NCBI GenBank assembly: GCA_052389415.1
Contig: JBQTHX010000030.1
Location: forward strand, 48,590 to 112,589
DNA from: Nitrosopumilaceae archaeon
GTDB lineage: Archaea > Thermoproteota > Nitrososphaeria > Nitrososphaerales > Nitrosopumilaceae
DNA: 64,000 bases
Direction of reading: 5' to 3'
Shown here: positions 1 to 64,000 of the stretch, piece after piece
Layout: each line of letters starts with the position of its first letter
Position numbering within the stretch: the stretch's first letter is position 1
Position numbers and translations under genes: made by a program
The notes under the pieces: model-generated
Told to the model about the DNA's origin: nothing
Database searches by the model: none
Seen by the model: the letters and a program-made list of their open reading frames with translations, nothing else

Positions 1-1
1 T

Positions 2-541
2 GTAGAAACGACTGTCTCAATTGGAGATGCACTTGCGATAGATATCATTGATCCCAATCCTGTAATTACAAACAACGCACCATCAACATTCCCACTTGGT
101 GAAACTATCGTAACTTGGACTGCTACCGATCAGTTTGGCAATTCTGAAATTACTACACAGATAATCAATGTTCAAGCATGTGGCAGGATAGCATCATCAT
201 ATAATTTGATAATTGGTGGACAAAATGGAGATATATTATCAGGAACAAATCTAGCGGATTTGATATTTGGACTAGCAGGTGCTGATATCGTTACTGGAGA
301 AGAAGGTGATGATTGCATTCTTGCAGGTGACGGAGATGACATTGTGTTTGGTAATGATGGTGATGATACGGTTTCTGGTGATAATGGAAATGATATAATC
401 AGAGGTGGATCTGGAGAAGATAAGTTAAACGGCAATTCTGGATTTGACATTATAGATGGTGGTGACGACCATGATTCCTGTAACACGATAGAGAATACAA
501 GCGATGACATAGTAACAAAATGTGAATCAGGTAACCTTTGA
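2..541 (+). CDS. C-terminal part of a large surface/secreted protein: HYR (Ig-like) domain followed by RTX/hemolysin-type Ca-binding repeats (5' truncated by window edge)
   Basis: Frame is open from base 2: ...NNAPSTFPLGETIVTWTATDQFGNSEITTQIINV (HYR signature), then nonapeptide repeats GLAGADIV, GEEGDDCI, AGDGDDIV, GNDGDDTV, GDNGNDII, GGSGEDKL, GNSGFDII. Confidence 0.8.
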   Translation, partial: VETTVSIGDALAIDIIDPNPVITNNAPSTFPLGETIVTWTATDQFGNSEITTQIINVQACGRIASSYNLIIGGQNGDILSGTNLADLIFGLAGADIVTGEEGDDCILAGDGDDIVFGNDGDDTVSGDNGNDIIRGGSGEDKLNGNSGFDIIDGGDDHDSCNTIENTSDDIVTKCESGNL

Positions 542-596
542 TCCAAAAAGTTATTCCGATCTGATTATAATATTCTAGCATAGATTATAATAATAT

Positions 597-1892
597 GTGA
601 TCCATGTTCCTCTATTGAGTAATTCGAATCGTCTTTTTTTAGAAGCAAAAAAACTCATTCCATCAGGAATAAACAGTCCAGTTAGATTTTATGATCCATA
701 TCCATTTTTTGTAAAAAATGCGAACGGAAATATGATCATGGATGTAGATGGTAATGGATATCTTGATTTCTGTAATGGTTACGGAGCATTACTATTAGGC
801 CATAGAAGAAAAGAAATCCTATCAGCCGTATCATCACAATTAAAAAAAGGCACATTATTTTGTGCACCGACAGATCTTGAGGTAGAATTATCTAAATTGA
901 TAAAATCTAACTTTCCTCTCATGGAAAAGACAAGACTAGTTAATACCGGAGGAGAAGCTACAATGACTGCCATAAGGATTGCACGTGGTTTTACGAAAAG
1001 GAAAAAAATAATAAAATTTGAAGGATGTTATCACGGAGCACATGATTTTGTACTTGTAAAGGCTGGATCAGGTGCAGCTCATCACGGAATTTCTATTTCA
1101 GATGGTGGATTAGAGGAAATTTCTAAAAATACTCTTGTGGTACAATATAACAATCCACATGAACTAGATCTTGTCCTTAAAAAACAAAAAGATGTCGCAT
1201 GTGTAATCATGGAACCAGTACTGGCAAACATGGGTCTTGTTTTGCCCGAAAAAAATTTCCTCCCAGAAGTTAGAAAAATAACAAAAGATCATGACGTGCC
1301 ACTCATATTTGATGAAGTAGTGACTGGATTTAGAATGTCTCCTGGCGGCGCACAAGAATACTTTTCATTAAAACCAGATATTGTGACTCTAGGAAAAGCG
1401 CTTGGTAATGGCTTTGTAATTGCTGCAGTGGGTGGAAAACAGGAGATCATGAACCAACTTGCCCCTCAAGGCAAAGTCTATCAAGCAAGTACATATGCAG
1501 GCAATCCAATTTCAGTAGCTGCTGCGATATCCTCTATCAAAACCATAAACAAATCCAAAAACAAACTCTATCCAAAACTTGACAGGTTTTGTGCTAGTTT
1601 GGCAGATGCAATCCAGGATTTGGCAAATGATCTAAACATTCCTAATCAAGTCAATGCAGTTAGTTCAATGTTTCAAATCTTCTTCACAAAAACCCCCGTG
1701 ACAGATTATATCTCTGCAAAAAAAGCAGATGTACAAAAATTTAAAAAACTATTTCACTCCTTGCTAAAAAATGGTGTCTTTATAGCACCTTCTCAATTTG
1801 AAACTGTTTTCTTGTCAGACGCACACACACAAGATGACTTGAATAAGACAATAGACGCCTATGATAAATCACTCAAAATGGTGAAGAATTGA
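597..1892 (+). CDS. hemL: glutamate-1-semialdehyde 2,1-aminomutase
   Basis: IPSGINSPVR, NTGGEATMTAIRIARG, FEGCYHG, FDEVVTGFR, TLGKALG (PLP Lys), APSQFE; true start may be TTG at 615. Confidence 0.96.
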   Translation: MIHVPLLSNSNRLFLEAKKLIPSGINSPVRFYDPYPFFVKNANGNMIMDVDGNGYLDFCNGYGALLLGHRRKEILSAVSSQLKKGTLFCAPTDLEVELSKLIKSNFPLMEKTRLVNTGGEATMTAIRIARGFTKRKKIIKFEGCYHGAHDFVLVKAGSGAAHHGISISDGGLEEISKNTLVVQYNNPHELDLVLKKQKDVACVIMEPVLANMGLVLPEKNFLPEVRKITKDHDVPLIFDEVVTGFRMSPGGAQEYFSLKPDIVTLGKALGNGFVIAAVGGKQEIMNQLAPQGKVYQASTYAGNPISVAAAISSIKTINKSKNKLYPKLDRFCASLADAIQDLANDLNIPNQVNAVSSMFQIFFTKTPVTDYISAKKADVQKFKKLFHSLLKNGVFIAPSQFETVFLSDAHTQDDLNKTIDAYDKSLKMVKN

Positions 1893-2824
1893 AGTATAAA
1901 ATAGGAACAAGAGGCAGTCTGCTCTCCCTTGCGCAGACTAGGTGGGTTATTTCAGAACTAAGAAAAAAATCTCCTGAAATTACATTTCAAATTGTAACAA
2001 TAAAAACTAAAGGGGATACAGATGCAAGACCACTCTTTACGATCAATCAAAAAGGAATCTTTGAAAAAGAAATAGATCGTGCTGTAATTGAAAAAAAAGT
2101 TGACTTTGCAGTTCACAGCCTCAAAGACGTACCAACTGACTTGCCGGAGGAACTTGTTTTGGCATGCGTTCCAAAAAGGGAGGTTGCAAATGACATCTTC
2201 GTTTCCAAGGATGGCAACTCACTTGTAACGATAAAGAAGGGAGCAATAGTTGGAACAAGTAGTTTACGAAGAGCAGTACAGATATCTAGAATAAGACCAG
2301 ATCTTATTGTAAAACCAATCAGAGGTAACATTGAAACAAGACTAAGAAAAATTGATCAAGGTGAGTTTGACGCTGTTGTACTTGCAGAGGCGGGAATTTT
2401 GAGACTTGGGCTAGATGTAAAATTTGAAAAACTATCAACAAAGGACTTTCCACCTTCTCCTGGTCAAGGTGCTTTGGCAATAGTTTCAAGAAAAGATAAT
2501 TACCCCTTAATTGAACAATTAAAAAAAATAGAAGATCCTGATTCAAGATATGCTATTGAAGCAGAGCGATCACTCTCCATTTTTGTGGACTCTGGCTGCA
2601 GATTTCCAGTTGGTGCATTTGCAGAAAAAAAAGAAGATCATCTAAGCCTCAGTGTAATTGTGTACTCGGTTGATGGCAGTAAATCAATTGCTGTGGAAAC
2701 TGCAGGAAACTTTCTTCAGGCAGCAGAGTTAGGAAAACAGGCTGCTTCAAGGCTAGAGAAAGAGGGGATTGCCGAACTTGCAAAAAATTGGAGAGAAAAA
2801 GTGGAGGAATGGAACAAAAAATGA
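1889..2824 (+). CDS. hemC: hydroxymethylbilane synthase (porphobilinogen deaminase)
   Basis: IGTRGSLLSLAQ, AVHSLKDVP, GTSSLRR, IRGNIETRL, PGQGAL, GCRFPVG. Confidence 0.97.
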   Translation: MKYKIGTRGSLLSLAQTRWVISELRKKSPEITFQIVTIKTKGDTDARPLFTINQKGIFEKEIDRAVIEKKVDFAVHSLKDVPTDLPEELVLACVPKREVANDIFVSKDGNSLVTIKKGAIVGTSSLRRAVQISRIRPDLIVKPIRGNIETRLRKIDQGEFDAVVLAEAGILRLGLDVKFEKLSTKDFPPSPGQGALAIVSRKDNYPLIEQLKKIEDPDSRYAIEAERSLSIFVDSGCRFPVGAFAEKKEDHLSLSVIVYSVDGSKSIAVETAGNFLQAAELGKQAASRLEKEGIAELAKNWREKVEEWNKK

Positions 2825-3564
2825 GTGGACGAGTTTACATTGTTGGGGCAGGTCCTGGTGATCCTAAACTCATTACCATAAAGGCCATAGAGACAATCAA
2901 GAGGGCAGATGTTGTACTTTATGACAGATTAATTAGTAAAGGGATACTGGCAATGATTCCAAAGACTGCTGAAAAAATTTATGTAGGAAGAGAAGTAGGA
3001 GATGATTACAAACATCAAGACACGACAAATGAACTGATGGCAAAACTCGCAAAAAAGAAAAAAAATGTTGTTAGACTCAAGGGTGGTGATCCGTTCATTT
3101 TTGGAAGAGGGGGAGAAGAAGCAGAGTTTCTCAGATCAAATAAAATAAAATATGAATTGGTTCCAGGTATCACATCCGGCATTGGTTCAGCTGAATATTC
3201 TGGAATACCGCTTACGCATAGAGATTATTCTTCGTCTGTTGTTTTTGTAACAGGTCATGAGGACGCAAAAAAAACAAAGACGTCTGTAAAGTGGAAGAAA
3301 CTTGCAACCTCAGTAGATACAATAGTCATAATGATGGGTCTTTCTAGATTAGAAAAAATATGCCAAGATCTAATCTCTGGCGGTTTGGCCAAAAAAACTC
3401 CGGTAGCCGTAATACAAAATGGTACTACTCCAAAACACAGAATGATAATGGGAAATCTCTCCGACATATCACAAAAGGTGCGTCAGGCAAAGATTAAACC
3501 TCCCTCCATAATTGTAGTAGGTAAAGTAGTAAATTTATCAAAAATAATAGGTTCGAGAAAATGA
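2821..3564 (+). CDS. cobA: uroporphyrinogen-III C-methyltransferase
   Basis: VYIVGAGPGDPKLIT, VRLKGGDPFIFGRGGEE, VPGITS, GIPLTHR; ATG at 2821 overlaps the hemC stop (ATGA). Confidence 0.95.
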   Translation: MSGRVYIVGAGPGDPKLITIKAIETIKRADVVLYDRLISKGILAMIPKTAEKIYVGREVGDDYKHQDTTNELMAKLAKKKKNVVRLKGGDPFIFGRGGEEAEFLRSNKIKYELVPGITSGIGSAEYSGIPLTHRDYSSSVVFVTGHEDAKKTKTSVKWKKLATSVDTIVIMMGLSRLEKICQDLISGGLAKKTPVAVIQNGTTPKHRMIMGNLSDISQKVRQAKIKPPSIIVVGKVVNLSKIIGSRK

Positions 3565-4358
3565 TATCTGGAAAAACAGTTGCAATAACTCGTTCAAAGG
3601 AGGATTCTGAAGAGTTTATCGAATTAATAAGAACAGCAAATGCCAAACCAATTCCACTTCCCACGATAGAACTTGTGAGCAAAGGTGAAAAGATAGTAGA
3701 CGAATTCCTATATACTATAAAAAATGATGATCCAGATTTTTCTGTATTTATGAGCTCAAAAGCAGTTAAACTTCTGTTCGATACAGCAAGAAAAATTTTA
3801 AAATTTGAAAACCTTCAACTTGCAATTGCTAATACTACAGTTATCGCTGTAGGGCCTAAAACAAAAGCAGCTCTTGAAAGCGAAGGAATCAGAGTTGCAT
3901 ACACTCCACAACATCGATTCTCCTCAGTAGGTGTCGGTGAAGTTTTTACAAAACTAAATGCTATTGGAAAAAAGGCAATAATTCCAAGAAGTGGCGCATC
4001 TACTCCTTTTCTTGCACAACTTTTAGAAAAAATTGGAGTACAAGTAAAGGAGCTTTATCTCTATGATGTTTGTCCATTTAAAGATCCTTCTCAATGGAAT
4101 GAATTTCGTACACTTTTTTCAGATAACAAGATAGATGGCATAATATTTACAAGCGCATCGTCAGTGAATGCCTTCTTTGAGATAATGCTGGTAGATTATG
4201 ATAAAAAAATGTTATTAGAAAATTTACTAAAAACAAAATTAGTTGCAATTGGTCCATTTACTGCTGATGAGTTAAAAAAATTCGATTTGGTTCCAATTGT
4301 TGCAGATGTTCACACTGTTGCAGGAGCATTTGAAACAATAAAAAATTGTTTTAATTAG
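3561..4358 (+). CDS. hemD: uroporphyrinogen-III synthase
   Basis: VAITRS, AVGPKT, IFTSASSV, AIGPFTA; last gene of the hem cluster. Confidence 0.9.
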   Translation: MISGKTVAITRSKEDSEEFIELIRTANAKPIPLPTIELVSKGEKIVDEFLYTIKNDDPDFSVFMSSKAVKLLFDTARKILKFENLQLAIANTTVIAVGPKTKAALESEGIRVAYTPQHRFSSVGVGEVFTKLNAIGKKAIIPRSGASTPFLAQLLEKIGVQVKELYLYDVCPFKDPSQWNEFRTLFSDNKIDGIIFTSASSVNAFFEIMLVDYDKKMLLENLLKTKLVAIGPFTADELKKFDLVPIVADVHTVAGAFETIKNCFN

Positions 4359-4389
4359 CTTGAGCTATTTAGCTTGACCTACTCCGCTG

Positions 4390-4424
4390 TACAACTCGTA
4401 GCAGTTGTAGAATCTATTTATAAT
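4390..4424 (+). promoter_or_regulatory. suf operon promoter: inverted repeat TACAACT-N6-AGTTGTA upstream of TATA box TTTATAAT
   Basis: Perfect 7-bp arms at 4390-4396 and 4403-4409; TATA at about 4417-4424, roughly 25 nt before ATG 4445. Confidence 0.45.
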
Positions 4425-4435
4425 ATAACGGGGTT

Positions 4436-5845
4436 ATGAACCGCATGACCACTGAAGATCTCAATATGGATTATAGTAAATACGATTTCAAGGATTCTAC
4501 TGAGATGTATGTTTATCTTAGCAAAAAAGGTCTTTCGCGTGGAACAATTGAAGAAATTAGCAAACTAAAAGATGAACCACAATGGATGCTTGATTTTAGA
4601 CTACGCGCATATGATGTTTTTATGAAAAAACCAATGCCAAACTGGGGAGGAGATTTGGACAAAATTGACTTTAACAATATCTATTATTATGCAAAAGCTT
4701 CTGAAAAGACAGAAAAGAGTTGGGACAATGTTCCGGCTGATGTTAAAAATACATTTGATAAGTTAGGAATCCCAGAGGCAGAGAAAAAATTCCTTGCAGG
4801 CGTGGGTGCTCAATATGAATCAGAAGTTGTTTATCATAATTTAAGAGATGACTTGGCAAAACAAGGCGTTAAATTCTTAGATACTGACACTGCTCTAAAA
4901 GAAGAACCTGAAATCTTTAGAAAATATTTTGGTAAAATTATTCCGCCAGAAGATAACAAATTTGCAGCGCTAAATAGTGCAGTCTGGAGTGGAGGATCTT
5001 TTATTTATGTTCCACCAGGAGTTAAGGTGGATCTACCATTACAAGCATACTTTAGAATTAACGCACAAAATATTGGCCAATTTGAAAGAACTTTGATTAT
5101 TGCTGATGAGGGAGCAGAAGTACATTATATAGAAGGATGCACTGCACCAGTTTACTCTTCTGAGTCACTTCATTCTGCTGTAGTAGAGCTTGTTGCACTA
5201 AAGAACGCAAAACTACGATATACAACAATACAAAATTGGAGCAACGATGTTTATAATCTAGTTACAAAACGCGCCTATGCATATGAGGGTGCAAGAGTTG
5301 AATGGATTGACGGGAACATTGGAAGCAAACTGACAATGAAATATCCAGGAATTTACATGCTTGGAGAAAGAGCCCACGGAGAAACACTGTCTATCGCATT
5401 TGCAGGAAAGAACCAACATCAAGATACTGGTGCAAAAATGGTGCACTTGGCACCTAATACAACATCAAGGATTACATCAAAATCAGTTAGTAAAAACAAT
5501 GGAAGAACGACATATCGCGGTCTATTACATGTCGCAAAGGGTGCAACAAATGTCAAGGCTTCTGTGAGATGTGATGCACTGCTCTTAGATGATATCTCAA
5601 AGACTGATACCTATCCATACATGGAGATAAACCAAGAAGATGCTACTGTTACTCATGAAGCAACTGTGGGGAAGATAGGGGACGAACAGATATTTTATCT
5701 CATGAGCAGAGGATTTTCAGAAGAAGACGCATTAACTCTAATCGTAAACGGCTTCATTGAACCATTTACCAAAGAACTTCCAATGGAATATGCAGTAGAA
5801 CTCAATAGATTAGTAAAACTTGAAATGGATGGCTCAGTCGGTTAG
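4436..5845 (+). CDS. sufB: Fe-S cluster assembly scaffold SufB
   Basis: [61 protein letters not shown]; ATG 4445 fits the TATA spacing better. Confidence 0.97.
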
Positions 5846-5868
5846 ACTGAACTTCGCTTTGATATAAC

Positions 5869-7269
5869 ATGATATCGTTTGTACTATCAAAACTTGACTC
5901 AAGTCATATAGATGAGATATCAGAGGCAAATAATGAACCGTCATGGCTTAAAGATTACAGGAAAAATTCCTTTGCAATTTATAACGAACTTCCTCCAGAA
6001 GTATCTCCACTTTACAACAAATACTCTGATGCAAACAAAATGGATAACGACCAAGTTTCCTTCTCATTAAGCTCAGATAGCACTATTCCAAGTTTTGTAA
6101 AAGATAGATTGGCTGAAATTTCAGATAATCCAAGTGTTATACAGATTGGTACCAACATTCACAAAATAAATCTTGATTCCGAACTGAAATCAAAAGGACT
6201 AGTAATATGTTCTATACACGATGCAATAAAAAATCACTCAGACAAAATCAAAAAATCTCTTGAATTGATAGATCCGAAAAAAGATAAGTTTATTGCTCTA
6301 AATAATACGTTTTTCAACTCCGGTTTTTTCATTTACATACCAAAGAACTTAATTTTAGAAAAACCAATCCATGTGATCTCATCACTTTCTATTGATGGCA
6401 CTTCTACCATTTCACGTAATGTCGTTATAGGCGAGGAAAATAGCAAAGCGACAATAGTTCAAGAATTTTACGCACCTGTAAACACAAAACAGCAAGCTTA
6501 TCTTGAACTTCTAGATGTTGATGTAAGACAAAATAGCGAACTTGAAATTGTCACTTTACAAGCGATGGCACAAAACGCAATCAACTTTTCAACACGTATA
6601 GGAAATATTTCACGTGATGCGCAAATGAATTGGTATCTAGGGTTATTTGGAGCACTGCTTTCTAGATATAAAATAGATAATTACCTAAGGGAAGTTGGTG
6701 CTACTGCAAATGATACAGAGGTTGTATTTGGAAACAAGAATCAGTCGTTTGATATTACATCTAATCTTATACATCTGGCACCATCTACCACAGGCCGGGT
6801 CCTGGAAAAATCTGTTCTAAAGGACACTTCGAAATCTCTATTTAAAGGAATGATTAGGATTGAGGAAAAAGCTAACCACTCAGAATCATATTTAGCTGGA
6901 CATTCTATCTTACTAGATAAAGGGGCTAAATCTGATTCTATACCGGGTCTTGAAATATTTACAAATGATGTGAAAGCAACTCATTCTGCATCAGTAGCTC
7001 AACTAGACAATGAACAAATCTTCTATCTGGGATCCAGGTGTCTTGATAAATCTGAAGCTCAGAAAATCATAGTAGAAGGATTCCTTGAACCACTTTCAAG
7101 AAAGATGTCGCATCAGATACGAGCATGGATTAATTATCTGATAGATTCCAAATGGCTTGGTCGTGATCTTACCATAAAAACAGATGAACAGCTAAAGGCA
7201 ATACTTGAGGTAGAAGAAACAAGATATCGTGAAACTGATATCTTTGAAAGCCACTACAAATACAGGTGA
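5869..7269 (+). CDS. sufD: Fe-S cluster assembly protein SufD
   Basis: SufBD beta-helix; FKGMIRI, PGLEIFTNDVKATHSASV, QIFYLGSR; follows sufB. Confidence 0.93.
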   Translation: MISFVLSKLDSSHIDEISEANNEPSWLKDYRKNSFAIYNELPPEVSPLYNKYSDANKMDNDQVSFSLSSDSTIPSFVKDRLAEISDNPSVIQIGTNIHKINLDSELKSKGLVICSIHDAIKNHSDKIKKSLELIDPKKDKFIALNNTFFNSGFFIYIPKNLILEKPIHVISSLSIDGTSTISRNVVIGEENSKATIVQEFYAPVNTKQQAYLELLDVDVRQNSELEIVTLQAMAQNAINFSTRIGNISRDAQMNWYLGLFGALLSRYKIDNYLREVGATANDTEVVFGNKNQSFDITSNLIHLAPSTTGRVLEKSVLKDTSKSLFKGMIRIEEKANHSESYLAGHSILLDKGAKSDSIPGLEIFTNDVKATHSASVAQLDNEQIFYLGSRCLDKSEAQKIIVEGFLEPLSRKMSHQIRAWINYLIDSKWLGRDLTIKTDEQLKAILEVEETRYRETDIFESHYKYR

Positions 7270-7586
7270 GAAAATTGTCAGATTGGATAAAGGCGTGTAG
7301 TATTCAAAAACTTGGCAGAGGTGAATTATTTGGTTTTGATTATCAAGAAAAGAAACTTCTCTTAACAAATTTTAACGGTAGTATCTTTGCCACAGATAGA
7401 ATTTGTACTCATGCAGAAGCTGATCTTTCAAATGGAATCATAACCGAAAATGGTATAACCTGTCCTCTACATCTCTCTGTTTTTGATCTTAAAACTGGAA
7501 TGCCGCAAAACCCTCCTGCAGAAAAACCACTTAGAACCTACAATGTTAAAATAGAACAAAATGAAATCTATGTAGAGGTAGACTAG
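7266..7586 (+). CDS. Rieske (2Fe-2S) ferredoxin
   Basis: CTHAEADL...ITCPLHLSVFDLKTG Rieske motifs; lies inside the suf operon. Confidence 0.93.
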   Translation: MRKLSDWIKACSIQKLGRGELFGFDYQEKKLLLTNFNGSIFATDRICTHAEADLSNGIITENGITCPLHLSVFDLKTGMPQNPPAEKPLRTYNVKIEQNEIYVEVD

Positions 7587-7589
7587 ATC

Positions 7590-8834
7590 TTGCAAACCAG
7601 CACAATAAATATTGAAAATATTAGAAGAGACTTCCCGATTCTACAACGTAAAGTTCACAATAACAAACCGCTTGTATATTTTGATAATGCAGCTACAACA
7701 CAAAAACCAATTCAAGTGATTGATTCAATTCATAATTATTACCTTAATTATAATTCTAATATTCATAGAGCAGTGCATCAGCTAGCAGAAGAGGCAACTG
7801 CTGCATACGAACTTACTAGAGATAAAGTTGCGAAATTCATTAACACTAAAAATCGTGAAGAACTTATCTTCGTAAGAGGAACCACTGAGGCAATAAACTT
7901 AGTCGCATATTCTTGGGGAAGAAAAAATGTAAAGAAAGACGACATTGTAGTAACCACTGAATATGAACATCATAGCAATATCGTTCCTTGGCAACTTTTG
8001 ACAGAGGAAAAAGAAGCAAAACTAGAATATATCGGAGTAGATGATAATGGTGAATTAATCCTTGATCAACTTGATCGCTATCTTGATACAGGACGAGTAA
8101 AACTTGTTACTTTCAGCCAGATGTCAAATGTTCTGGGTACTATCACAAATACCGAAGAAATAATCAAAAAATGTCATCAAATAGGAGTCAAAGTTCTAGT
8201 TGATGCAGCACAGTCAGTCCCACACATGAAAGTTGACCTACAAAAACTTGATTGTGATTTTTTGGCATTCTCAGCTCATAAAATGCTTGGACCAACTGGC
8301 GTTGGAGTTCTTTGGGTTAGAAAAGAGATCTTGGAAAATATGCAACCATTCAATGGTGGTGGAGATATGATTAGAGAAGTTCACAAGTATGAAACAACTT
8401 GGAATGATCTGCCTTACAAATTTGAGGCCGGAACTCCAAATATTGCAGATGTCATAGGATTTTCAGCAGCCATAGACTATCTAGAAAATTTAGGAATGGA
8501 CAAAGTAAGAGAACATGAAATTGAATTGACAAAATACGCATTGGAACAAATGTCTGCAATAAAAGGTATGAAACTTTACGGTACCTCCGATATGAAAAAG
8601 AGAGGTGGTGTAATTTCATTTAATCTAGGAGACATACATCCACATGATCTTGCCACTATAATAGATGAAGACGGTGTAGCAATACGTTCTGGTCACCACT
8701 GCGCTCAAATCTTGATGGAAAGATTAGATGTTTCTGCAACATCTCGCGCAAGCTTTTATATTTATAATACAAAAGATGAAGTGGATGTTTTTATTAGATC
8801 ACTCAATAGAGCAAGTGAGTTGTTTAGAATTTGA
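7590..8834 (+). CDS. sufS: cysteine desulfurase, SufS type
   Basis: YFDNAATTQKP, EHHSNIVPWQ, FSAHKMLGPTG, RSGHHCAQ (group II catalytic Cys). Confidence 0.97.
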   Translation: MQTSTINIENIRRDFPILQRKVHNNKPLVYFDNAATTQKPIQVIDSIHNYYLNYNSNIHRAVHQLAEEATAAYELTRDKVAKFINTKNREELIFVRGTTEAINLVAYSWGRKNVKKDDIVVTTEYEHHSNIVPWQLLTEEKEAKLEYIGVDDNGELILDQLDRYLDTGRVKLVTFSQMSNVLGTITNTEEIIKKCHQIGVKVLVDAAQSVPHMKVDLQKLDCDFLAFSAHKMLGPTGVGVLWVRKEILENMQPFNGGGDMIREVHKYETTWNDLPYKFEAGTPNIADVIGFSAAIDYLENLGMDKVREHEIELTKYALEQMSAIKGMKLYGTSDMKKRGGVISFNLGDIHPHDLATIIDEDGVAIRSGHHCAQILMERLDVSATSRASFYIYNTKDEVDVFIRSLNRASELFRI

Positions 8835-9271
8835 GTAGTGCAGACATTTATCGAGAAATAATATTAGATTATTATAGAAATCCTAGAAACTTTGGTAAAA
8901 TAGATAATCCAGACATTTCAAAACGTGATAGTAATCCATTATGTGGTGATGAGCTAGAAATGCACATTAATTTAAAAGACAACAAGGTTTCTGATGTAAA
9001 ATTTACAGGAAAAGGTTGTGCAATAAGTCAGGCAAGTGCATCTATGCTTACAGAATTGATCATGGGGAAGGATTTTGATTATGTTAAAAAATTAACAAAA
9101 GAAGATATTCTTGAAAACCTGGGATTGCCAGACCTTGGTCCGGCTAGGATAAAATGTGCACTTCTCTCGCTAAAGGTTCTAAAATATGGGATCTACTCGT
9201 ATGTGTCAGAAAAGCTAAATGACAATACATCTGCAGATAAAATAAAAGAAGAAGCATCTGGTTTATTCTAA
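8831..9271 (+). CDS. sufU: SufU/IscU-type sulfur acceptor/scaffold
   Basis: YREIILDYYRNPRNFG, NPLCGD, GCAISQASAS, ARIKCALL. Confidence 0.92.
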   Translation: MSSADIYREIILDYYRNPRNFGKIDNPDISKRDSNPLCGDELEMHINLKDNKVSDVKFTGKGCAISQASASMLTELIMGKDFDYVKKLTKEDILENLGLPDLGPARIKCALLSLKVLKYGIYSYVSEKLNDNTSADKIKEEASGLF

Positions 9272-9607
9272 TTGTCCAACTGGCCTTCAACACAAATTCT
9301 ATTACAATTAAGAAGGATAATCTTTGATAAATTCAATGATACTGATACACGATTCACAAATGACGAAGTCTTTGATATTTTAAAAACTCAAGACAATGCT
9401 AAAATTTTAACAATAGATGACATGAAACCCTTTTTTGACAAACTTCATCATGACGGATTTCTCAGACCTATAGCGCAAAACTTTACCACACAGTGGTTTA
9501 AACTCTTTAGTGTAGTAGAGTCAAAACACTGCAATTCATGTAACCACGAAATTCACATTGGAAAACTAGAAGAGCAAATCTGTCCATCTTGTAAATCATC
9601 TATTTAG
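9272..9607 (+). CDS. hypothetical protein, predicted winged-helix-like N-terminus plus C-terminal zinc ribbon
   Basis: Starts immediately after the sufU stop; C-terminal CNSC-x13-CPSC. Confidence 0.7.
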   Translation: MSNWPSTQILLQLRRIIFDKFNDTDTRFTNDEVFDILKTQDNAKILTIDDMKPFFDKLHHDGFLRPIAQNFTTQWFKLFSVVESKHCNSCNHEIHIGKLEEQICPSCKSSI

Positions 9608-10808
9608 ATCTGTATCGCTGTGCAGCTTCTTCAAGGGATTGAATCATTGGAAGCTTTACTCCTGTCAAATATAACACCAGAGCTCCGCCTGCTGTGCTTA
9701 TGTGATGTATCTTTTCTGCAAGACCGTACCTTTTTAGTGCTGCAGTGAGATGTCCTCCACTAACAATTGTGGTTGCAAAAGAATCTGCCACTCCGCGAAG
9801 CAGACTCTCTGTTCCAAACTTAAAATTGTCATTTTCAAAAAATCCAGCAGGGCCACTGATAAAGACTGTCCCCGCACCGCGTATTGATTTCATATAGTGT
9901 TCTACTGTTTTTGGGCCAAGGTCTAGAATCCTGTCTCCTTTGGCAATATCCCTGACATCCATCTCTACTCTTTTCCCATTGCGTTCTATTGCAATATCAA
10001 CAGGTGTTGAAAAAACATCAGGATACTCACCAATAAGTAAATGGGCTTTTGTGACTACCTCTTCTTCTCTTTTGATGTCTAACGGGAATTTTATCCTGCC
10101 TTGTGCTCGCATGAATACGTTTGCAATAACACCCGTAAGTAGGACTTGATTTGCTCTACCACTTTGAATTAATGTCTTTATGGCCTCTAATCTGTCCATT
10201 ACTTTGGAGCCTCCTAGAACCACCACGTGAGGAGCTTTTGCCACAGTCATTATCTCATCAAGCTTACGTACTTCACGCTCTACCAATCTTCCAGCACATG
10301 ACGGTAAAACGTGTGAAAATCCTACTATAGACGGATGGGCTCTATGTGAACTTGGAAATGAATCTAATACACAAAGATCAAAAAGCTTGGAAAGTCTGCT
10401 TACCATGATAGTCTTTGATGCTTCCGCAGGCGTAAACTCATAATTTTCTTCAGCGCACAATCTCAGATTATCAAGCAAAAGTATCTCGCCATCCCTCAAA
10501 TTTTTTATTTTATTTTGAGCCTCAGAACCAATTACATCTTCTACATACTTTATGGGACGATCAAGAATCTTTTCTAGCACTTTTGCATGTTTTTCCATTC
10601 CTGTGTAGTCTTTGTTTCCAACTCTTCCCTGATGTGAAGCAATGACCACCTTTGAGCCTTTAAGATCTTTTAGAGATTCAGTTGATTCACGTATTCTACT
10701 CGTTTCAATTATTTCCATCGTCTTTGGATCTATGGGGCAATTCATGTCCACTCTGAGAAAAACAGTTTTTCCTTTAGTTTCAAAATCGTCAAGTGTGAGG
10801 AGTTTCAC
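9600..10808 (-). CDS. pgk: phosphoglycerate kinase
   Basis: FLRVDMNCP, SHQGR, LLDNLR, VLGGSK, LDLGPKT, HISTAGGA. Confidence 0.96.
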   Translation of the reverse strand: MKLLTLDDFETKGKTVFLRVDMNCPIDPKTMEIIETSRIRESTESLKDLKGSKVVIASHQGRVGNKDYTGMEKHAKVLEKILDRPIKYVEDVIGSEAQNKIKNLRDGEILLLDNLRLCAEENYEFTPAEASKTIMVSRLSKLFDLCVLDSFPSSHRAHPSIVGFSHVLPSCAGRLVEREVRKLDEIMTVAKAPHVVVLGGSKVMDRLEAIKTLIQSGRANQVLLTGVIANVFMRAQGRIKFPLDIKREEEVVTKAHLLIGEYPDVFSTPVDIAIERNGKRVEMDVRDIAKGDRILDLGPKTVEHYMKSIRGAGTVFISGPAGFFENDNFKFGTESLLRGVADSFATTIVSGGHLTAALKRYGLAEKIHHISTAGGALVLYLTGVKLPMIQSLEEAAQRYRSK

Positions 10809-11158
10809 GACGATCCTATCTTTTGGTATAGTTAAAATCTTTTAGTCCTGCATACGGATCAAATCTTTGTCTATTCAGTATCAACTGTTCAGTTTACGAT
10901 TCTTTCTTTTCATAGGTATTTCGTATGATTTCCTAAAGACAAATTTCCATTTTTTGAACCGTCTTTTTTTCAAACCATAAGGTTGACTCAGAATCTGTTA
11001 TCCTTAAAGATGCAATAATCTAGCGATTGAATTTTCCATGATGACAGTTATTGATAATTAATTCATTTTGTATTAACTGTGATATAATGTCATTTAATAT
11101 GGAGAAACCGTTTGATCAATTAAATACGGATATGGAAAAATGGCTATGGTGTAAGTAG

Positions 11159-11821
11159 ATGCAAAATTTGGCTTTTGATGTACATTCAAAGAATTTTCTG
11201 TTACTGATAATGTTATTTATCATAATTACTATCTTGGTTTTTACAAAAATTACGAAACCAATTGATGATGCCATAATAAATTACGCTCAATCAATTGGTG
11301 GAAACCTATCTTTGGATCTCTTTATGCAGTTCCTTACAGAAATAGGTAGTTTGTTCTACATGATTATTTTTAGCTTGGTGTTATTTATCAAAAAACGTAC
11401 TAGGAGAATAGGCCTGATACTGATCTTGTCAGTCTTGGCAGGAACTATTGTTTCTGCATACATAAAAGAATCTGTTGGTCAAGAGAGACCAAACCTAGAT
11501 TTTAAAGGAATTCCATTTCCCATACCACTTGAAAAAGACACATTCTCTTTTTTTGGGGCTGATACAAACTCCTTTCCATCAGGTCACGCTACGAGAACAT
11601 CCGCATTTGCATTAGTAATTGGATTTGCATTATCCAAAAGATTTCCAAATGGCTGCTATCTCTTATTCTTATATCCATGTCTAGTGTCTATAAGTAGAGT
11701 TTATGTTTTGCAACATTACCCCTCAGATGTTATAGGCGGTATGATCCTTGGCATTTTGGTTTCTGGACTAATATCAAAAAAACTCAAATTGCATCTTATA
11801 TTTGAAAAATCAATAACCTAA
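11159..11821 (+). CDS. PAP2-family membrane phosphatase
   Basis: K-x6-RP (IKESVGQERP), SFPSGH, SRVYVLQHYPSDV; several TM segments. Confidence 0.92.
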   Translation: MQNLAFDVHSKNFLLLIMLFIIITILVFTKITKPIDDAIINYAQSIGGNLSLDLFMQFLTEIGSLFYMIIFSLVLFIKKRTRRIGLILILSVLAGTIVSAYIKESVGQERPNLDFKGIPFPIPLEKDTFSFFGADTNSFPSGHATRTSAFALVIGFALSKRFPNGCYLLFLYPCLVSISRVYVLQHYPSDVIGGMILGILVSGLISKKLKLHLIFEKSIT

Positions 11822-12121
11822 TTCATGCAAAGCTTTGGAACTTATCAAAATCATGGCAAAATGAGATTTGTCATGATGAAGTATCCAATACCTCACATCT
11901 CGTTCTTGTTTGGTTTTACGTAATCCAAAATTAATCTCATTAATGATCAAAAATCCAATTTTTTTTGCTTGTTCTTTTTCGTTTGTCATCAGTACTTTAA
12001 TTGCACTTTGATGATCTGAAAATCCTAGTTTGATCATTTCTGAAACAGCGTCAGATACCTGTGATTCATTATCGATCTCAAAAGTTTTTAGTATGGGCAG
12101 TTGAGATGGATGAAAATCCAT
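11810..12121 (-). CDS. hypothetical protein
   Basis: 103-aa ORF with ATG start and protein-like composition, convergent with PAP2; no recognised motif. Confidence 0.65.
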   Translation of the reverse strand: MDFHPSQLPILKTFEIDNESQVSDAVSEMIKLGFSDHQSAIKVLMTNEKEQAKKIGFLIINEINFGLRKTKQERDVRYWILHHDKSHFAMILISSKALHELGY

Positions 12122-12280
12122 GTTTCTCCCTTTACATTACCAAATAAAATCTACTAGCTTGAAAGAATAGGTAGTTGAAATTTTATAAAAAATCATCAAA
12201 TATGTGAAAAATATTAACTTTTATGTCAATTCCTAATCATAGCAAAAACTTAATCGAGTACAAAATCTGTTTATGGATAT

Positions 12281-13075
12281 ATGGCATCTCTCTCAAATCT
12301 TGTAAAATCATACAAGAATAAGAAAATAGAGGCAACAAAGAGCAGACGACGAAGTGAAAATCAACTTGATTCTACTCTTTCATTAAAACGCAAATCTTCT
12401 TCAGGGCTTTCCTCGCTTGAAAAGAAAAAAGAGTCATCTCTTAGAAAGAAAGAAGAAATTTCTTTGCTTCTGAATCAGTACACAGCACAGAGAGATAGCG
12501 TTCAAAGATTAAAAACCGCCGCTCAAAGCAAACTTGAACAAGCGGAAGAAGAAAAAGAGCGGATCGCACAAGAAATAGAATTTAGCTCTCCAGATGGAAA
12601 AGGACAAAATGCTGAGAAAATTAGAGCAATAAATCAAAAGGTTGAAGATTTACATTCAGAGATAAAACAGAGGAATGCAGCAGAAGATAGACTGCAAAAA
12701 CAAATTGAGGATTTAACAAAATCACGGACAAAAATTGATTTACAAATAAGAACCCATACACAAACAAAACCTCTGCTTTTAGAACAGTTCAAATCTAGTA
12801 CCAAGGCAGAGGAAATGTTACGTTCTCAAGTAAAATCTAAAATGAGGCGTGAAGAACAAGCAAAACGTAATTTAATTAAACTTGCACAAAAGATTGAGAT
12901 TTTACGTGCTAAAAAGAGAAAAGCAAAAAGAAAGAAGAAAAAAATAAAAACACGCTCAAAGTTAAAGAGGAAAGTAAAAACAAGGACAAGAAAAGTAAAA
13001 AAACACAAATCACGAATACGACCTAAAACGAAAAAAAGAAAAATAAAAAGGAAAATCAAAAAGTCTAGGCGATAA
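12281..13075 (+). CDS. long coiled-coil protein with extremely basic C-terminal tail
   Basis: Heptad-rich K/E/Q/L body; the last 56 aa contain 38 K/R and no D/E. Confidence 0.8.
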   Translation: MASLSNLVKSYKNKKIEATKSRRRSENQLDSTLSLKRKSSSGLSSLEKKKESSLRKKEEISLLLNQYTAQRDSVQRLKTAAQSKLEQAEEEKERIAQEIEFSSPDGKGQNAEKIRAINQKVEDLHSEIKQRNAAEDRLQKQIEDLTKSRTKIDLQIRTHTQTKPLLLEQFKSSTKAEEMLRSQVKSKMRREEQAKRNLIKLAQKIEILRAKKRKAKRKKKKIKTRSKLKRKVKTRTRKVKKHKSRIRPKTKKRKIKRKIKKSRR

Positions 13076-13118
13076 AATCCACGCTTCATTAATATGGTAT
13101 GGGTTTCTGTAGAAATTC

Positions 13119-13895
13119 ATGTCGTCTCAATCAAAAATTTTTGTAGAAGTTTCTGAAATGCCCAAGTTAAAAAACCCCAATCTTATTTGTGGGCTGCCAG
13201 GAAGTGGTTATGTGGGAAAGATTGCAGTCGATTATTTGATTGACGAACTTAAAGGCGTAAAATTTGCAAACATTTTTTCATCATCATTTCCACCTCAAGT
13301 TTCTATACGAGATGATGGCACGATAGATTTAATGAAAAATACATTATATTATTGTAAGAATGTCCCAGATGACATAATATTACTGACTGGAGATGCACAA
13401 CCAGTTACTCCTGAAAGTGAATATGCAATGGCAGAGGAGATAATAGGAATATGCGAAAAACTGGGAGTAAAAAACATCTATACTCTGGCAGCTTTTATCA
13501 CCGGCACTTTCTCCAAAAATCCTAAAGTCTATGGAACTAGCACATCGTTGCAAATAGTAAAGGGCTTCACAAAACAGGGAATTGTTTCTATGAGCGGAGG
13601 AACAGTCACTGGAATGAATGGATTGGTGATTGGTGCTGGCAAAACTAGAGGAATCACCGGGATTTGTTTGCTTGGAGAAACCTCTGGATATGTTGTTGAT
13701 GCAAAAGCCTCACATGCCATTCTCGAAATTCTTTCAAAAATTTTGGGGCTAAAATTAGATATGAGCACTATTATCAAAAGAGCACAAGATACGGATCGAT
13801 TAATAAAAACTGTTGAAGAACAAATGGGGCAGCGGCAATCAACAGAACAATTGCCAATGCCTCCTCAAGATAAAAAACTTGATTATATTAGCTAA
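13119..13895 (+). CDS. PAC2-family proteasome assembly chaperone
   Basis: LICGLPGSGYVGKIAVDYL, LLTGDAQP, CLLGETSGY..D, C-terminal DYIS. Confidence 0.88.
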   Translation: MSSQSKIFVEVSEMPKLKNPNLICGLPGSGYVGKIAVDYLIDELKGVKFANIFSSSFPPQVSIRDDGTIDLMKNTLYYCKNVPDDIILLTGDAQPVTPESEYAMAEEIIGICEKLGVKNIYTLAAFITGTFSKNPKVYGTSTSLQIVKGFTKQGIVSMSGGTVTGMNGLVIGAGKTRGITGICLLGETSGYVVDAKASHAILEILSKILGLKLDMSTIIKRAQDTDRLIKTVEEQMGQRQSTEQLPMPPQDKKLDYIS

Positions 13896-13911
13896 AAGAA
13901 TGGTGTAGAGT

Positions 13912-14211
13912 TTAAAATTCGATTACATTCAATTTGCCATACTTTCCAACATTCAGAGAATTTTCTCCTCTAAAGCTTGTAATGTATCCATTTTCTACTC
14001 TTATTTTGGAACCTGGTTTAACCATCTTGATCTGAGCATCCCATAAAGTAAGTTTTATCTGACCAGTGTTATCTTTTAGGATTGCATCAGCTACTTGGGC
14101 CTGCCCACCAGATTTTAGATTTACAGTTCTTGGCTCACTGATACTCTCAATGACGCCTTCTACTGGTTCAAGTCTATTCTGTGGTTTATTGAGTTGGCTT
14201 ATGTCTGTCAT
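13912..14211 (-). CDS. single OB-fold ssDNA-binding protein (SSB/RPA-like)
   Basis: VADAILKDNTGQIKLTLWD, IRVENGYITSFRGENSLNVGKYG. Confidence 0.9.
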   Translation of the reverse strand: MTDISQLNKPQNRLEPVEGVIESISEPRTVNLKSGGQAQVADAILKDNTGQIKLTLWDAQIKMVKPGSKIRVENGYITSFRGENSLNVGKYGKLNVIEF

Positions 14212-14247
14212 CAGCCAATTTTTTCATACTCAAATAATAAGTGTTTT

Positions 14248-14268
14248 GATATAAACTTCTGATCAGAA
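14248..14268 (-). promoter_or_regulatory. SSB promoter: TATA box with adjacent perfect 12-bp palindrome TTCTGATCAGAA
   Basis: Minus strand reads TTCTGATCAGAA-G-TTTATATC; palindrome 14257-14268, TATA 14248-14255. Confidence 0.45.
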
Positions 14269-14464
14269 CTCGGGGTTTAATCAGTTCAAGTGGCTCTGAA
14301 TTTATTATCATTCACAATATAAAATGTCATTGGTAATGAATGAACAACTAATTTCATAAATTACATCTTTGTTGCTAATTTAATCAAATTTTCAATCTTA
14401 TTCTTTCCTAAATCTACTTCTGTTAAGGAGTCAGAGGTTGATATAAAGATCTGTTAGACAAAAA

Positions 14465-16594
14465 TCAATTAACTGCTAGTGCGAAAGTAGTCTCTACGGT
14501 CTTTTTATCATCTATCACTTTGATTGTATATGTTCCAGGACTCAGATCAGTTGGTATTCTCCAAATAGTACCATATGTTCCAATTCCAGTAGCTACTATG
14601 CTCAATTCATCAATCTCTATAGTGTCTTTTAAAATCTTAATTATTATTGTATGAGAGACACTAACTCCGTCTCCGCTGATTTGTATTATCTCGTCAGTCT
14701 TGTAATTAGTTTTATCCAAATAAACTGAAATTGTTCCGGCTACACTTTGTGTTACCTTTAGATCCTTGCTAACGTGGTTTATGCCACTGCCGGCCTCGAT
14801 CTTCCAAATTCCAGTCTGAGCATTAGTTGGAATTCTAAAAGCTGATGATGAATAGATCCCCTTTTTATCAGTAAATATCTCCTGAGTTTTTACCTTTGTG
14901 CCTTTTGGATCTAGTAAACTTAGGGTAATTATGACATTCGGATTAGAATCACCAATTATTAAAATCGGGTCCCCTGGATGATAGGATTCTTGTAAAGTTC
15001 TAAGATTGACCTTTCCTGTACTGGTTTGTAAACCAACTGAGAATTTATTTTCAGCCTGTACGTTTCCTCTGCTAACAACAGCAGTATAAATTCCTGAAGT
15101 ATAACCAGTAAGATTGAAACTGTACATGTGATAACCATCATCTCCCAATGAAAAACTATCGGAAAATTTTGTCTTGTCTGCCGGATCAATAACGATCAAA
15201 TTTATAGTTGCAGAAGGAGGTCCTATGATGTTGATTTTTGGTTGCTGTGAAGTTTTGTAATTCATTGCATCCATGGTTGCAATTAATGGCTGGGATGGCA
15301 ACTGACCTACACCAAACAAGACAGTTGCAAGTTCGCCTTGCTGGGTTGCAAACAAAACGTATGTTCCCTCCCGTATTCCTGGGTCTAGGGGGTAACTAAA
15401 ATTCAATGTGCCATTAGCTCCTACCATTTTATTTTCAGAAAAGATTTCCATGCCTACTGGATTTCGTAGAACAAATTCAATTTCTTTATCTGCTAACGCA
15501 GTACCATTAATCAGTACAGTTTCTCCAGGATTGTATTTCTCCTTTATTGATGCTAAATTGATTTTTTGAGTTGTTTCTAAAACAACTGTTCGAACAACTG
15601 TGTCTTTTCCATCTGTAATGGTTATAGTATATTCGCCAAACTCTGCATCAGATGCAATTCGATATGGTAAGGAATAGTTTCCAGCACCATCAGCTTTGAC
15701 TGTCTTTGCGGTCAGAACCTGACCTGTCGAATCAGATAAAGAAACAGTCAAAGTGCTACTTGAAGCAGCGGTGCCTGAAATAAGTACTTCATCACCCCTA
15801 TGTACTGTAGAGGCAACATTTGCTGTTAATTCCGCATCTTCTGATGGCCTAATTGATTCGCCTTGTATTCTCAAACTCATTGATTTCTGGCTACCACTTT
15901 TATCTTTGATTATGAAATCTGCTCTGTCAGCTGGCTGATTCAGGGGAATCTCAGTGCTTACAATAAAACTTCCTTTTTCATCGCTTGAAAAAGATTCTAT
16001 TTTAAGATCATTTATGTAAAAGTCAAGATCTGTTTTTGGTGGAAAATTTTCTCCAATTATTCGCAAATTAGAACCCGCACGTGGAGTATCAGGAATTATC
16101 TTAAAGGTAGCAAGATCTGATATCTTTCCCTCTGCTATTGATGGAGTAGTTTGTTCTGGCAATTCGACTTGTGACGACGTCAAGATTCTTCCCCCAGAGC
16201 CTATTTCGTCACCATCTGAATCTAATGCAGACCAACTAAAAGCTGGTGTTGATTTGTCTGTTTTTATTCCAAATTTCACACTTTGTCCAGGTTTGACTGG
16301 ATTTGTAGAAGTAAAAGTAATTGTACTCGAATCTGTTTTTTTACCAAGCCATCCTTTCTCTGTTTTAAAGGACTTGAAGGTTCCTCCATCATCAACTTTC
16401 AAAACTACCGAGGTGATATCAAAAATATTTTCTTGATTGTTTTTGTATTCTACAACTGTCACTTGATCGTGATTAGTAGCCGTTACAGTTACAAGCTCAC
16501 CTTCTGCGTTAATCTGTGGGGTTACATAAGTAAATAGCGAAGCAGAAACAAGCAATATTGCGATAATCAAACCTCTAACGAGTCTATCGTTCAA
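14465..16594 (-). CDS. large secreted/surface protein with tandem Ig-like domains
   Basis: Signal peptide (RLVRGLIIAILLVSASLFTYVTPQINA); repeated Y..GE.V.I.G / P.G / G.Y.I beta-sandwich units; start placed at TTG 16594 (ORF track opens at 16645). Confidence 0.8.
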   Translation of the reverse strand: MNDRLVRGLIIAILLVSASLFTYVTPQINAEGELVTVTATNHDQVTVVEYKNNQENIFDITSVVLKVDDGGTFKSFKTEKGWLGKKTDSSTITFTSTNPVKPGQSVKFGIKTDKSTPAFSWSALDSDGDEIGSGGRILTSSQVELPEQTTPSIAEGKISDLATFKIIPDTPRAGSNLRIIGENFPPKTDLDFYINDLKIESFSSDEKGSFIVSTEIPLNQPADRADFIIKDKSGSQKSMSLRIQGESIRPSEDAELTANVASTVHRGDEVLISGTAASSSTLTVSLSDSTGQVLTAKTVKADGAGNYSLPYRIASDAEFGEYTITITDGKDTVVRTVVLETTQKINLASIKEKYNPGETVLINGTALADKEIEFVLRNPVGMEIFSENKMVGANGTLNFSYPLDPGIREGTYVLFATQQGELATVLFGVGQLPSQPLIATMDAMNYKTSQQPKINIIGPPSATINLIVIDPADKTKFSDSFSLGDDGYHMYSFNLTGYTSGIYTAVVSRGNVQAENKFSVGLQTSTGKVNLRTLQESYHPGDPILIIGDSNPNVIITLSLLDPKGTKVKTQEIFTDKKGIYSSSAFRIPTNAQTGIWKIEAGSGINHVSKDLKVTQSVAGTISVYLDKTNYKTDEIIQISGDGVSVSHTIIIKILKDTIEIDELSIVATGIGTYGTIWRIPTDLSPGTYTIKVIDDKKTVETTFALAVN

Positions 16595-16685
16595 CAACAA
16601 AACAAAACTGTTCTCCAAATTAAATCTTGAGTATCTTTGATACAAATTTTCAATTTTTCTATTTTTGAATAGTATGAATCGTGAG

Positions 16686-16709
16686 TAAAGTACTAATTCT
16701 AGTACTTTA
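16686..16709. repeat. perfect 10-bp inverted repeat TAAAGTACTA-attc-TAGTACTTTA
   Basis: Read directly; lies between the OLD-like gene stop and the surface-protein promoter. Confidence 0.6.
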
Positions 16710-16720
16710 GAAAATCAGAT

Positions 16721-18802
16721 TTATTTTAAACTGTTAAGAGTCGTCTCAGATACGATATTCTGATTCTGTCTAATTCTTTCTGCAATTAACCTGAATATCA
16801 TTCTGAACTGATCCTTTGTTTTGTCTGAGATAAAATCTGCTTCTCCTAATGCAATTTTTTGTGATATGTATCTGCAAATTTCTTCTGGTTCAAATTTCTC
16901 CCAACCCAAGTGTTGGTTTTCTTTCCAAATTTCATTAAGACTGTCTACGATGCTCTTCCTACCTTTTGCAGTAATATCATTAGGAGTTAGATTCTGGTAC
17001 CCTTCCTTTCTTAGCTTAATCTCATATGTTTGGTTTACAGCATAGAGATAATCCTCGATAGCGACAAAATCTTCTATTGTTTGTTTTGGTTGTCCTCCTA
17101 ACTCGAAAAATATTATCTGAACTGATTTGAAGCTATTTGCTTGAAGCTGCGTTGAAATTTGTCGCGATAAATCGGAATTTCCCAAAAGTACAAACGTATT
17201 GTAACCATGATTTCTATAAAATATTGAAAGTGGCAATACGGAATTCTTGTTATATGCAGGAACAATATTAAGTGGGTTCATCGAGAGATTGGGATCTTTT
17301 AGGAATTTGTCAAATGCATTTAGATATATTGAATCAACCATCGTTTCAACAATGATGACTGGCCTTGAATTGACACCAATCTCTCTATCAGGAATTGATT
17401 CAACTAGACCTCTAGAAAGACCATACAAGACAGGTACTAGAGTAGAATCATCTGCATTCCAGTAATCGTAATAAATATGACTCAGATGCTTTCTCTTATC
17501 CAACTCTACAACAAGCAGGTTCCCTGGAGTGTAGTCAAAAATCATGAATGGAGAATGTGTTGCATATAGAATTTGGTTAGAACCAGCTAGGCCTTTTAAT
17601 AAATCTGAAATTCCGCGTTGTTGCGTTGGATGTAAGTTTCGTGCAGGTTCGTCCAAAAGTAATATTGCTTCTTTTAATTCAGATCTCTGGGTTTCAGCTG
17701 CAAAGTTCACAATAAACGAAAATGTCCACTTAAATCCCTCAGCTCTTCGATTCAAAAGACCAGTATTTGTAATTGTGCCGTCTCTATGGACATCAGAGAT
17801 TACTACACTGAGGATGTTTGATGGATTGTATCTCAATTCTACATGGATTGGATCACCTTTCCATGCAGGATTGAGTCTATCAGTTAATTTCCTACTTGCT
17901 GTGTGCAGAAGTTTTATCAGTCTTGAGGGGCTTGTATGTACCTCCTCAAGTTTGTCAGTATCTAACTCTGCCAAGTAAAATAGATTCTTGACGGTTTCGG
18001 CCTTGTCAAACTCTTCAATATACTCTAATCCTTTTGGTCTAATTCCTTTAGATTCTTTCAAAAATTCGTCAAGGTCAATGTTTCCTAAAATTTTCTTATA
18101 GTCGGAAAAATAGACAAATCTGGGATGCAACTTTTCTTCCACAAAATTTTCAAGTGCTGAACGTTCGCTAGTACCGATAAGTAGACTGTCATACGTCCGA
18201 TCAAGATTTTGGTGTATCTTCTCCCAGTCGGAAATTACTTGTTTTTCATGTGATGCAATCAAGTAAATTTGATTGTTAAATTCAGCCATCATGTTGTTAA
18301 AAACATCCCTAGTTCGCGGGGCGCTTCCTTCTAGAAACTTTGTATCTAATTTTATGCGTAAGGAATGTGGGATTGAGGATACAAAACCCTGAATCTTTTC
18401 TACAAAATTCTCCCACGAATTAATTCTCTTGTTTGTCTCTTCGCTTATCTTTACATCTCCAAAATCATATTGTACTTTAGGATGTCTTTGTGTTCTATAC
18501 AATCTGATTTTTTTGATATTGTCTATATCAGGAAATCTTTCCTGAATCAATCTTATCTCTTTTTCACCAAGGTCAAACTCTCCTTCAACTATTGTTGTTT
18601 CAGATTTTAATTCCTCTGACATTTCGTCACATAAATCAAGTTCAGATAGTTTGTTATCTTTGTTAAGCAAAGTAAGAGCTTCAAGTATCGTAGTTTTTCC
18701 ACTTTCATTTCTTCCAATAAATGACGCTAGGTCTCCCACCTTGATCTCACCAGAATCATGAATGCATCTAAAAGCTCGAACTCTAAACTTTCTAAGTCGC
18801 AT
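16721..18802 (-). CDS. OLD-family ABC-ATPase fused to a TOPRIM-like domain (degenerate nuclease motifs)
   Basis: FRCI, Walker A GRNESGKT, signature AEGFKW, Walker B LLLDEP..LHP, switch ATHSP; TOPRIM-like IIVETMVD...TIED. Confidence 0.85.
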   Translation of the reverse strand: MRLRKFRVRAFRCIHDSGEIKVGDLASFIGRNESGKTTILEALTLLNKDNKLSELDLCDEMSEELKSETTIVEGEFDLGEKEIRLIQERFPDIDNIKKIRLYRTQRHPKVQYDFGDVKISEETNKRINSWENFVEKIQGFVSSIPHSLRIKLDTKFLEGSAPRTRDVFNNMMAEFNNQIYLIASHEKQVISDWEKIHQNLDRTYDSLLIGTSERSALENFVEEKLHPRFVYFSDYKKILGNIDLDEFLKESKGIRPKGLEYIEEFDKAETVKNLFYLAELDTDKLEEVHTSPSRLIKLLHTASRKLTDRLNPAWKGDPIHVELRYNPSNILSVVISDVHRDGTITNTGLLNRRAEGFKWTFSFIVNFAAETQRSELKEAILLLDEPARNLHPTQQRGISDLLKGLAGSNQILYATHSPFMIFDYTPGNLLVVELDKRKHLSHIYYDYWNADDSTLVPVLYGLSRGLVESIPDREIGVNSRPVIIVETMVDSIYLNAFDKFLKDPNLSMNPLNIVPAYNKNSVLPLSIFYRNHGYNTFVLLGNSDLSRQISTQLQANSFKSVQIIFFELGGQPKQTIEDFVAIEDYLYAVNQTYEIKLRKEGYQNLTPNDITAKGRKSIVDSLNEIWKENQHLGWEKFEPEEICRYISQKIALGEADFISDKTKDQFRMIFRLIAERIRQNQNIVSETTLNSLK

Positions 18803-18915
18803 CTAGCGGGCTATTTGGCTGTCCTCGATTTAACTTATTCGACAAAATCATCTGCAAAGATTTCATGTTTATTCCACTAAATAGATATAAAGGAATGAGA
18901 TTGTTACATAACAAA

Positions 18916-19395
18916 ATGACAGTGCAAAACTCAGCTTTGCTTGTTTTTCTTTTTCCAGTTGTCATGGGAATAGCGTTTGGCACATTTGTTTTGTCCGGAG
19001 TTTTAACACAACCTGATAGAGAGTTAAACATGTGGCCATTTGAAAATTTCTCCTTACCAACGGCACCAGTTGTAGAAGATCTAAAGATTCAGGGTTTGCT
19101 AAGTCAATACTCTATCTCTGCTCCAATAGAAATTAAGGTCATAGTCAATAATTCTGATTTTGAATGCGGAGATCTGTATATTACAATTTATGATATAGCA
19201 ACATCTCAAAAGGAAGTGGTAGCGCAAAATGGCTTCTTTTCACAGTGTTTCTCAACTAACAAGTTAGCCCTTCCTATAGATGATACATTTTCTGAGAAAA
19301 TTGACAAAGCAGGAGAATATGAATTGGTAGTAGAGATGAACGATAGTACCTACACAAAAACTGTCACAACAACAGCAAAGTTCAGAGTCCAATAA
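18916..19395 (+). CDS. membrane-anchored hypothetical protein with an Ig-like extracellular domain
   Basis: N-terminal hydrophobic helix, then a beta-rich domain with two Cys and GEYELVV; ATG 18916 is about 25 nt after TATA-like ATATAAAG. Confidence 0.7.
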   Translation: MTVQNSALLVFLFPVVMGIAFGTFVLSGVLTQPDRELNMWPFENFSLPTAPVVEDLKIQGLLSQYSISAPIEIKVIVNNSDFECGDLYITIYDIATSQKEVVAQNGFFSQCFSTNKLALPIDDTFSEKIDKAGEYELVVEMNDSTYTKTVTTTAKFRVQ

Positions 19396-19459
19396 ATCAA
19401 ATGCTATGTTATATATTACTTTGAAAGCATATTCTGAGATCGGTTCTTAAGAGATAGTT

Positions 19460-20041
19460 ATGGCCAAAAAGAAAGACAAAAAACCAGTAAAAAAAGAGGC
19501 AACAAAGGAAATAGTTGTAAAGAAAAAGGTAATAGAAAAAAAAACTCCTGAAAAGAAAAAAGCTAAAGAAAAAAAACCAAATCTTGAAAAGAAACCATCT
19601 TCTAAAAAGAAGGTAGAAGAGGAATTAGAAGAGGAATTTTCTGAATCAGAAATAGAAAACTTTCAGATTGAGGGCCTTGATATGGAAAAACTCACTACAC
19701 GAGTTTGTAACATTGTTGCTGAACGCGGAGACGGGGGGATGCTTCAGAGTGATTTATGGAAAAAATTAAAACTTACAAGCAGAGATGGCTCTAGATTAGC
19801 ACTAAAACTTGAAAGACGTAATATAGTAAAACGCGAGAAAGTTTTGGATAATGGTCGATGGACCTACAAACTAAAGATTTCAAAGATGCCGGTAAATACA
19901 AAGACAATTGAAGCAGCACCGTGTTTAATATGTCCAGTAGAACAAAAATGCTCTATTGATGGTGAGGTTAGTCCAAGAACTTGTCCACTAATTGAACAAT
20001 GGGTTATCACTGAGATTGCCAATAAGAAAACAACAAAATGA
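19460..20041 (+). CDS. RPC34/RPC39-like transcription factor E subunit beta (winged helix plus 4Fe-4S domain)
   Basis: wH GMLQSDLWKKLKL...LERRNIVKREKV; C-terminal APCLICPVEQKC-x7-PRTCPLIEQW matches the RPC34 Cys pattern. Confidence 0.85.
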   Translation: MAKKKDKKPVKKEATKEIVVKKKVIEKKTPEKKKAKEKKPNLEKKPSSKKKVEEELEEEFSESEIENFQIEGLDMEKLTTRVCNIVAERGDGGMLQSDLWKKLKLTSRDGSRLALKLERRNIVKREKVLDNGRWTYKLKISKMPVNTKTIEAAPCLICPVEQKCSIDGEVSPRTCPLIEQWVITEIANKKTTK

Positions 20042-20631
20042 AATTAATTGACGCAAGACGGGATTTTTACAGAAAACTCGCACACAAAGAAGGCTACAGG
20101 AGTAGGGCTTCATACAAACTTAAGGAACTGAATCAATCATATCGTATTATTGGACCAGGATTTTATGTATTAGATCTTGGTTGTTCTCCAGGTGGCTGGA
20201 CTCAGGTTGCATTAGAGCTTGCAGGAAATAAAGGAAAAGTTATGGGTGTTGACACTTCATACGTTGAAGAAATTCCAAACGCACACATCATCAGAGGAGA
20301 CATCGAGGATGAATCAATCGTAGAGCTAATTCTTGAATATTTTGGAAGAAAGGTAAACGCTGTAATTTGTGACCTTTCTCCACAAGTTAGTGGTGTGTGG
20401 GCAGTAGATCATGCCAAACAAATTGCACTAAACTATGCAGCTTCAAAAATAGTTGAACATGTCCTAGCCTACAAGGGAAATGCATTATTCAAAGTATTTG
20501 ATGGTGAATATTCAAATGAATTTCGAGACTATATCAGAAAGAAATTTGCAAAAGTTCAGATAAGAAAACCAAAAGCAAGTAGAAAAACAAGTAGTGAACT
20601 TTACTACATATGTCTAGGTTACAGTCCTTAA
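20038..20631 (+). CDS. rlmE: 23S rRNA 2'-O-methyltransferase RlmE/FtsJ
   Basis: GYRSRASYKLKE, LDLGCSPGGW, ICD, FK, KPKASR..SSELY. Confidence 0.95.
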   Translation: MKLIDARRDFYRKLAHKEGYRSRASYKLKELNQSYRIIGPGFYVLDLGCSPGGWTQVALELAGNKGKVMGVDTSYVEEIPNAHIIRGDIEDESIVELILEYFGRKVNAVICDLSPQVSGVWAVDHAKQIALNYAASKIVEHVLAYKGNALFKVFDGEYSNEFRDYIRKKFAKVQIRKPKASRKTSSELYYICLGYSP

Positions 20632-21758
20632 TTTTTTAAAACCGCAATAATCTCATCTATTCTGGCACTGGTCTTAAATCCTGATGGATTTAGGCTTGTG
20701 GGAGTTGCTTTATGTCCTGCTCTTTCAAGCCTTTCAATTGTCTTTTCAAGAGACTTTGGGGCGTCTTTTAACCTTCTTGCAATCTCATCTATTACGAAAA
20801 ATGAGGGCGGCATGCCTATCTCGTTTTGACATTTTAACAAAATTTTCTCGCACGACTTGTCTACTTTAAACTTTGTATGCTCTTCCAACATAGAGTCTAC
20901 AAATGTCTTATCATATAGCTCTCCAATCCAAAGAGGACCCGAAGATTCCGTATGTGAATTACAAATTTCGCATAAGTCTTTTTTTTCCAGTTGAACCTTT
21001 CTATGCCCACATGATTTACAGTGTACGATGAATCCCATCTTATCTTCAGAATCAGTTTTTACAAGTATCTTGACATAGACTCTATAATAATGCATATTGT
21101 TTTGTACAAATAATGGAACTGTCTTAACGTCTAGTCTTCCTGCTACAAGATGGATACATCCAAGAATCAATCTTAATGCAATTTCGTTTCCATATTCTGT
21201 TCTTACTGGGGTTCCATGATATCTTCTCTTGCAAGCATCATTGTATAATCCATGTAATACAGGAAGATCCGTGGCAGTAACAGAAAGGAGGCCACCATGT
21301 GAAGTGGAACGAATTCCACAATCAATATGACGTGATGGTGAACCAAATGGATCAATATCAACTATAGCACCACGATTTTCTCGCTTTGAATGTAAACTTA
21401 AAAATCTACATGCTTCATTTTCCGAAAATTCGCAATTATTTATTTTATTTAAAATTGCAGAATTTCTTGCCAATTCTAAAGCAGATGGATTAACGTCATT
21501 TATGAAGACTTTTTCCACATTGCTTATTTCGTTTGCAACTCGGAGGCTACGTGCACCTATGCCAGAAAGACAATCAAGGAAAGTTTTAGGCCCCTTGAAG
21601 TGTTGTAAGAATGCTGAGTAAACAATTATGGAAAAATCTCTGCTAAGTTTTGCTCTAGGATTGAAAAACGCAGGCTCCATAGGAGGCGCACTAGTCTCAA
21701 GTGCTTCCTTTGGAACGAGTAGTTTAGTTCCACCTTCTGTTATCTCTACTATGTGCAT
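20628..21758 (-). CDS. trm1: tRNA (guanine-26-N2)-dimethyltransferase Trm1
   Basis: FFNP...SRD, SGIGARSLR, DIDPFGSP, VTATD, HYYRV, CxxC...CxxC-GPLWIG; start uncertain (ATG 21758 chosen). Confidence 0.93.
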   Translation of the reverse strand: MHIVEITEGGTKLLVPKEALETSAPPMEPAFFNPRAKLSRDFSIIVYSAFLQHFKGPKTFLDCLSGIGARSLRVANEISNVEKVFINDVNPSALELARNSAILNKINNCEFSENEACRFLSLHSKRENRGAIVDIDPFGSPSRHIDCGIRSTSHGGLLSVTATDLPVLHGLYNDACKRRYHGTPVRTEYGNEIALRLILGCIHLVAGRLDVKTVPLFVQNNMHYYRVYVKILVKTDSEDKMGFIVHCKSCGHRKVQLEKKDLCEICNSHTESSGPLWIGELYDKTFVDSMLEEHTKFKVDKSCEKILLKCQNEIGMPPSFFVIDEIARRLKDAPKSLEKTIERLERAGHKATPTSLNPSGFKTSARIDEIIAVLKN

Positions 21759-21833
21759 TTGATCTAGTTGCAATTTTCTTTCTAATAGTATGCCATAAAA
21801 CGATTTAATACGTCTAATGCAGCAAAACACAAA

Positions 21834-22454
21834 TTGATAATCTGTGGAGTTGATGATGCCGGGAGAGGATCTGTTCTTGGACCACTTGTTATAGCAGGAG
21901 TGTCAATTGAACGCTCAAAGATCAAACATCTTTCTTCAATCGGGGTGCGTGATTCAAAACAATTGAGTCCGTCCAAGCGGGAAAATCTTTATAAAAAAAT
22001 TATTTATCTTGTTGATGATTATTATGTGGCAAGAATATCTCCACGACTAATAGACAAAAGCGTAAGAAAAAACCAATTAAACAATTTGGAAGCACAATAT
22101 ATGGCCAAAGTTATCTCGAAGCTTAAACCCTCTTCTTCTTATGTAGACTCGTGTGATGTGAATCCAGTTCGATTTGGCAAAAAGATTTCTAAACTTGCTC
22201 AATCTGGTCGGATCTATTCAAAACATCATGCAGATAGTAAATTTGTCGTAGTGTCAGCTGCATCAATTGTAGCAAAGGTAAATCGTGACAAAGAAATAGA
22301 AAAACTTCGACAAAAACATGATCTGGGAAGTGGTTATCCCTCTGATTCTAAAACAATGCAGTTTGTCAGAAATTGGATTACTATTCATGGAACGGCTCCA
22401 CAATTTGTACGCACCAGCTGGAAACCAGTAAGGCTACTTTTAAACAAAAAATGA
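21834..22454 (+). CDS. rnhB: ribonuclease HII
   Basis: GVDDAGRGSVLGPL, VRDSKQL, VSAASIVAKV.RD, GSGYPSD, VRTSW. Confidence 0.96.
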   Translation: MIICGVDDAGRGSVLGPLVIAGVSIERSKIKHLSSIGVRDSKQLSPSKRENLYKKIIYLVDDYYVARISPRLIDKSVRKNQLNNLEAQYMAKVISKLKPSSSYVDSCDVNPVRFGKKISKLAQSGRIYSKHHADSKFVVVSAASIVAKVNRDKEIEKLRQKHDLGSGYPSDSKTMQFVRNWITIHGTAPQFVRTSWKPVRLLLNKK

Positions 22455-22458
22455 ATTT

Positions 22459-23124
22459 CTAATATTGTGCAAGTACTATTGCGTGATCCTTGTCGTAAGG
22501 ATATAGATTAATTTCCTGAATTATATTAAAATCCACAAGTTTTTCTATCTCTGATTTAATTATCTCAGAAGGATCCTTTGTTACATCGATGCTTCTTGTT
22601 TTAATGACAAGCATGAGATACCCACCTTTTTTGAGAAAGGTTTTACAATTTAATATCGCAATCTCGGTTTGATCTGGCTGTGCTATATCTACATAAACTA
22701 CATCAACAGTCCCATAAACTGAAAAATATTGCTTTGGGTTTCTTGCATCTTGTAAGATGGGAACAATGTTTGATCTATGAGAAGCTACTCTGTCTAGAAA
22801 ATCACGCGCGACTCTACTTGCGTGTTCTACACAAAAAACTATGCCGCTTTGTCCTACAATATCTGATACATGACTTGCAGTTGTTCCAGTAGAAACTCCA
22901 AGATAGAGAACTTTGGATTTTCTAATTATTGGTAAAATCTCCAAACCATTAATTATTGCAGCGGCAAGTTTACTCCTAAAGGGATCCCAAATTCTAAACT
23001 CTTCATCTTTTACTTTGACTAATTTTTCCTTGTAGACTTGATTTCCGGGGACAAGATTTAGGGTTGCAGGTTTTTTTTCACCGTCTACTTTAATCCAAAA
23101 GATATTACCTTCGTCGTTTTCCAA
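22459..23124 (-). CDS. flpA: fibrillarin-like rRNA/tRNA 2'-O-methyltransferase
   Basis: WDPFRSKLAAAI, VLYLG..TGTT.SHVSD, PILQDAR, DIAQPDQ, PYDKDH; start placed at TTG 23124 to avoid a long nop5 overlap. Confidence 0.95.
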   Translation of the reverse strand: MENDEGNIFWIKVDGEKKPATLNLVPGNQVYKEKLVKVKDEEFRIWDPFRSKLAAAIINGLEILPIIRKSKVLYLGVSTGTTASHVSDIVGQSGIVFCVEHASRVARDFLDRVASHRSNIVPILQDARNPKQYFSVYGTVDVVYVDIAQPDQTEIAILNCKTFLKKGGYLMLVIKTRSIDVTKDPSEIIKSEIEKLVDFNIIQEINLYPYDKDHAIVLAQY

Positions 23125-24397
23125 ACTTCCTTCTTTTTCCTGTCTTCCAGTCTTGTTTTTTATCGCTTCGATAATCTCTACCAAAACTTCTTTTTCCTTT
23201 ACCAGCGTCTCTATAATTGCTTCTTTGGTCTCTCCCATGTCGGAATGTGTCTCGTTGGTGAATCCTTATCGGTTCTCTTTCCGTTGGTTCCTTGTATTTT
23301 TCACCTATCTCCTTAATTCTGACATTAAGCTTCTCAAACAGGGTTTGATTTTTTCCTGCTCCAAAAACATCTACTCTTGCTGCAATTGCCGCCTTTGTAG
23401 AGATTGCCCTAGCTATCTTACCGCGTTGCCATCTTGGTGCTGCATGTACTAATGCGTGCTGAAACAATAATCCATGTTTGGGAGGCTGAGAACCTGTTTT
23501 GAGAGAGCGAAATAGAGCCTTTTCTGCTCCAAGAACTTGGATCGTACTGGCAGGCATTGAACAAAGTCGTTTGAGGCTTCCAGCTCTTGCCAAGATCCTA
23601 GCCCCAACTGCATGTCCAAGTATGCCAGCTAAGTTTGGAGCTACAGATTCCATCTGGATTTCTACGTGTTTTTCTAATGTATTTCTTAAATCAAAAAGTT
23701 CCAGTATCTGTTTTGCAATTGATTGAACTATTGCAAGGTTTTCTTCTGAAATCTTGCCACCTTTGCTTTTCTTTTGCAATAAGGACAACATCTCTACTTT
23801 GGTATCGGGAAATCCAGCATCAATGTATACACTATCAGTGATATTATCTCTTGTACCTGCCAAGACAATTTTAGAATATGCGTTTATACTATCTATTAAA
23901 TTGTCAAGCTCTGGAAAATGTAATCCATACCATTCTCTTAATCTAGAACTAAGCCCATTTACTATCTTGTCAATTTCATCCAGTGTGTTGATAGTTTGAA
24001 TTATGTGAAGATCTGGACTTTCGGATATTTCTGTTACCTTTGATGAAGAAAGCTGTATGGCAAAACTTCTCAATTTTTCTCTTGCTTCGTTTTCATCTTT
24101 TGCAAAACCAGAGTCAACAAGAACTCTTAGTTTTGAAGTTTGGATGTTTTCTATTTTTGCATTGTCCATCAACTCTGCTTCGATAGAATTTTTTTTCAAA
24201 AGTTTTTGAAGTGACAAGTCATTTACAAAAACCGGTGTATTTAATTTCGAAAGAAAATCTGATAACTGGTCTACATTTGCCTTTCCTTCTTTAATCTCGA
24301 TGTATTCCCTTCCAGGATCAGAGAAAGGAAGAGCTTTTACACATGTATTTTTATCAAATACTGCTACTCCAATCTCTGTTAAAATAACAAAATGCAT
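23105..24397 (-). CDS. nop5: C/D-box sRNP protein Nop5 (Nop56/58)
   Basis: LREWYGLHFPEL, APNL, PASTIQVLGAEKALF, PPKHGLLFQH, RGKIAR; basic tail. Confidence 0.96.
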   Translation of the reverse strand: MHFVILTEIGVAVFDKNTCVKALPFSDPGREYIEIKEGKANVDQLSDFLSKLNTPVFVNDLSLQKLLKKNSIEAELMDNAKIENIQTSKLRVLVDSGFAKDENEAREKLRSFAIQLSSSKVTEISESPDLHIIQTINTLDEIDKIVNGLSSRLREWYGLHFPELDNLIDSINAYSKIVLAGTRDNITDSVYIDAGFPDTKVEMLSLLQKKSKGGKISEENLAIVQSIAKQILELFDLRNTLEKHVEIQMESVAPNLAGILGHAVGARILARAGSLKRLCSMPASTIQVLGAEKALFRSLKTGSQPPKHGLLFQHALVHAAPRWQRGKIARAISTKAAIAARVDVFGAGKNQTLFEKLNVRIKEIGEKYKEPTEREPIRIHQRDTFRHGRDQRSNYRDAGKGKRSFGRDYRSDKKQDWKTGKRRKFGKRRR

Positions 24398-24496
24398 ACT
24401 TCACACATTCGCACTCCCTCACTAAAAAAGGTAACATTCCATGTTTTGTAATTACGAATGAACTGTTATATGAGAACAATTTTTTATTAATCAATA

Positions 24497-25405
24497 ATGA
24501 AACCTGATATCTCGACTAAGGTAGGCAAAATTCAGTTGGAGAGACCAACCATGCTTGCCTCTGGCATACTCGGAATCTCGCTTGATGTTTTTGCTAGATT
24601 ATACAAGGAAGGAGCTGGAGCACTAGTCACAAAATCATTAAGCAAAGAACCATGGGAGGGATATCCTAATCCAACTATAGTTGGAGTAAAGTCAGGTTAC
24701 CTAAATGCAGTGGGGTTGTCAAATCCGGGAGCTCCATACTTTGCAAAAATGATCGAGTCAAACACTACAATACCAATTATTGTTAGTCTAGTCGGTTCCA
24801 TAGAAGAAGATTTTACCTTTATGATAAAACAATTTGAACATGTAAAAATTTTGGGATATGAACTCAATCTGTCGTGCCCCCACGTGGAAAAAGTTGGACT
24901 AGAGGTTGGCGATGATCCGAATCTTGTAAGAAGAATAGTAAAATCTGTCAAGTCACAATCTAAAGTTCCTATAATAGCTAAAGTTGGATTGGGTTCATCA
25001 GATTATCTTGAAACAGTGCGTGCTGCATGCGAATCAGGAATCGATGCCATAACTGCAATAAACACTGTTAGAGCAATGGGAATTGATGTAGAAACAACAC
25101 GTCCTCTTCTCAGTCATAAAATTGGAGGACTGTCTGGTTCTGCAATAAAACCAATTGCAGTAAGATGTGTCTATGAAATTTCATCCAAATTTGATATTCC
25201 AATAATTGGTTGTGGAGGAATCTCAGATTGGGAAGACGCAGTTGAATTCATACTTGCTGGGGCAAGCGCTGTACAAATTGGTAGTGCAGTAGGTGAGAAA
25301 TGGACCGGTGTATTCTCAGATATTAATAATGGCATATCAAAATACATGGAAAAGAAAGGATTTTCAAAAATAAGCGAGATGACAGGAATTGCAAAGAAAT
25401 TCTAA
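24497..25405 (+). CDS. pyrD: dihydroorotate dehydrogenase family 1B catalytic subunit
   Basis: MLASG, NAVGLSNPG, ELNLSCPH, AINT, GGLSG.AIKP, GCGGI, AGASAVQIG. Confidence 0.96.
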   Translation: MKPDISTKVGKIQLERPTMLASGILGISLDVFARLYKEGAGALVTKSLSKEPWEGYPNPTIVGVKSGYLNAVGLSNPGAPYFAKMIESNTTIPIIVSLVGSIEEDFTFMIKQFEHVKILGYELNLSCPHVEKVGLEVGDDPNLVRRIVKSVKSQSKVPIIAKVGLGSSDYLETVRAACESGIDAITAINTVRAMGIDVETTRPLLSHKIGGLSGSAIKPIAVRCVYEISSKFDIPIIGCGGISDWEDAVEFILAGASAVQIGSAVGEKWTGVFSDINNGISKYMEKKGFSKISEMTGIAKKF

Positions 25406-26201
25406 CAAACCACTAATTTTAAAAATAGAAAAATTAATAGAAGAAACACCAACAGTTCGTACATTGGTTTTTACTGATGAAATATTTGCTAATGTTTTAC
25501 CAGGACAGTTTGCGATGGTATGGATACCAGGTGTAAATGAATTACCTATGAGTGTGATGATAACCTTGGAAAAAGGAAAAGGAGCTTTTACAGTAAGAAC
25601 GCATGGTGTTTCTTCAACAGCACTATACAATCTTAAAGTTGGTGATTATATAGGCATACGAGGTCCTTATGGTAATTCCTTTACCGTAAAACAGGGGAAA
25701 CTTTTGCTTGTAGGAGGAGGTACCGGTCTTGTTCCATTGATGCGCTTGTTGACATTTTTAAAGAAAACTGATGACGTTACTTTATTGATTGGTGCTAAAA
25801 CCAAAGATGAAGTATTTTTTGAAAAATTAGCAAACCATCTTCTTGAAAATAACAAACATCAAGTTATTGTGATAACAGAGGACGGGACATACGGTAGGGA
25901 AGGGCTTGTAACGGACGAGTTGGAAAAATTACTTTCTGAAAAAAAATTTGACGCAGTGTATACATGTGGACCAGAAAAAATGATGTACAAGGTTGTGCAG
26001 TTGGCTCATTCAAAAAATTTTTTTGTTCAAGCAAGTCTTGAAAGAATGATGAAATGTGGAATGGGAATATGTGGAAGTTGTTGTGCGGAAGAAGTCCTTG
26101 TATGTAAAGACGGCACCATCTTTGATGGTGATTACCTGATGAAAAACAAAGAATTTGGCTACACACATAGAAATAAGGCAGGAATTCTTGAGAATTACTA
26201 A
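25389..26201 (+). CDS. pyrK: dihydroorotate dehydrogenase electron-transfer subunit
   Basis: PGQFAMVW, RGPYGN, GGGTG, TCGPEKM, ERMMKCGMGICGSC...VCKDG. Confidence 0.95.
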   Translation: MQRNSNKPLILKIEKLIEETPTVRTLVFTDEIFANVLPGQFAMVWIPGVNELPMSVMITLEKGKGAFTVRTHGVSSTALYNLKVGDYIGIRGPYGNSFTVKQGKLLLVGGGTGLVPLMRLLTFLKKTDDVTLLIGAKTKDEVFFEKLANHLLENNKHQVIVITEDGTYGREGLVTDELEKLLSEKKFDAVYTCGPEKMMYKVVQLAHSKNFFVQASLERMMKCGMGICGSCCAEEVLVCKDGTIFDGDYLMKNKEFGYTHRNKAGILENY

Positions 26202-26267
26202 AATTATGTTTGAATAAAACCCAAAAACTTAAAAAGATTGAGCCAAGGTACCCAAATAAGGATTGAA

Positions 26268-27992
26268 GTGGGTCACCCAAAAATTGTATTAACAGCAGAT
26301 CGTACATTAATGTCTCCATATCGTGGGATATCACTTGCTACCTTCTTTGGTTGTGCACCTGCAATTGATCCACACAGACCAAAAAATAACATCTGGTATT
26401 ATTTGTTAAAAGATCAAGTAACTCCAAAAGTTTTGTTTGATTTCATATGTAATCCGGTTGGTCACAACAATGGGATTGCAAGCTATGCGCCATATGGATT
26501 AAGAAAAGTAGAGGCAGCGCTTTTGCGTGACGGATTTAAACGCGAAGACGTTGTTGTTGCTCATCCTGATCACATTGATAAGTTCATTGGTCCAGAAACG
26601 CAAGTGGTTGGAACATATGAAATGGATCCACTTGGAATGGGTCCTGTTACCATGACCTTCACCTATGGTCGCAAGCAGGTGTCTTATGACGAATACTATA
26701 ACAGGGATCTTCACATGAAAATTAATGCTGCCAAGAAAAAAAATGGAAGCAATGCCAAAGTAATTGCTGGCGCATCTGGAACCTGGCAGTACAACTATGA
26801 TCCTAAAAAAATTGAAGAATATGGTCTGTATGCAGTTTTAGAAGGAGAACTTGGAGGCATTGCTCCAGAAATCGACGGTCACGCTGGACAATTTTTCAAT
26901 TATTTAATTGATGGCGCATTTGATAACATGAATCCGTTTGCAAAAAATGATTTCAAGGTAGATATTAAAGAATTTGGAAAAGGAGAGAAAAAATACCACG
27001 GAAGATTCATCCATTATTGGGACGAACCAGACATTGATTTGATTCCAGACATTGTAGAGCCCAGTATGCATGGGATGGTAGAGGTAATGCGTGGTTGTGG
27101 ACGCGGTTGCAAGTTTTGCGATGTAACTCTAAGGCCATTAAGATATTATCCTCCTGAGAAGGTCAAAAGGGAAATAGAAGTCAACCTCAAAAAGGGGGGA
27201 CAGAAATCGGCTTGGCTACATAGTGACGACATATTCGTCTATGGTCTAGATCCAAGAAAGACGAAGAATATGGCTCCAAACAGAGAAGCACTTGAAGAGC
27301 TTTTTACCGCAGTAATGTCTACTGGGGTTATTCACACAAACCCAACACATGGCACTCTCGCAGGTGCAATTGCTGATGAAAGACTAATTCCAAACATCTC
27401 AAAAATAATCAGGGCTGGTCCTGAAAATATGATTGGAATACAGTGCGGTTTTGAAACTGGAAGTTTACGATTAATTGGCAAGTATGCTGATAGAAAACTC
27501 TCTCCGTACAAACCAGAAGAATGGCATTGGATTGTAAAAGAAGGTGTCAAGACACTAAATGAAAACTATTGGATACCAGCCTTCACTCTAATCATGGGTC
27601 TTGATAACGATGAAACAGATGAGGATGCATGGGAAACAATTCGATTGATAAATGAGCTGGAAAGAGAACAACCAGATGCAATGTTTACCACCACGCCTCT
27701 GACATTTGTTCCCATCGGTCTTTTGGAAAAATCAGAATTCTTTGACATAGGAAATGAAATGGATGCTGCACAACTTGGTGTAATGTACAAGACATGGCAA
27801 CACAATTTCAAGTATGGTATTAGAAAATTCATGAACAAGACAGGTCATAATGGTACATTGAGAAGGAAAGCCTTTACAGGATTGGCTACAGCACTGGGTG
27901 GCGTGCCACTTGGGGCAATGGAAAGATACGCAAGAAGAAAAGGAAGAGAGCACGAAAACGTGATTGAAACCATCAAAGCAAGATATTGGTAA
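26268..27992 (+). CDS. archaeal radical SAM protein with N-terminal B12-binding-like domain
   Basis: KIVLTADRTLMS, APYGLRKVEAAL, EVMRGCGRGCKFC (CxxxCxxC), GFETGS; GTG 26268 fits the TATA spacing (ORF track opens at 26238). Confidence 0.88.
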   Translation: MGHPKIVLTADRTLMSPYRGISLATFFGCAPAIDPHRPKNNIWYYLLKDQVTPKVLFDFICNPVGHNNGIASYAPYGLRKVEAALLRDGFKREDVVVAHPDHIDKFIGPETQVVGTYEMDPLGMGPVTMTFTYGRKQVSYDEYYNRDLHMKINAAKKKNGSNAKVIAGASGTWQYNYDPKKIEEYGLYAVLEGELGGIAPEIDGHAGQFFNYLIDGAFDNMNPFAKNDFKVDIKEFGKGEKKYHGRFIHYWDEPDIDLIPDIVEPSMHGMVEVMRGCGRGCKFCDVTLRPLRYYPPEKVKREIEVNLKKGGQKSAWLHSDDIFVYGLDPRKTKNMAPNREALEELFTAVMSTGVIHTNPTHGTLAGAIADERLIPNISKIIRAGPENMIGIQCGFETGSLRLIGKYADRKLSPYKPEEWHWIVKEGVKTLNENYWIPAFTLIMGLDNDETDEDAWETIRLINELEREQPDAMFTTTPLTFVPIGLLEKSEFFDIGNEMDAAQLGVMYKTWQHNFKYGIRKFMNKTGHNGTLRRKAFTGLATALGGVPLGAMERYARRKGREHENVIETIKARYW

Positions 27993-28031
27993 ATCCAAAT
28001 ACATAAATTGAATCAGAAAAGAAATTAATTC

Positions 28032-28214
28032 GTGCCAACACACGGATCGCTTACAAAAGCAGGAAAAGTTAGAGGGCAAACACCCAAAGTCCAAGCAAGA
28101 GTGAGACATGGTGTGATCTCTATAATGAGAAACCGAGAAAATTTTAGAAAAAGATTTCAACTAAAACGAGTTCCAGGGCAAAACAAGCCTGGTCAAAGAC
28201 CAAAACGCAAGTAA
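28032..28214 (+). CDS. rps30e: ribosomal protein eS30 (S30e)
   Basis: MPTHGSLTKAGKVRGQTPKV. Confidence 0.96.
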   Translation: MPTHGSLTKAGKVRGQTPKVQARVRHGVISIMRNRENFRKRFQLKRVPGQNKPGQRPKRK

Positions 28215-28299
28215 AAATAAACGTGTTTAACTGATACCGCATGAAAAAAAATAGTTGGTCTTGTTTTTCATAATAAAATGGAACGTCTAAACGAAGAAT

Positions 28300-28530
28300 T
28301 TACCTAGTGTCCCATTCAGCTTTTCTCTTCATATTTGAGAGATTGTTCATAGCCTTTCTATATCCTCCCATATATGACCAATTAAATTCTAACCACGCAC
28401 CACACTTACAGTAATTACGAGTGGTTACATCATCAATAACTATCTCCTTAGAATAATGATGTTCTCTTTTTAGCCAACAAACTACTTTGTAGATAATCAT
28501 CAGAGGCAAATCAAATCCCCCTATTCTCAC
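28300..28530 (-). CDS. small hypothetical Cys/His protein
   Basis: KVVCWLKREHHY...YCKCGAW; non-overlapping ORF divergent from radA; start uncertain. Confidence 0.55.
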   Translation of the reverse strand: MRIGGFDLPLMIIYKVVCWLKREHHYSKEIVIDDVTTRNYCKCGAWLEFNWSYMGGYRKAMNNLSNMKRKAEWDTR

Positions 28531-28635
28531 ATAGAATATTCTTAATTCCAGAAGTAAGCTTCTGTAAACCAGTCAACCGAAAATTAACAGGAGAAAATAT
28601 CAACCGTGAAGATAACAGCTCCACAAAACAATATA

Positions 28636-28667
28636 TTTATTAGGTACCCGTACCGTACTCTACGGTA
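28636..28667 (+). promoter_or_regulatory. radA promoter: TATA-like TTTATTAG followed by palindrome TACCGTA-ctc-TACGGTA
   Basis: Arms at 28651-28657 and 28661-28667, ending 2 nt before ATG 28670. Confidence 0.55.
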
Positions 28668-28669
28668 AG

Positions 28670-29668
28670 ATGGAAGATTTAAGATTAGATAGTCTTGATG
28701 GGGTTGGCCCAGTAACTACTAGAAAATTAAATGACGCAGGAGTTCATAACATTATGGATCTTCTTGTAAGAGGTCCAGTTGATATCTCTGAAATCACTGG
28801 AATGGATTTAGAGGCTGCAGTAAAATTGGTAACCAAAGCGCGCCAGCAGTTAGTTGAAGATGGTAAAATAGACAAGGACTTTGTTACTGCCACAGAAATT
28901 TACAAAAGAAGACAGGACATTGGTAAGATTTCTACAGGAACAAGCGCGTTGGATATGCTATTTGATGGTGGAGTTGAAACCCAAGCTATTACCGAAGTTT
29001 ATGGTGAATTTGGTTCTGGCAAGACGCAGTTTTGTCATACAATGTGTGTAAATGTACAAAAACCAAAAGAAGAAGGTGGATTAGATGGTGGTGTCTTGTA
29101 TATTGATACAGAAAATACATTCAGACCTGAAAGAATTGTTTCGATAGCTAAAGCAAAAGGACTCGAACCTGAAAAAGTTCTTGATAGGATTATTGTAGCC
29201 AAAGCATACAACAGCGCTCACCAAGAATTAATCATGCAAGAAGCCGGTCCTGTAATAGAGGAGAGTAAAATTAAACTAATTGTTGTTGATTCTGCAGTAG
29301 GATTGTTCAGGGCAGAATTCCTTGGAAGAGGAACCCTTTCTAACAGGCAACAAAGATTAAACAAGTTCATGCATCTCCTTTCAAGAACTGCTGAAACTTA
29401 CAACATTGCAGCCATTGCAACAAATCAAGTAATGGCATCTCCTGATACGTTCTTTGGAGATCCAACTAGGCCAATAGGAGGAAACGTTGTTGCACACACA
29501 AGCACATATCGTGTATATTTTAAGAAATCTGGTAAGAAAAGAATCGCAAGAATGGTTGACAGTCCACATCATCCAGAGCAAGAAGTGATATTCACTTTGA
29601 CAGAGGCTGGAGTTGCAGATCCAGAAGAAGAATCAAAGAAGAAAAAGAAAGACGAAGTAGAGGAATAG
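28670..29668 (+). CDS. radA: DNA recombinase RadA
   Basis: N-terminal HhH, F.TA polymerisation motif, GEFGSGKTQ, YIDTENTFRPER, IVVDS, GRGTLSNRQQ, PIGGNVVAH. Confidence 0.98.
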   Translation: MEDLRLDSLDGVGPVTTRKLNDAGVHNIMDLLVRGPVDISEITGMDLEAAVKLVTKARQQLVEDGKIDKDFVTATEIYKRRQDIGKISTGTSALDMLFDGGVETQAITEVYGEFGSGKTQFCHTMCVNVQKPKEEGGLDGGVLYIDTENTFRPERIVSIAKAKGLEPEKVLDRIIVAKAYNSAHQELIMQEAGPVIEESKIKLIVVDSAVGLFRAEFLGRGTLSNRQQRLNKFMHLLSRTAETYNIAAIATNQVMASPDTFFGDPTRPIGGNVVAHTSTYRVYFKKSGKKRIARMVDSPHHPEQEVIFTLTEAGVADPEEESKKKKKDEVEE

Positions 29669-29750
29669 ACCCATAAATTTGATATCGTAGGATCATCTTC
29701 ACAAATTGTAGCAAGTGTTAAATTAAGGACAACTGGAAATCTATTCGAAT

Positions 29751-30050
29751 ATGACTACTAAGAAGCCTTCTGGTCATTCACATGGCTTTATGCATAAAGC
29801 AAGATCCGTCATGACCAAGGATCACGTTAGAGGAGTCTCTTTTCTATTACGGGAATTTAAGGAAGGAGACAAAGCACTAGTAATCATTGATCCAACTCAA
29901 CACAAAGCGCTACCACACAGGAGATATCACGGTAAAGTAGGATCCATAACAGCAGTAGGCCGAAGAACCGTGACACTTGACGTTAAACTTGGTAACAAAA
30001 CAAAAACTCTAATCACAAGATTGGATCATATCAAACCATTTGGTGTATAA
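29751..30050 (+). CDS. rpl21e: ribosomal protein eL21 (L21e)
   Basis: FKEGDK..IIDP..HKALPHRRYHGKVG; conserved L21e-rpo4-DUF655-ksgA order. Confidence 0.95.
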   Translation: MTTKKPSGHSHGFMHKARSVMTKDHVRGVSFLLREFKEGDKALVIIDPTQHKALPHRRYHGKVGSITAVGRRTVTLDVKLGNKTKTLITRLDHIKPFGV

Positions 30051-30052
30051 AC

Positions 30053-30379
30053 ATGGAAGAAGTAAGAAAGAAACAATCAATTTCTATCTCTGAAGTTAAG
30101 GAGCTGTTGGAAAAATCTGATCCAGAATCTATGGATCAGATACAACGTTGGACATATGATTATGTCTTGAAATTTGCAAAACTGGATGGAAAAACTGCAA
30201 AAAAACTAAAGCAACAGCTGGTCAAGGAATGTAACATAACAGAGGAGGAAGCAGCAGAAATTGTAAATAATCTTCCAACGACTGAAGCAGAACTACGAGC
30301 TTTTACTTTTGGTTGGAAAAAGCTAATTCTAGCAGAAACGCTAGAAAAGATGCTGAAAATTATCAAGGAGAACGTATAA
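30053..30379 (+). CDS. rpo4: RNA polymerase subunit Rpo4 (F)
   Basis: ISISEVKELL, IQRWTYDYVLKFAKL, EIVNNLPTTEAELRA; gene context. Confidence 0.9.
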   Translation: MEEVRKKQSISISEVKELLEKSDPESMDQIQRWTYDYVLKFAKLDGKTAKKLKQQLVKECNITEEEAAEIVNNLPTTEAELRAFTFGWKKLILAETLEKMLKIIKENV

Positions 30380-30390
30380 TCAACGAGTGA

Positions 30391-30957
30391 TTGTACTTGG
30401 AAAGAACTCAACCTAGAAAGTATGAAGAGTACGCATACGTTTTAGATTTTGTACCTAGGGGAAAATCTAGAACAGTTAGGGGACGCGATGGAATTATTAT
30501 AACAGCATTAGGTGAGGACAGACTAACTATTCTAGAACTATTAGGGGTACCAAATTCTACCTTTGAAATTGGAGAAAGAGTGTACATAGGAAAAGAAGGA
30601 AGAACTAAGGTTCTCTCGGTATTGGGAAGATTGGAACATGATAACATTTCAGCATCGGCACAAAGTGAACTTGGGGGCGTAGTGGAAAAAATTGTTGTAC
30701 AAAACGAACAAAGATTTGTGGATTATCTAAACAACGCACAACCTCTAACACCAAGAATTCATGCACTGGAATTAATCCCGGGCATTGGTAAGACATACAT
30801 GAAAACTATGCTTGAGGAACGTGAAAAGAAAAAATTCACAGACTTTAAGGACTTGCAAGATAGAGTTGGATTAAAAGAGCCTATAAAACAAATTGCAAAG
30901 AGGATACTTGAAGAAATAACAGGTGAGTCAAGAATGAACCTCTTTGTCAGACGATGA
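30391..30957 (+). CDS. DUF655-family putative RNA-binding protein
   Basis: EEYAYVLDF, GERVYIGK, RIHALELIPGIGK (HhH); gene context. Confidence 0.9.
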   Translation: MYLERTQPRKYEEYAYVLDFVPRGKSRTVRGRDGIIITALGEDRLTILELLGVPNSTFEIGERVYIGKEGRTKVLSVLGRLEHDNISASAQSELGGVVEKIVVQNEQRFVDYLNNAQPLTPRIHALELIPGIGKTYMKTMLEEREKKKFTDFKDLQDRVGLKEPIKQIAKRILEEITGESRMNLFVRR

Positions 30958-31661
30958 ATAGGCGCCATTCTCTAGGACAACACTTTCTTATTTCAGAATC
31001 AATCGCAAAATCAATCGTTGACTATGCAAACATAACAAAAAAGGATACAGTGCTGGAGATTGGTACAGGAAAGGGAATACTACTGCCTTTCCTTTGCAAA
31101 TCTGCAAATAAAGTATTGTCGATAGAAACAGATAGACATCTTTACCTTAAAGCATCAAAGAAATTTGCGAATTTTGTAAATCTAGAATTGATTAACAGCG
31201 ATGGATTCGCACAAGATCTAGAATTTTCTATCTTGGTATCAAACTTGCCATATTCTGAAAGTCGCAGGGCTATAGAATGGTTAATCCAAAAGAAATATTC
31301 TCACGCCGTAATAATGGTCCAAAAGGAATTTGCTGAAAAACTTGCAGCAGTAGATGGTAAGAGTCGTAGGGCAATTACAGTCCTTGCTAACTATGGTGCA
31401 AAAATAGAGTCTTTATTAGAAGTAAAAAAATCTCATTTTTCTCCACAACCAAAAGTAGATTCTACTGTTCTAAGATTGACAAAAACTCATCTAATTCCAA
31501 AGTCTCTCATAACTATAGTAAATAGGCTCTTCTCATATAGACGAAAAACAATTCATAACATAGGCAAAGAGTTTGGAATCTTGATAGATTCAAACAAAAG
31601 ACTAGAAGATTTAACAAATGATGAGATAATAAAACTTGCCAAACAAATTGACAAAAACTGA
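30954..31661 (+). CDS. ksgA: 16S rRNA adenine dimethyltransferase KsgA/Dim1
   Basis: LGQHFL, LEIGTGKG, VSNLPY, MVQKEFA, FSPQPKVDS. Confidence 0.94.
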   Translation: MNRRHSLGQHFLISESIAKSIVDYANITKKDTVLEIGTGKGILLPFLCKSANKVLSIETDRHLYLKASKKFANFVNLELINSDGFAQDLEFSILVSNLPYSESRRAIEWLIQKKYSHAVIMVQKEFAEKLAAVDGKSRRAITVLANYGAKIESLLEVKKSHFSPQPKVDSTVLRLTKTHLIPKSLITIVNRLFSYRRKTIHNIGKEFGILIDSNKRLEDLTNDEIIKLAKQIDKN

Positions 31662-32169
31662 ACACTACTCTCCAGCAGAAGACAGTATATTTTTTGCAAA
31701 TTACATAGAGCATGAAAAAGGAAAAAATGCTCTAGACATTGGCACTGGTTCTGGTTATCTTGCTAAAGTTCTATTACCCAACTTTAACTTCGTAGTAGCT
31801 ACAGACATTAGTTTTGATTCTCTGAAGGAAGCACAATCTGTAATAGATAATTGTGTTTGCTGCAATACTGCGGAAGCACTGAGAATAGAGTTTGATCTAG
31901 TCATTTGTAACATGCCGTATTTGCCTTCTAACGAAATAGTAGATGTAGCAGTAGATGGTTTGCATGAAGGACTAGAAGTTCCAATAGGGATTATTAAAGC
32001 GGCTAGAAACGTCTTGAAAAAAAATGGCAAGATGATTTTCTTGACATCTTCACTATCTAACTATATAAAATTGATAAAGCTAACTGAATCTCTAGGATTT
32101 CAAGTAAAAATAGTTGCAACAAAGAAATTGTTCTTTGAAGAATTAATTCTTGTTGAGGCAATAAAATAA
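31636..32169 (+). CDS. HemK/Mtq2-related methyltransferase
   Basis: YSPAEDS, LDIGTGSG, CNMPYLP (NPPY-like), KLFFEEL. Confidence 0.88.
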   Translation: MPNKLTKTEHYSPAEDSIFFANYIEHEKGKNALDIGTGSGYLAKVLLPNFNFVVATDISFDSLKEAQSVIDNCVCCNTAEALRIEFDLVICNMPYLPSNEIVDVAVDGLHEGLEVPIGIIKAARNVLKKNGKMIFLTSSLSNYIKLIKLTESLGFQVKIVATKKLFFEELILVEAIK

Positions 32170-33207
32170 TTATTTTCTAAGTTTTTGTTTTGCTATTTCT
32201 GCAATTGAATCAGCCATTTTTGATGTAGATGCATTTCCTCCAATATCATAAGTAACAAATTTTCCTTCATTAATTACCTGCTCTGTGGCAGCAAAGATTG
32301 CATCTTTTATTTGGGGTTCGCCAAGATATTCAACCATCCATGCTCCGGAAAGTATGGCAGCTGTGGGATTTACCTTGTTCATACCCTTGTATTTGGGTGC
32401 GCTTCCATGTGCTGGCTCAAACATTGCATAAGAGTCGCCAATATTGGCAGAATACACATTTCCGATAGAACCAATGTTTCCTGAAGCACATTCTGAAATA
32501 ATATCCATGAACAGATTGGTACTCAACAAAATAGAATCATTGAATCTCTCTGGATTTTTGACTAGTTGTTGTGTCATGTTATCTATGTAATATTCTTCAA
32601 CATTAATTCCAGGATTCTCTCGGACAGCTTTTTCTACCTCGCTCCAGAATATTCCATCAGTCTCTTTGAGAATGTTTCGCTTTGTGATTGCAAAGATCTT
32701 TTTTAGATTATGTTGCTTTGCAAAGGAAAACGCAGCACATACTATTCTTTGGCAACCTTTTCGCGTAGTCTTTCGTATTGCAATTGCAGCATCATCAGAT
32801 ATCTTGAATTCTATTCCTGAATAGAGTCCCTCGGTTGCCTCTCTAAAACAAACAAAATCAAGCTTTTTGTTTGGTGACAGTCTCTCGTATGTTTTGATCG
32901 GCCTTATGTTACTGTAAAGCTGAAATTTCTGACGTATAGTAACAGCAACACTTCTTGGTGCATTTGGAATAGGGATAGTAGTTGTTGGTCCTTTGTAACA
33001 TGCATTACTTTCCTCAAGAAGCTTCATCGTTGAGTCTGGGATGTAGGTTGCACCTCCATGTTTTTCCCATTGTTCAGAGCCAGCTTCACACAAAATCAAT
33101 TCCGTCTGACTGTTACATGATTTTAAGACATTCATCATTGCATCAACAAGCTCAGGACCGGTACCGTCTCCTTTTATCACTGCTGCCTGCTTTGCCAAAA
33201 CAGACAA
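32170..33207 (-). CDS. isocitrate/isopropylmalate dehydrogenase family enzyme, most likely isocitrate dehydrogenase
   Basis: GDGTGPE, KGPTTT, RSVAVTIRQ, FREATEGLY, FEPAHGSAPKY, NPTAAILS; substrate specificity not certain. Confidence 0.85.
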   Translation of the reverse strand: MSVLAKQAAVIKGDGTGPELVDAMMNVLKSCNSQTELILCEAGSEQWEKHGGATYIPDSTMKLLEESNACYKGPTTTIPIPNAPRSVAVTIRQKFQLYSNIRPIKTYERLSPNKKLDFVCFREATEGLYSGIEFKISDDAAIAIRKTTRKGCQRIVCAAFSFAKQHNLKKIFAITKRNILKETDGIFWSEVEKAVRENPGINVEEYYIDNMTQQLVKNPERFNDSILLSTNLFMDIISECASGNIGSIGNVYSANIGDSYAMFEPAHGSAPKYKGMNKVNPTAAILSGAWMVEYLGEPQIKDAIFAATEQVINEGKFVTYDIGGNASTSKMADSIAEIAKQKLRK

Positions 33208-33332
33208 GTTTGTCGGACTAGTCTATTTAACTCTAACGAAGAAATTTTCGAATTTTATGAAAAATCCACATAGCACCATTACTTAATGAAAAAGCCAATC
33301 CTTAAACTATGATTATGTATTGATAAAGAATC

Positions 33333-34079
33333 ATGAAAATAGTTCAACTCTCAGACATTCATGTAGGTTCTCAGTTTCGTGAAGAAATATTTGATAATGT
33401 AATTGATGAGGTAAATGATCTAGGACCTACTGCTGTACTGGTAACTGGTGATCTTACAAATGAAGGTCTGATGAAAGAATATGAAAAATGTAAAGCAAAA
33501 TTTGCCAAATTAGAGGTAGAAAAAATAATTGCAATTAGTGGAAACCATGACTATAGAAATACTGGATACCTGTTATTCAAGAAATTCTTTCCATTTGAGA
33601 CTGTAAACGTTCTTGACGATGATGTTGTTCTGATTACTTTGGGCACAGCAAGACCAGATAGAGATGAAGGCGAAGTGGGATATAGGCAAAACTTGTGGCT
33701 AGAACGAACCATGAAGAAATATCCAAAAAGCACCAAGATTGTTGCAATGCATCATCATTTAATAGGAATTCCTGATAGTGGTACTGACAGAGTCACTGTA
33801 ATTGATGCAGGCGACGTCTTACGAACGGCACTTTCTAGCAAAGTTGATCTGGTATTGTGCGGCCATAAACACAGACCATGGATATGGGATTTTGGAAACC
33901 TTTCAATAGTAAATGCTGGAACCACATCTTCTGAAAGAATGCGAGGTTTTTTTGAAAATACTTACAATATCATTACTATAGAAAAAAACAAGATTAAAGT
34001 AGATCTCAAAATTGTAGGCGGAAAACGTTTTCCATTAAAAGATCTTGTAACAAACTATACTCGATTTGGCGATGAGTAA
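33333..34079 (+). CDS. calcineurin-like metallophosphoesterase (Icc/CpdA-like)
   Basis: SDIH, TGDL, GNHD, MHHH, CGHKH. Confidence 0.92.
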   Translation: MKIVQLSDIHVGSQFREEIFDNVIDEVNDLGPTAVLVTGDLTNEGLMKEYEKCKAKFAKLEVEKIIAISGNHDYRNTGYLLFKKFFPFETVNVLDDDVVLITLGTARPDRDEGEVGYRQNLWLERTMKKYPKSTKIVAMHHHLIGIPDSGTDRVTVIDAGDVLRTALSSKVDLVLCGHKHRPWIWDFGNLSIVNAGTTSSERMRGFFENTYNIITIEKNKIKVDLKIVGGKRFPLKDLVTNYTRFGDE

Positions 34080-34117
34080 GCTAGATTAATTAACAGTTAG
34101 AATTTTCAGCACCTTGT

Positions 34118-34201
34118 GCGGGGGTCGCCTAGCCTGGTAGGGCGTGGGATTGCTAATCCCATGTCCGCAAGGACCCGTGGGTTCGAATCCCACTCCCCGC
34201 G
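34118..34201 (+). tRNA. tRNA-Ser(GCT)
   Basis: Acceptor GCGGGGG/TCCCCGC, anticodon arm TGGGA-TT-GCT-AA-TCCCA, long variable arm GTCC-GCAA-GGAC, T-arm GTGGG-TTCGAAT-CCCAC, G73; T-run follows. Confidence 0.95.
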
Positions 34202-34257
34202 CTTTTTGAAAACTCAAACGCTTAGACTTAATAATCCGACTTTTTGAATGTCAAATA

Positions 34258-34419
34258 ATGGTGCGAAGGAAGACTGTAAAAGCAAAACCAAGTTCACCAA
34301 GAAATGCAACTACTGGTCTGTGTCCAAAATGTGGTACGATTGGCAAGATTTTGATAATAGGTGCCACTGGTGTTGAGAAAGGCAAATGTCAATCTTGCAA
34401 TTCTGAATTTACACTATAG
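34258..34419 (+). CDS. 53-aa basic zinc-ribbon protein (below ORF-track cutoff)
   Basis: MVRRKTVKAKPSSPRNATTGLCPKCGTIGKILIIGATGVEKGKCQSCNSEFTL; TATA-like TTAATAA about 25 nt upstream. Confidence 0.8.
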   Translation: MVRRKTVKAKPSSPRNATTGLCPKCGTIGKILIIGATGVEKGKCQSCNSEFTL

Positions 34420-34443
34420 AACAAAAATTGACTAGGCTATCAA

Positions 34444-34476
34444 AAAAATGACCCATAAATTTTTAAGGTCATTTTT
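34444..34476. promoter_or_regulatory. 10-bp inverted repeat AAAAATGACC-N13-GGTCATTTTT bracketing a TATA-like box
   Basis: Arms at 34444-34453 and 34467-34476; spacer ends in TTTTTAA, about 26 nt before ATG 34492. Confidence 0.5.
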
Positions 34477-34491
34477 GGGCTGTATATCAAT

Positions 34492-34665
34492 ATGAGTGCA
34501 GAAAATGAGGAATCAATTTATGAACGAGTCGCAAGACTGGAAGATGAGATTGCAACTCTTAAAAATGAAATTGATGTCATTAAAGGTGCTATACGAAATA
34601 AAATAGCACGCCATGAGGTGTCACAAATAAAACATGGCAAAGATGTCTCATCAATTATTGACTAG
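34492..34665 (+). CDS. 57-aa coiled-coil protein (below ORF-track cutoff)
   Basis: MSAENEESIYERVARLEDEIATLKNEIDVIKGAIRNKIARHEVSQIKHGKDVSSIID; its stop overlaps the convergent gene's stop (CTAG). Confidence 0.8.
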   Translation: MSAENEESIYERVARLEDEIATLKNEIDVIKGAIRNKIARHEVSQIKHGKDVSSIID

Positions 34666-35480
34666 TTTCTTTCTTTGATACTTTTTATTAAATCTAAAAT
34701 GTCATCAACATCGTCTGCTTCTGGAGATAACTCCAAGTATCTGTTTAGTAATTCTATGGCTTTTCCATAATGAAGCAGTCTTGCTTCTAAGATGCCTCTG
34801 TCTCTAATCTCCTCTACAGCATTTGGTTCAATGCTGAGGATAAAATTGATGCTATGCATTGCCATTTCATAATTAAACGACTCGGTGTAAGAGTTTTTGA
34901 GGTTTCTTGAAATACGAATCAAAATTTTTTCTGGCTCAACTTCATCTAAAAATTGTGGTACGAAATCTACCCCATTCCCATAACTTCTATAAAGAATCTC
35001 ATGAAGGTCATCTATTGTAAGTATCTTGCCGCCTTCAAAAGGATCAATAATCATTTCTTCTTTATGTTTTACAAGAAAATGACTCGGAAAACCTACTGGA
35101 CGCAAATCAAGTCTTATATGTTTGGCAAGCTCGATATAGATTATAGATAATGTTATTGGAATGCCCATTTTTTTATCGATCACAACGTTTAGAAAGTTAT
35201 TGTCAGGATTGTAGTAATCATTTTCATTTCCAGAAAAACCTAAGGTGTCAAACATGTACTCATTCAATCTAGAAATTAAGAGCGTTGGGTTTTTTACATC
35301 AGATATAGTGTCTCTTAATGTTTTTCCCATCGCATTCAGTTTATCCATGTATTCCGTTATGCTCAAATCTCGATATCCAAAAGTCTGAGCTAGCTTTAGA
35401 GATTTTTCTACAAGTGATTGTCTTGAATCTGAAACATATGAGACCAGTTCAGCAACAAACGGATCAAAATCCTGACTCAT
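34662..35480 (-). CDS. SirB1/transglutaminase-like (Transglut_core2) protein with C-terminal TPR
   Basis: GFSGNENDYYNPDNNFLN.V...GIPITLSIIY, VGFPSHFLV, IDPFEGG, EIRDRG...YLELSP. Confidence 0.9.
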   Translation of the reverse strand: MSQDFDPFVAELVSYVSDSRQSLVEKSLKLAQTFGYRDLSITEYMDKLNAMGKTLRDTISDVKNPTLLISRLNEYMFDTLGFSGNENDYYNPDNNFLNVVIDKKMGIPITLSIIYIELAKHIRLDLRPVGFPSHFLVKHKEEMIIDPFEGGKILTIDDLHEILYRSYGNGVDFVPQFLDEVEPEKILIRISRNLKNSYTESFNYEMAMHSINFILSIEPNAVEEIRDRGILEARLLHYGKAIELLNRYLELSPEADDVDDILDLIKSIKERN

Positions 35481-36663
35481 AGCGTTGAAGATAGATCTCT
35501 GGGTTTTTTAGCTCTCTTGTAGTTGGTGGATTATCAATTAAAGTGTGATATGTATCCTTACCAATTTTTGCAAATATTGCCTCTGTGAAGTCCCTTCCCA
35601 TGCTTTTTCTTACTTGATACGCTGTGATATCGCTATCTGCAAAGGTTTCAAGATAATTTTGAAAATCATTATCATCTTTGAGAATATTTTGTACCGCAAA
35701 TTCTGCCATGCCTTCCATAATTGTAAATGATGCGAGATGTGTCTGTATTGGCTTTAACCATCTCTGATAAATGTCTAGTAATTGTGGAATCATTTCGGAA
35801 ATTTTAGGATCGACTGTTACTTTGCTAAAAGTCATGACATCAGGGCCTAACACTTGAACAATAAATGTGTCTGGGTTTAAAACGAAAAAGAGGTTTGCTC
35901 GTCTAGCTATTTGAAATTCTTCTGGTATTGTAGGTATTTGTAGATATTCAGAAAGTTTGTTTACAGTTTGATCATCCAATGATAAGATTATCCTGGCTAG
36001 CTCTTCATTTATTGCATTAACCTCTCTTACTGCGTTTTTGTTTATCTCCTGAAGATTTGTCTGAATTGAATGAATTTGTTCTTCAAGTATTGTCATTTTT
36101 AATGCACCAATATATCCTGAATTTATTTGATTAAAATTTGATTCGTAAGGCTGACCCTTTTTTTGCAAAATTATCAGTGGGTAACTCTCTAAAACGAATC
36201 TATTCAAAAAAATAACAGAATCAAGATAATCACCATACGTAGTAGATATCTTAGATATGTATGACTTTGCATATGTGGAATAAACAAGAAACTTTGCCGG
36301 GTCTTTTTTCATAATCTCAGCTATCTTTTCTAACTTGTCAAGTGAAATTGCTGCGAAAAGATCATCTACAAACTCTGCAGAGTTAGCCGAGAATACTTTT
36401 TTTCCTTTTAGCTTTTTGAATTCGGCTAGATCCAGAAAATCAATTTTTGTTTCTGGGGAAACATTGATACCTGTAAACTCCTTTACTTTTTCTGCCATTT
36501 TTAGAAAAATTGAGGATGCGAGTACTTTGATATCTTCGAATTTTATTACGGGAGATAATGCCTGAAGGGCTACAGAAGATTTTGAAGCTATTTCTTTCTC
36601 TTCATTTGTCTCAACTGACAATTGGTCCATTAGCGCTAGAGCAAATTCTTCAAACTCTTCCAT
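35464..36663 (-). CDS. hypothetical protein, zincin/DUF2342-like
   Basis: LEEQIHSIQ (HExxH variant), MEGMAEF, Y...SMGRDF, PPTTRELKNPEIYLQR resemble DUF2342-type metalloproteases. Confidence 0.6.
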   Translation of the reverse strand: MEEFEEFALALMDQLSVETNEEKEIASKSSVALQALSPVIKFEDIKVLASSIFLKMAEKVKEFTGINVSPETKIDFLDLAEFKKLKGKKVFSANSAEFVDDLFAAISLDKLEKIAEIMKKDPAKFLVYSTYAKSYISKISTTYGDYLDSVIFLNRFVLESYPLIILQKKGQPYESNFNQINSGYIGALKMTILEEQIHSIQTNLQEINKNAVREVNAINEELARIILSLDDQTVNKLSEYLQIPTIPEEFQIARRANLFFVLNPDTFIVQVLGPDVMTFSKVTVDPKISEMIPQLLDIYQRWLKPIQTHLASFTIMEGMAEFAVQNILKDDNDFQNYLETFADSDITAYQVRKSMGRDFTEAIFAKIGKDTYHTLIDNPPTTRELKNPEIYLQRYESGF

Positions 36664-36703
36664 CTCAAATGGTGATGTTATGAACTAATTTAACATTAAT
36701 TAT

Positions 36704-36878
36704 TATCATCTTGAAAAGTTTTCAGGATTGATGCACCGAATGCTTTATCCAAAGACAGTAATTTTGATTTTTGCCTCAGGAAGATTGGTTTGTGTACTGC
36801 TGCAAAAAGGAAACCTGAGTGTACAGGCAAGTGCACAACCTAGCGATGGTTGAGTAAAAAGAACTCATGATATACTAT
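36704..36878 (+). pseudogene. tbp: decayed fragment of a TATA-box binding protein gene (C-terminal third)
   Basis: YHLEKFSGLMHRMLYPKTVILIFASGRLVC / frameshift / TAAKRKP / frameshift / VYRQVHNLAMVE*KELMIY matches TBP repeat 2 (YEPEQFPGL..RM..PK.V.L.F.SGKLVCTGAK). Confidence 0.85.
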
Positions 36879-36952
36879 CTACGAGTAGTTTTTATCTACA
36901 AGTTATTCTTTTTCGATGAAATCTGAACTATGAGACCATTCTTATTGAACAT

Positions 36953-37351
36953 ATGCATACATCATACATGCAAGCAAGATGTAAGGTTGGATTCAATTTT
37001 ACTACAGTAGATTCGCCTTATTACATAGGTGGAATATGTGATCCTTTGATTGACCTGATAGATATTGAAAAGAAACTGCCTGCTCACATCAAGAAATCAC
37101 AGTACAAAAAAGAAAGAGGTTCAACAAAAGTATCTGTAGAATATTTCATAAGTTATGATGAATCGGATCTTCCAACGCAAGAGAGTTCTCTTGCAAAATT
37201 CATTGGTAGAGATCCCTACGAAGAGTTACTTGAAAATGATATAGATCTAATAAAAAACCTCATAAAAAAGACATATGGTGTAAGCAAAAATCAAAATGAT
37301 AAAATCGAACACAAAATAATACTTGAAGATAATAAATTAATCAAGGTTTAA
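36953..37351 (+). CDS. hypothetical protein
   Basis: 132-aa non-overlapping ORF between the TBP remnant and the tRNA-Met 3' end; no recognised motif. Confidence 0.6.
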   Translation: MHTSYMQARCKVGFNFTTVDSPYYIGGICDPLIDLIDIEKKLPAHIKKSQYKKERGSTKVSVEYFISYDESDLPTQESSLAKFIGRDPYEELLENDIDLIKNLIKKTYGVSKNQNDKIEHKIILEDNKLIKV

Positions 37352-37458
37352 CTTTGATTCTGGGGTCCAAATGGTGAAGGGATTCCTTTGTGGCAGCGTT
37401 AACTTTTTGCTTCAAACAGCCCAATTACACATGTAGGGGTTTTGTACTTTTAGGTGTA

Positions 37459-37553
37459 TACCGGGGGTGGGTTTCGAACCCACGACCTCCAGATTATGAG
37501 TATTACCCTTTGTGAGGAGACTGGCACTCTAGGCCAGGCTGAGCTACCCCGGC
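37459..37553 (-). tRNA. tRNA-Met(CAT), elongator type, with a 19-nt intron at non-canonical position 30/31 (intron 37502-37520)
   Basis: GCCGGGG-TA-GCTC...GAGT-G-CCAG[TCTCCTCACAAAGGGTAAT]A-CT-CAT-AA-TCTGG-AGGTC-GTGGG-TTCGAAA-CCCAC-CCCCGGT-A; complete bulge-helix-bulge; lacks the initiator A1-U72 pair. Confidence 0.92.
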
Positions 37554-37592
37554 ACAAATTACGCCTAACTTCTTGATGCAATTAAATGTAGC

Positions 37593-39161
37593 TTACTGGA
37601 CGTTTGCAATTTTTTTCCAATCTACATCTGTTTTTGTAACCCACTGGAATTTCTTTTGAAGAGCAGAAGTATAGAGTTTCTCCCACTCTAAACCCACTTG
37701 ATCAGTCCACGCTTTGAAGACTCTTGGGTCTATGTAGTTTCTAAGTGAGGTTCCCAAGTTATAATCTCTGGTTTTTTCTGTAAGCTCTATTGTAAGCTTC
37801 ATTTTTTCCTCTCTAAGTTTTAGTTTTTCTTTTTGTTTTTCAGTCTTGGGTGTTGTTTCCTTTAATTTCTTCAAGGTATCTTTCTTTTTTTGTAATGATT
37901 CTTCAAAGCTCTTTGGAATTGTTCTTTTGTGATTACAGGTAATCGCAGCCTCAAGATTTGCTAGTTTAGCATGATATATCTTGAGATTTTCTGACTTTGA
38001 ATTCAAATCATTGATTTTTTTAAGATAATCAGTAACTACAGAGGTTGCCAGATACGTTCTAAAGACTTTGGCGGTTAATCCTTTTACTATCTTTCCAAGA
38101 AATTCATTCACATGTCTTGACGTGATGTCATGAAAAATCTGCTCATCTGGTTTTTTCTTTTCTGTAAACTTTTTCAGATTATCATAAAGTGTTTTATCTT
38201 GGCCTTTTATTGGATATGATTTTTGCCACCGTACGCTATCTTTTCCAAGAAAATCAAACTCTATTGCATCTGGTTTTAGCTTGAGATGCTCTACTCTTAA
38301 TGTAGTTGCGCCTACCGTATCTGCCTCATCAGGGTCTTTTTCGTCTCCTACCCTCATTGCAGTTTTATAAATTAAATAACATACGGTAGCAACTCTTCTT
38401 ACTTTCTCATCGCGATCTGTCATTTCCTCTACAACCTTGTTTAGTATCTTGTCAATGTGTTCTGAAAGCTTTATGGCTTTGTCATACTTCATTTTGTCTC
38501 GCTCTTGTTTTAGATCGGACATATCAGAAAGCCAAACATACTTTCGCTTTTGTGTAAGATAATCTTCCCAACTTGCAAGCCACATAAAATCCGATTCGTG
38601 AATTATCTTTCCCCAGTTTCCTTCTGGTACCTTTGCTTCTTTACCCAAGTTTAGTGTTACATCTTTTTGAGTAATTCTTGGTTTCCATCTGCCTCTGAGC
38701 GGATGATCACCTCTGCCGATGAATAGACCTGGAGGTTCCGCCATCCAATTAGCAACATCAACTTGCTTTCCATCAATTATTGCTACTCCATACTTTGCTT
38801 TCATTTTTTCTTTTATCTCTTTCCGCTGTAAAGCAACCTTCTTTTTTTGCTCTTTATCCAACGTCAGCTTGGAATCTTTCTCTTTATCTACAACTTTGTT
38901 TGCTTCGGAAAAATCGATATCTGAAAGTGAAATTTTGCTGTATTTTTCAGGAAGAACCTTTATAAAGTCTTCAAGGAAGTTTTTACAAAAGACCTTGTCC
39001 TGAACATATGGTGTGTCTTTTTTCTTTGCCCACTGATAGACCATCTCTTCTTGGTCCAAGCTCAATGGTATTTTTTCTCCCTTTATCTTGACAGTTATCC
39101 TCTTAGTCTCAAAGGGCGGAGGAAAAGCTATGCCATTATGTTGTAAGGTTTTCCATTTCAT
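37593..39161 (-). CDS. DNA topoisomerase IB (eukaryote-like)
   Basis: KWKTLQHNG, EPPGLFIGRGDHP, catalytic set AMRVG / FLGKDS / KVFRT / CNH / SLRNYIDPR. Confidence 0.97.
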   Translation of the reverse strand: MKWKTLQHNGIAFPPPFETKRITVKIKGEKIPLSLDQEEMVYQWAKKKDTPYVQDKVFCKNFLEDFIKVLPEKYSKISLSDIDFSEANKVVDKEKDSKLTLDKEQKKKVALQRKEIKEKMKAKYGVAIIDGKQVDVANWMAEPPGLFIGRGDHPLRGRWKPRITQKDVTLNLGKEAKVPEGNWGKIIHESDFMWLASWEDYLTQKRKYVWLSDMSDLKQERDKMKYDKAIKLSEHIDKILNKVVEEMTDRDEKVRRVATVCYLIYKTAMRVGDEKDPDEADTVGATTLRVEHLKLKPDAIEFDFLGKDSVRWQKSYPIKGQDKTLYDNLKKFTEKKKPDEQIFHDITSRHVNEFLGKIVKGLTAKVFRTYLATSVVTDYLKKINDLNSKSENLKIYHAKLANLEAAITCNHKRTIPKSFEESLQKKKDTLKKLKETTPKTEKQKEKLKLREEKMKLTIELTEKTRDYNLGTSLRNYIDPRVFKAWTDQVGLEWEKLYTSALQKKFQWVTKTDVDWKKIANVQ

Positions 39162-39225
39162 TTTGAAATATCACCAATCTAGTGTGCCTAAATTTGTTGA
39201 CTTTGATAAATTTTGACTGGGAGTG

Positions 39226-39293
39226 TATATCAATCTAACCACGTTCACGCGTAGGAATACTTATGCCCATCCAAGAAATCACAGATTGATATA
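39226..39293. repeat. 68-bp segment bounded by perfect 11-bp inverted repeats TATATCAATCT / AGATTGATATA
   Basis: Arms at 39226-39236 and 39283-39293 in the intergenic region upstream of topoisomerase IB. Confidence 0.5.
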
Positions 39294-39294
39294 A

Positions 39295-40122
39295 TCAGGT
39301 GCTGAAAAGCTCTTTTTTGATATAATTTTCAAATTCTATATCGGTTTTTGATTTTTTTGCTTCTAAGAACATGACTGCATCATTTCCTACGGCATACCTT
39401 GGCAGGGGATTTTCTGATTTGATTGCTTTGATTATGGTTTTTCCAACCTCTTGTGGGTGGGTGCCCATTTCAGCCATCATGGATATTCCCATGATAACTT
39501 TGTCTGTTATCTCTTTATACGCCGAATCTGACTTTGTAGATTTTTTTGTAGAAGTCATAAAATTTGTCTTGATCACACCTGGTTCGATAATTATCGTTTT
39601 GATTCCAAATGGAGAAAGTTCGTATCGCATAGATTCACTCAATCCTTCCAGTGCAAACTTTGAGCTAATATATGCTGGAGAAACTGGAAATCCAATTCTC
39701 CCTGCTACTGAACTAACATTCACAATTATTCCAGATTTTTGCTTACGCATTATTGGAATGACTGCTTGTGTTGTTCTTACCACTCCAAAAAAGTTGGTTT
39801 CAAACTGTGCCTTAAGATCATCCATGGAAAGATCTTCCAGACAACCAAAGAGACCATATCCTGCATTATTTACTAGAACATCAATACTGTTTCTTTCCTT
39901 CATTATTTTACTTATGGCAGATTGAACGGATTGATCTTTGTCAACATCAAGCTCAAGTACTTCTAATTTCAAATTTTCTTTCTTTGCAATTTCTTTTATC
40001 TGATCACCTTTAGCTATATTTCGCATTGTTGCATATGTGTGATATCCATCTCGTGCTAACGCTAATGCTGTTTCAAAACCAATCCCACTTGAACAACCTG
40101 TTACTATTGCAGTTCTTTCCAT
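39295..40122 (-). CDS. short-chain dehydrogenase/reductase
   Basis: TGCSSGIG, VNNAG, VSS, YISSK (YxxxK), IEPG. Confidence 0.95.
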   Translation of the reverse strand: MERTAIVTGCSSGIGFETALALARDGYHTYATMRNIAKGDQIKEIAKKENLKLEVLELDVDKDQSVQSAISKIMKERNSIDVLVNNAGYGLFGCLEDLSMDDLKAQFETNFFGVVRTTQAVIPIMRKQKSGIIVNVSSVAGRIGFPVSPAYISSKFALEGLSESMRYELSPFGIKTIIIEPGVIKTNFMTSTKKSTKSDSAYKEITDKVIMGISMMAEMGTHPQEVGKTIIKAIKSENPLPRYAVGNDAVMFLEAKKSKTDIEFENYIKKELFST

Positions 40123-40177
40123 AATTCAGATCTTAAAGTGTCATTAATAATTTGTATTGTTATTAATTTCCTTTTCA

Positions 40178-42685
40178 CTAAACCAGTGGCTTATCGCCTT
40201 CTACAGGTTCTGTAACCTCTGTTAATTCGCCATCGTTAATTCTCTGTAATACTTCGGTTGCAGCTAGTTTGTGAAGATATTCGTTGTTATTGCCACATCT
40301 GTAAGAAAAGGTACATCGTGGACATCCTGCCTCATTCTTACAAGGACATTCCTTTACTATGTGAAGACCTCTCTCAAAGGTCTTTTCTAGCCTATCATAA
40401 AGAGCCTTGCTAGCTCCACTTCCACCTATGGCAGAATCGTACACAAAGATTAGACCAGATGTTCCAAGAGATATTCCTCCTAGGTCTTGAGAAACACCAC
40501 CTGTTATCATGTTACTTCCTTCTATTACCACATGTTCTGTCGCATGATATGAGCTTGCTTCTACATATTCTTCATTCTCTGATTTCTTGATTTCATTTAT
40601 TGGTCTTGGAGCTTTGAAAACAATCCCCTTGGTGACAAAATCATAATCTAAAGGTCTTTCCAAAAGCACTCTTTGACCTTGTGTTACTTCATGACCAAGT
40701 TCAATGTTGACATAACCATATACTCGTTTTTGTATATGTAATTTACAAAATGCGACTTCTATACCATGGGCCTTCCTTTTTTCATACACCATTTCAATTG
40801 TTGGCCATTCTTCTGTAAGAGCTTTTGTGTAGTACGGATAATCTCTTGGGAGATATTCTAGTCTTGCATACATTTTTTGAGGGTATCCAAGCTCTCTTAC
40901 TTTGTAACGTGTACCTGCAAGAAAATAGACAGCTGATTCATGTAATTCCTCAAGTGCAATTGGAAGTGCCCGCTCGCCAACTTTCTTCGTATTCAAAAAT
41001 ATATCAATTGACTTTCCTATTCCTCTAATACTATAGTCATTCAACAAAGATTCAATCTGAGTATAATTTGGGACGTATCTGTTTTCAATTAATACAAGAT
41101 TTCCAGAAGCTGCGTGTTTTTCAATTACTTCTTGATGTTCCTTTAGCTCATGTTTTACGATTGGCTTGTCTGCCGCCATTGCAAGAACTTGAAAGTCTTC
41201 TACAAAGGGATTTTTTGGGTCAATGTAAATTCTTTCTACGTCTTCAAAATAGTCCTCTGGGTGATTTTTGTAATATTGTGAGATGGGGTCGTTTCCTAGT
41301 ACCAAAAAGGCATATCCGTTCTGACCTTTTCTTGCTGCTCTCCCTATTCGTTGTACTAGCCTGTTTACAGGAATTGTAGATGAAATTACTCCATCTACGT
41401 TGCCTACATCTATCCCAAGTTCAAGAGTAGGGGTTGCAGAAATTGCCATAAGTGAATCATTTTTGAATGCATTTTCAACCGATCTTCTGTAATTTGACAT
41501 AAGACCTGCCCTGTGTACCTTAATGTCCACTTTTTGTTTTCTTGCCTGCATTGCCAAAAGCTCAGAATTTAGATGCGAATTGCTAAAGACAAGTGTCTTA
41601 TGTTTCTTTGATGTTAGTCTTTTAACAATCTCTACCATCAAAGCGCGTTGAGTCCTAAGTGATGGAAAAAGCATACTAAAATCTGTCTTGCCTTTTTTTC
41701 CAGATCCTGAAACCAATTTCATTTGTACACCAAAAAGTTGTTCACAAAATGGTAATGCATTATCAAGTGTTGCAGAAGACGCAATTATCTGCATTCTTTG
41801 ACAAATTCTTTTCAGTCTCTTGATGATATAATGTACATTTGATCCAAATATTCCAGAATAGACATGAGCTTCATCTACCACTAGAAATTTTACCGTATTT
41901 AGCAAAGATGCAAACTTACTCCTGCGCCACAGATGATAATGAATCACATCAAAATTTGTTATTATTATTTCTGGTGGATTTTCAAAAATTTTTTGTCTGT
42001 CCAAAATTTTTACATCTCCATCTAATATAGTCACTTTTATTCCAATCTGATCTGCAATTTCCTTTATTTTTGGCAGTTGATCTTTCGAAAGAGACTTGGT
42101 GGGATATACAAAAAGTGCCAAAACTTTCCCTTTGGAGTTCTCATCCAGAATTTTTTGTATGATGGGCACAGCAAATGCTTCTGTTTTGCCCGATGCAGTT
42201 GGAGCAGTAATGACTAGATTATTTCCTCGTATTATTTCCAGTATGGCATCCTCTTGGAATTTGTAAAATTGTTCAATTCCTTTATTTTCTAAAACTCTCG
42301 TAATGCTTTCATCTAAACCAGATTCCATAACTTTGCTACCCATCTTTGGTTCTGGTTCAGAAAGTGTCCTAAAATGTGAAACAAAGTGTTTCTTTGAAAA
42401 CAAGATTGAACTAGTGAGATCATCTAGTTTGCTGTCTCCTATCATTTTACTTATTTCATTTTCACTTTGCACTATTCCTTCTTGTTCAAGCGCAGTCTTC
42501 ATTTTCGGCTTTGTCAGAACTTTGCCATCATCAAATCTATTAAGAAAATCAAGAAATGCTTCATCTGCATTTTTCTTATAGTCTACAATATCTTCTAAAC
42601 CACATCCATTGCATTCGAACATTAACTTTTGGTTGAATGTTCTCTGCATCTCCATTCTTGATTTGCATTTAGGACAAGAATACAC
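40178..42685 (-). CDS. DEAH-box helicase with DUF1998 domain (Hrq1/MrfA/YprA family) and N-terminal zinc ribbon
   Basis: APTASGKT, YPTKSL, DEAH, SSAT, TLELGIDVG, QRIGRAAR, HATEH...YD..IGG.G, CPC-x4-CPRC; N-terminal CPKC...CNGC. Confidence 0.92.
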   Translation of the reverse strand: MYSCPKCKSRMEMQRTFNQKLMFECNGCGLEDIVDYKKNADEAFLDFLNRFDDGKVLTKPKMKTALEQEGIVQSENEISKMIGDSKLDDLTSSILFSKKHFVSHFRTLSEPEPKMGSKVMESGLDESITRVLENKGIEQFYKFQEDAILEIIRGNNLVITAPTASGKTEAFAVPIIQKILDENSKGKVLALFVYPTKSLSKDQLPKIKEIADQIGIKVTILDGDVKILDRQKIFENPPEIIITNFDVIHYHLWRRSKFASLLNTVKFLVVDEAHVYSGIFGSNVHYIIKRLKRICQRMQIIASSATLDNALPFCEQLFGVQMKLVSGSGKKGKTDFSMLFPSLRTQRALMVEIVKRLTSKKHKTLVFSNSHLNSELLAMQARKQKVDIKVHRAGLMSNYRRSVENAFKNDSLMAISATPTLELGIDVGNVDGVISSTIPVNRLVQRIGRAARKGQNGYAFLVLGNDPISQYYKNHPEDYFEDVERIYIDPKNPFVEDFQVLAMAADKPIVKHELKEHQEVIEKHAASGNLVLIENRYVPNYTQIESLLNDYSIRGIGKSIDIFLNTKKVGERALPIALEELHESAVYFLAGTRYKVRELGYPQKMYARLEYLPRDYPYYTKALTEEWPTIEMVYEKRKAHGIEVAFCKLHIQKRVYGYVNIELGHEVTQGQRVLLERPLDYDFVTKGIVFKAPRPINEIKKSENEEYVEASSYHATEHVVIEGSNMITGGVSQDLGGISLGTSGLIFVYDSAIGGSGASKALYDRLEKTFERGLHIVKECPCKNEAGCPRCTFSYRCGNNNEYLHKLAATEVLQRINDGELTEVTEPVEGDKPLV

Positions 42686-42777
42686 TATGTGATGACATAC
42701 TTTATGATGGATTTAATTTTTGGTTGACGACATTCTTATCTCAGGTTAAACCTTTAAGCAACGAACCTAATCTTGAG

Positions 42778-43668
42778 ATGTTGAAAGCACTTGTTACTGG
42801 TGCAACAGGTTTTATTGGTTCCAGACTTGTGACAAAACTCGTTGATAGAGGAGTTTCAGTTACATGTCTAGTACGTTCAGGGAGTATACAAAATCCTGAA
42901 GTAAAGATGGTTAATGGCGATCTTACCTATCCGGATTTTATTTTACCTGATGAAAAATATGATATAGTTTATCATCTTGCAGCAGTATGGCCAGGAGAGA
43001 AAGACAAGAAAAAAGCAAGAACAGTCAACTACGATGGTTCTGTAAATTTATTCACTTTAATTAAGGAAAAGGCAAAATTCCTTGTGTATGTATCAGGTCT
43101 TGGAGTCTTTGGAGATCCCAAAAATACAGTAGATGAAAACTCTACATTACAACCTCACACAGAATATTCAAAAACAAGACTAGAAGCACAATGGTTCCTA
43201 GGATCTAGTTGTAAAGAAAAGAACATTGATTTTAGTGTAGCATATCTTGGTGATGTTTACGGCAATGGTGGTTGGTTCAAATCAATCATGATTGACAGAC
43301 TACAAAATGGAAGTTTCAGACTTCCTGCAGGGGGAGAATATTATCGAAGTTTCATTCATGTGGACGACGTTATTTCTGCACTAGTTGCAATTGCAGAGAA
43401 AAATGCAATAAACCAATCATTTGTAGTAACAGACTCGAATCCAGTTCTTTTCAAAGACTTTGTTAACTTTGTTTGCGATGAAATGAAAGTAAAACATCCT
43501 GGGAGTGTTCCAGCACTTTTAGCAAAAGCTGTAATGGGTGGCGACTTTGTAAAGCTACTCACGACCTCAATCAAGACTACAAACAAAAAGATTTCAACCA
43601 TCTGTGAATTTGCCTTTCCGTCATACAAGGAAGGAATTCATTCTGTAATCGCAGAAATGAAAACATGA
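42778..43668 (+). CDS. NAD-dependent epimerase/dehydratase family protein
   Basis: LVTGATGFIG, YHLAA, SFIHVDDV; ATG 42778 chosen. Confidence 0.9.
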   Translation: MLKALVTGATGFIGSRLVTKLVDRGVSVTCLVRSGSIQNPEVKMVNGDLTYPDFILPDEKYDIVYHLAAVWPGEKDKKKARTVNYDGSVNLFTLIKEKAKFLVYVSGLGVFGDPKNTVDENSTLQPHTEYSKTRLEAQWFLGSSCKEKNIDFSVAYLGDVYGNGGWFKSIMIDRLQNGSFRLPAGGEYYRSFIHVDDVISALVAIAEKNAINQSFVVTDSNPVLFKDFVNFVCDEMKVKHPGSVPALLAKAVMGGDFVKLLTTSIKTTNKKISTICEFAFPSYKEGIHSVIAEMKT

Positions 43669-43702
43669 TTGACATATAATATGCCAAATTTCTAATTTTT
43701 CT

Positions 43703-44392
43703 ATGGGACTTGGGGGCTACTGGAACGAAGTACTTGATGTTTTAAGAGATATAATTCCTGTTTATGACAAGGTAAATTCCTTAATCTCACTAGGAAAAGA
43801 CGAAGAATGCCGTAGAAGAGGATTGTCAGGCAGAGTAATAGAAGGAAATTCAGTTCTTGATGCTGGATCTGGATTTGGTAACATGTCAAAGACTGCACTG
43901 AAGCTTTGTAACAATAATTTGCAAATCACACTTTATGATCCGTTAACACAAATGTTAAAAAATACAAAAACTTTTTTTCAAACTAGGCCTGAGCTTGCAT
44001 CTGGAGTTTTTGAACACATTCCGTTTCAAGATGAAAGATTTGATGCAGTGATCTGCGGTTACTCTTTGCGTGATGCAATAAGTTTGAAAACTGCAATATC
44101 AGAAATTCATCGAATTCTAAAAAAGGGAGGGCGGTTTGTGATAGTTGATCTAGGAAAACCAGACAATTCAGTTATTAGAGCTGGTGTCTCGTTTTATCTT
44201 AGAGCAATACTTCCCATTATCGCATTTGCAGCTGCAGGAAAGCTTGGACTAAAATTTGCAACTCTTTATGCTACCTACAAACTATGGCCGCAAAATAAGA
44301 AGCTTGAATCCATGTTACTAGAAAAATTCTCTAAGGTAGAATTCAACACTGCAATGCTTGGCGGTGCAATAATGGTAGCAGCATACAAGTAA
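43703..44392 (+). CDS. UbiE/MenG-like SAM-dependent methyltransferase
   Basis: YDKVNSLISLG, VLDAGSGFG, IPFQDERFDAV, LKKGGR, DLGKP. Confidence 0.85.
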   Translation: MGLGGYWNEVLDVLRDIIPVYDKVNSLISLGKDEECRRRGLSGRVIEGNSVLDAGSGFGNMSKTALKLCNNNLQITLYDPLTQMLKNTKTFFQTRPELASGVFEHIPFQDERFDAVICGYSLRDAISLKTAISEIHRILKKGGRFVIVDLGKPDNSVIRAGVSFYLRAILPIIAFAAAGKLGLKFATLYATYKLWPQNKKLESMLLEKFSKVEFNTAMLGGAIMVAAYK

Positions 44393-44393
44393 C

Positions 44394-45551
44394 ATGAACA
44401 GACCTCTAATTCTTGTATATGCTACTGCAATGATAGTAGGAATATCATATGGAATGCACAACCCGATCGTCCCTGTTTTTTCCAAGGAAGTAATAGGTGC
44501 ATCATATTTTGAGCTTGGTTTGATTGGACTTTCAAATTTTATTCCATACATGTTTATTCCGCTCTTTGTTGGTCTGCTTCTTGACAGATTCAACAATGGT
44601 CTATTACTTTCACTTGGAATAACTCTAGACACCGTCTCAATCTATCTTCTGTCTATATCACAATCCGTTCCTGAGGTTGCTGCATTTAGGGCAATGACTG
44701 GAGTGGCCCACTCATTTTTTTGGCCTCCCTGTGAATCAATAATATCAAGAGTTGTACCACCAGAAGCTCGTGTAAAATCAATTTCAAAATTCATGGGATT
44801 CTTTGTCGGTGGACTAATGATAGGACCATTGGCTGGTACATTCTTACTTGAACACTTTGATGTCACATATCAAATATTATTCCAGTATGCAACATTTGCT
44901 ATTGCAGCAGGCATTATCTCATCCTTGCTTTTGAAAAAATATGGCAAGACCACTCACAAAACAGAATTCTCTTTTGTATCAATCAAAAAAATTTTAAAAT
45001 TTCCAACAATTGTTATCATGTTAATTTTTTGTAGTGCGGCGTTTGGAACTTTTCTAACTATTTTTCCCGCATACATGAGTGACAGATTTGTTTCTAAATC
45101 AAACATAGAGTTACTGTTTTTTATTTTTGGAATATCGCGTTTGATCTCTCTTGCTTTTTCCGAGTTGCTTGCAAAAAGAACCTACCAGAGTCTTATTGCT
45201 GCAATGCTTTCGATCGCAATAGGAATGATTGTTGTTTTCTATTCGTTTTCGTTTGAAACGTTTGTTCTTGCAGCTCTGATAATGGGTTTTGGTTTCACAG
45301 TTTATTTTCCATTAACTTTTGAAATTATTATGAAAAAAGCACAAAAAGAACATTCAGGAGGTTTGATTGGAGCTTATGAAACGACGTTTGGTGTAGGATG
45401 GGCCGCAGGACCTCTCATTGCAGGATTAGTGGCAAACTTTTTTGGTAATGCATCTCCATATCTGATGTTTTTTATTATAGGCATTGTAGTTGCAGCAATT
45501 GTGGGTCTGAAGAAAAAGGACTTTGAACCAGCATGGAATCCTAAACTTTAA
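44394..45551 (+). CDS. major facilitator superfamily transporter
   Basis: About 12 TM segments; GLLLDRF motif A; R..TG in TM4; GP..G motifs. Confidence 0.9.
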   Translation: MNRPLILVYATAMIVGISYGMHNPIVPVFSKEVIGASYFELGLIGLSNFIPYMFIPLFVGLLLDRFNNGLLLSLGITLDTVSIYLLSISQSVPEVAAFRAMTGVAHSFFWPPCESIISRVVPPEARVKSISKFMGFFVGGLMIGPLAGTFLLEHFDVTYQILFQYATFAIAAGIISSLLLKKYGKTTHKTEFSFVSIKKILKFPTIVIMLIFCSAAFGTFLTIFPAYMSDRFVSKSNIELLFFIFGISRLISLAFSELLAKRTYQSLIAAMLSIAIGMIVVFYSFSFETFVLAALIMGFGFTVYFPLTFEIIMKKAQKEHSGGLIGAYETTFGVGWAAGPLIAGLVANFFGNASPYLMFFIIGIVVAAIVGLKKKDFEPAWNPKL

Positions 45552-45576
45552 TTTTGGAATAAGATAGTATTTCATC

Positions 45577-45924
45577 ATGCATAATTTCTCACTTAACATC
45601 TTGGGAAGTGAGTGGTTCATCATAGCTTTTGTTGCTATCATACTATTTTTTGGCTCCAAGCGCTTGCCAGAACTATCCAAGAAGCTTGGTAAAGCAGTTG
45701 GAGAATATGACAAGGCAAAAGCTATGGTTCAAAATGAATTACAAAATGCTACTAGAGGTTACAACATCAAGGTGCAGGGTCCTGTTCAAGTAGAAAGACA
45801 AAAGCTAGAGATGATCGCAAAATCGCTTGGCATAGATTTTTTAAACAAAAGTGATGACGAATTGAGAAATATCATTGCATCAAAAATGGGAAAACCCGAC
45901 AGCGATTATGAAAATACCACCTAA
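45577..45924 (+). CDS. tatA: twin-arginine translocase TatA/TatB-family subunit
   Basis: EWFIIAFVAIILFFGSKRLPELSKKLGKAVGEY (TM, FG hinge, amphipathic helix). Confidence 0.88.
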   Translation: MHNFSLNILGSEWFIIAFVAIILFFGSKRLPELSKKLGKAVGEYDKAKAMVQNELQNATRGYNIKVQGPVQVERQKLEMIAKSLGIDFLNKSDDELRNIIASKMGKPDSDYENTT

Positions 45925-45939
45925 TTCTGGCCTCCTTAA

Positions 45940-45985
45940 CAAATTTAAATTTGATTTCAGACTGCGATCTATTTTGTTCTGAAAT
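45940..45985. promoter_or_regulatory. two abutting palindromes upstream of gdhA
   Basis: CAAATTTAAATTTG (45940-45953) and ATTTCAGA-N16-TCTGAAAT (45954-45985); TATA-like box at about 45995-46002. Confidence 0.4.
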
Positions 45986-46026
45986 AAAGAAATGAATATA
46001 ACATAGCTCTACTGAAAATTATTGTC

Positions 46027-47328
46027 ATGAGCATAGAACACTGGGTTGGTGAAAAAGGACAAACCGATCCATTTACTAGTGCAAGTAAACAAGTTAATGA
46101 CGCATGTGATATTTTAGGAATTAAAGATCAAGGATTAAGAGATTATCTTATTATGCCAAACAAAGTACTAAGGGTAAAAATTCCAGTCATGATGGATAAT
46201 GGAAAGATTAGAATCTTTACAGGATTTCGTAGTCAACATAACAATGATCGTGGTCCGTACAAGGGTGGTATTAGATACTTTGACCCCAAAGGCGGAGTCA
46301 AATACATGGAAAGAGAAGTAATGGCACTTTCTTCATGGATGACTTGGAAATGTGCCATTGCAAACATACCTTTGGGTGGAGGAAAGGGAGGAGTATTTGT
46401 AAATCCAAAGAAAGAAAAACTCAGTGCTGGAGAGCTTGAAAGAATTACTAGGAGATTTGCGTTTATGATTTCAGAAATTATAGGACCACAAAAAGACATT
46501 CCTGCACCAGATGTGTATACGACAGGTAAAGAAATGTCTCAGATAATGGATGTATATGGAAAATTAAATGGCAATACTAGTCAACCTGGCGTAATTACTG
46601 GAAAACCAATAGAGATGGGTGGTTCGCTTGCAAGAAATGTTGCAACTGGTCTTGGAACTTCAATTTGTGTGAGAGAGGCTGCAAAGGCTTTGAAACTTAA
46701 TTTAAAAGGTGCCAAAGTTGTTTTACAAGGATTTGGAAATGCTTCTACCTTTGCAGGTGATTATTTAGAAAAACTGGGATGCTTGATTGTTGGCGCATCT
46801 GATTCAAAAGGCTCTATCGTTAATCCCAAAGGAATTAGTATGAAAGACCTTAAAAAATGGAAACAAAACAAAGGAACGGTTGTAGGGTTCCCAAAAAGTA
46901 AGAAAGTTAGTACTGAACAGTTGTTAACTGCTGACTGCGTTGTACTAATCCCGGGTGCATTAGAAAATCAAATCGATGCTAAAATTGCAAAAAAGCTAAA
47001 ATGTAAAATAATTGGTGAGGCCGCAAATGGTCCAACACTACCAGAAGCAGATCCTATATTATATAAAAGGAAGATAATGGCTATTCCTGACATACTAGCA
47101 AATGCAGGTGGAGTAACTATTTCCTATTTGGAATGGGTTCAAAATAATATGGGTTATTATTGGTCATTTGATGAAGTTGCCAAAAAGATGGAAGAACATC
47201 TTGTTGAAAACTTCCATGCAACATATGAAATGTCGGTAAAACATAAAGTCGATATGAGAAAGGCTGCAATGGTTCTTGCAGTAAAACGTGTAGTTGACGC
47301 GTTTCATACAAAAGGCCTCTGGCCTTAA
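46027..47328 (+). CDS. gdhA: glutamate dehydrogenase
   Basis: GPYKGGIRY, MTWKCA, PLGGGKGG, DIPAPDV, TGKP, QGFGN, EAANGP, PDILANAGGV.ISYLEWVQN. Confidence 0.96.
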   Translation: MSIEHWVGEKGQTDPFTSASKQVNDACDILGIKDQGLRDYLIMPNKVLRVKIPVMMDNGKIRIFTGFRSQHNNDRGPYKGGIRYFDPKGGVKYMEREVMALSSWMTWKCAIANIPLGGGKGGVFVNPKKEKLSAGELERITRRFAFMISEIIGPQKDIPAPDVYTTGKEMSQIMDVYGKLNGNTSQPGVITGKPIEMGGSLARNVATGLGTSICVREAAKALKLNLKGAKVVLQGFGNASTFAGDYLEKLGCLIVGASDSKGSIVNPKGISMKDLKKWKQNKGTVVGFPKSKKVSTEQLLTADCVVLIPGALENQIDAKIAKKLKCKIIGEAANGPTLPEADPILYKRKIMAIPDILANAGGVTISYLEWVQNNMGYYWSFDEVAKKMEEHLVENFHATYEMSVKHKVDMRKAAMVLAVKRVVDAFHTKGLWP

Positions 47329-47416
47329 TTATGGCGATATACATTCTTTGAACGTTTTAGAATCGTGAAGGTACGGAAAAAAACTGATACAATAAAAAAA
47401 TATACATTTTTAGAAT

Positions 47417-47764
47417 CTATGCACTAAACGAGTGGCCACATGAGCAGCTTTTTGTCACATTTGGATTGTTAATTTTGAATCCAGCGCCCATCAGGCTTTC
47501 GATATAGTCTACGTTTGCTCCCTTTAGATAGTCTTTACTATAGCTATCTACTAGGATTTTTACTCCGTTTTCCTCAATTAGCACATCATCTTCCTCTTTT
47601 GCTTTTTCAAAGCTCATTCCATAGGATAGTCCTGAACATCCTCCGCCCTGAACATATACTCTAAGGTATTCTGGATTGTCGGTTTCCTCTTTCATAAAAG
47701 CAGCTATCTTTTCCGCTGCTTTTGGAGAAACTGACAATAGCTTTGTTGTCTGGGTATCACTCAT
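47417..47764 (-). CDS. A-type Fe-S carrier (HesB/IscA/ErpA)
   Basis: GGGCSGLSY, NPNVTKSCSCGHSF. Confidence 0.95.
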   Translation of the reverse strand: MSDTQTTKLLSVSPKAAEKIAAFMKEETDNPEYLRVYVQGGGCSGLSYGMSFEKAKEEDDVLIEENGVKILVDSYSKDYLKGANVDYIESLMGAGFKINNPNVTKSCSCGHSFSA

Positions 47765-47839
47765 GATAAAACTAAATCGTCTTTCAAATTATAATAAGGT
47801 TTTCCTACTTAACATACTTGGAATTCAATTCCTCAGGGT

Positions 47840-48601
47840 TTATTTTTTCGACTTGTTAACAAAGGCAGTCATTCTTTCTTGTCTGTCTGGATGTGTAAAG
47901 CACAAGCCCCACGTGTACAATTCAAGAGCAAGTCCTGTATCAATATCTGTGTTTCTGCCCTTGTTTATTGCAATTTTGGACATTCTTACTGCCATTGCAG
48001 AATTTTGAGCAATCATCTTTGCCATGTTTGTTGCCTCTTCCATCAACTTTGGTAGCTCGACAACCTGATTTGCTAACCCAATCAATTTTGCTTCATCAGC
48101 TTTTACCATTCTTCCAGAATAAATCAATTCTTTTGCTTTTGCAATTCCAACAATTCTTTGAAGTCTTTGAGTTCCTCCCCAACCTGGGCAAACTCCTATA
48201 GTAACTTCAGGTTGGCCCATTCTTGCACTATCTGCAACAATTCTGATATCGCAAGCTAAAGCAAGCTCACAACCTCCACCAAGTGCAAACCCATTTACTG
48301 CTGCAATGGTTGGTTTGCTGACATTTTCCACAGTTGATGTTAAAAGATGACCTGTCTTTGCATATGTTTCTGATTCTATTGGAGATATCTTTGACATGTA
48401 TTCAATGTCTGCTCCAGCAGAAAATGCCTTGTCTCCTTCACCAGTAAGTATGATAACTTTAACCGAGTCGTCCTTGTCCACATCGTTAAAGACTGAAATT
48501 AGTTCTTTTGCAACATCTGTATTCATTGCATTAAGCTTGTCCGGTCTGTTAATTTTTACAACACAAATTCCGTCAGATTTTGTCACATTGACTAGTGTCA
48601 T
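47840..48601 (-). CDS. crotonase-fold enoyl-CoA hydratase; probable 3-hydroxypropionyl-CoA dehydratase / crotonyl-CoA hydratase of the 3HP/4HB cycle
   Basis: [42 protein letters not shown]; directly downstream of the ADP-forming ligase. Confidence 0.88.
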
Positions 48602-48614
48602 GGCAAACTTCAAT

Positions 48615-50753
48615 CTATGAAGAACTTAAACCTTGTCTGTTTGAATTGTGTTTTCCCCACTGAAGCATAGCTGATGCAGCAGCAACCCACGTTCTAATGT
48701 CATCGTATACTGGAACTTTGTGATTTTCAATTAAAGCAGATACTCTTTGTGTATACGGACCGCCGTTTCCTCCAACGAGAATTGGTTTTTTCTTTTGTCT
48801 TGAGAACTCTCCTAAATAATCGATGATTGTTTCTTCTAATGGATCATCTTGAAAGACAAACCAAGGCATAATAATATCCACATTTGGATCATCCATGAAT
48901 TTCTGGATTGTGTATCTGTAGTCATCAGCATTTGCTCCGCCCGTCACATCTACAGGGTTTCCTGTACCCAAAACATATGTTGGCGGATAGTGTGCTTTCA
49001 TCTCAGCAAGAGTTGACTCGGAAACTTTTGCTACTTGCATTCCAAATCTTTCAAAGTGATCAATAGCTCCTATCATAGGACCAGCACCGTTACTTACCAA
49101 GCCTGCACCGTTTCCTTTTGCAGGTGGTTGCCACGAAAGTGCCTTTACGACTCCAGCAAGTTCTTGATAGCTGTCTACTGAAATAATTCCTGCTTGTTTG
49201 AATGCACCCATGATAATTGCATTTGATCCACCAAGTGATCCTGTATGTGAGGCAGCTTGTTTTGCACCAGCGGCAGTCCTTCCACTCTTCCATATTACAA
49301 CAGGTTTGTGTTTTTCAGCCATGACTCGTTTTGCGGTCTCTACAAACTTGCGCCCATCTCCAAATCCTTCAACATAAAGTGCGATTACATTGGTCTGAGG
49401 ATCGTTTGCTAAATACCAGATCATATCTGCTTCATCAACATCTGATCTGTTTCCATAACTAACCATTTTTGATAGTCCAAACGAGTCTGCTGTTTCAAGG
49501 AAACTAATTCCCATTGTACCACTTTGTGAAAGAAATGCCACATCGCCAAGTTTTGCGCGTATCATCCTTGCTTGTCCTTGGAATGCACAATCAAGTCTAT
49601 TTGCTGCATTAAACATCCCGATGCAATTTGGACCGATGATTCTGATCTTGTTCGCCTCTGAAATTCGTTTTACTTCTGCCTCCATGGCAGCTCGTTCTCC
49701 ACCAAGTTCCTTTCCTCCTCCTGATACGATTACAACGCTATGAATTCCCTTTTTTGCACATGATTCAAGAACTGGAGCAGTAACTGAAAGATCAACACAA
49801 ACAACAACTAGATCTATTGAATCCTGTATTGCTTCTAACGACGGATAGCATTTTAATCCCAAGATTTCATCTGCCTTTGGATTTATTGGATATACCGTTC
49901 CTTTGTAATCGTGTTTTGCAAGACTATCTAAGACAGAATTTCCAATCTTTCCAGGTGTTGCAGAAGCGCCAACAAGTGCAACTGATTGAGGTGTGAAGAA
50001 TTTCTCCATAAATTCAGCGTTTGGCTGTGCTTTTGATATGGCATTCTCTTTCTTTTCTTTTCTTAAAATTATCTTTGCATCAACTACATAGTAAGATTTT
50101 GGATAAACTACAATTGGATTAAAGTCAATGCTGTCAAAGTATGCTGCATTATCAACACCAAGCTTGCTTATTTGAACAAGTGCTTTTGCAAGCATGCTCT
50201 GGTCTATTGGTTTAGTTCCTCTATATCCCTGTAGTATCTTTGCACCTTTTAATTCATCAAGCATAGATTTTGCGTCAGCAATTGTAATTGGAAGCATTCT
50301 GAATGCTACATCTTTGAAAATTTCAGTCAGTACGCCACCAAGTCCTACCATTATTACTGGACCAAACTGGGGATCATTTTGTAAACCTACAATTAATTCA
50401 ACACCTTGAGGAACCATTTTTTCAAGCAAAATTCCTTTTAATTGAACACCTTTTTTCTTTGAGAGTCTCTTGTACATATCATTAAATGCTTTTTTTACTT
50501 CCTTTTCATTTTGTAATCCCACTTTTACTCCACCAACATCGGTTTTGTGAAGAATTTGGGGCGATACAACCTTCATGACTAATGGATACCCTAATCTTTT
50601 TGCAGCTTTGGTTGCCTCTTTAGTAGAATTTACTAATGCATATCCTGGAACCTTTACTCCGTATTTTTTTAAAACAGATTTTGAAAGTTCCTCTGTTATT
50701 ACCTTATGATTTGTAACTATTGTTTCTTCAAAGATTTTGGTAACAGAACTCAT
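48615..50753 (-). CDS. ADP-forming acyl-CoA synthetase; probable 3-hydroxypropionyl-CoA synthetase of the thaumarchaeal 3HP/4HB carbon fixation cycle
   Basis: N-terminal ATP-grasp ([22 protein letters not shown]), CoA-binding (VGAS, GPNCIG, SQSG), ASHTG phospho-His; domain order and crotonase neighbour fit. Confidence 0.85.
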
Positions 50754-50795
50754 AACCAGATCGAAAAGTCTAACAGTCATTATATTAAACTTTTG

Positions 50796-51485
50796 TCAAA
50801 GGTTAAACTCTGCTTTAAAATTGCGATAAAATACTTGCAAGTTCTTTTGAATTTCTTGCATGGATTCAGGTATCTCTTTCCTTATATTATTAGGGTCTAT
50901 GTAGGGGGTATGACTCAACTCTTCCCTTGATTTGTCAAGCCAGAGTCTAATGGTTTCTTCATCCACCTCAAGATGAAACTGAACTCCTACCGCAGTACCT
51001 ATCTGTAATGCTTGGTTTTGGTAATTTATTGAATGAGCAAGTCTCATTGCATTATTAGGAAGTTCAAAAGTGTCCCCATGCCAGTGAAACACAGTTGCTG
51101 GGCTTTTTATTCCTGAAAACAGATTTGACTTGGTCTGATTATCAAACTCAACATCATGGTAAATTCCTATCTCCTTCTTATTTCCCTGATACACCTTTCC
51201 ACCAAATGCCTTTGCAATAAGTTGGGAGCCTAAGCAAATTCCAAGAATTGGTACGTCTCTTTCCACATACTCTCGAATCAGGTCCATTTCATTCTTAAGA
51301 TATGGTAAATCGTCATTTGCATTCTCAGGGGCTCCCAAAATTATTAGAGCTGAAAAATGTTGCTTTGGAATGTTTTCCTTTTGTGCAAATACAATTTTTG
51401 TTACAAATCCATCTTCTTTTAAAAGACAACCAAGGCCTGAAAGCCCTTCATTTTTTGAATTTTGTAATACCAGTACCTCACTCAT
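50796..51485 (-). CDS. class I glutamine amidotransferase-like protein (GMP synthase-like)
   Basis: LGICLGSQL, KEIG, WHGDTF, VQFHLE (Cys-His-Glu triad). Confidence 0.92.
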   Translation of the reverse strand: MSEVLVLQNSKNEGLSGLGCLLKEDGFVTKIVFAQKENIPKQHFSALIILGAPENANDDLPYLKNEMDLIREYVERDVPILGICLGSQLIAKAFGGKVYQGNKKEIGIYHDVEFDNQTKSNLFSGIKSPATVFHWHGDTFELPNNAMRLAHSINYQNQALQIGTAVGVQFHLEVDEETIRLWLDKSREELSHTPYIDPNNIRKEIPESMQEIQKNLQVFYRNFKAEFNL

Positions 51486-51520
51486 ACGTATGATTCAGTA
51501 AAAACTTCTTAATAATTGAA

Positions 51521-51907
51521 ATGTCATATCAATTAATGAAAGTAACTTTATCCGAAATTGATGACATGAAAAATTTTGTAACTTTACTGAACTCAAAAAA
51601 AGATAGTATAGTGGTTGTGGAAGGAAAACGCGATTCAGCAGCATTGAAAAAACTAGGTTTTTCTGGAATAATATATGAATTTCATAGCTTTAAAGGACTT
51701 GTCAAGTTTGCTGATTCAATGGATTCGTATAAACAAATGATCCTATTGCTTGATTTGGATCGGAAAGGAAGATACCTTACCAGAAGAATAATCTCTCTAC
51801 TAGAACACAGAATCAAAATAGATCTTTCTTTTAAAAGAAAGCTTGCTATGATAACCAAGGGAAAAATAAGACACATCGAAGATCTTAGAATGTATGAGTC
51901 ACCTTAG
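51521..51907 (+). CDS. small stand-alone TOPRIM-domain protein
   Basis: VVVEGKRD, LLDLDRKG. Confidence 0.88.
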   Translation: MSYQLMKVTLSEIDDMKNFVTLLNSKKDSIVVVEGKRDSAALKKLGFSGIIYEFHSFKGLVKFADSMDSYKQMILLLDLDRKGRYLTRRIISLLEHRIKIDLSFKRKLAMITKGKIRHIEDLRMYESP

Positions 51908-51997
51908 TAGCATTGATTTGTTGTTTGGAATGACCAATAAGCACTTATATCCATCTATGAGAAAAAGAAATTGATCAAAAATTAAGAGGATTATGAA

Positions 51998-53140
51998 TTG
52001 CCAAGTACAGGAATTGTCAAGTATCACGTTAAGCTTAGCTTTGACGTCGATGGATTGGTTGAGAAAGCCGACATAATAGGTGCTATTTTCGGTCAAACAG
52101 AGGGACTGTTAGGACCAGAGATGAACCTAAACGAACTTCAAAAAGTTTCGAAGGTTGGCAGGATAGAAGTTAACACTACTGCCACGTCTAGTCAAACAAA
52201 AGGGGACGCTTTGCTACCAATGAGTACCGACATTACTACAGCTGCGCTTATTGCTGCAGCAATTGAAAGCATTGACAAAGTTGGTCCTTTTGCAGCTCAC
52301 TTTAAACTAGAGGCCATAGATGATGTTAGGTCAGCAAAAAAAAAGGAGATTGTAGATAGGGCAAAAGAAATTGTTCAGAAATGGTCAACAAAAACAATCA
52401 GTGAGGGAGAAGAAATGCTCAAGGATGTATCAGAAGGTGGAGCAGGAAAAATCACTACATTTGGAAGAGAAAAACTTGCATGTGGTTCTGGCGTTTTCGA
52501 TTCTCCATGGATAATTTTGGTTGAAGGAAGAGCTGATGTTATCAATTTGTTACGCGCAGGATTCGATAATGCTCTTGCCATAGAAGGAGCAAGGATCGAT
52601 GAATCCATAAAAGAACTATGCAATTCAAAATCTAAAGTTATTGCTTTCCTGGATGGTGACAGGGCCGGTGGTTTTATACTAAAAGAACTAAAAGCAATGG
52701 TTAATGTTGATGTAGTTCATCGTGCGCCAGAGGGAGTTGAGGTTGAAGAGCTTACACCACAACAGATCGCAGACATACTAAAAGAAACTGCGGAAGATAT
52801 GAAAAAAGAAACTGCAAAACCAGTACTTAAAGATCCTAAAGACGAGTCCATTGCAAACGTTGCAAAAAAAGTATATGAAAATCTAAATGAATCGCTTGAG
52901 GCTGTGGCACTTGATGATCGCATTAATGAACTCTTTAAGGTGCCTGTAAGTGAAGTGGTTGGAAAACTTTCTTCTGGATCTGGAATAAAGTACTTGGTTT
53001 TGGATGGTATCATAACTCAAAGACTCATCGATGCGGCAAAACAAGCAGGAATAGAGTGTGTTATAGGTCATAGAATAGCTAATTTAAAAAATACTGATGG
53101 TCTTGTTCTCAAAACATTTACAGACCTCGGCGTAGCCTAA
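51998..53140 (+). CDS. dnaG: archaeal DnaG (primase-like, exosome-associated)
   Basis: DIIGAIFGQTEGLLG, ILVEGRADV, FLDGDRAG, LDGIITQRL. Confidence 0.96.
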   Translation: MPSTGIVKYHVKLSFDVDGLVEKADIIGAIFGQTEGLLGPEMNLNELQKVSKVGRIEVNTTATSSQTKGDALLPMSTDITTAALIAAAIESIDKVGPFAAHFKLEAIDDVRSAKKKEIVDRAKEIVQKWSTKTISEGEEMLKDVSEGGAGKITTFGREKLACGSGVFDSPWIILVEGRADVINLLRAGFDNALAIEGARIDESIKELCNSKSKVIAFLDGDRAGGFILKELKAMVNVDVVHRAPEGVEVEELTPQQIADILKETAEDMKKETAKPVLKDPKDESIANVAKKVYENLNESLEAVALDDRINELFKVPVSEVVGKLSSGSGIKYLVLDGIITQRLIDAAKQAGIECVIGHRIANLKNTDGLVLKTFTDLGVA

Positions 53141-53147
53141 TTCTTTA

Positions 53148-53834
53148 ATGTCAGAGTTTAAAGTTCAGCATATTCTTACTCTTGCAGATCTATTATCAAA
53201 AGGTGCAAGGCACAACTTTGTTTCTATAACCACCTCATCACTTGGAAAAGATATTCGCCGATCACAACAGGCTGCATCTAAACATCTTTTGGAACTAGAA
53301 CACGATGGTTACATAGAAAGAATTAGAAATGGACAAAAATTCTCAGTTAGGATAACACCAAAAGGACACGCAGAAATGATAAAGATTTCAACTATTTTGA
53401 AATCAAGCTTAGAATCTAATCCTTCTTACATTGAATTTGTGGGGAACATCATTTCTGGAATGGGCGAGGGTGCATATTACATGTCAATGAAAGGATATAC
53501 TAGACAATTCAAATCAAAACTTGGTTACATCCCATTTCCTGGCACATTAAATATAAAATTAAAAGACAAAAAATTTGTTGAAGCAAAACGTGAACTTGAT
53601 GTACACGATGGGATAACCATTAACGGCTTTTCTGACGGAAAACGAACATATGGTTGGGTAAAATGCTATCCTGCAAAGATTAACAACTCTGTAGACGGTT
53701 TGCTTATAACTTTAGAACGAACACACTATGATGATTCCATAGTAGAATTGATCTCAGAGAAGAACATCAAGAAAACAGCAAAACTCTCAAACGGTTCACA
53801 AATATCCATCAGAGTACCAATTTCATCAAAATGA
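53148..53834 (+). CDS. ribK: CTP-dependent riboflavin kinase with N-terminal HTH (RibK/RbkR)
   Basis: SQQAASKHLLELE..G.I.R wHTH; SGMGEGAYY, PFPGTLN, RTHY, VELIS. Confidence 0.93.
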   Translation: MSEFKVQHILTLADLLSKGARHNFVSITTSSLGKDIRRSQQAASKHLLELEHDGYIERIRNGQKFSVRITPKGHAEMIKISTILKSSLESNPSYIEFVGNIISGMGEGAYYMSMKGYTRQFKSKLGYIPFPGTLNIKLKDKKFVEAKRELDVHDGITINGFSDGKRTYGWVKCYPAKINNSVDGLLITLERTHYDDSIVELISEKNIKKTAKLSNGSQISIRVPISSK

Positions 53835-53878
53835 GCAAAATATCAAACTAATTATTAACCAAAGTGTTATGATTTAGT

Positions 53879-54049
53879 ATGGTTCTATTATGGATTGGAA
53901 TAGCATTAGGGGCACTCATCACAATAGCACTAATCTATAAAATACTCAAGTCTTCAAAAACAAGCTACATTTCATTAAAGTGCACAAAATGCGGTTTTAA
54001 AACTAATGGTCTGAAATGTCCAATTTGTGAAAGTGAAAAAAGAATCTAG
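53879..54049 (+). CDS. 56-aa membrane-anchored zinc-ribbon protein (below ORF-track cutoff)
   Basis: MVLLWIGIALGALITIALIYKILKSSKTSYISLKCTKCGFKTNGLKCPICESEKRI; TATA-like TTATTAA about 25 nt upstream. Confidence 0.78.
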   Translation: MVLLWIGIALGALITIALIYKILKSSKTSYISLKCTKCGFKTNGLKCPICESEKRI

Positions 54050-54663
54050 ATTCTATAAATTGATTCGCCATATTCATTCTCAATCTTAGAACTCTTGATG
54101 TCAGGAATAGGAGACTGTAATCTTGCAATGCTTGCATTAACATTTATCTTCTTACATCCATCAGTGATGAATTTCTCTTGATGTATCTGGTCATATCCTA
54201 AAGCTATGATGTCGGGTCTTACCAAAGCTACTGTCTTGAAAATGTCGTCCTCATGTCCTATAGTGGCGTGATCCACCATCAAAAGTGAGTTCACAAGATC
54301 GCGTCTAAGCTCCATGTTGTGAAGCGGAAATCTATGCTTCATCTTTTTAGCAGTCTGATCAGTTGCTATCACAACTATGAGTACATTTCCTAAAGCTTTA
54401 GCTGCTCTTAGTGTATGTATATGTCCTGGATGAATTATATCGAAGACTCCTCCGGCAAGAACAACTCGTATTGATGATCTACCTAGATCAGTTAGTGTTT
54501 TTTTGTCATCTTCAACAATTCCAATTTTTACAAAAGATTCTATCTTTGCTTGCAGATGATCAATATTGACGGGAAGTTTTTTTCTAATTATTGAAATGGC
54601 ATCTCTATCTGAAATGGAGGAAATATACAACGCTGATATTATCTCTTTATCTAGGGCATCCAA
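54046..54663 (-). CDS. ribL: archaeal FAD synthetase (cytidylyltransferase family) with N-terminal winged-helix-like extension
   Basis: AGGVFDIIHPGH, VVIATD, RPDIIALGYDQ, KSSKI; about 63 extra N-terminal aa ending TLTDLGR. Confidence 0.82.
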   Translation of the reverse strand: MDALDKEIISALYISSISDRDAISIIRKKLPVNIDHLQAKIESFVKIGIVEDDKKTLTDLGRSSIRVVLAGGVFDIIHPGHIHTLRAAKALGNVLIVVIATDQTAKKMKHRFPLHNMELRRDLVNSLLMVDHATIGHEDDIFKTVALVRPDIIALGYDQIHQEKFITDGCKKINVNASIARLQSPIPDIKSSKIENEYGESIYRI

Positions 54664-54700
54664 CTATCTCACTAAAACAAGATTTCTATTCTCTTTTCAT

Positions 54701-55747
54701 CTATAAACTCTGTGCCCAAGGATCTATTCCTTTTGAAAAACGTAACGCGTCAATTAGTCCTTCAGCGTATCCTATACTTAAAATCGCCAACTCTTCTTTT
54801 CCTTGATTCTGAAATATTTCTGCATCATCAAGATAAAGTGCGGCATTTTCTAAAACTGATTTGAGATTTTCATCATTCCTAAAACGATTTGTAACATCGT
54901 TTAATGCCTTTCTTGCTTTTGGAATATATTTTTGTAACATCTGTTCGGAAATTTTTTTAATCTTTGAAGAATTGTCATAAGGTTCATCAATACATTTAGC
55001 GAGGATTTTTAGTGCATCAGATTCCGTAAAATGCATCTTCCCAGGAATTATAATAGTGTGAGGAGGTTTTCCAAAATCTGTGTTTTTTAAATTTGAAATC
55101 TTTCCTGCTACTATCCTTTGATTTTTCGCTCCAATTCTTGATGCTACCACGGCAAAAGTAGAATCTTCAATTAGATTTCTTTTCTGTTCACTTTCTGATG
55201 AAAGTAAACTGGCTAAAGCATCCTTTGGATTAAGGAAAAAATTTGCATCGTTATTGAATTCTAGAATTATCATAGTATGAGTCCCTGCCAATAAATTGTC
55301 ATAAAGTGTACTGTACACACTTGAAACCGAATTCTTGTCTTTCATCATAGTGACAACCTTTCCCATTTTGTAAAAATGGAAGCCACATTCACCAATTAGT
55401 GCGGTAATTGCAGATGCTGCATGGATGGTTTTTGTCAAGATCTTTTCTGAGATTGCTCTTGTTCGCAATTCTATATGGGTGGTAGCAATATAGGGGTCTC
55501 CATATGTAAGTAGTACGACCTGTTTCTTTTTTGCTTCTCTAAGAATGGTCTTTCCATCCTCTACTAACCATCGTGGAGCAGTTCGAAATTCATGTTTTAC
55601 CATCTTTTTGATCTTTATCAATTCAGACTTTGAAATTGGACTAGTAAAAATTTCAAGATAGACTCTGTCTGCTTTCTTGAGAATTTTTAATACATCGGAC
55701 CCAATTCCATCTGTACTAGAAATACCAAGACCCACAAACCAAAGCAT
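54701..55747 (-). CDS. dph5: diphthine synthase fused to a C-terminal DUF357-like domain
   Basis: MLWFVGLG, GDPYIATTH, YKMGK, GKPPH.IIIPG.MHF.E; tail A..YLDDA..F....LA..SIGYAEGLIDA. Confidence 0.92.
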   Translation of the reverse strand: MLWFVGLGISSTDGIGSDVLKILKKADRVYLEIFTSPISKSELIKIKKMVKHEFRTAPRWLVEDGKTILREAKKKQVVLLTYGDPYIATTHIELRTRAISEKILTKTIHAASAITALIGECGFHFYKMGKVVTMMKDKNSVSSVYSTLYDNLLAGTHTMIILEFNNDANFFLNPKDALASLLSSESEQKRNLIEDSTFAVVASRIGAKNQRIVAGKISNLKNTDFGKPPHTIIIPGKMHFTESDALKILAKCIDEPYDNSSKIKKISEQMLQKYIPKARKALNDVTNRFRNDENLKSVLENAALYLDDAEIFQNQGKEELAILSIGYAEGLIDALRFSKGIDPWAQSL

Positions 55748-55778
55748 AATCGAGTTGGAAAAATTGGTTATTTTGAGC

Positions 55779-56912
55779 TTACTCACTATGTTTTGATTTT
55801 GTGTGCAATCTCTTCAAGTGATACAACATGTGTTTGAAGACCTCTATGCTTCGTAGAAACTCATCAATTGAGACCCGTTCATCAATAGTATGAGATGCGT
55901 GGGGATCTCCAGGACCATAAGTTACTACCGGAATGTTTAACGCGTTTCCAATTATGTTCATATCTCCAGTTCCAGTTTTACGAATTAATTGAGGTCTTGA
56001 TTTTTCTACGTCTATCACGCCCAAAGTCAATGCCCTAACAAGTGGTGAATCATGAGGAGCTTCAAATGGTTCCGTCTCATCTAATATTGAGTAAAAGGCA
56101 CTGACTCCTTGGTTTTTTGCAACTTCCTGAACTGTTGTTGCAATTTTTTCTCCGACTGATTTACAGTTCATGTCTACAGGAATTCTAATGTCCATCACTG
56201 CATCACATTCTACGGCAGTCACGTTGTGACTTGTTCCTCCCCTGATCTCAGTTAGAGTGGCCGTGAGCAACATTCCTTTTGGTTTATCTGCCTGATTTCC
56301 TTCAAGCTCCTTTTTCAATGCGCTGATAAACACATAGACCTCATCAATTGCATTTTTTGCAAGCCATGGTGCACTTGCGTGTGCGCTATTTCCTACATTT
56401 ATTTTAAGATTGATGGCAATCCTTCCTTTGTAAGCTATAGTGATGTTTTTAATTCCACTTGGTTCGCCAAAAATTGCATAATCCAAGTCAATCTTTTGTT
56501 TTACGAGGCTCTTGATGCCAGTAGCGTTTCCCTCCTCATCTACTACCGCAGCAAAAACTACAGTGCCAGTATGATTTTGCATTGTTGCAGCAGCAAGAAG
56601 CATTGCCATTAGAGGAGCTTTTGCATCAGATGCACCTCGTCCATAAAGAAAACCATTGTCGTTTTTTACCTTGATTTTTCCAGGAACAGTATCCATGTGA
56701 CCACACAAAAGTATCTTCGGAGAACCAGAACCTTTTGTTGCAATCAGATTCCCTACCTCGTCTATGCGTATGTTTTCAAATCCTAAATCATCACATTTAT
56801 CTGCCAAAAATTCTGCCAATGGTTTTTCCGATAAGGAAGGTGTGTAAAGTCTTAGTGCCTTCTCAAGCATCTTTACAGAAAACCTAGGCGTTATAGTTAT
56901 TGAAGAGTCCAA
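55779..56912 (-). CDS. lysK: LysW-gamma-L-lysine/ornithine carboxypeptidase (M20)
   Basis: CGHMDTVPG, GRGASDAK, VDEE, GEPS, KTGTGDMN, YGPGD...HT.DE. Confidence 0.93.
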   Translation of the reverse strand: MDSSITITPRFSVKMLEKALRLYTPSLSEKPLAEFLADKCDDLGFENIRIDEVGNLIATKGSGSPKILLCGHMDTVPGKIKVKNDNGFLYGRGASDAKAPLMAMLLAAATMQNHTGTVVFAAVVDEEGNATGIKSLVKQKIDLDYAIFGEPSGIKNITIAYKGRIAINLKINVGNSAHASAPWLAKNAIDEVYVFISALKKELEGNQADKPKGMLLTATLTEIRGGTSHNVTAVECDAVMDIRIPVDMNCKSVGEKIATTVQEVAKNQGVSAFYSILDETEPFEAPHDSPLVRALTLGVIDVEKSRPQLIRKTGTGDMNIIGNALNIPVVTYGPGDPHASHTIDERVSIDEFLRSIEVFKHMLYHLKRLHTKSKHSE

Positions 56913-56915
56913 TTC

Positions 56916-57764
56916 TTATTTTCTCGATTTTAATGCGTATTCTATCATCAAGGCTGGAATATCTACACCAGTGACCCTTACAGTATTTTTGTATTCCGTT
57001 GTGTTATTTACTTCATGAACAACTAGCCCTTTTTCCTTACTTTCCATTAGATCTACGCCAACTATCTGTCCTTGAACAGCATTTTTTGCTTTAATGCAGA
57101 TATCTTCCAACTCTTTCGTAACCTTGCATTCCTCTGCCTTTCCACCAAGTGCCATGTTTGTTTTCCATTGTCCGTCTCCCGAATATCGATATATTGCAGC
57201 CACAACTTTGTCGCCTACTATTATAGCTCTAATATCACGCGGAGGTCTTTGGACAAATTCTTCAAGGTAATACACTTGGTATATTGGATACATCGTTTCT
57301 CTACTGTTCATGATTCCTTCCGCTGAATCATGATCTTTTAGTAAGGCGATCATTCTTCCCCAACTTCCAACAGTTGGTTTTAAAACCATCGGATATCCCT
57401 TGGATTCTAAAGTTTCAAGGGCGGTCTCTTCAGAAAACGCCACTGCACTAAACGGAGTAGGAATTCCATATTTCTGTAAAAGCATATGAGTAAACAGCTT
57501 GTTTCCTGCAAAGATACTTGTATTCAAAGAATTTATCACGTTGACTCCTTTTCCTTCAAGGGCAGCAGTAGAGTGTAAACTACGATAATAACTAACACAA
57601 CGTTGTATCACAGTTTCAAATTTTTCTTTTGTTTTATCCAAACTAACAGACAAATTCTTACAATCTACCATCTCCACACTAGCTCCATTTTTTTTTGCAG
57701 TGTCGTAGAGAGCTTTTTCTTCCCACCTGATGGTGTCGTAAAGAATCGATAATCCGGAGCTCAC
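56916..57764 (-). CDS. lysX: alpha-aminoadipate--LysW ligase (ATP-grasp)
   Basis: QRCVS, KPTVGSWGR, RDIR, WKTNMALGG, EVNNTTEYKNT (Asn-Thr signature typical of LysX). Confidence 0.9.
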   Translation of the reverse strand: MSSGLSILYDTIRWEEKALYDTAKKNGASVEMVDCKNLSVSLDKTKEKFETVIQRCVSYYRSLHSTAALEGKGVNVINSLNTSIFAGNKLFTHMLLQKYGIPTPFSAVAFSEETALETLESKGYPMVLKPTVGSWGRMIALLKDHDSAEGIMNSRETMYPIYQVYYLEEFVQRPPRDIRAIIVGDKVVAAIYRYSGDGQWKTNMALGGKAEECKVTKELEDICIKAKNAVQGQIVGVDLMESKEKGLVVHEVNNTTEYKNTVRVTGVDIPALMIEYALKSRK

Positions 57765-57925
57765 TGGCCCCAGTCCTCACCAACAGTTTGTGCTGGTTTC
57801 AACTCAAAGCCTGATGACCCTTTTGCTAATTCAAAGCTTGCACCACAATCTGGACATGTTATTATTTCTCCTTCGATTGCATCTTTTGGAGGAGTGATGG
57901 TTGCATCACAATCTAAGCATTTCAT
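57761..57925 (-). CDS. lysW: LysW amino-group carrier protein, copy 2, ending in EDWGQ (below ORF-track cutoff)
   Basis: MKCLDCDATITPPKDAIEGEIITCPDCGASFELAKGSSGFELKPAQTVGEDWGQ; last codons GAG GAC TGG GGC CAG TGA. Confidence 0.95.
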   Translation of the reverse strand: MKCLDCDATITPPKDAIEGEIITCPDCGASFELAKGSSGFELKPAQTVGEDWGQ

Positions 57926-57926
57926 C

Positions 57927-59117
57927 TTACTTTCCTGACTTTATCTTAATTTGGGAGTCATTAATTATCTTTTTTTCAAGTCTATCGTCTAATGGAATTT
58001 CAAGTAAATCCCCCATTCGTAGGTTCTTTAGTCCTGTTGCGACAGATTTCGCTTGTTCATCATTTTGCTCCAAACCCAAAAGTGACATGAGATAGGCAGC
58101 ACCATTTTTTCCTGCAAGTTCTCCAAAGACTATCCTTCTCCTGTTGCCTACAATTTTAGGCTCAATTGGTTCGTATGCAGCAGGATTTCTAAGAATTGCT
58201 GCTAAATGAGTACCAGCTTTGTGTTTGTAGGCTGTGGCACCCACTATTGGCTTGGAATCATATGGCTTGATATCAGTATATTGTTCAATTAATCGTGAGA
58301 GATCCATTAGCATATCTAATCTAAAATTATTTGGTGATTTGTATAGATAAGTAAGTGCCACTGCCGTCTCTGCCAATGCCGGGATTCCTGTTCGTTCACC
58401 AATTCCATCTATGGTGGTATGAATCTGGTCTGCACCACCATCACATCCTGCAAAAGCATTTGCTAATGCTAGCCCAATATCATTATGACAATGAACATCA
58501 AGCGGAGTCTTTATTTGCTCACGCACAGTTTTTACAAGATAATGCATCCCTACAGGTCTCATAATTCCAACAGTGTCTGGAATGCTTATCCGGTCTACAC
58601 CAGCTTCCTCAATTGCTTTACACATTTTGATCAAAAATGCTGGCTCAGCTCTACTGGCATCTTCCATAGTAAATCGCATTTTCAAACCATGTGATTTTGC
58701 GTACTCTACTGCTTCAACCGCACGCCGTAGCGCTTCTTCTCTTGAAATTCTCAATTTGTCTTTTAGATGAATGTCCGACATGCCAAGATATGTTGCCATC
58801 CATACAGCGTCACAATCAATTGCAACATCGATATCTTCCTTTAATGCACGCACGTGCGCAACTATGTCTGCTTTCAATCCTTGTTTGATTATTGTTTTCG
58901 TCGCTTCCTTGTGATCACTTGATACTACAGGAGAGATCTCTATCTGATCAACTCCAAAATAATCAAGCATCCATGCGATCTGAATCCGTTGTTTATTTGA
59001 AAAGGTAACTCCTGGATGCTGTTCGCCTTCTCTTAGTGTACTATCTAGTATGTGAATTTTCTTTGGTTTTGTGCCCATTGCATTATACTGATTTGCGTAG
59101 TAATTCGGATCTGTCAT
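57927..59117 (-). CDS. homocitrate synthase (LeuA/HCS family)
   Basis: DSTLREGEQ, PDTVG, HCHND, GIGERTG, HKAGTH; no LeuA regulatory domain; lies in the lys sub-operon; ATG 59117 fits the TATA spacing. Confidence 0.85.
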   Translation of the reverse strand: MTDPNYYANQYNAMGTKPKKIHILDSTLREGEQHPGVTFSNKQRIQIAWMLDYFGVDQIEISPVVSSDHKEATKTIIKQGLKADIVAHVRALKEDIDVAIDCDAVWMATYLGMSDIHLKDKLRISREEALRRAVEAVEYAKSHGLKMRFTMEDASRAEPAFLIKMCKAIEEAGVDRISIPDTVGIMRPVGMHYLVKTVREQIKTPLDVHCHNDIGLALANAFAGCDGGADQIHTTIDGIGERTGIPALAETAVALTYLYKSPNNFRLDMLMDLSRLIEQYTDIKPYDSKPIVGATAYKHKAGTHLAAILRNPAAYEPIEPKIVGNRRRIVFGELAGKNGAAYLMSLLGLEQNDEQAKSVATGLKNLRMGDLLEIPLDDRLEKKIINDSQIKIKSGK

Positions 59118-59143
59118 TGCTAATTTAGTACAAAAATTTACTG

Positions 59144-59173
59144 AATATAAACATATTCGTACTATTTTCGTCT
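59144..59173 (-). promoter_or_regulatory. internal promoter (TTTATATT) with upstream LysM-like box
   Basis: Plus strand GTACTATTTTCGTCT (59159-59173) is 12/15 identical to the palindrome GTACGA-TTT-TCGTAC; TATA at 59144-59151; located just downstream of lysM. Confidence 0.6.
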
Positions 59174-59234
59174 GATCTGACTCCATTCATATCGATCTTC
59201 GTCCTATCTGGAAAAAAGATTCTGAATTTCGTTT

Positions 59235-59654
59235 TTACGTTACAGTACGCAAAATTATGACGGTGTTAGTGTCAAAAACTCCAGGAACCTTGCGAAGAGA
59301 ATCGATACATGCGTTAATGTTTGTTATATTGGGTGCTTGAATTATCACTGCAATGTCGTACTGCCCAGTTATTTCATAAACAGTATTTACTCCTTGAAGC
59401 TTTGTTAATTTTGCAGAAACTTTTGATGTATCAATTGAAGAATCAACCGAGATTAAAATAATCGCACTCGTTGCATTTGCATCGCCAGTTTCTATTGTAA
59501 ATTTTTTTATTATTCCGCCATCAACAAGATTTTTGACTCTTCTTCTAACTGCGGATTCTGAAAGTCCCATTTTTTGACCTATCTCAACAAATGACTCTCT
59601 AGAGTTTTTTTTCAATGTCTCGATTATGAATTCATCTGTTCTGTCTCTAGACAT
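59235..59654 (-). CDS. lysM: Lrp/AsnC-family regulator LysM
   Basis: NSRESFVEIG...LSESAVRRRVKNL, YEITGQYDI, TNTVIIL; lies within the lys cluster. Confidence 0.9.
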   Translation of the reverse strand: MSRDRTDEFIIETLKKNSRESFVEIGQKMGLSESAVRRRVKNLVDGGIIKKFTIETGDANATSAIILISVDSSIDTSKVSAKLTKLQGVNTVYEITGQYDIAVIIQAPNITNINACIDSLRKVPGVFDTNTVIILRTVT

Positions 59655-60822
59655 TTCTACGCTTTTCCTCTCTGCCTAATACTGCATCAAGTACTTCTAA
59701 AGCTTTGTCTATATCAGACTCTGAGATTACAAGTGGAGGCAAAAGTCTTAGGATGTTTTTTCCTGAGTATAAAAATAAAATCCCATTAGCTATTCCATCA
59801 AATAAGATATCTTTGACTTCAAACTTGAGCTCCACTCCTATCATCAAGCCTTTGCCACGGATTTCACGAACTATCCTGTGTTTTTCTTTTAATTTCTCCA
59901 ATCCTTCTTGAAATTTCTCTCCAAGCTTTGCGGCATTTTCAACTAGTCTGTCCTGAGTTAAAGCATCTATTGTAGCTATTCCTGCAGCACATGAGAGAGG
60001 ATTGCCACCAAAAGTTGAGGATTGTTCTCCTTTACTTATACAAGCAAGAATTTCTGGTTTGACCAACGTTGCACCCATAGGCACTCCTCCGGCTATTCCC
60101 TTTGCAAGACACATGATGTCTGGAGTTGTTTTCCAGTGCTCGCCTGCCCACATTTTCCCTGTCCTTCCAAGTCCAGACTGAATTTCATCAAAGATCAACA
60201 GTATTCCTTTTTCATCACACAATTTTCTTGTTTCTTGAAGAAAACCATCTGGAGCGACATGAATACCGCTCTCTCCCTGAATCGGTTCAACTATTATGAA
60301 TCCAGTATCGGAGTTCACATTAGATCTTAGTGCATCAATATCTCCAAATGGAGAAAATGAAACTTTTTCTACAAGCGGTTCAAACGACTTGCGATATTTT
60401 GGATTAAATGTTAATGAAAGCGAACCAAGTGATTTTCCATGATAAGATCCATTTAATGCAAGCATTCCTGATTTTCCAGTAAACTTTCTTGCAAACTTTA
60501 TTGCAGCTTCAACAGACTCTGTTCCGCTGTTGTTCAGGTATGCTTGGCTTAGACTTTTTGGAGAAATTTTTATCAATTTCTCAAGAAACTCTTCACGGGT
60601 CTTGTTGTAAAGCGAACTGTGGACCGTAATTATTTTTTCAAGCTGATCCTGTAGAGCTTTTACGACACGTGGATTACGATGACCAACTAAAGCAACCCCA
60701 TATCCTCCCATGCAGTCGACATATTCTTTTCCATTTATGTCCCAAACATGAGCTCCAAGACCTCGTTCTATAGTAACAGGAAATCTTTGGTATATGTTTC
60801 CCATAAATTCGTCTTCAGTCAT
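59647..60822 (-). CDS. lysJ: LysW-semialdehyde aminotransferase (LysJ/ArgD)
   Basis: NSGTESVEAAIKFAR, EPIQGE, FDEIQSGLGRTG, LAKGIAGG, STFGGNPL, LRLLPPL; ATG 60822 overlaps the lysZ stop. Confidence 0.92.
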   Translation of the reverse strand: MTEDEFMGNIYQRFPVTIERGLGAHVWDINGKEYVDCMGGYGVALVGHRNPRVVKALQDQLEKIITVHSSLYNKTREEFLEKLIKISPKSLSQAYLNNSGTESVEAAIKFARKFTGKSGMLALNGSYHGKSLGSLSLTFNPKYRKSFEPLVEKVSFSPFGDIDALRSNVNSDTGFIIVEPIQGESGIHVAPDGFLQETRKLCDEKGILLIFDEIQSGLGRTGKMWAGEHWKTTPDIMCLAKGIAGGVPMGATLVKPEILACISKGEQSSTFGGNPLSCAAGIATIDALTQDRLVENAAKLGEKFQEGLEKLKEKHRIVREIRGKGLMIGVELKFEVKDILFDGIANGILFLYSGKNILRLLPPLVISESDIDKALEVLDAVLGREEKRRNV

Positions 60823-61619
60823 TTTGAAATCACCGTACAATTGTCGTTTGCAATTGCTACTGATATTGGATTTTCTCTCTGGCCATTTGAGATAAGAGCT
60901 TGTTGTACACCCATTTCTAGCGCTTCGGTAGCCGCTAGCACTTTCTTTTCCATTCCAAACCCAATCTTTGGGAGGATCTCTTTTGCCTCTGCTAGACTCA
61001 AATTTTTAACAAGCTTTTCATTCATTAACAATCCATCAACATTGGTCAAAAAAAGTATCTTGTCTGATTTCATAATTCCAGCAACATACGCTGCCGCCCT
61101 GTCACCATCTACATTAAGAAAGTCAAACTCCTCACTAATCGCAATTGGAGATATGACTGGAACATATCCTTGGTCTAATAATGATTTTATCAGACTAGTG
61201 TTTACGTTTTTTATCTTTCCAGTATAACCGCCATCAATTGCCATTTTTCTGCCCTTCTCATTGATTATCAGAAGTTTTTTCTTTCTTTCTGCCTGAATTA
61301 TTTGTCCATCTACACCTGATAGTCCTACTGCATTGATTCCATTTTTTTGCAACATGCGAACGATCATCTTGTTTATCTTTCCTGACATTACCATGGCAAA
61401 AATTTCTGCTGTCTCTTTGTCAGTATATCTGCTTTTTATTCCCCCAGGAGAAACAATGAATTTTGGTTCTTTACCAAGCGCTTCAGAAATTTTTGTTACT
61501 TCTTTACCTCCTCCATGTACAAGAATTATTTTTTCTTTTTGTGATACATTTTTGAGATCAGAAATTGTTGATGGATGAAGACCATCTACAACACTTCCTC
61601 CAATCTTAATTGTGATCAT
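60819..61619 (-). CDS. lysZ: LysW-aminoadipate/glutamate kinase (LysZ/ArgB)
   Basis: IKIGGS, VHGGG, SPGG..SRYTD, GGYTGK, LNVDGDRAA, GMEKK. Confidence 0.93.
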   Translation of the reverse strand: MITIKIGGSVVDGLHPSTISDLKNVSQKEKIILVHGGGKEVTKISEALGKEPKFIVSPGGIKSRYTDKETAEIFAMVMSGKINKMIVRMLQKNGINAVGLSGVDGQIIQAERKKKLLIINEKGRKMAIDGGYTGKIKNVNTSLIKSLLDQGYVPVISPIAISEEFDFLNVDGDRAAAYVAGIMKSDKILFLTNVDGLLMNEKLVKNLSLAEAKEILPKIGFGMEKKVLAATEALEMGVQQALISNGQRENPISVAIANDNCTVISK

Positions 61620-61623
61620 TTTT

Positions 61624-62676
61624 TTACACAGGTGTTAGCGGTGAATAATGAAGACCTTCCATCTCATCAAAGCCTGCCATCACATTCATATTTTGTATTG
61701 CAGAACCTGCAGCTCCTTTCATAAGATTGTCTGATGCTGACAATACAACTAATCTATTGTTGTCTTCATCTATGTCAAAACCAACATCACAGAAATTAGA
61801 TCCTACTACAAACTTTGGATCTGGAAACTTGTAGAATCCCTTTTTATCTCTAATCAATCTGATGAATTTTTCATTCTGATATTGTTCACGGTACATCTTC
61901 CAAAGATCCATCTCAGTTACCTGGGTTGTAAGAAAAGTGTGATTTGTACACAGAATTCCTCTCACTATATCTACTGCATGAGGACTCATCGATACCTTGA
62001 TTTTTTTTCCAGCAGCTATGCTCAATTCCTGCTCAATCTCACCTGTATGTCTATGCTTTGCAGGTTTGTACGGTCGAATTACTCCAGATCTCATTGCATG
62101 GTGTGTTCCTGCAACTGAACCAGCTCCTGCTCCTGATGAGCCAATTTTAGAATCAACTACTATGTGTTCAGTATCAATAATGCCCTTTTTCACAAGTGGA
62201 TAAAGAGCTAAAAGTGATGTTACTGCCATGCATCCAGGGCACGAAACAAGTTGGGCCTTTTTAATCTCTTCCCTGTGGAATTCCGGTACTCCAAAAACTG
62301 ATCTTGATAAAAGTTCAGGGTGTGGATGCTGCCAACCATACCATTTATCATAATCAGCAGCATTGTGTAATCGATAATCTGCACTAAGATCAATTACTTT
62401 CATTCCTCTGTCGTAGAGTGCCTTTACTATCTCAGTTGCCGTCCCATGAGGAACTGCAGTAAAAACTAGATCACACTTGTCTGACATCTTGTCATAATCA
62501 AGCTCAGAAAATGTCAAATCAATGAAACCTTTCAGACTTGGTTGAATCCTTGAGATGTATTCTCCTACATACTGTCTTGATGTGACCATTGAAATTTCTA
62601 CTTTGGGATGACTTACAAGTAACCTTAGCATTTCTCCACCGACGTAACCTGATGCACCTATTACTCCTATCCGCAT
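61624..62676 (-). CDS. lysY: LysW-gamma-acyl-phosphate reductase (LysY/ArgC)
   Basis: GASGYVG, DLSADYR, SCPGC, GSSGAG, HRHTGEI, GSNFCD, DNLMKGAAG. Confidence 0.94.
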   Translation of the reverse strand: MRIGVIGASGYVGGEMLRLLVSHPKVEISMVTSRQYVGEYISRIQPSLKGFIDLTFSELDYDKMSDKCDLVFTAVPHGTATEIVKALYDRGMKVIDLSADYRLHNAADYDKWYGWQHPHPELLSRSVFGVPEFHREEIKKAQLVSCPGCMAVTSLLALYPLVKKGIIDTEHIVVDSKIGSSGAGAGSVAGTHHAMRSGVIRPYKPAKHRHTGEIEQELSIAAGKKIKVSMSPHAVDIVRGILCTNHTFLTTQVTEMDLWKMYREQYQNEKFIRLIRDKKGFYKFPDPKFVVGSNFCDVGFDIDEDNNRLVVLSASDNLMKGAAGSAIQNMNVMAGFDEMEGLHYSPLTPV

Positions 62677-62706
62677 TGATACTCCTCTAGCATAACATAG
62701 TATAAT

Positions 62707-63564
62707 TTATCTTATAGCTGACTTGACAGCAAAATCAATCATCTCTTTTGGAATATTCTTTTTTGTCACTTTTGCCAAGCCTTTGAACTCTACAGTGTTG
62801 TTGATTTCATGCACTACTAGTCCCCGTTTTTCATCTTCCATTAAATCAACTCCAAGTATTCCGCCTCCAACTGCCTTGGATGCATTAATACAAATATCTT
62901 CAAGCTCCTTTGTTATTTCACAAGGCACAGGTTCTGCCCCAAGTGCTATGTTTGTTTTAAAACCTCCTGATGAAGTTCGATACATCGCAGCGATAACCTG
63001 GTCTCCTACAGAAATTGCTCGAATGTCACGTGGTGGACGATTTACCATTTCTTGTAAATAATAAATTCTATCTAGTGGGCCATCACTGAGTTCCCTTACT
63101 TCGATTATTGCATCTGCAGTATCTCTGTCCTTTAAGGCCATGACTCCTCTTCCCCAACTTCCAACTACGGGTTTTATGACCATTGGATATCCTACCTTCT
63201 CAAGGTTCTCAAGGGCTGTCTCAGATGAGAATGAAAAGTAAGTTTTTGGCGTAGGTACGTTGTGTTTTTTTAACAAAAGAGAGGTTATCATTTTGTTACC
63301 GCAATTACTAGCCACTGCAAATTTGTTTATGACTGGAACTTCAAGAAATTCTAGACATGCAGTAAAGTGTAGACCGCGAAAATAGCTAACACATCTTTCA
63401 AGAACGATATCGCCAAAATCAAAATCGCTTTTCTTACTTTCAGTATTGATTTGTGTTATCTTTGCATCAATCATCTTTGTATCGTGACCAAGCTCGATTG
63501 CTTCTTTCTCGAGCATTTTTTCCTCTAATCTAACTCTATCAAACACGACACGAATCTTTGACAT
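62707..63564 (-). CDS. argX: glutamate--LysW ligase (ATP-grasp, ArgX type)
   Basis: ERCVS, KPVVGSWGR, FKTNIALGA, EINNTVEFKGL (Gly-hydrophobic signature as in ArgX); downstream of argG. Confidence 0.8.
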   Translation of the reverse strand: MSKIRVVFDRVRLEEKMLEKEAIELGHDTKMIDAKITQINTESKKSDFDFGDIVLERCVSYFRGLHFTACLEFLEVPVINKFAVASNCGNKMITSLLLKKHNVPTPKTYFSFSSETALENLEKVGYPMVIKPVVGSWGRGVMALKDRDTADAIIEVRELSDGPLDRIYYLQEMVNRPPRDIRAISVGDQVIAAMYRTSSGGFKTNIALGAEPVPCEITKELEDICINASKAVGGGILGVDLMEDEKRGLVVHEINNTVEFKGLAKVTKKNIPKEMIDFAVKSAIR

Positions 63565-63732
63565 TTATTCTCCCCAATCTTCTCCAACTTTTTCCGCTTG
63601 CTTTAGCTGGCATGTAGAACCATTCTTTGATGCTATCTCGAAATCTGCTCCACAATCAGGGCATGAAACTATTTCTCCAACGGTTGCATCTTCTGGAACA
63701 TTTAATTTTGCATCACATTCTGGGCAATTCAT
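63565..63732 (-). CDS. lysW: LysW amino-group carrier protein, copy 1, canonical EDWGE end (below ORF-track cutoff)
   Basis: MNCPECDAKLNVPEDATVGEIVSCPDCGADFEIASKNGSTCQLKQAEKVGEDWGE. Confidence 0.96.
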   Translation of the reverse strand: MNCPECDAKLNVPEDATVGEIVSCPDCGADFEIASKNGSTCQLKQAEKVGEDWGE

Positions 63733-63743
63733 TTTTTACTCTT

Positions 63744-64000
63744 TCACCTCTTTTTTAGTAATTTATTAGCTTCTGTGGATTGCATTCCCCACAGCTCGAC
63801 AAATCCTTTTGCCAAAGTTTGGTCGAAGGTCGAACTAGATCCGTATGTTGCCAAGTCATGGCTATACAATGAATAATCTGATTTTCTTCCAACAACTCTT
63901 AGACTTCCTTTGAACATCTTCAGCTTTACAGTTCCGTTTACTCTCTTTTGTGAGGTATTGATAAACATATCTAAATCAGATCTTAATGGATCCTGCCATA
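63744..64000 (-). CDS. argG: argininosuccinate synthase, C-terminal end (5' part outside window)
   Basis: WQDPLRSDLD.FI..SQKRVNGTVKLKMFKG...VGRKS.YSLY..LATY...FDQ..AKGFVELWG. Confidence 0.92.
   Translation of the reverse strand, partial: WQDPLRSDLDMFINTSQKRVNGTVKLKMFKGSLRVVGRKSDYSLYSHDLATYGSSSTFDQTLAKGFVELWGMQSTEANKLLKKR

Follow-up and report, generated by a model that had tools for sequence, protein, structure and literature searches.

The last 10 kb of the window, by which we mean the whole analyzed stretch of 64,000 nt, carry on the minus strand a full set of genes for making lysine and arginine by the carrier-protein route. In the order of transcription, the set consists of the 3' end of argG, a lysW gene with a product ending in EDWGE, an argX-type gene, lysY, lysZ, lysJ, the gene for a LysM-type regulator, hcs, a second lysW gene with a product ending in EDWGQ, lysX, and lysK (Table 1). 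Only 1 nt separates the end of hcs from the Q-ended lysW gene, which is followed by lysX and lysK, and the third base of the terminal Gln codon CAG is also the first base of the GTG start codon of lysX (overlap CAGTGA). The preliminary description of this DNA had pointed to this tight packing between hcs and lysX and had argued that a GAG codon would suit the overlap equally well. Six relatives (L086, L094, L097, L103, L105, and L122) indeed carry GAGTGA.

Table 1. Genes of the lysine/arginine cluster in the window, with the profile matches on which their assignment was based.
Feature	Position	Strand	Evidence and remarks
lysK, M20 [LysW]-lysine hydrolase	55779..56912	-	TIGR01902 subfamily, 257.7 bits (cut-off 163)
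lysX, RimK-family ATP-grasp ligase	56916..57764	-	TIGR02144 LysX_arch, 334 bits (cut-off 275.6); GTG start
lysW paralog 1	57761..57925	-	54 aa; C-terminus GEDWGQ (CAG TGA); Q-ended carrier of the window
hcs/lysS, homocitrate synthase	57927..59186	-	TIGR02146, 382.9 bits (under cut-off 413.6); assigned by family and context
LysM-type Lrp/AsnC regulator	59235..59654	-	NF040947, 185.4 bits (cut-off 180)
lysJ/argD, aminotransferase	59647..60840	-	TIGR00707, 424.7 bits (cut-off 410)
lysZ, [LysW]-aminoadipate/[LysW]-glutamate kinase	60819..61619	-	NF010662, 301 bits (cut-off 194)
lysY/argC, reductase	61624..62676	-	TIGR01850, 426 bits (cut-off 233.6)
argX-type LysX paralog	62707..63564	-	TIGR02144, 304 bits; argG-linked (arginine) clade of the ligase tree
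lysW paralog 2 (argW-type)	63565..63732	-	55 aa; C-terminus GEDWGE; NF041070, 88.6 bits
argG, argininosuccinate synthase, 3' end	63744..64000	-	NF001770/TIGR00032, profile positions 313-396; cut at window end

The true start of hcs is probably an internal ATG near 59117, since the homologs in the loci of relatives begin with MSLKSDDPNYY. The lysX product contains a GSWGR motif, has 3vpd, 1uc8, 5k2m, and 3vpb as its nearest solved structures, and groups with the hcs-linked clade in the ligase tree. LysK reached 263 bits against NF003367, which is under the equivalog cut-off of 363. The genome from which the window derives (94% complete) has two LysW genes and no credible third one, and the E-ended LysW adjoins argX, 5.6 kb upstream of the Q-ended gene. 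LysK has no second homolog in this genome and is a single-copy gene. LysZ also gave one strong match only, and since it is present as a single copy, it must be common to both carriers.

The Q-ended carrier and its terminal codon

The open reading frame at 57761..57925 translates to MKCLDCDATITPPKDAIEGEIITCPDCGASFELAKGSSGFELKPAQTVGEDWGQ. It contains two CxxC pairs (C3/C6 and C24/C27), has a net acidic character (10 acidic versus 4 basic residues), and its 3' codons read ggt gag gac tgg ggc CAG TGA. The product matched the NCBIfam profile NF041070 (carrier_LysW_Arch) with 79.2 bits at a cut-off of 75 and was absent from the matches of TIGR01206 (lysW) at E ≤ 1e-5. Pfam PF21344 is precomputed on its homologs. 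These data confirmed the preliminary description of an otherwise intact LysW that ends in EDWGQ. Both CxxC pairs and EDWG were invariant in an alignment of nine sequences. Typical of the LysW family are a terminal Glu in EDWGE and an adjoining LysX or ArgX ligase together with lysZ, lysY, lysJ, and lysK. The carrier of the window has kept EDWG but has Gln as its last residue, while the ligase and the other genes are present and relatives show the same order. We filed it as a LysW variant because its terminal residue is Gln rather than Glu; it is a non-canonical member of the family.

The dN/dS ratio of the Q-ended lysW was about 0.09 (0.087, from 285 usable pairs out of 400 sampled among 80 genes), with synonymous sites close to saturation in this pair set (mean dS 0.98). 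The codon of an internal Gln, Q46, was also conserved. We concluded that the Q-ended lysW is intact and under strong constraint.

A word-indexed search in a large protein collection returned 109 homologs, of which 100 ended in EDWGQ, 1 in EGWGQ, and 2 in EDWGE (the near relatives P0100 and P0101). The remaining 6 had aberrant ends: 5 were chimeric or adaptor-like, and P0054 continues beyond the Gln. From a scan of species-representative genomes, we used the best 80 of 529 confirmed matches as loci. All of these 80 were from named Nitrosopumilaceae (Nitrosotalea, Nitrosarchaeum, Nitrosopumilus, or unclassified), the nearest being 96% and 94% identical to the lysW of the window. CAG was followed by TGA in every one of these 80 loci, while the preceding Gly codon varied between GGC, GGA, and GGG. 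Gln-ended LysW in other thaumarchaea, to which the preliminary description had alluded, was found in 80/80 of the best loci.

Positions 57761-57766 were covered by contigs from four public runs. No other letter was seen at the CAG codon, as the preliminary description had proposed to check, although across 501 bases the same contigs show 22 other differences to the window; three of the runs are from other studies (relatives, different strains), and one is from a study that is possibly the source of this DNA. Public RNA data sets for this stretch were looked for as well, and none was listed. The preliminary description had also named GAG in close relatives, as a sign of an error or a private mutation, and relaxed selection as observations that would speak against a meaningful Gln codon. 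What we found was CAG-TGA in all of the 80 loci and a dN/dS of 0.087.

The assumption that the Gln is due to a sequencing or assembly error or to a mutation private to this genome found no supporting point. It is contradicted by the 80 named relatives, by the identical codon in the contigs of all four runs, and by the presence of the Q pattern in 224 of the 301 genomes of the class. Sequencing error, private mutation, and gene decay are excluded.

Distribution of Gln and Glu tails

The 301 class genomes were scanned with two degenerate DNA patterns, which stood for EDWGQ and for EDWGE, each followed by a stop codon. A control pattern read backwards gave no match in the Q scan and one match in the E scan. 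The tallies include three unpublished genomes, which do not affect them. The last codon of the pattern (TRR) also admits TGG, so that two hits in a genome that was not checked by sequence may be an overcount; the second match in genome G120 was false for this reason.

In the family of the window (f1), the Q pattern was present in 178 of 180 genomes and the E pattern in 175 of 180. The sister family f3 showed the Q pattern in 39/39 and the E pattern in 12/39 genomes. Both patterns were found in all five genomes of genus g23 of family f2, and the remaining four f2 genomes had no Q pattern and two E matches each. Families f4 and f6 together had the Q pattern in 0/4 and the E pattern in 4/4 genomes, family f5 in 1/4 and 4/4, respectively, and nine families of other orders in 0/64 and 45/64. 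The paralog tabulation that had been suggested earlier thus revealed conservation of Gln beside hcs and lysX in 178/180 f1 genomes, as judged by pattern.

We then checked 48 loci from 25 of the scanned genomes. The hcs-linked carrier was Q-ended in f1, in seven f3 genera, in one f5 genus, and in one f2 genus. It was E-ended in sisters of the Q genera, in one f3 genus, and in G131, a single reverted f1 genome (GAGTGA). Among these 48 loci, the argG-linked carrier was Q-ended in five f3 genera and E-ended elsewhere. The argG-linked Q carriers use CAA or CAG, have TAA, TAG, or TGA as the stop codon, and show no GTG overlap, which argues for selection on the amino acid and not on the DNA. All four combinations of lysine- and arginine-linked tails were seen, and genus g33 reverses the arrangement of the window, with an E-ended hcs-linked and a Q-ended argG-linked carrier. 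The earlier framing of a Gln beside hcs and lysX was too narrow, since argG-linked Gln occurs in several genera and g33 has the opposite order. All 14 genomes of genus g31 gave two Q-pattern matches and no E-pattern match. Two of them (G184 and G235) were checked by sequence and have exactly two LysW genes each, located behind hcs and behind argG, respectively, and both Q-ended.

On a maximum-likelihood tree of 64 ligases, for which 55 near-identical f1 rows were left out of 119 pairs, the tail state changed at least eight times. Switching between Glu and Gln affects both the lysine-linked and the arginine-linked paralogs.

The Q pattern was also searched in 401 genomes at the phylum level. 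It was found in 13/16 genomes of family f23, in 9/27 of f29, in 1/6 of f22, and in one genome each of f44 and f50. By profile search, five genomes from f23, f29, and f44 have exactly one LysW, and this is Q-ended. The lysX gene directly follows lysW in four of these five genomes and lies about 185 nt downstream in the fifth (G461). The order lysZ-lysW-lysX-lysJ was present in three of these loci, two of which also contain lysY. The f50 locus also shows a Q-ended LysW, while the f22 locus (L145 in G335) matched the DNA pattern but yielded no LysW with our filter for open reading frames (≥40 aa, tail [ED][ED][WFY]G). Among the 149 best of 764 hits of the profile search (E ≤ 0.001), 93 ended in GE and 19 in GQ, and 37 were truncated or unreadable; one Q-ended representative belongs to Candidatus Caldarchaeum. 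The Gln tail is a recurrent state of the family and not a peculiarity of one clade.

Function and maturation of the Q-ended carrier

Passages of PMC10433800 describe the terminal Glu of LysW as crucial and conserved in four aligned homologs, and the Natrinema argW(E54A) mutant as an arginine auxotroph, which indicates that the terminal carboxylate is needed in the canonical pathway. Alpha-aminoadipate was shown on the terminal Glu of LysW in PMC12998189. The view of the preliminary description that canonical ligation to the gamma-carboxyl group is impossible from an encoded Gln was supported.

Since the g31 genomes and the single-LysW genomes have Q-ended carriers alone, these carriers must function, as judged from gene content. 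Searches for ArgJ and for the DAP epimerase DapF gave no hit in five genomes (that of the window and four of g31), while they succeeded in 10/14 and 9/14 control genomes, respectively. The partner enzymes did not follow the tail. None of 356 LysX columns changed in all four contrasts between Q and E sisters, and the five columns that changed in three contrasts were at variable terminal positions and shared no common residue. For LysK, three contrasts were compared over 467 columns; 2 of these columns differed each time, but no residue was consistent. In the reverted f1 genome G131, LysX and LysK were 94% and 95% identical to their Q-partnered neighbors. The E and Q tails are interchangeable without retooling of the enzymes. 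Because the tail flips without such retooling and the clusters contain no extra gene, the ability to use Gln looks intrinsic to the core enzymes. In the genome of the window, one LysZ and one LysK serve E and Q carriers alike; the mature forms of both carriers should therefore be chemically alike.

We propose that the Q-ended LysW is a Pup-like pro-carrier whose terminal Gln would be converted to Glu by a single deamidation, with LysK as the probable enzyme, and assign a probability of roughly 0.55 to this reading. The case for deamidation is one of exclusion and analogy. Translation would yield a pro-form ending in EDWG-Gln, with a Gln side chain that is formally gamma-glutamyl-ammonia. An amidohydrolase would strip off the ammonia once per carrier molecule and expose the gamma-carboxylate of a terminal Glu. 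The ordinary cycle could then follow: LysX would couple alpha-aminoadipate to LysW with ATP, LysZ, LysY, and LysJ would process the substrate while it is tethered to the carrier, and LysK would free lysine and restore LysW-Glu. One such step per molecule would suffice, since all subsequent rounds end with LysK restoring the Glu form. Spontaneous deamidation usually passes through an imide, which requires a backbone nitrogen after the Gln; at the C-terminus this nitrogen is missing, so that an enzyme would be expected. We infer that LysK is the candidate and the most likely deamidase, because it already cleaves the gamma-amide of this residue and accompanies the system in every case; it accounts for about two thirds of the probability given above.

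Some observations are less easily reconciled with this proposal. The lack of tail-tracking substitutions in LysK fits an intrinsic activity but would equally fit a LysK that is not involved. M20 enzymes of the LysK type usually bind the amino acid that they release, and ammonia would give them nothing comparable to hold. Effortless activation would predict free drift of the tail, yet within f1 the hcs-linked carrier has Gln in 178/180 and the argG-linked carrier Glu in 175/180 genomes (pattern counts). Such stable tail states within f1 hint at a lineage-specific advantage, and the pro-carrier reading does not supply one. Only C-G transversions are allowed at the tail position, which slows drift, and weak selection and a low mutation rate are inseparable here. 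Gln could confer a lineage-specific benefit, for example through licensing or by discriminating between the two ligases, but the occurrence of all four tail combinations leaves this idea unsupported.

The ligases might instead use the LysW-Gln carboxamide directly, forming an acyl-phosphate or an equivalent with release of ammonia, and the first round would then proceed without a deamidase. This could be achieved with bound ADP and phosphate, comparable to gamma-glutamyl transfer by glutamine synthetase or to Dop, or by using ATP to activate the amide oxygen. Such a reaction would account for Q tails that arose repeatedly in distant lineages, in clusters without an extra gene, and it fits the translational coupling of lysW-Q to lysX in all of the best 80 of 529 loci, which are from Nitrosopumilaceae. 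Precedent comes from Dop, which acts on PupQ via a phosphate-derived acyl-phosphate (PMC8599861). However, the ATP-grasp fold differs from the glutamine-synthetase-like fold of Dop and PafA, and with no tracking substitution in LysX, the same active site would need to perform both chemistries. Activation of a carboxamide is not known to us for any ATP-grasp enzyme. We consider direct use of the carboxamide doubtful. The same holds for the broader alternative that LysX and ArgX swap the carboxamide ammonia for the substrate amine (in a phosphate-mediated or amide-activating reaction) or that Gln acts as a licensing switch until an enzyme or the nitrogen state activates the carrier, to which we give only a small share of the probability.

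Retention of the Gln, with the substrate attached to the alpha-carboxylate as by RimK on S6, or with a Glu first added to the alpha-carboxylate, is quite improbable. LysX does belong to the RimK family (TIGR00768), and the alpha-carboxylate is the sole free carboxylate of the terminal residue, but the single-copy LysZ and LysK would have to handle E and Q carriers in one cell. Moreover, the at least eight switches between Glu and Gln, once between ligases that are 94% identical, occurred without a co-varying LysX residue. An added Glu would also shift the EDWGE register that is read by the GSWGR motif of the ligase, as outlined in a passage of PMC10433800. The option of alpha ligation or added Glu in the preliminary description is disfavored on these grounds.

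The preliminary description had also considered a non-loadable decoy. In such a scenario, the Q carrier would be a decoy or regulator competing for LysZ, LysY, LysJ, and LysK or for LysX, and the E-ended paralog would carry both pathways. The genome of the window does have an E-ended carrier at a distance of 5.6 kb, and a single LysW runs both pathways in Sulfolobus (as cited in a passage of PMC6038301). This scenario is contradicted for the clade as a whole by genomes with Q-ended carriers alone, such as those of g31, four of which were tested and lack ArgJ and DapF, by the single Q-tailed LysW in genomes of three other families, and by the reversed arrangement in g33; we regard it as very improbable also for the window. 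Also very improbable is the explanation that Glu is put in at the Gln codon during translation, with the Glu-ended minority as the sole active carriers: archaea form Gln-tRNA(Gln) from Glu-tRNA(Gln) by the indirect pathway and few active molecules of a recycled carrier might suffice, but most of a strongly conserved protein would be left inert and competing for enzymes, and the last codon is not singled out, the internal Q46 codon being likewise conserved.

Of the interpretations offered in the preliminary description, the pro-carrier is thus favored, the decoy is refuted, and the alpha linkage is disfavored, so that its interpretation is partly supported.

Comparison with known systems

The string EDWGQ did not occur in the literature searched, which did not comprise the founding LysW papers, and a search for LysW deamidation returned nothing except one unrelated review. 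By title and abstract, none of the publications on LysW, C-terminal, and glutamine deals with a Gln tail, and those on LysW and Thaumarchaeota do not raise it. The words "Gln" and "glutamine" were absent from the passages of PMC12998189 and PMC10433800 that were searched, and the searched passages of PMC11726168 use "Gln" for residues of other proteins alone. The N. maritimus metabolic model takes a working LysW pathway for granted. Within the searchable part of the literature, Gln-ended LysW is unreported; earlier knowledge is possible in the alignments of the founding papers.

The lysine-linked carrier is Gln-encoded in 178 of the 180 sampled f1 genomes, against Glu as the attachment point in PMC10433800 and PMC12998189. 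This would imply either an unreported maturation step, in which case nature would have arrived at the Pup logic twice, the second time with unrelated proteins, or new ligase chemistry. If the ligase takes the carboxamide directly, the reaction type would be new to the ATP-grasp LysX/ArgX family. If the licensing switch is true, a post-translational step would gate how some of Earth's most abundant archaea make lysine and arginine. Annotation and metabolic models silently presume a loadable carrier, and the Gln tail bears on both.

We compared the window with the LysW/ArgW systems of Thermus thermophilus, Sulfolobus/Sulfurisphaera, Thermococcus kodakarensis, and Natrinema gari. The carrier of the window resembles LysW/ArgW in its size, its zinc ribbon with two CxxC pairs, its acidic body, and its EDWG tail, and the neighboring genes hcs, lysX, lysK, lysZ, lysY, lysJ, and the gene for the LysM regulator are also shared. 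In contrast to these systems, the carrier encodes Gln where the gamma-carboxylate of Glu is the attachment point, and the genome keeps a second, E-ended paralog.

The RimK/S6 system is similar in that RimK and LysX belong to one family (TIGR00768; solved relatives 4iwx and 5zct) and in that the ligase modifies a small protein at its C-terminus. While RimK adds glutamates at the alpha-carboxylate of S6, there is no sign of an alpha linkage in the window, and the common downstream enzymes argue against it.

In Pup, a terminal Gln occurs in some actinobacteria, and Dop, the enzyme that also acts as depupylase, deamidates this PupQ to PupE ahead of ligation (PMC8599861). No homology to Pup, Dop, or PafA was found; the proteins of the window match the LysW, RimK/ATP-grasp, and M20 families only. 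Pup is disordered, and Dop and PafA are glutamine-synthetase-like, whereas in the system of the window the carrier is a zinc ribbon, the ligase is of the ATP-grasp type, and the hydrolase is of the M20 type. The partner amine is a metabolite in the LysW system and a protein lysine in the Pup system. Deamidation of LysW is a proposal here. Common to both systems are a small protein with a terminal gamma-carboxylate that is ligated to an amine with ATP and the alternation between Glu and Gln among relatives.

Carrier complement in genera g24 and g13

We found only one LysW carrier protein in the protein search of genome G120, which belongs to genus g24 of the sister family f3. This carrier is linked to the homocitrate synthase gene and ends in Gln. 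The degenerate DNA pattern for an EDWGE end followed by a stop codon matched none of the eight g24 genomes scanned. Either the tail of the arginine-linked carrier has diverged in g24, or a single Gln-ended carrier serves the whole genus.

In genus g13, a member of the family of the window, a second LysW was seen at loci L129 (genome G070) and L130 (genome G153), and it is likewise Gln-ended, with the tail AETIGEDWGQ. It is a solitary gene with no ligase downstream, and an iron-type alcohol-dehydrogenase-like gene lies on the opposite strand. The scan for the EDWGE-stop pattern gave 0 matches in both genomes.

Aberrant LysW entries in the protein collections

Several metagenome-derived LysW homologues (P0083, P0096, P0103, P0106, P0107, P0148, P0164, P0171 and P0183) have tails that continue into residues of the kind CLLYTSDAADE or VSYTHLTLP. 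These entries look like translated sequencing-adaptor chimeras, and they inflate the class of LysW proteins ending in neither Gln nor Glu. The 90%-identity clusters of P0100 and P0200, which group LysW proteins of 55 aa, also hold members of 305, 451 and 452 aa that carry the name RNA polymerase subunit alpha or ribosomal protein S1. Gene-call fusions or artefacts of the clustering probably account for these long members.

Gene starts and neighbors of the lysine cluster

The features of this region are listed in the table.

Features in and downstream of the lysine cluster of the window
Feature	Position	Strand	Basis
205-aa protein, N-terminal helix-turn-helix-like part and cytidylyl/adenylyltransferase domain	54046-54663	-	TIGR00125
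Diphthine synthase (dph5)	54701-55786	-	TIGR00522 over residues 14-264
Homocitrate synthase, ORF as listed	57927-59186	-	5' end ~23 codons longer than homologues
lysJ/LysM regulator gene overlap, 8 nt	59647-59654	-	ORF coordinates, tight packing
lysZ/lysJ overlap, 22 nt	60819-60840	-	ORF coordinates, tight packing

Homologues of the homocitrate synthase begin near MSLKSDDPNYY, and the start of the gene is likely to lie near 59117. The score of the protein does not reach the equivalog cut-off of the homocitrate synthase model, and isopropylmalate/citramalate synthase models matched it too. The dph5 ORF as listed shares 8 nt with the end of lysK, but translation probably begins at an ATG farther downstream (MLWFVGLG...). 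For its C-terminal extension of ~100 aa the family-model search returned no family match. The 205-aa protein is possibly an FAD synthetase of the RibL type.
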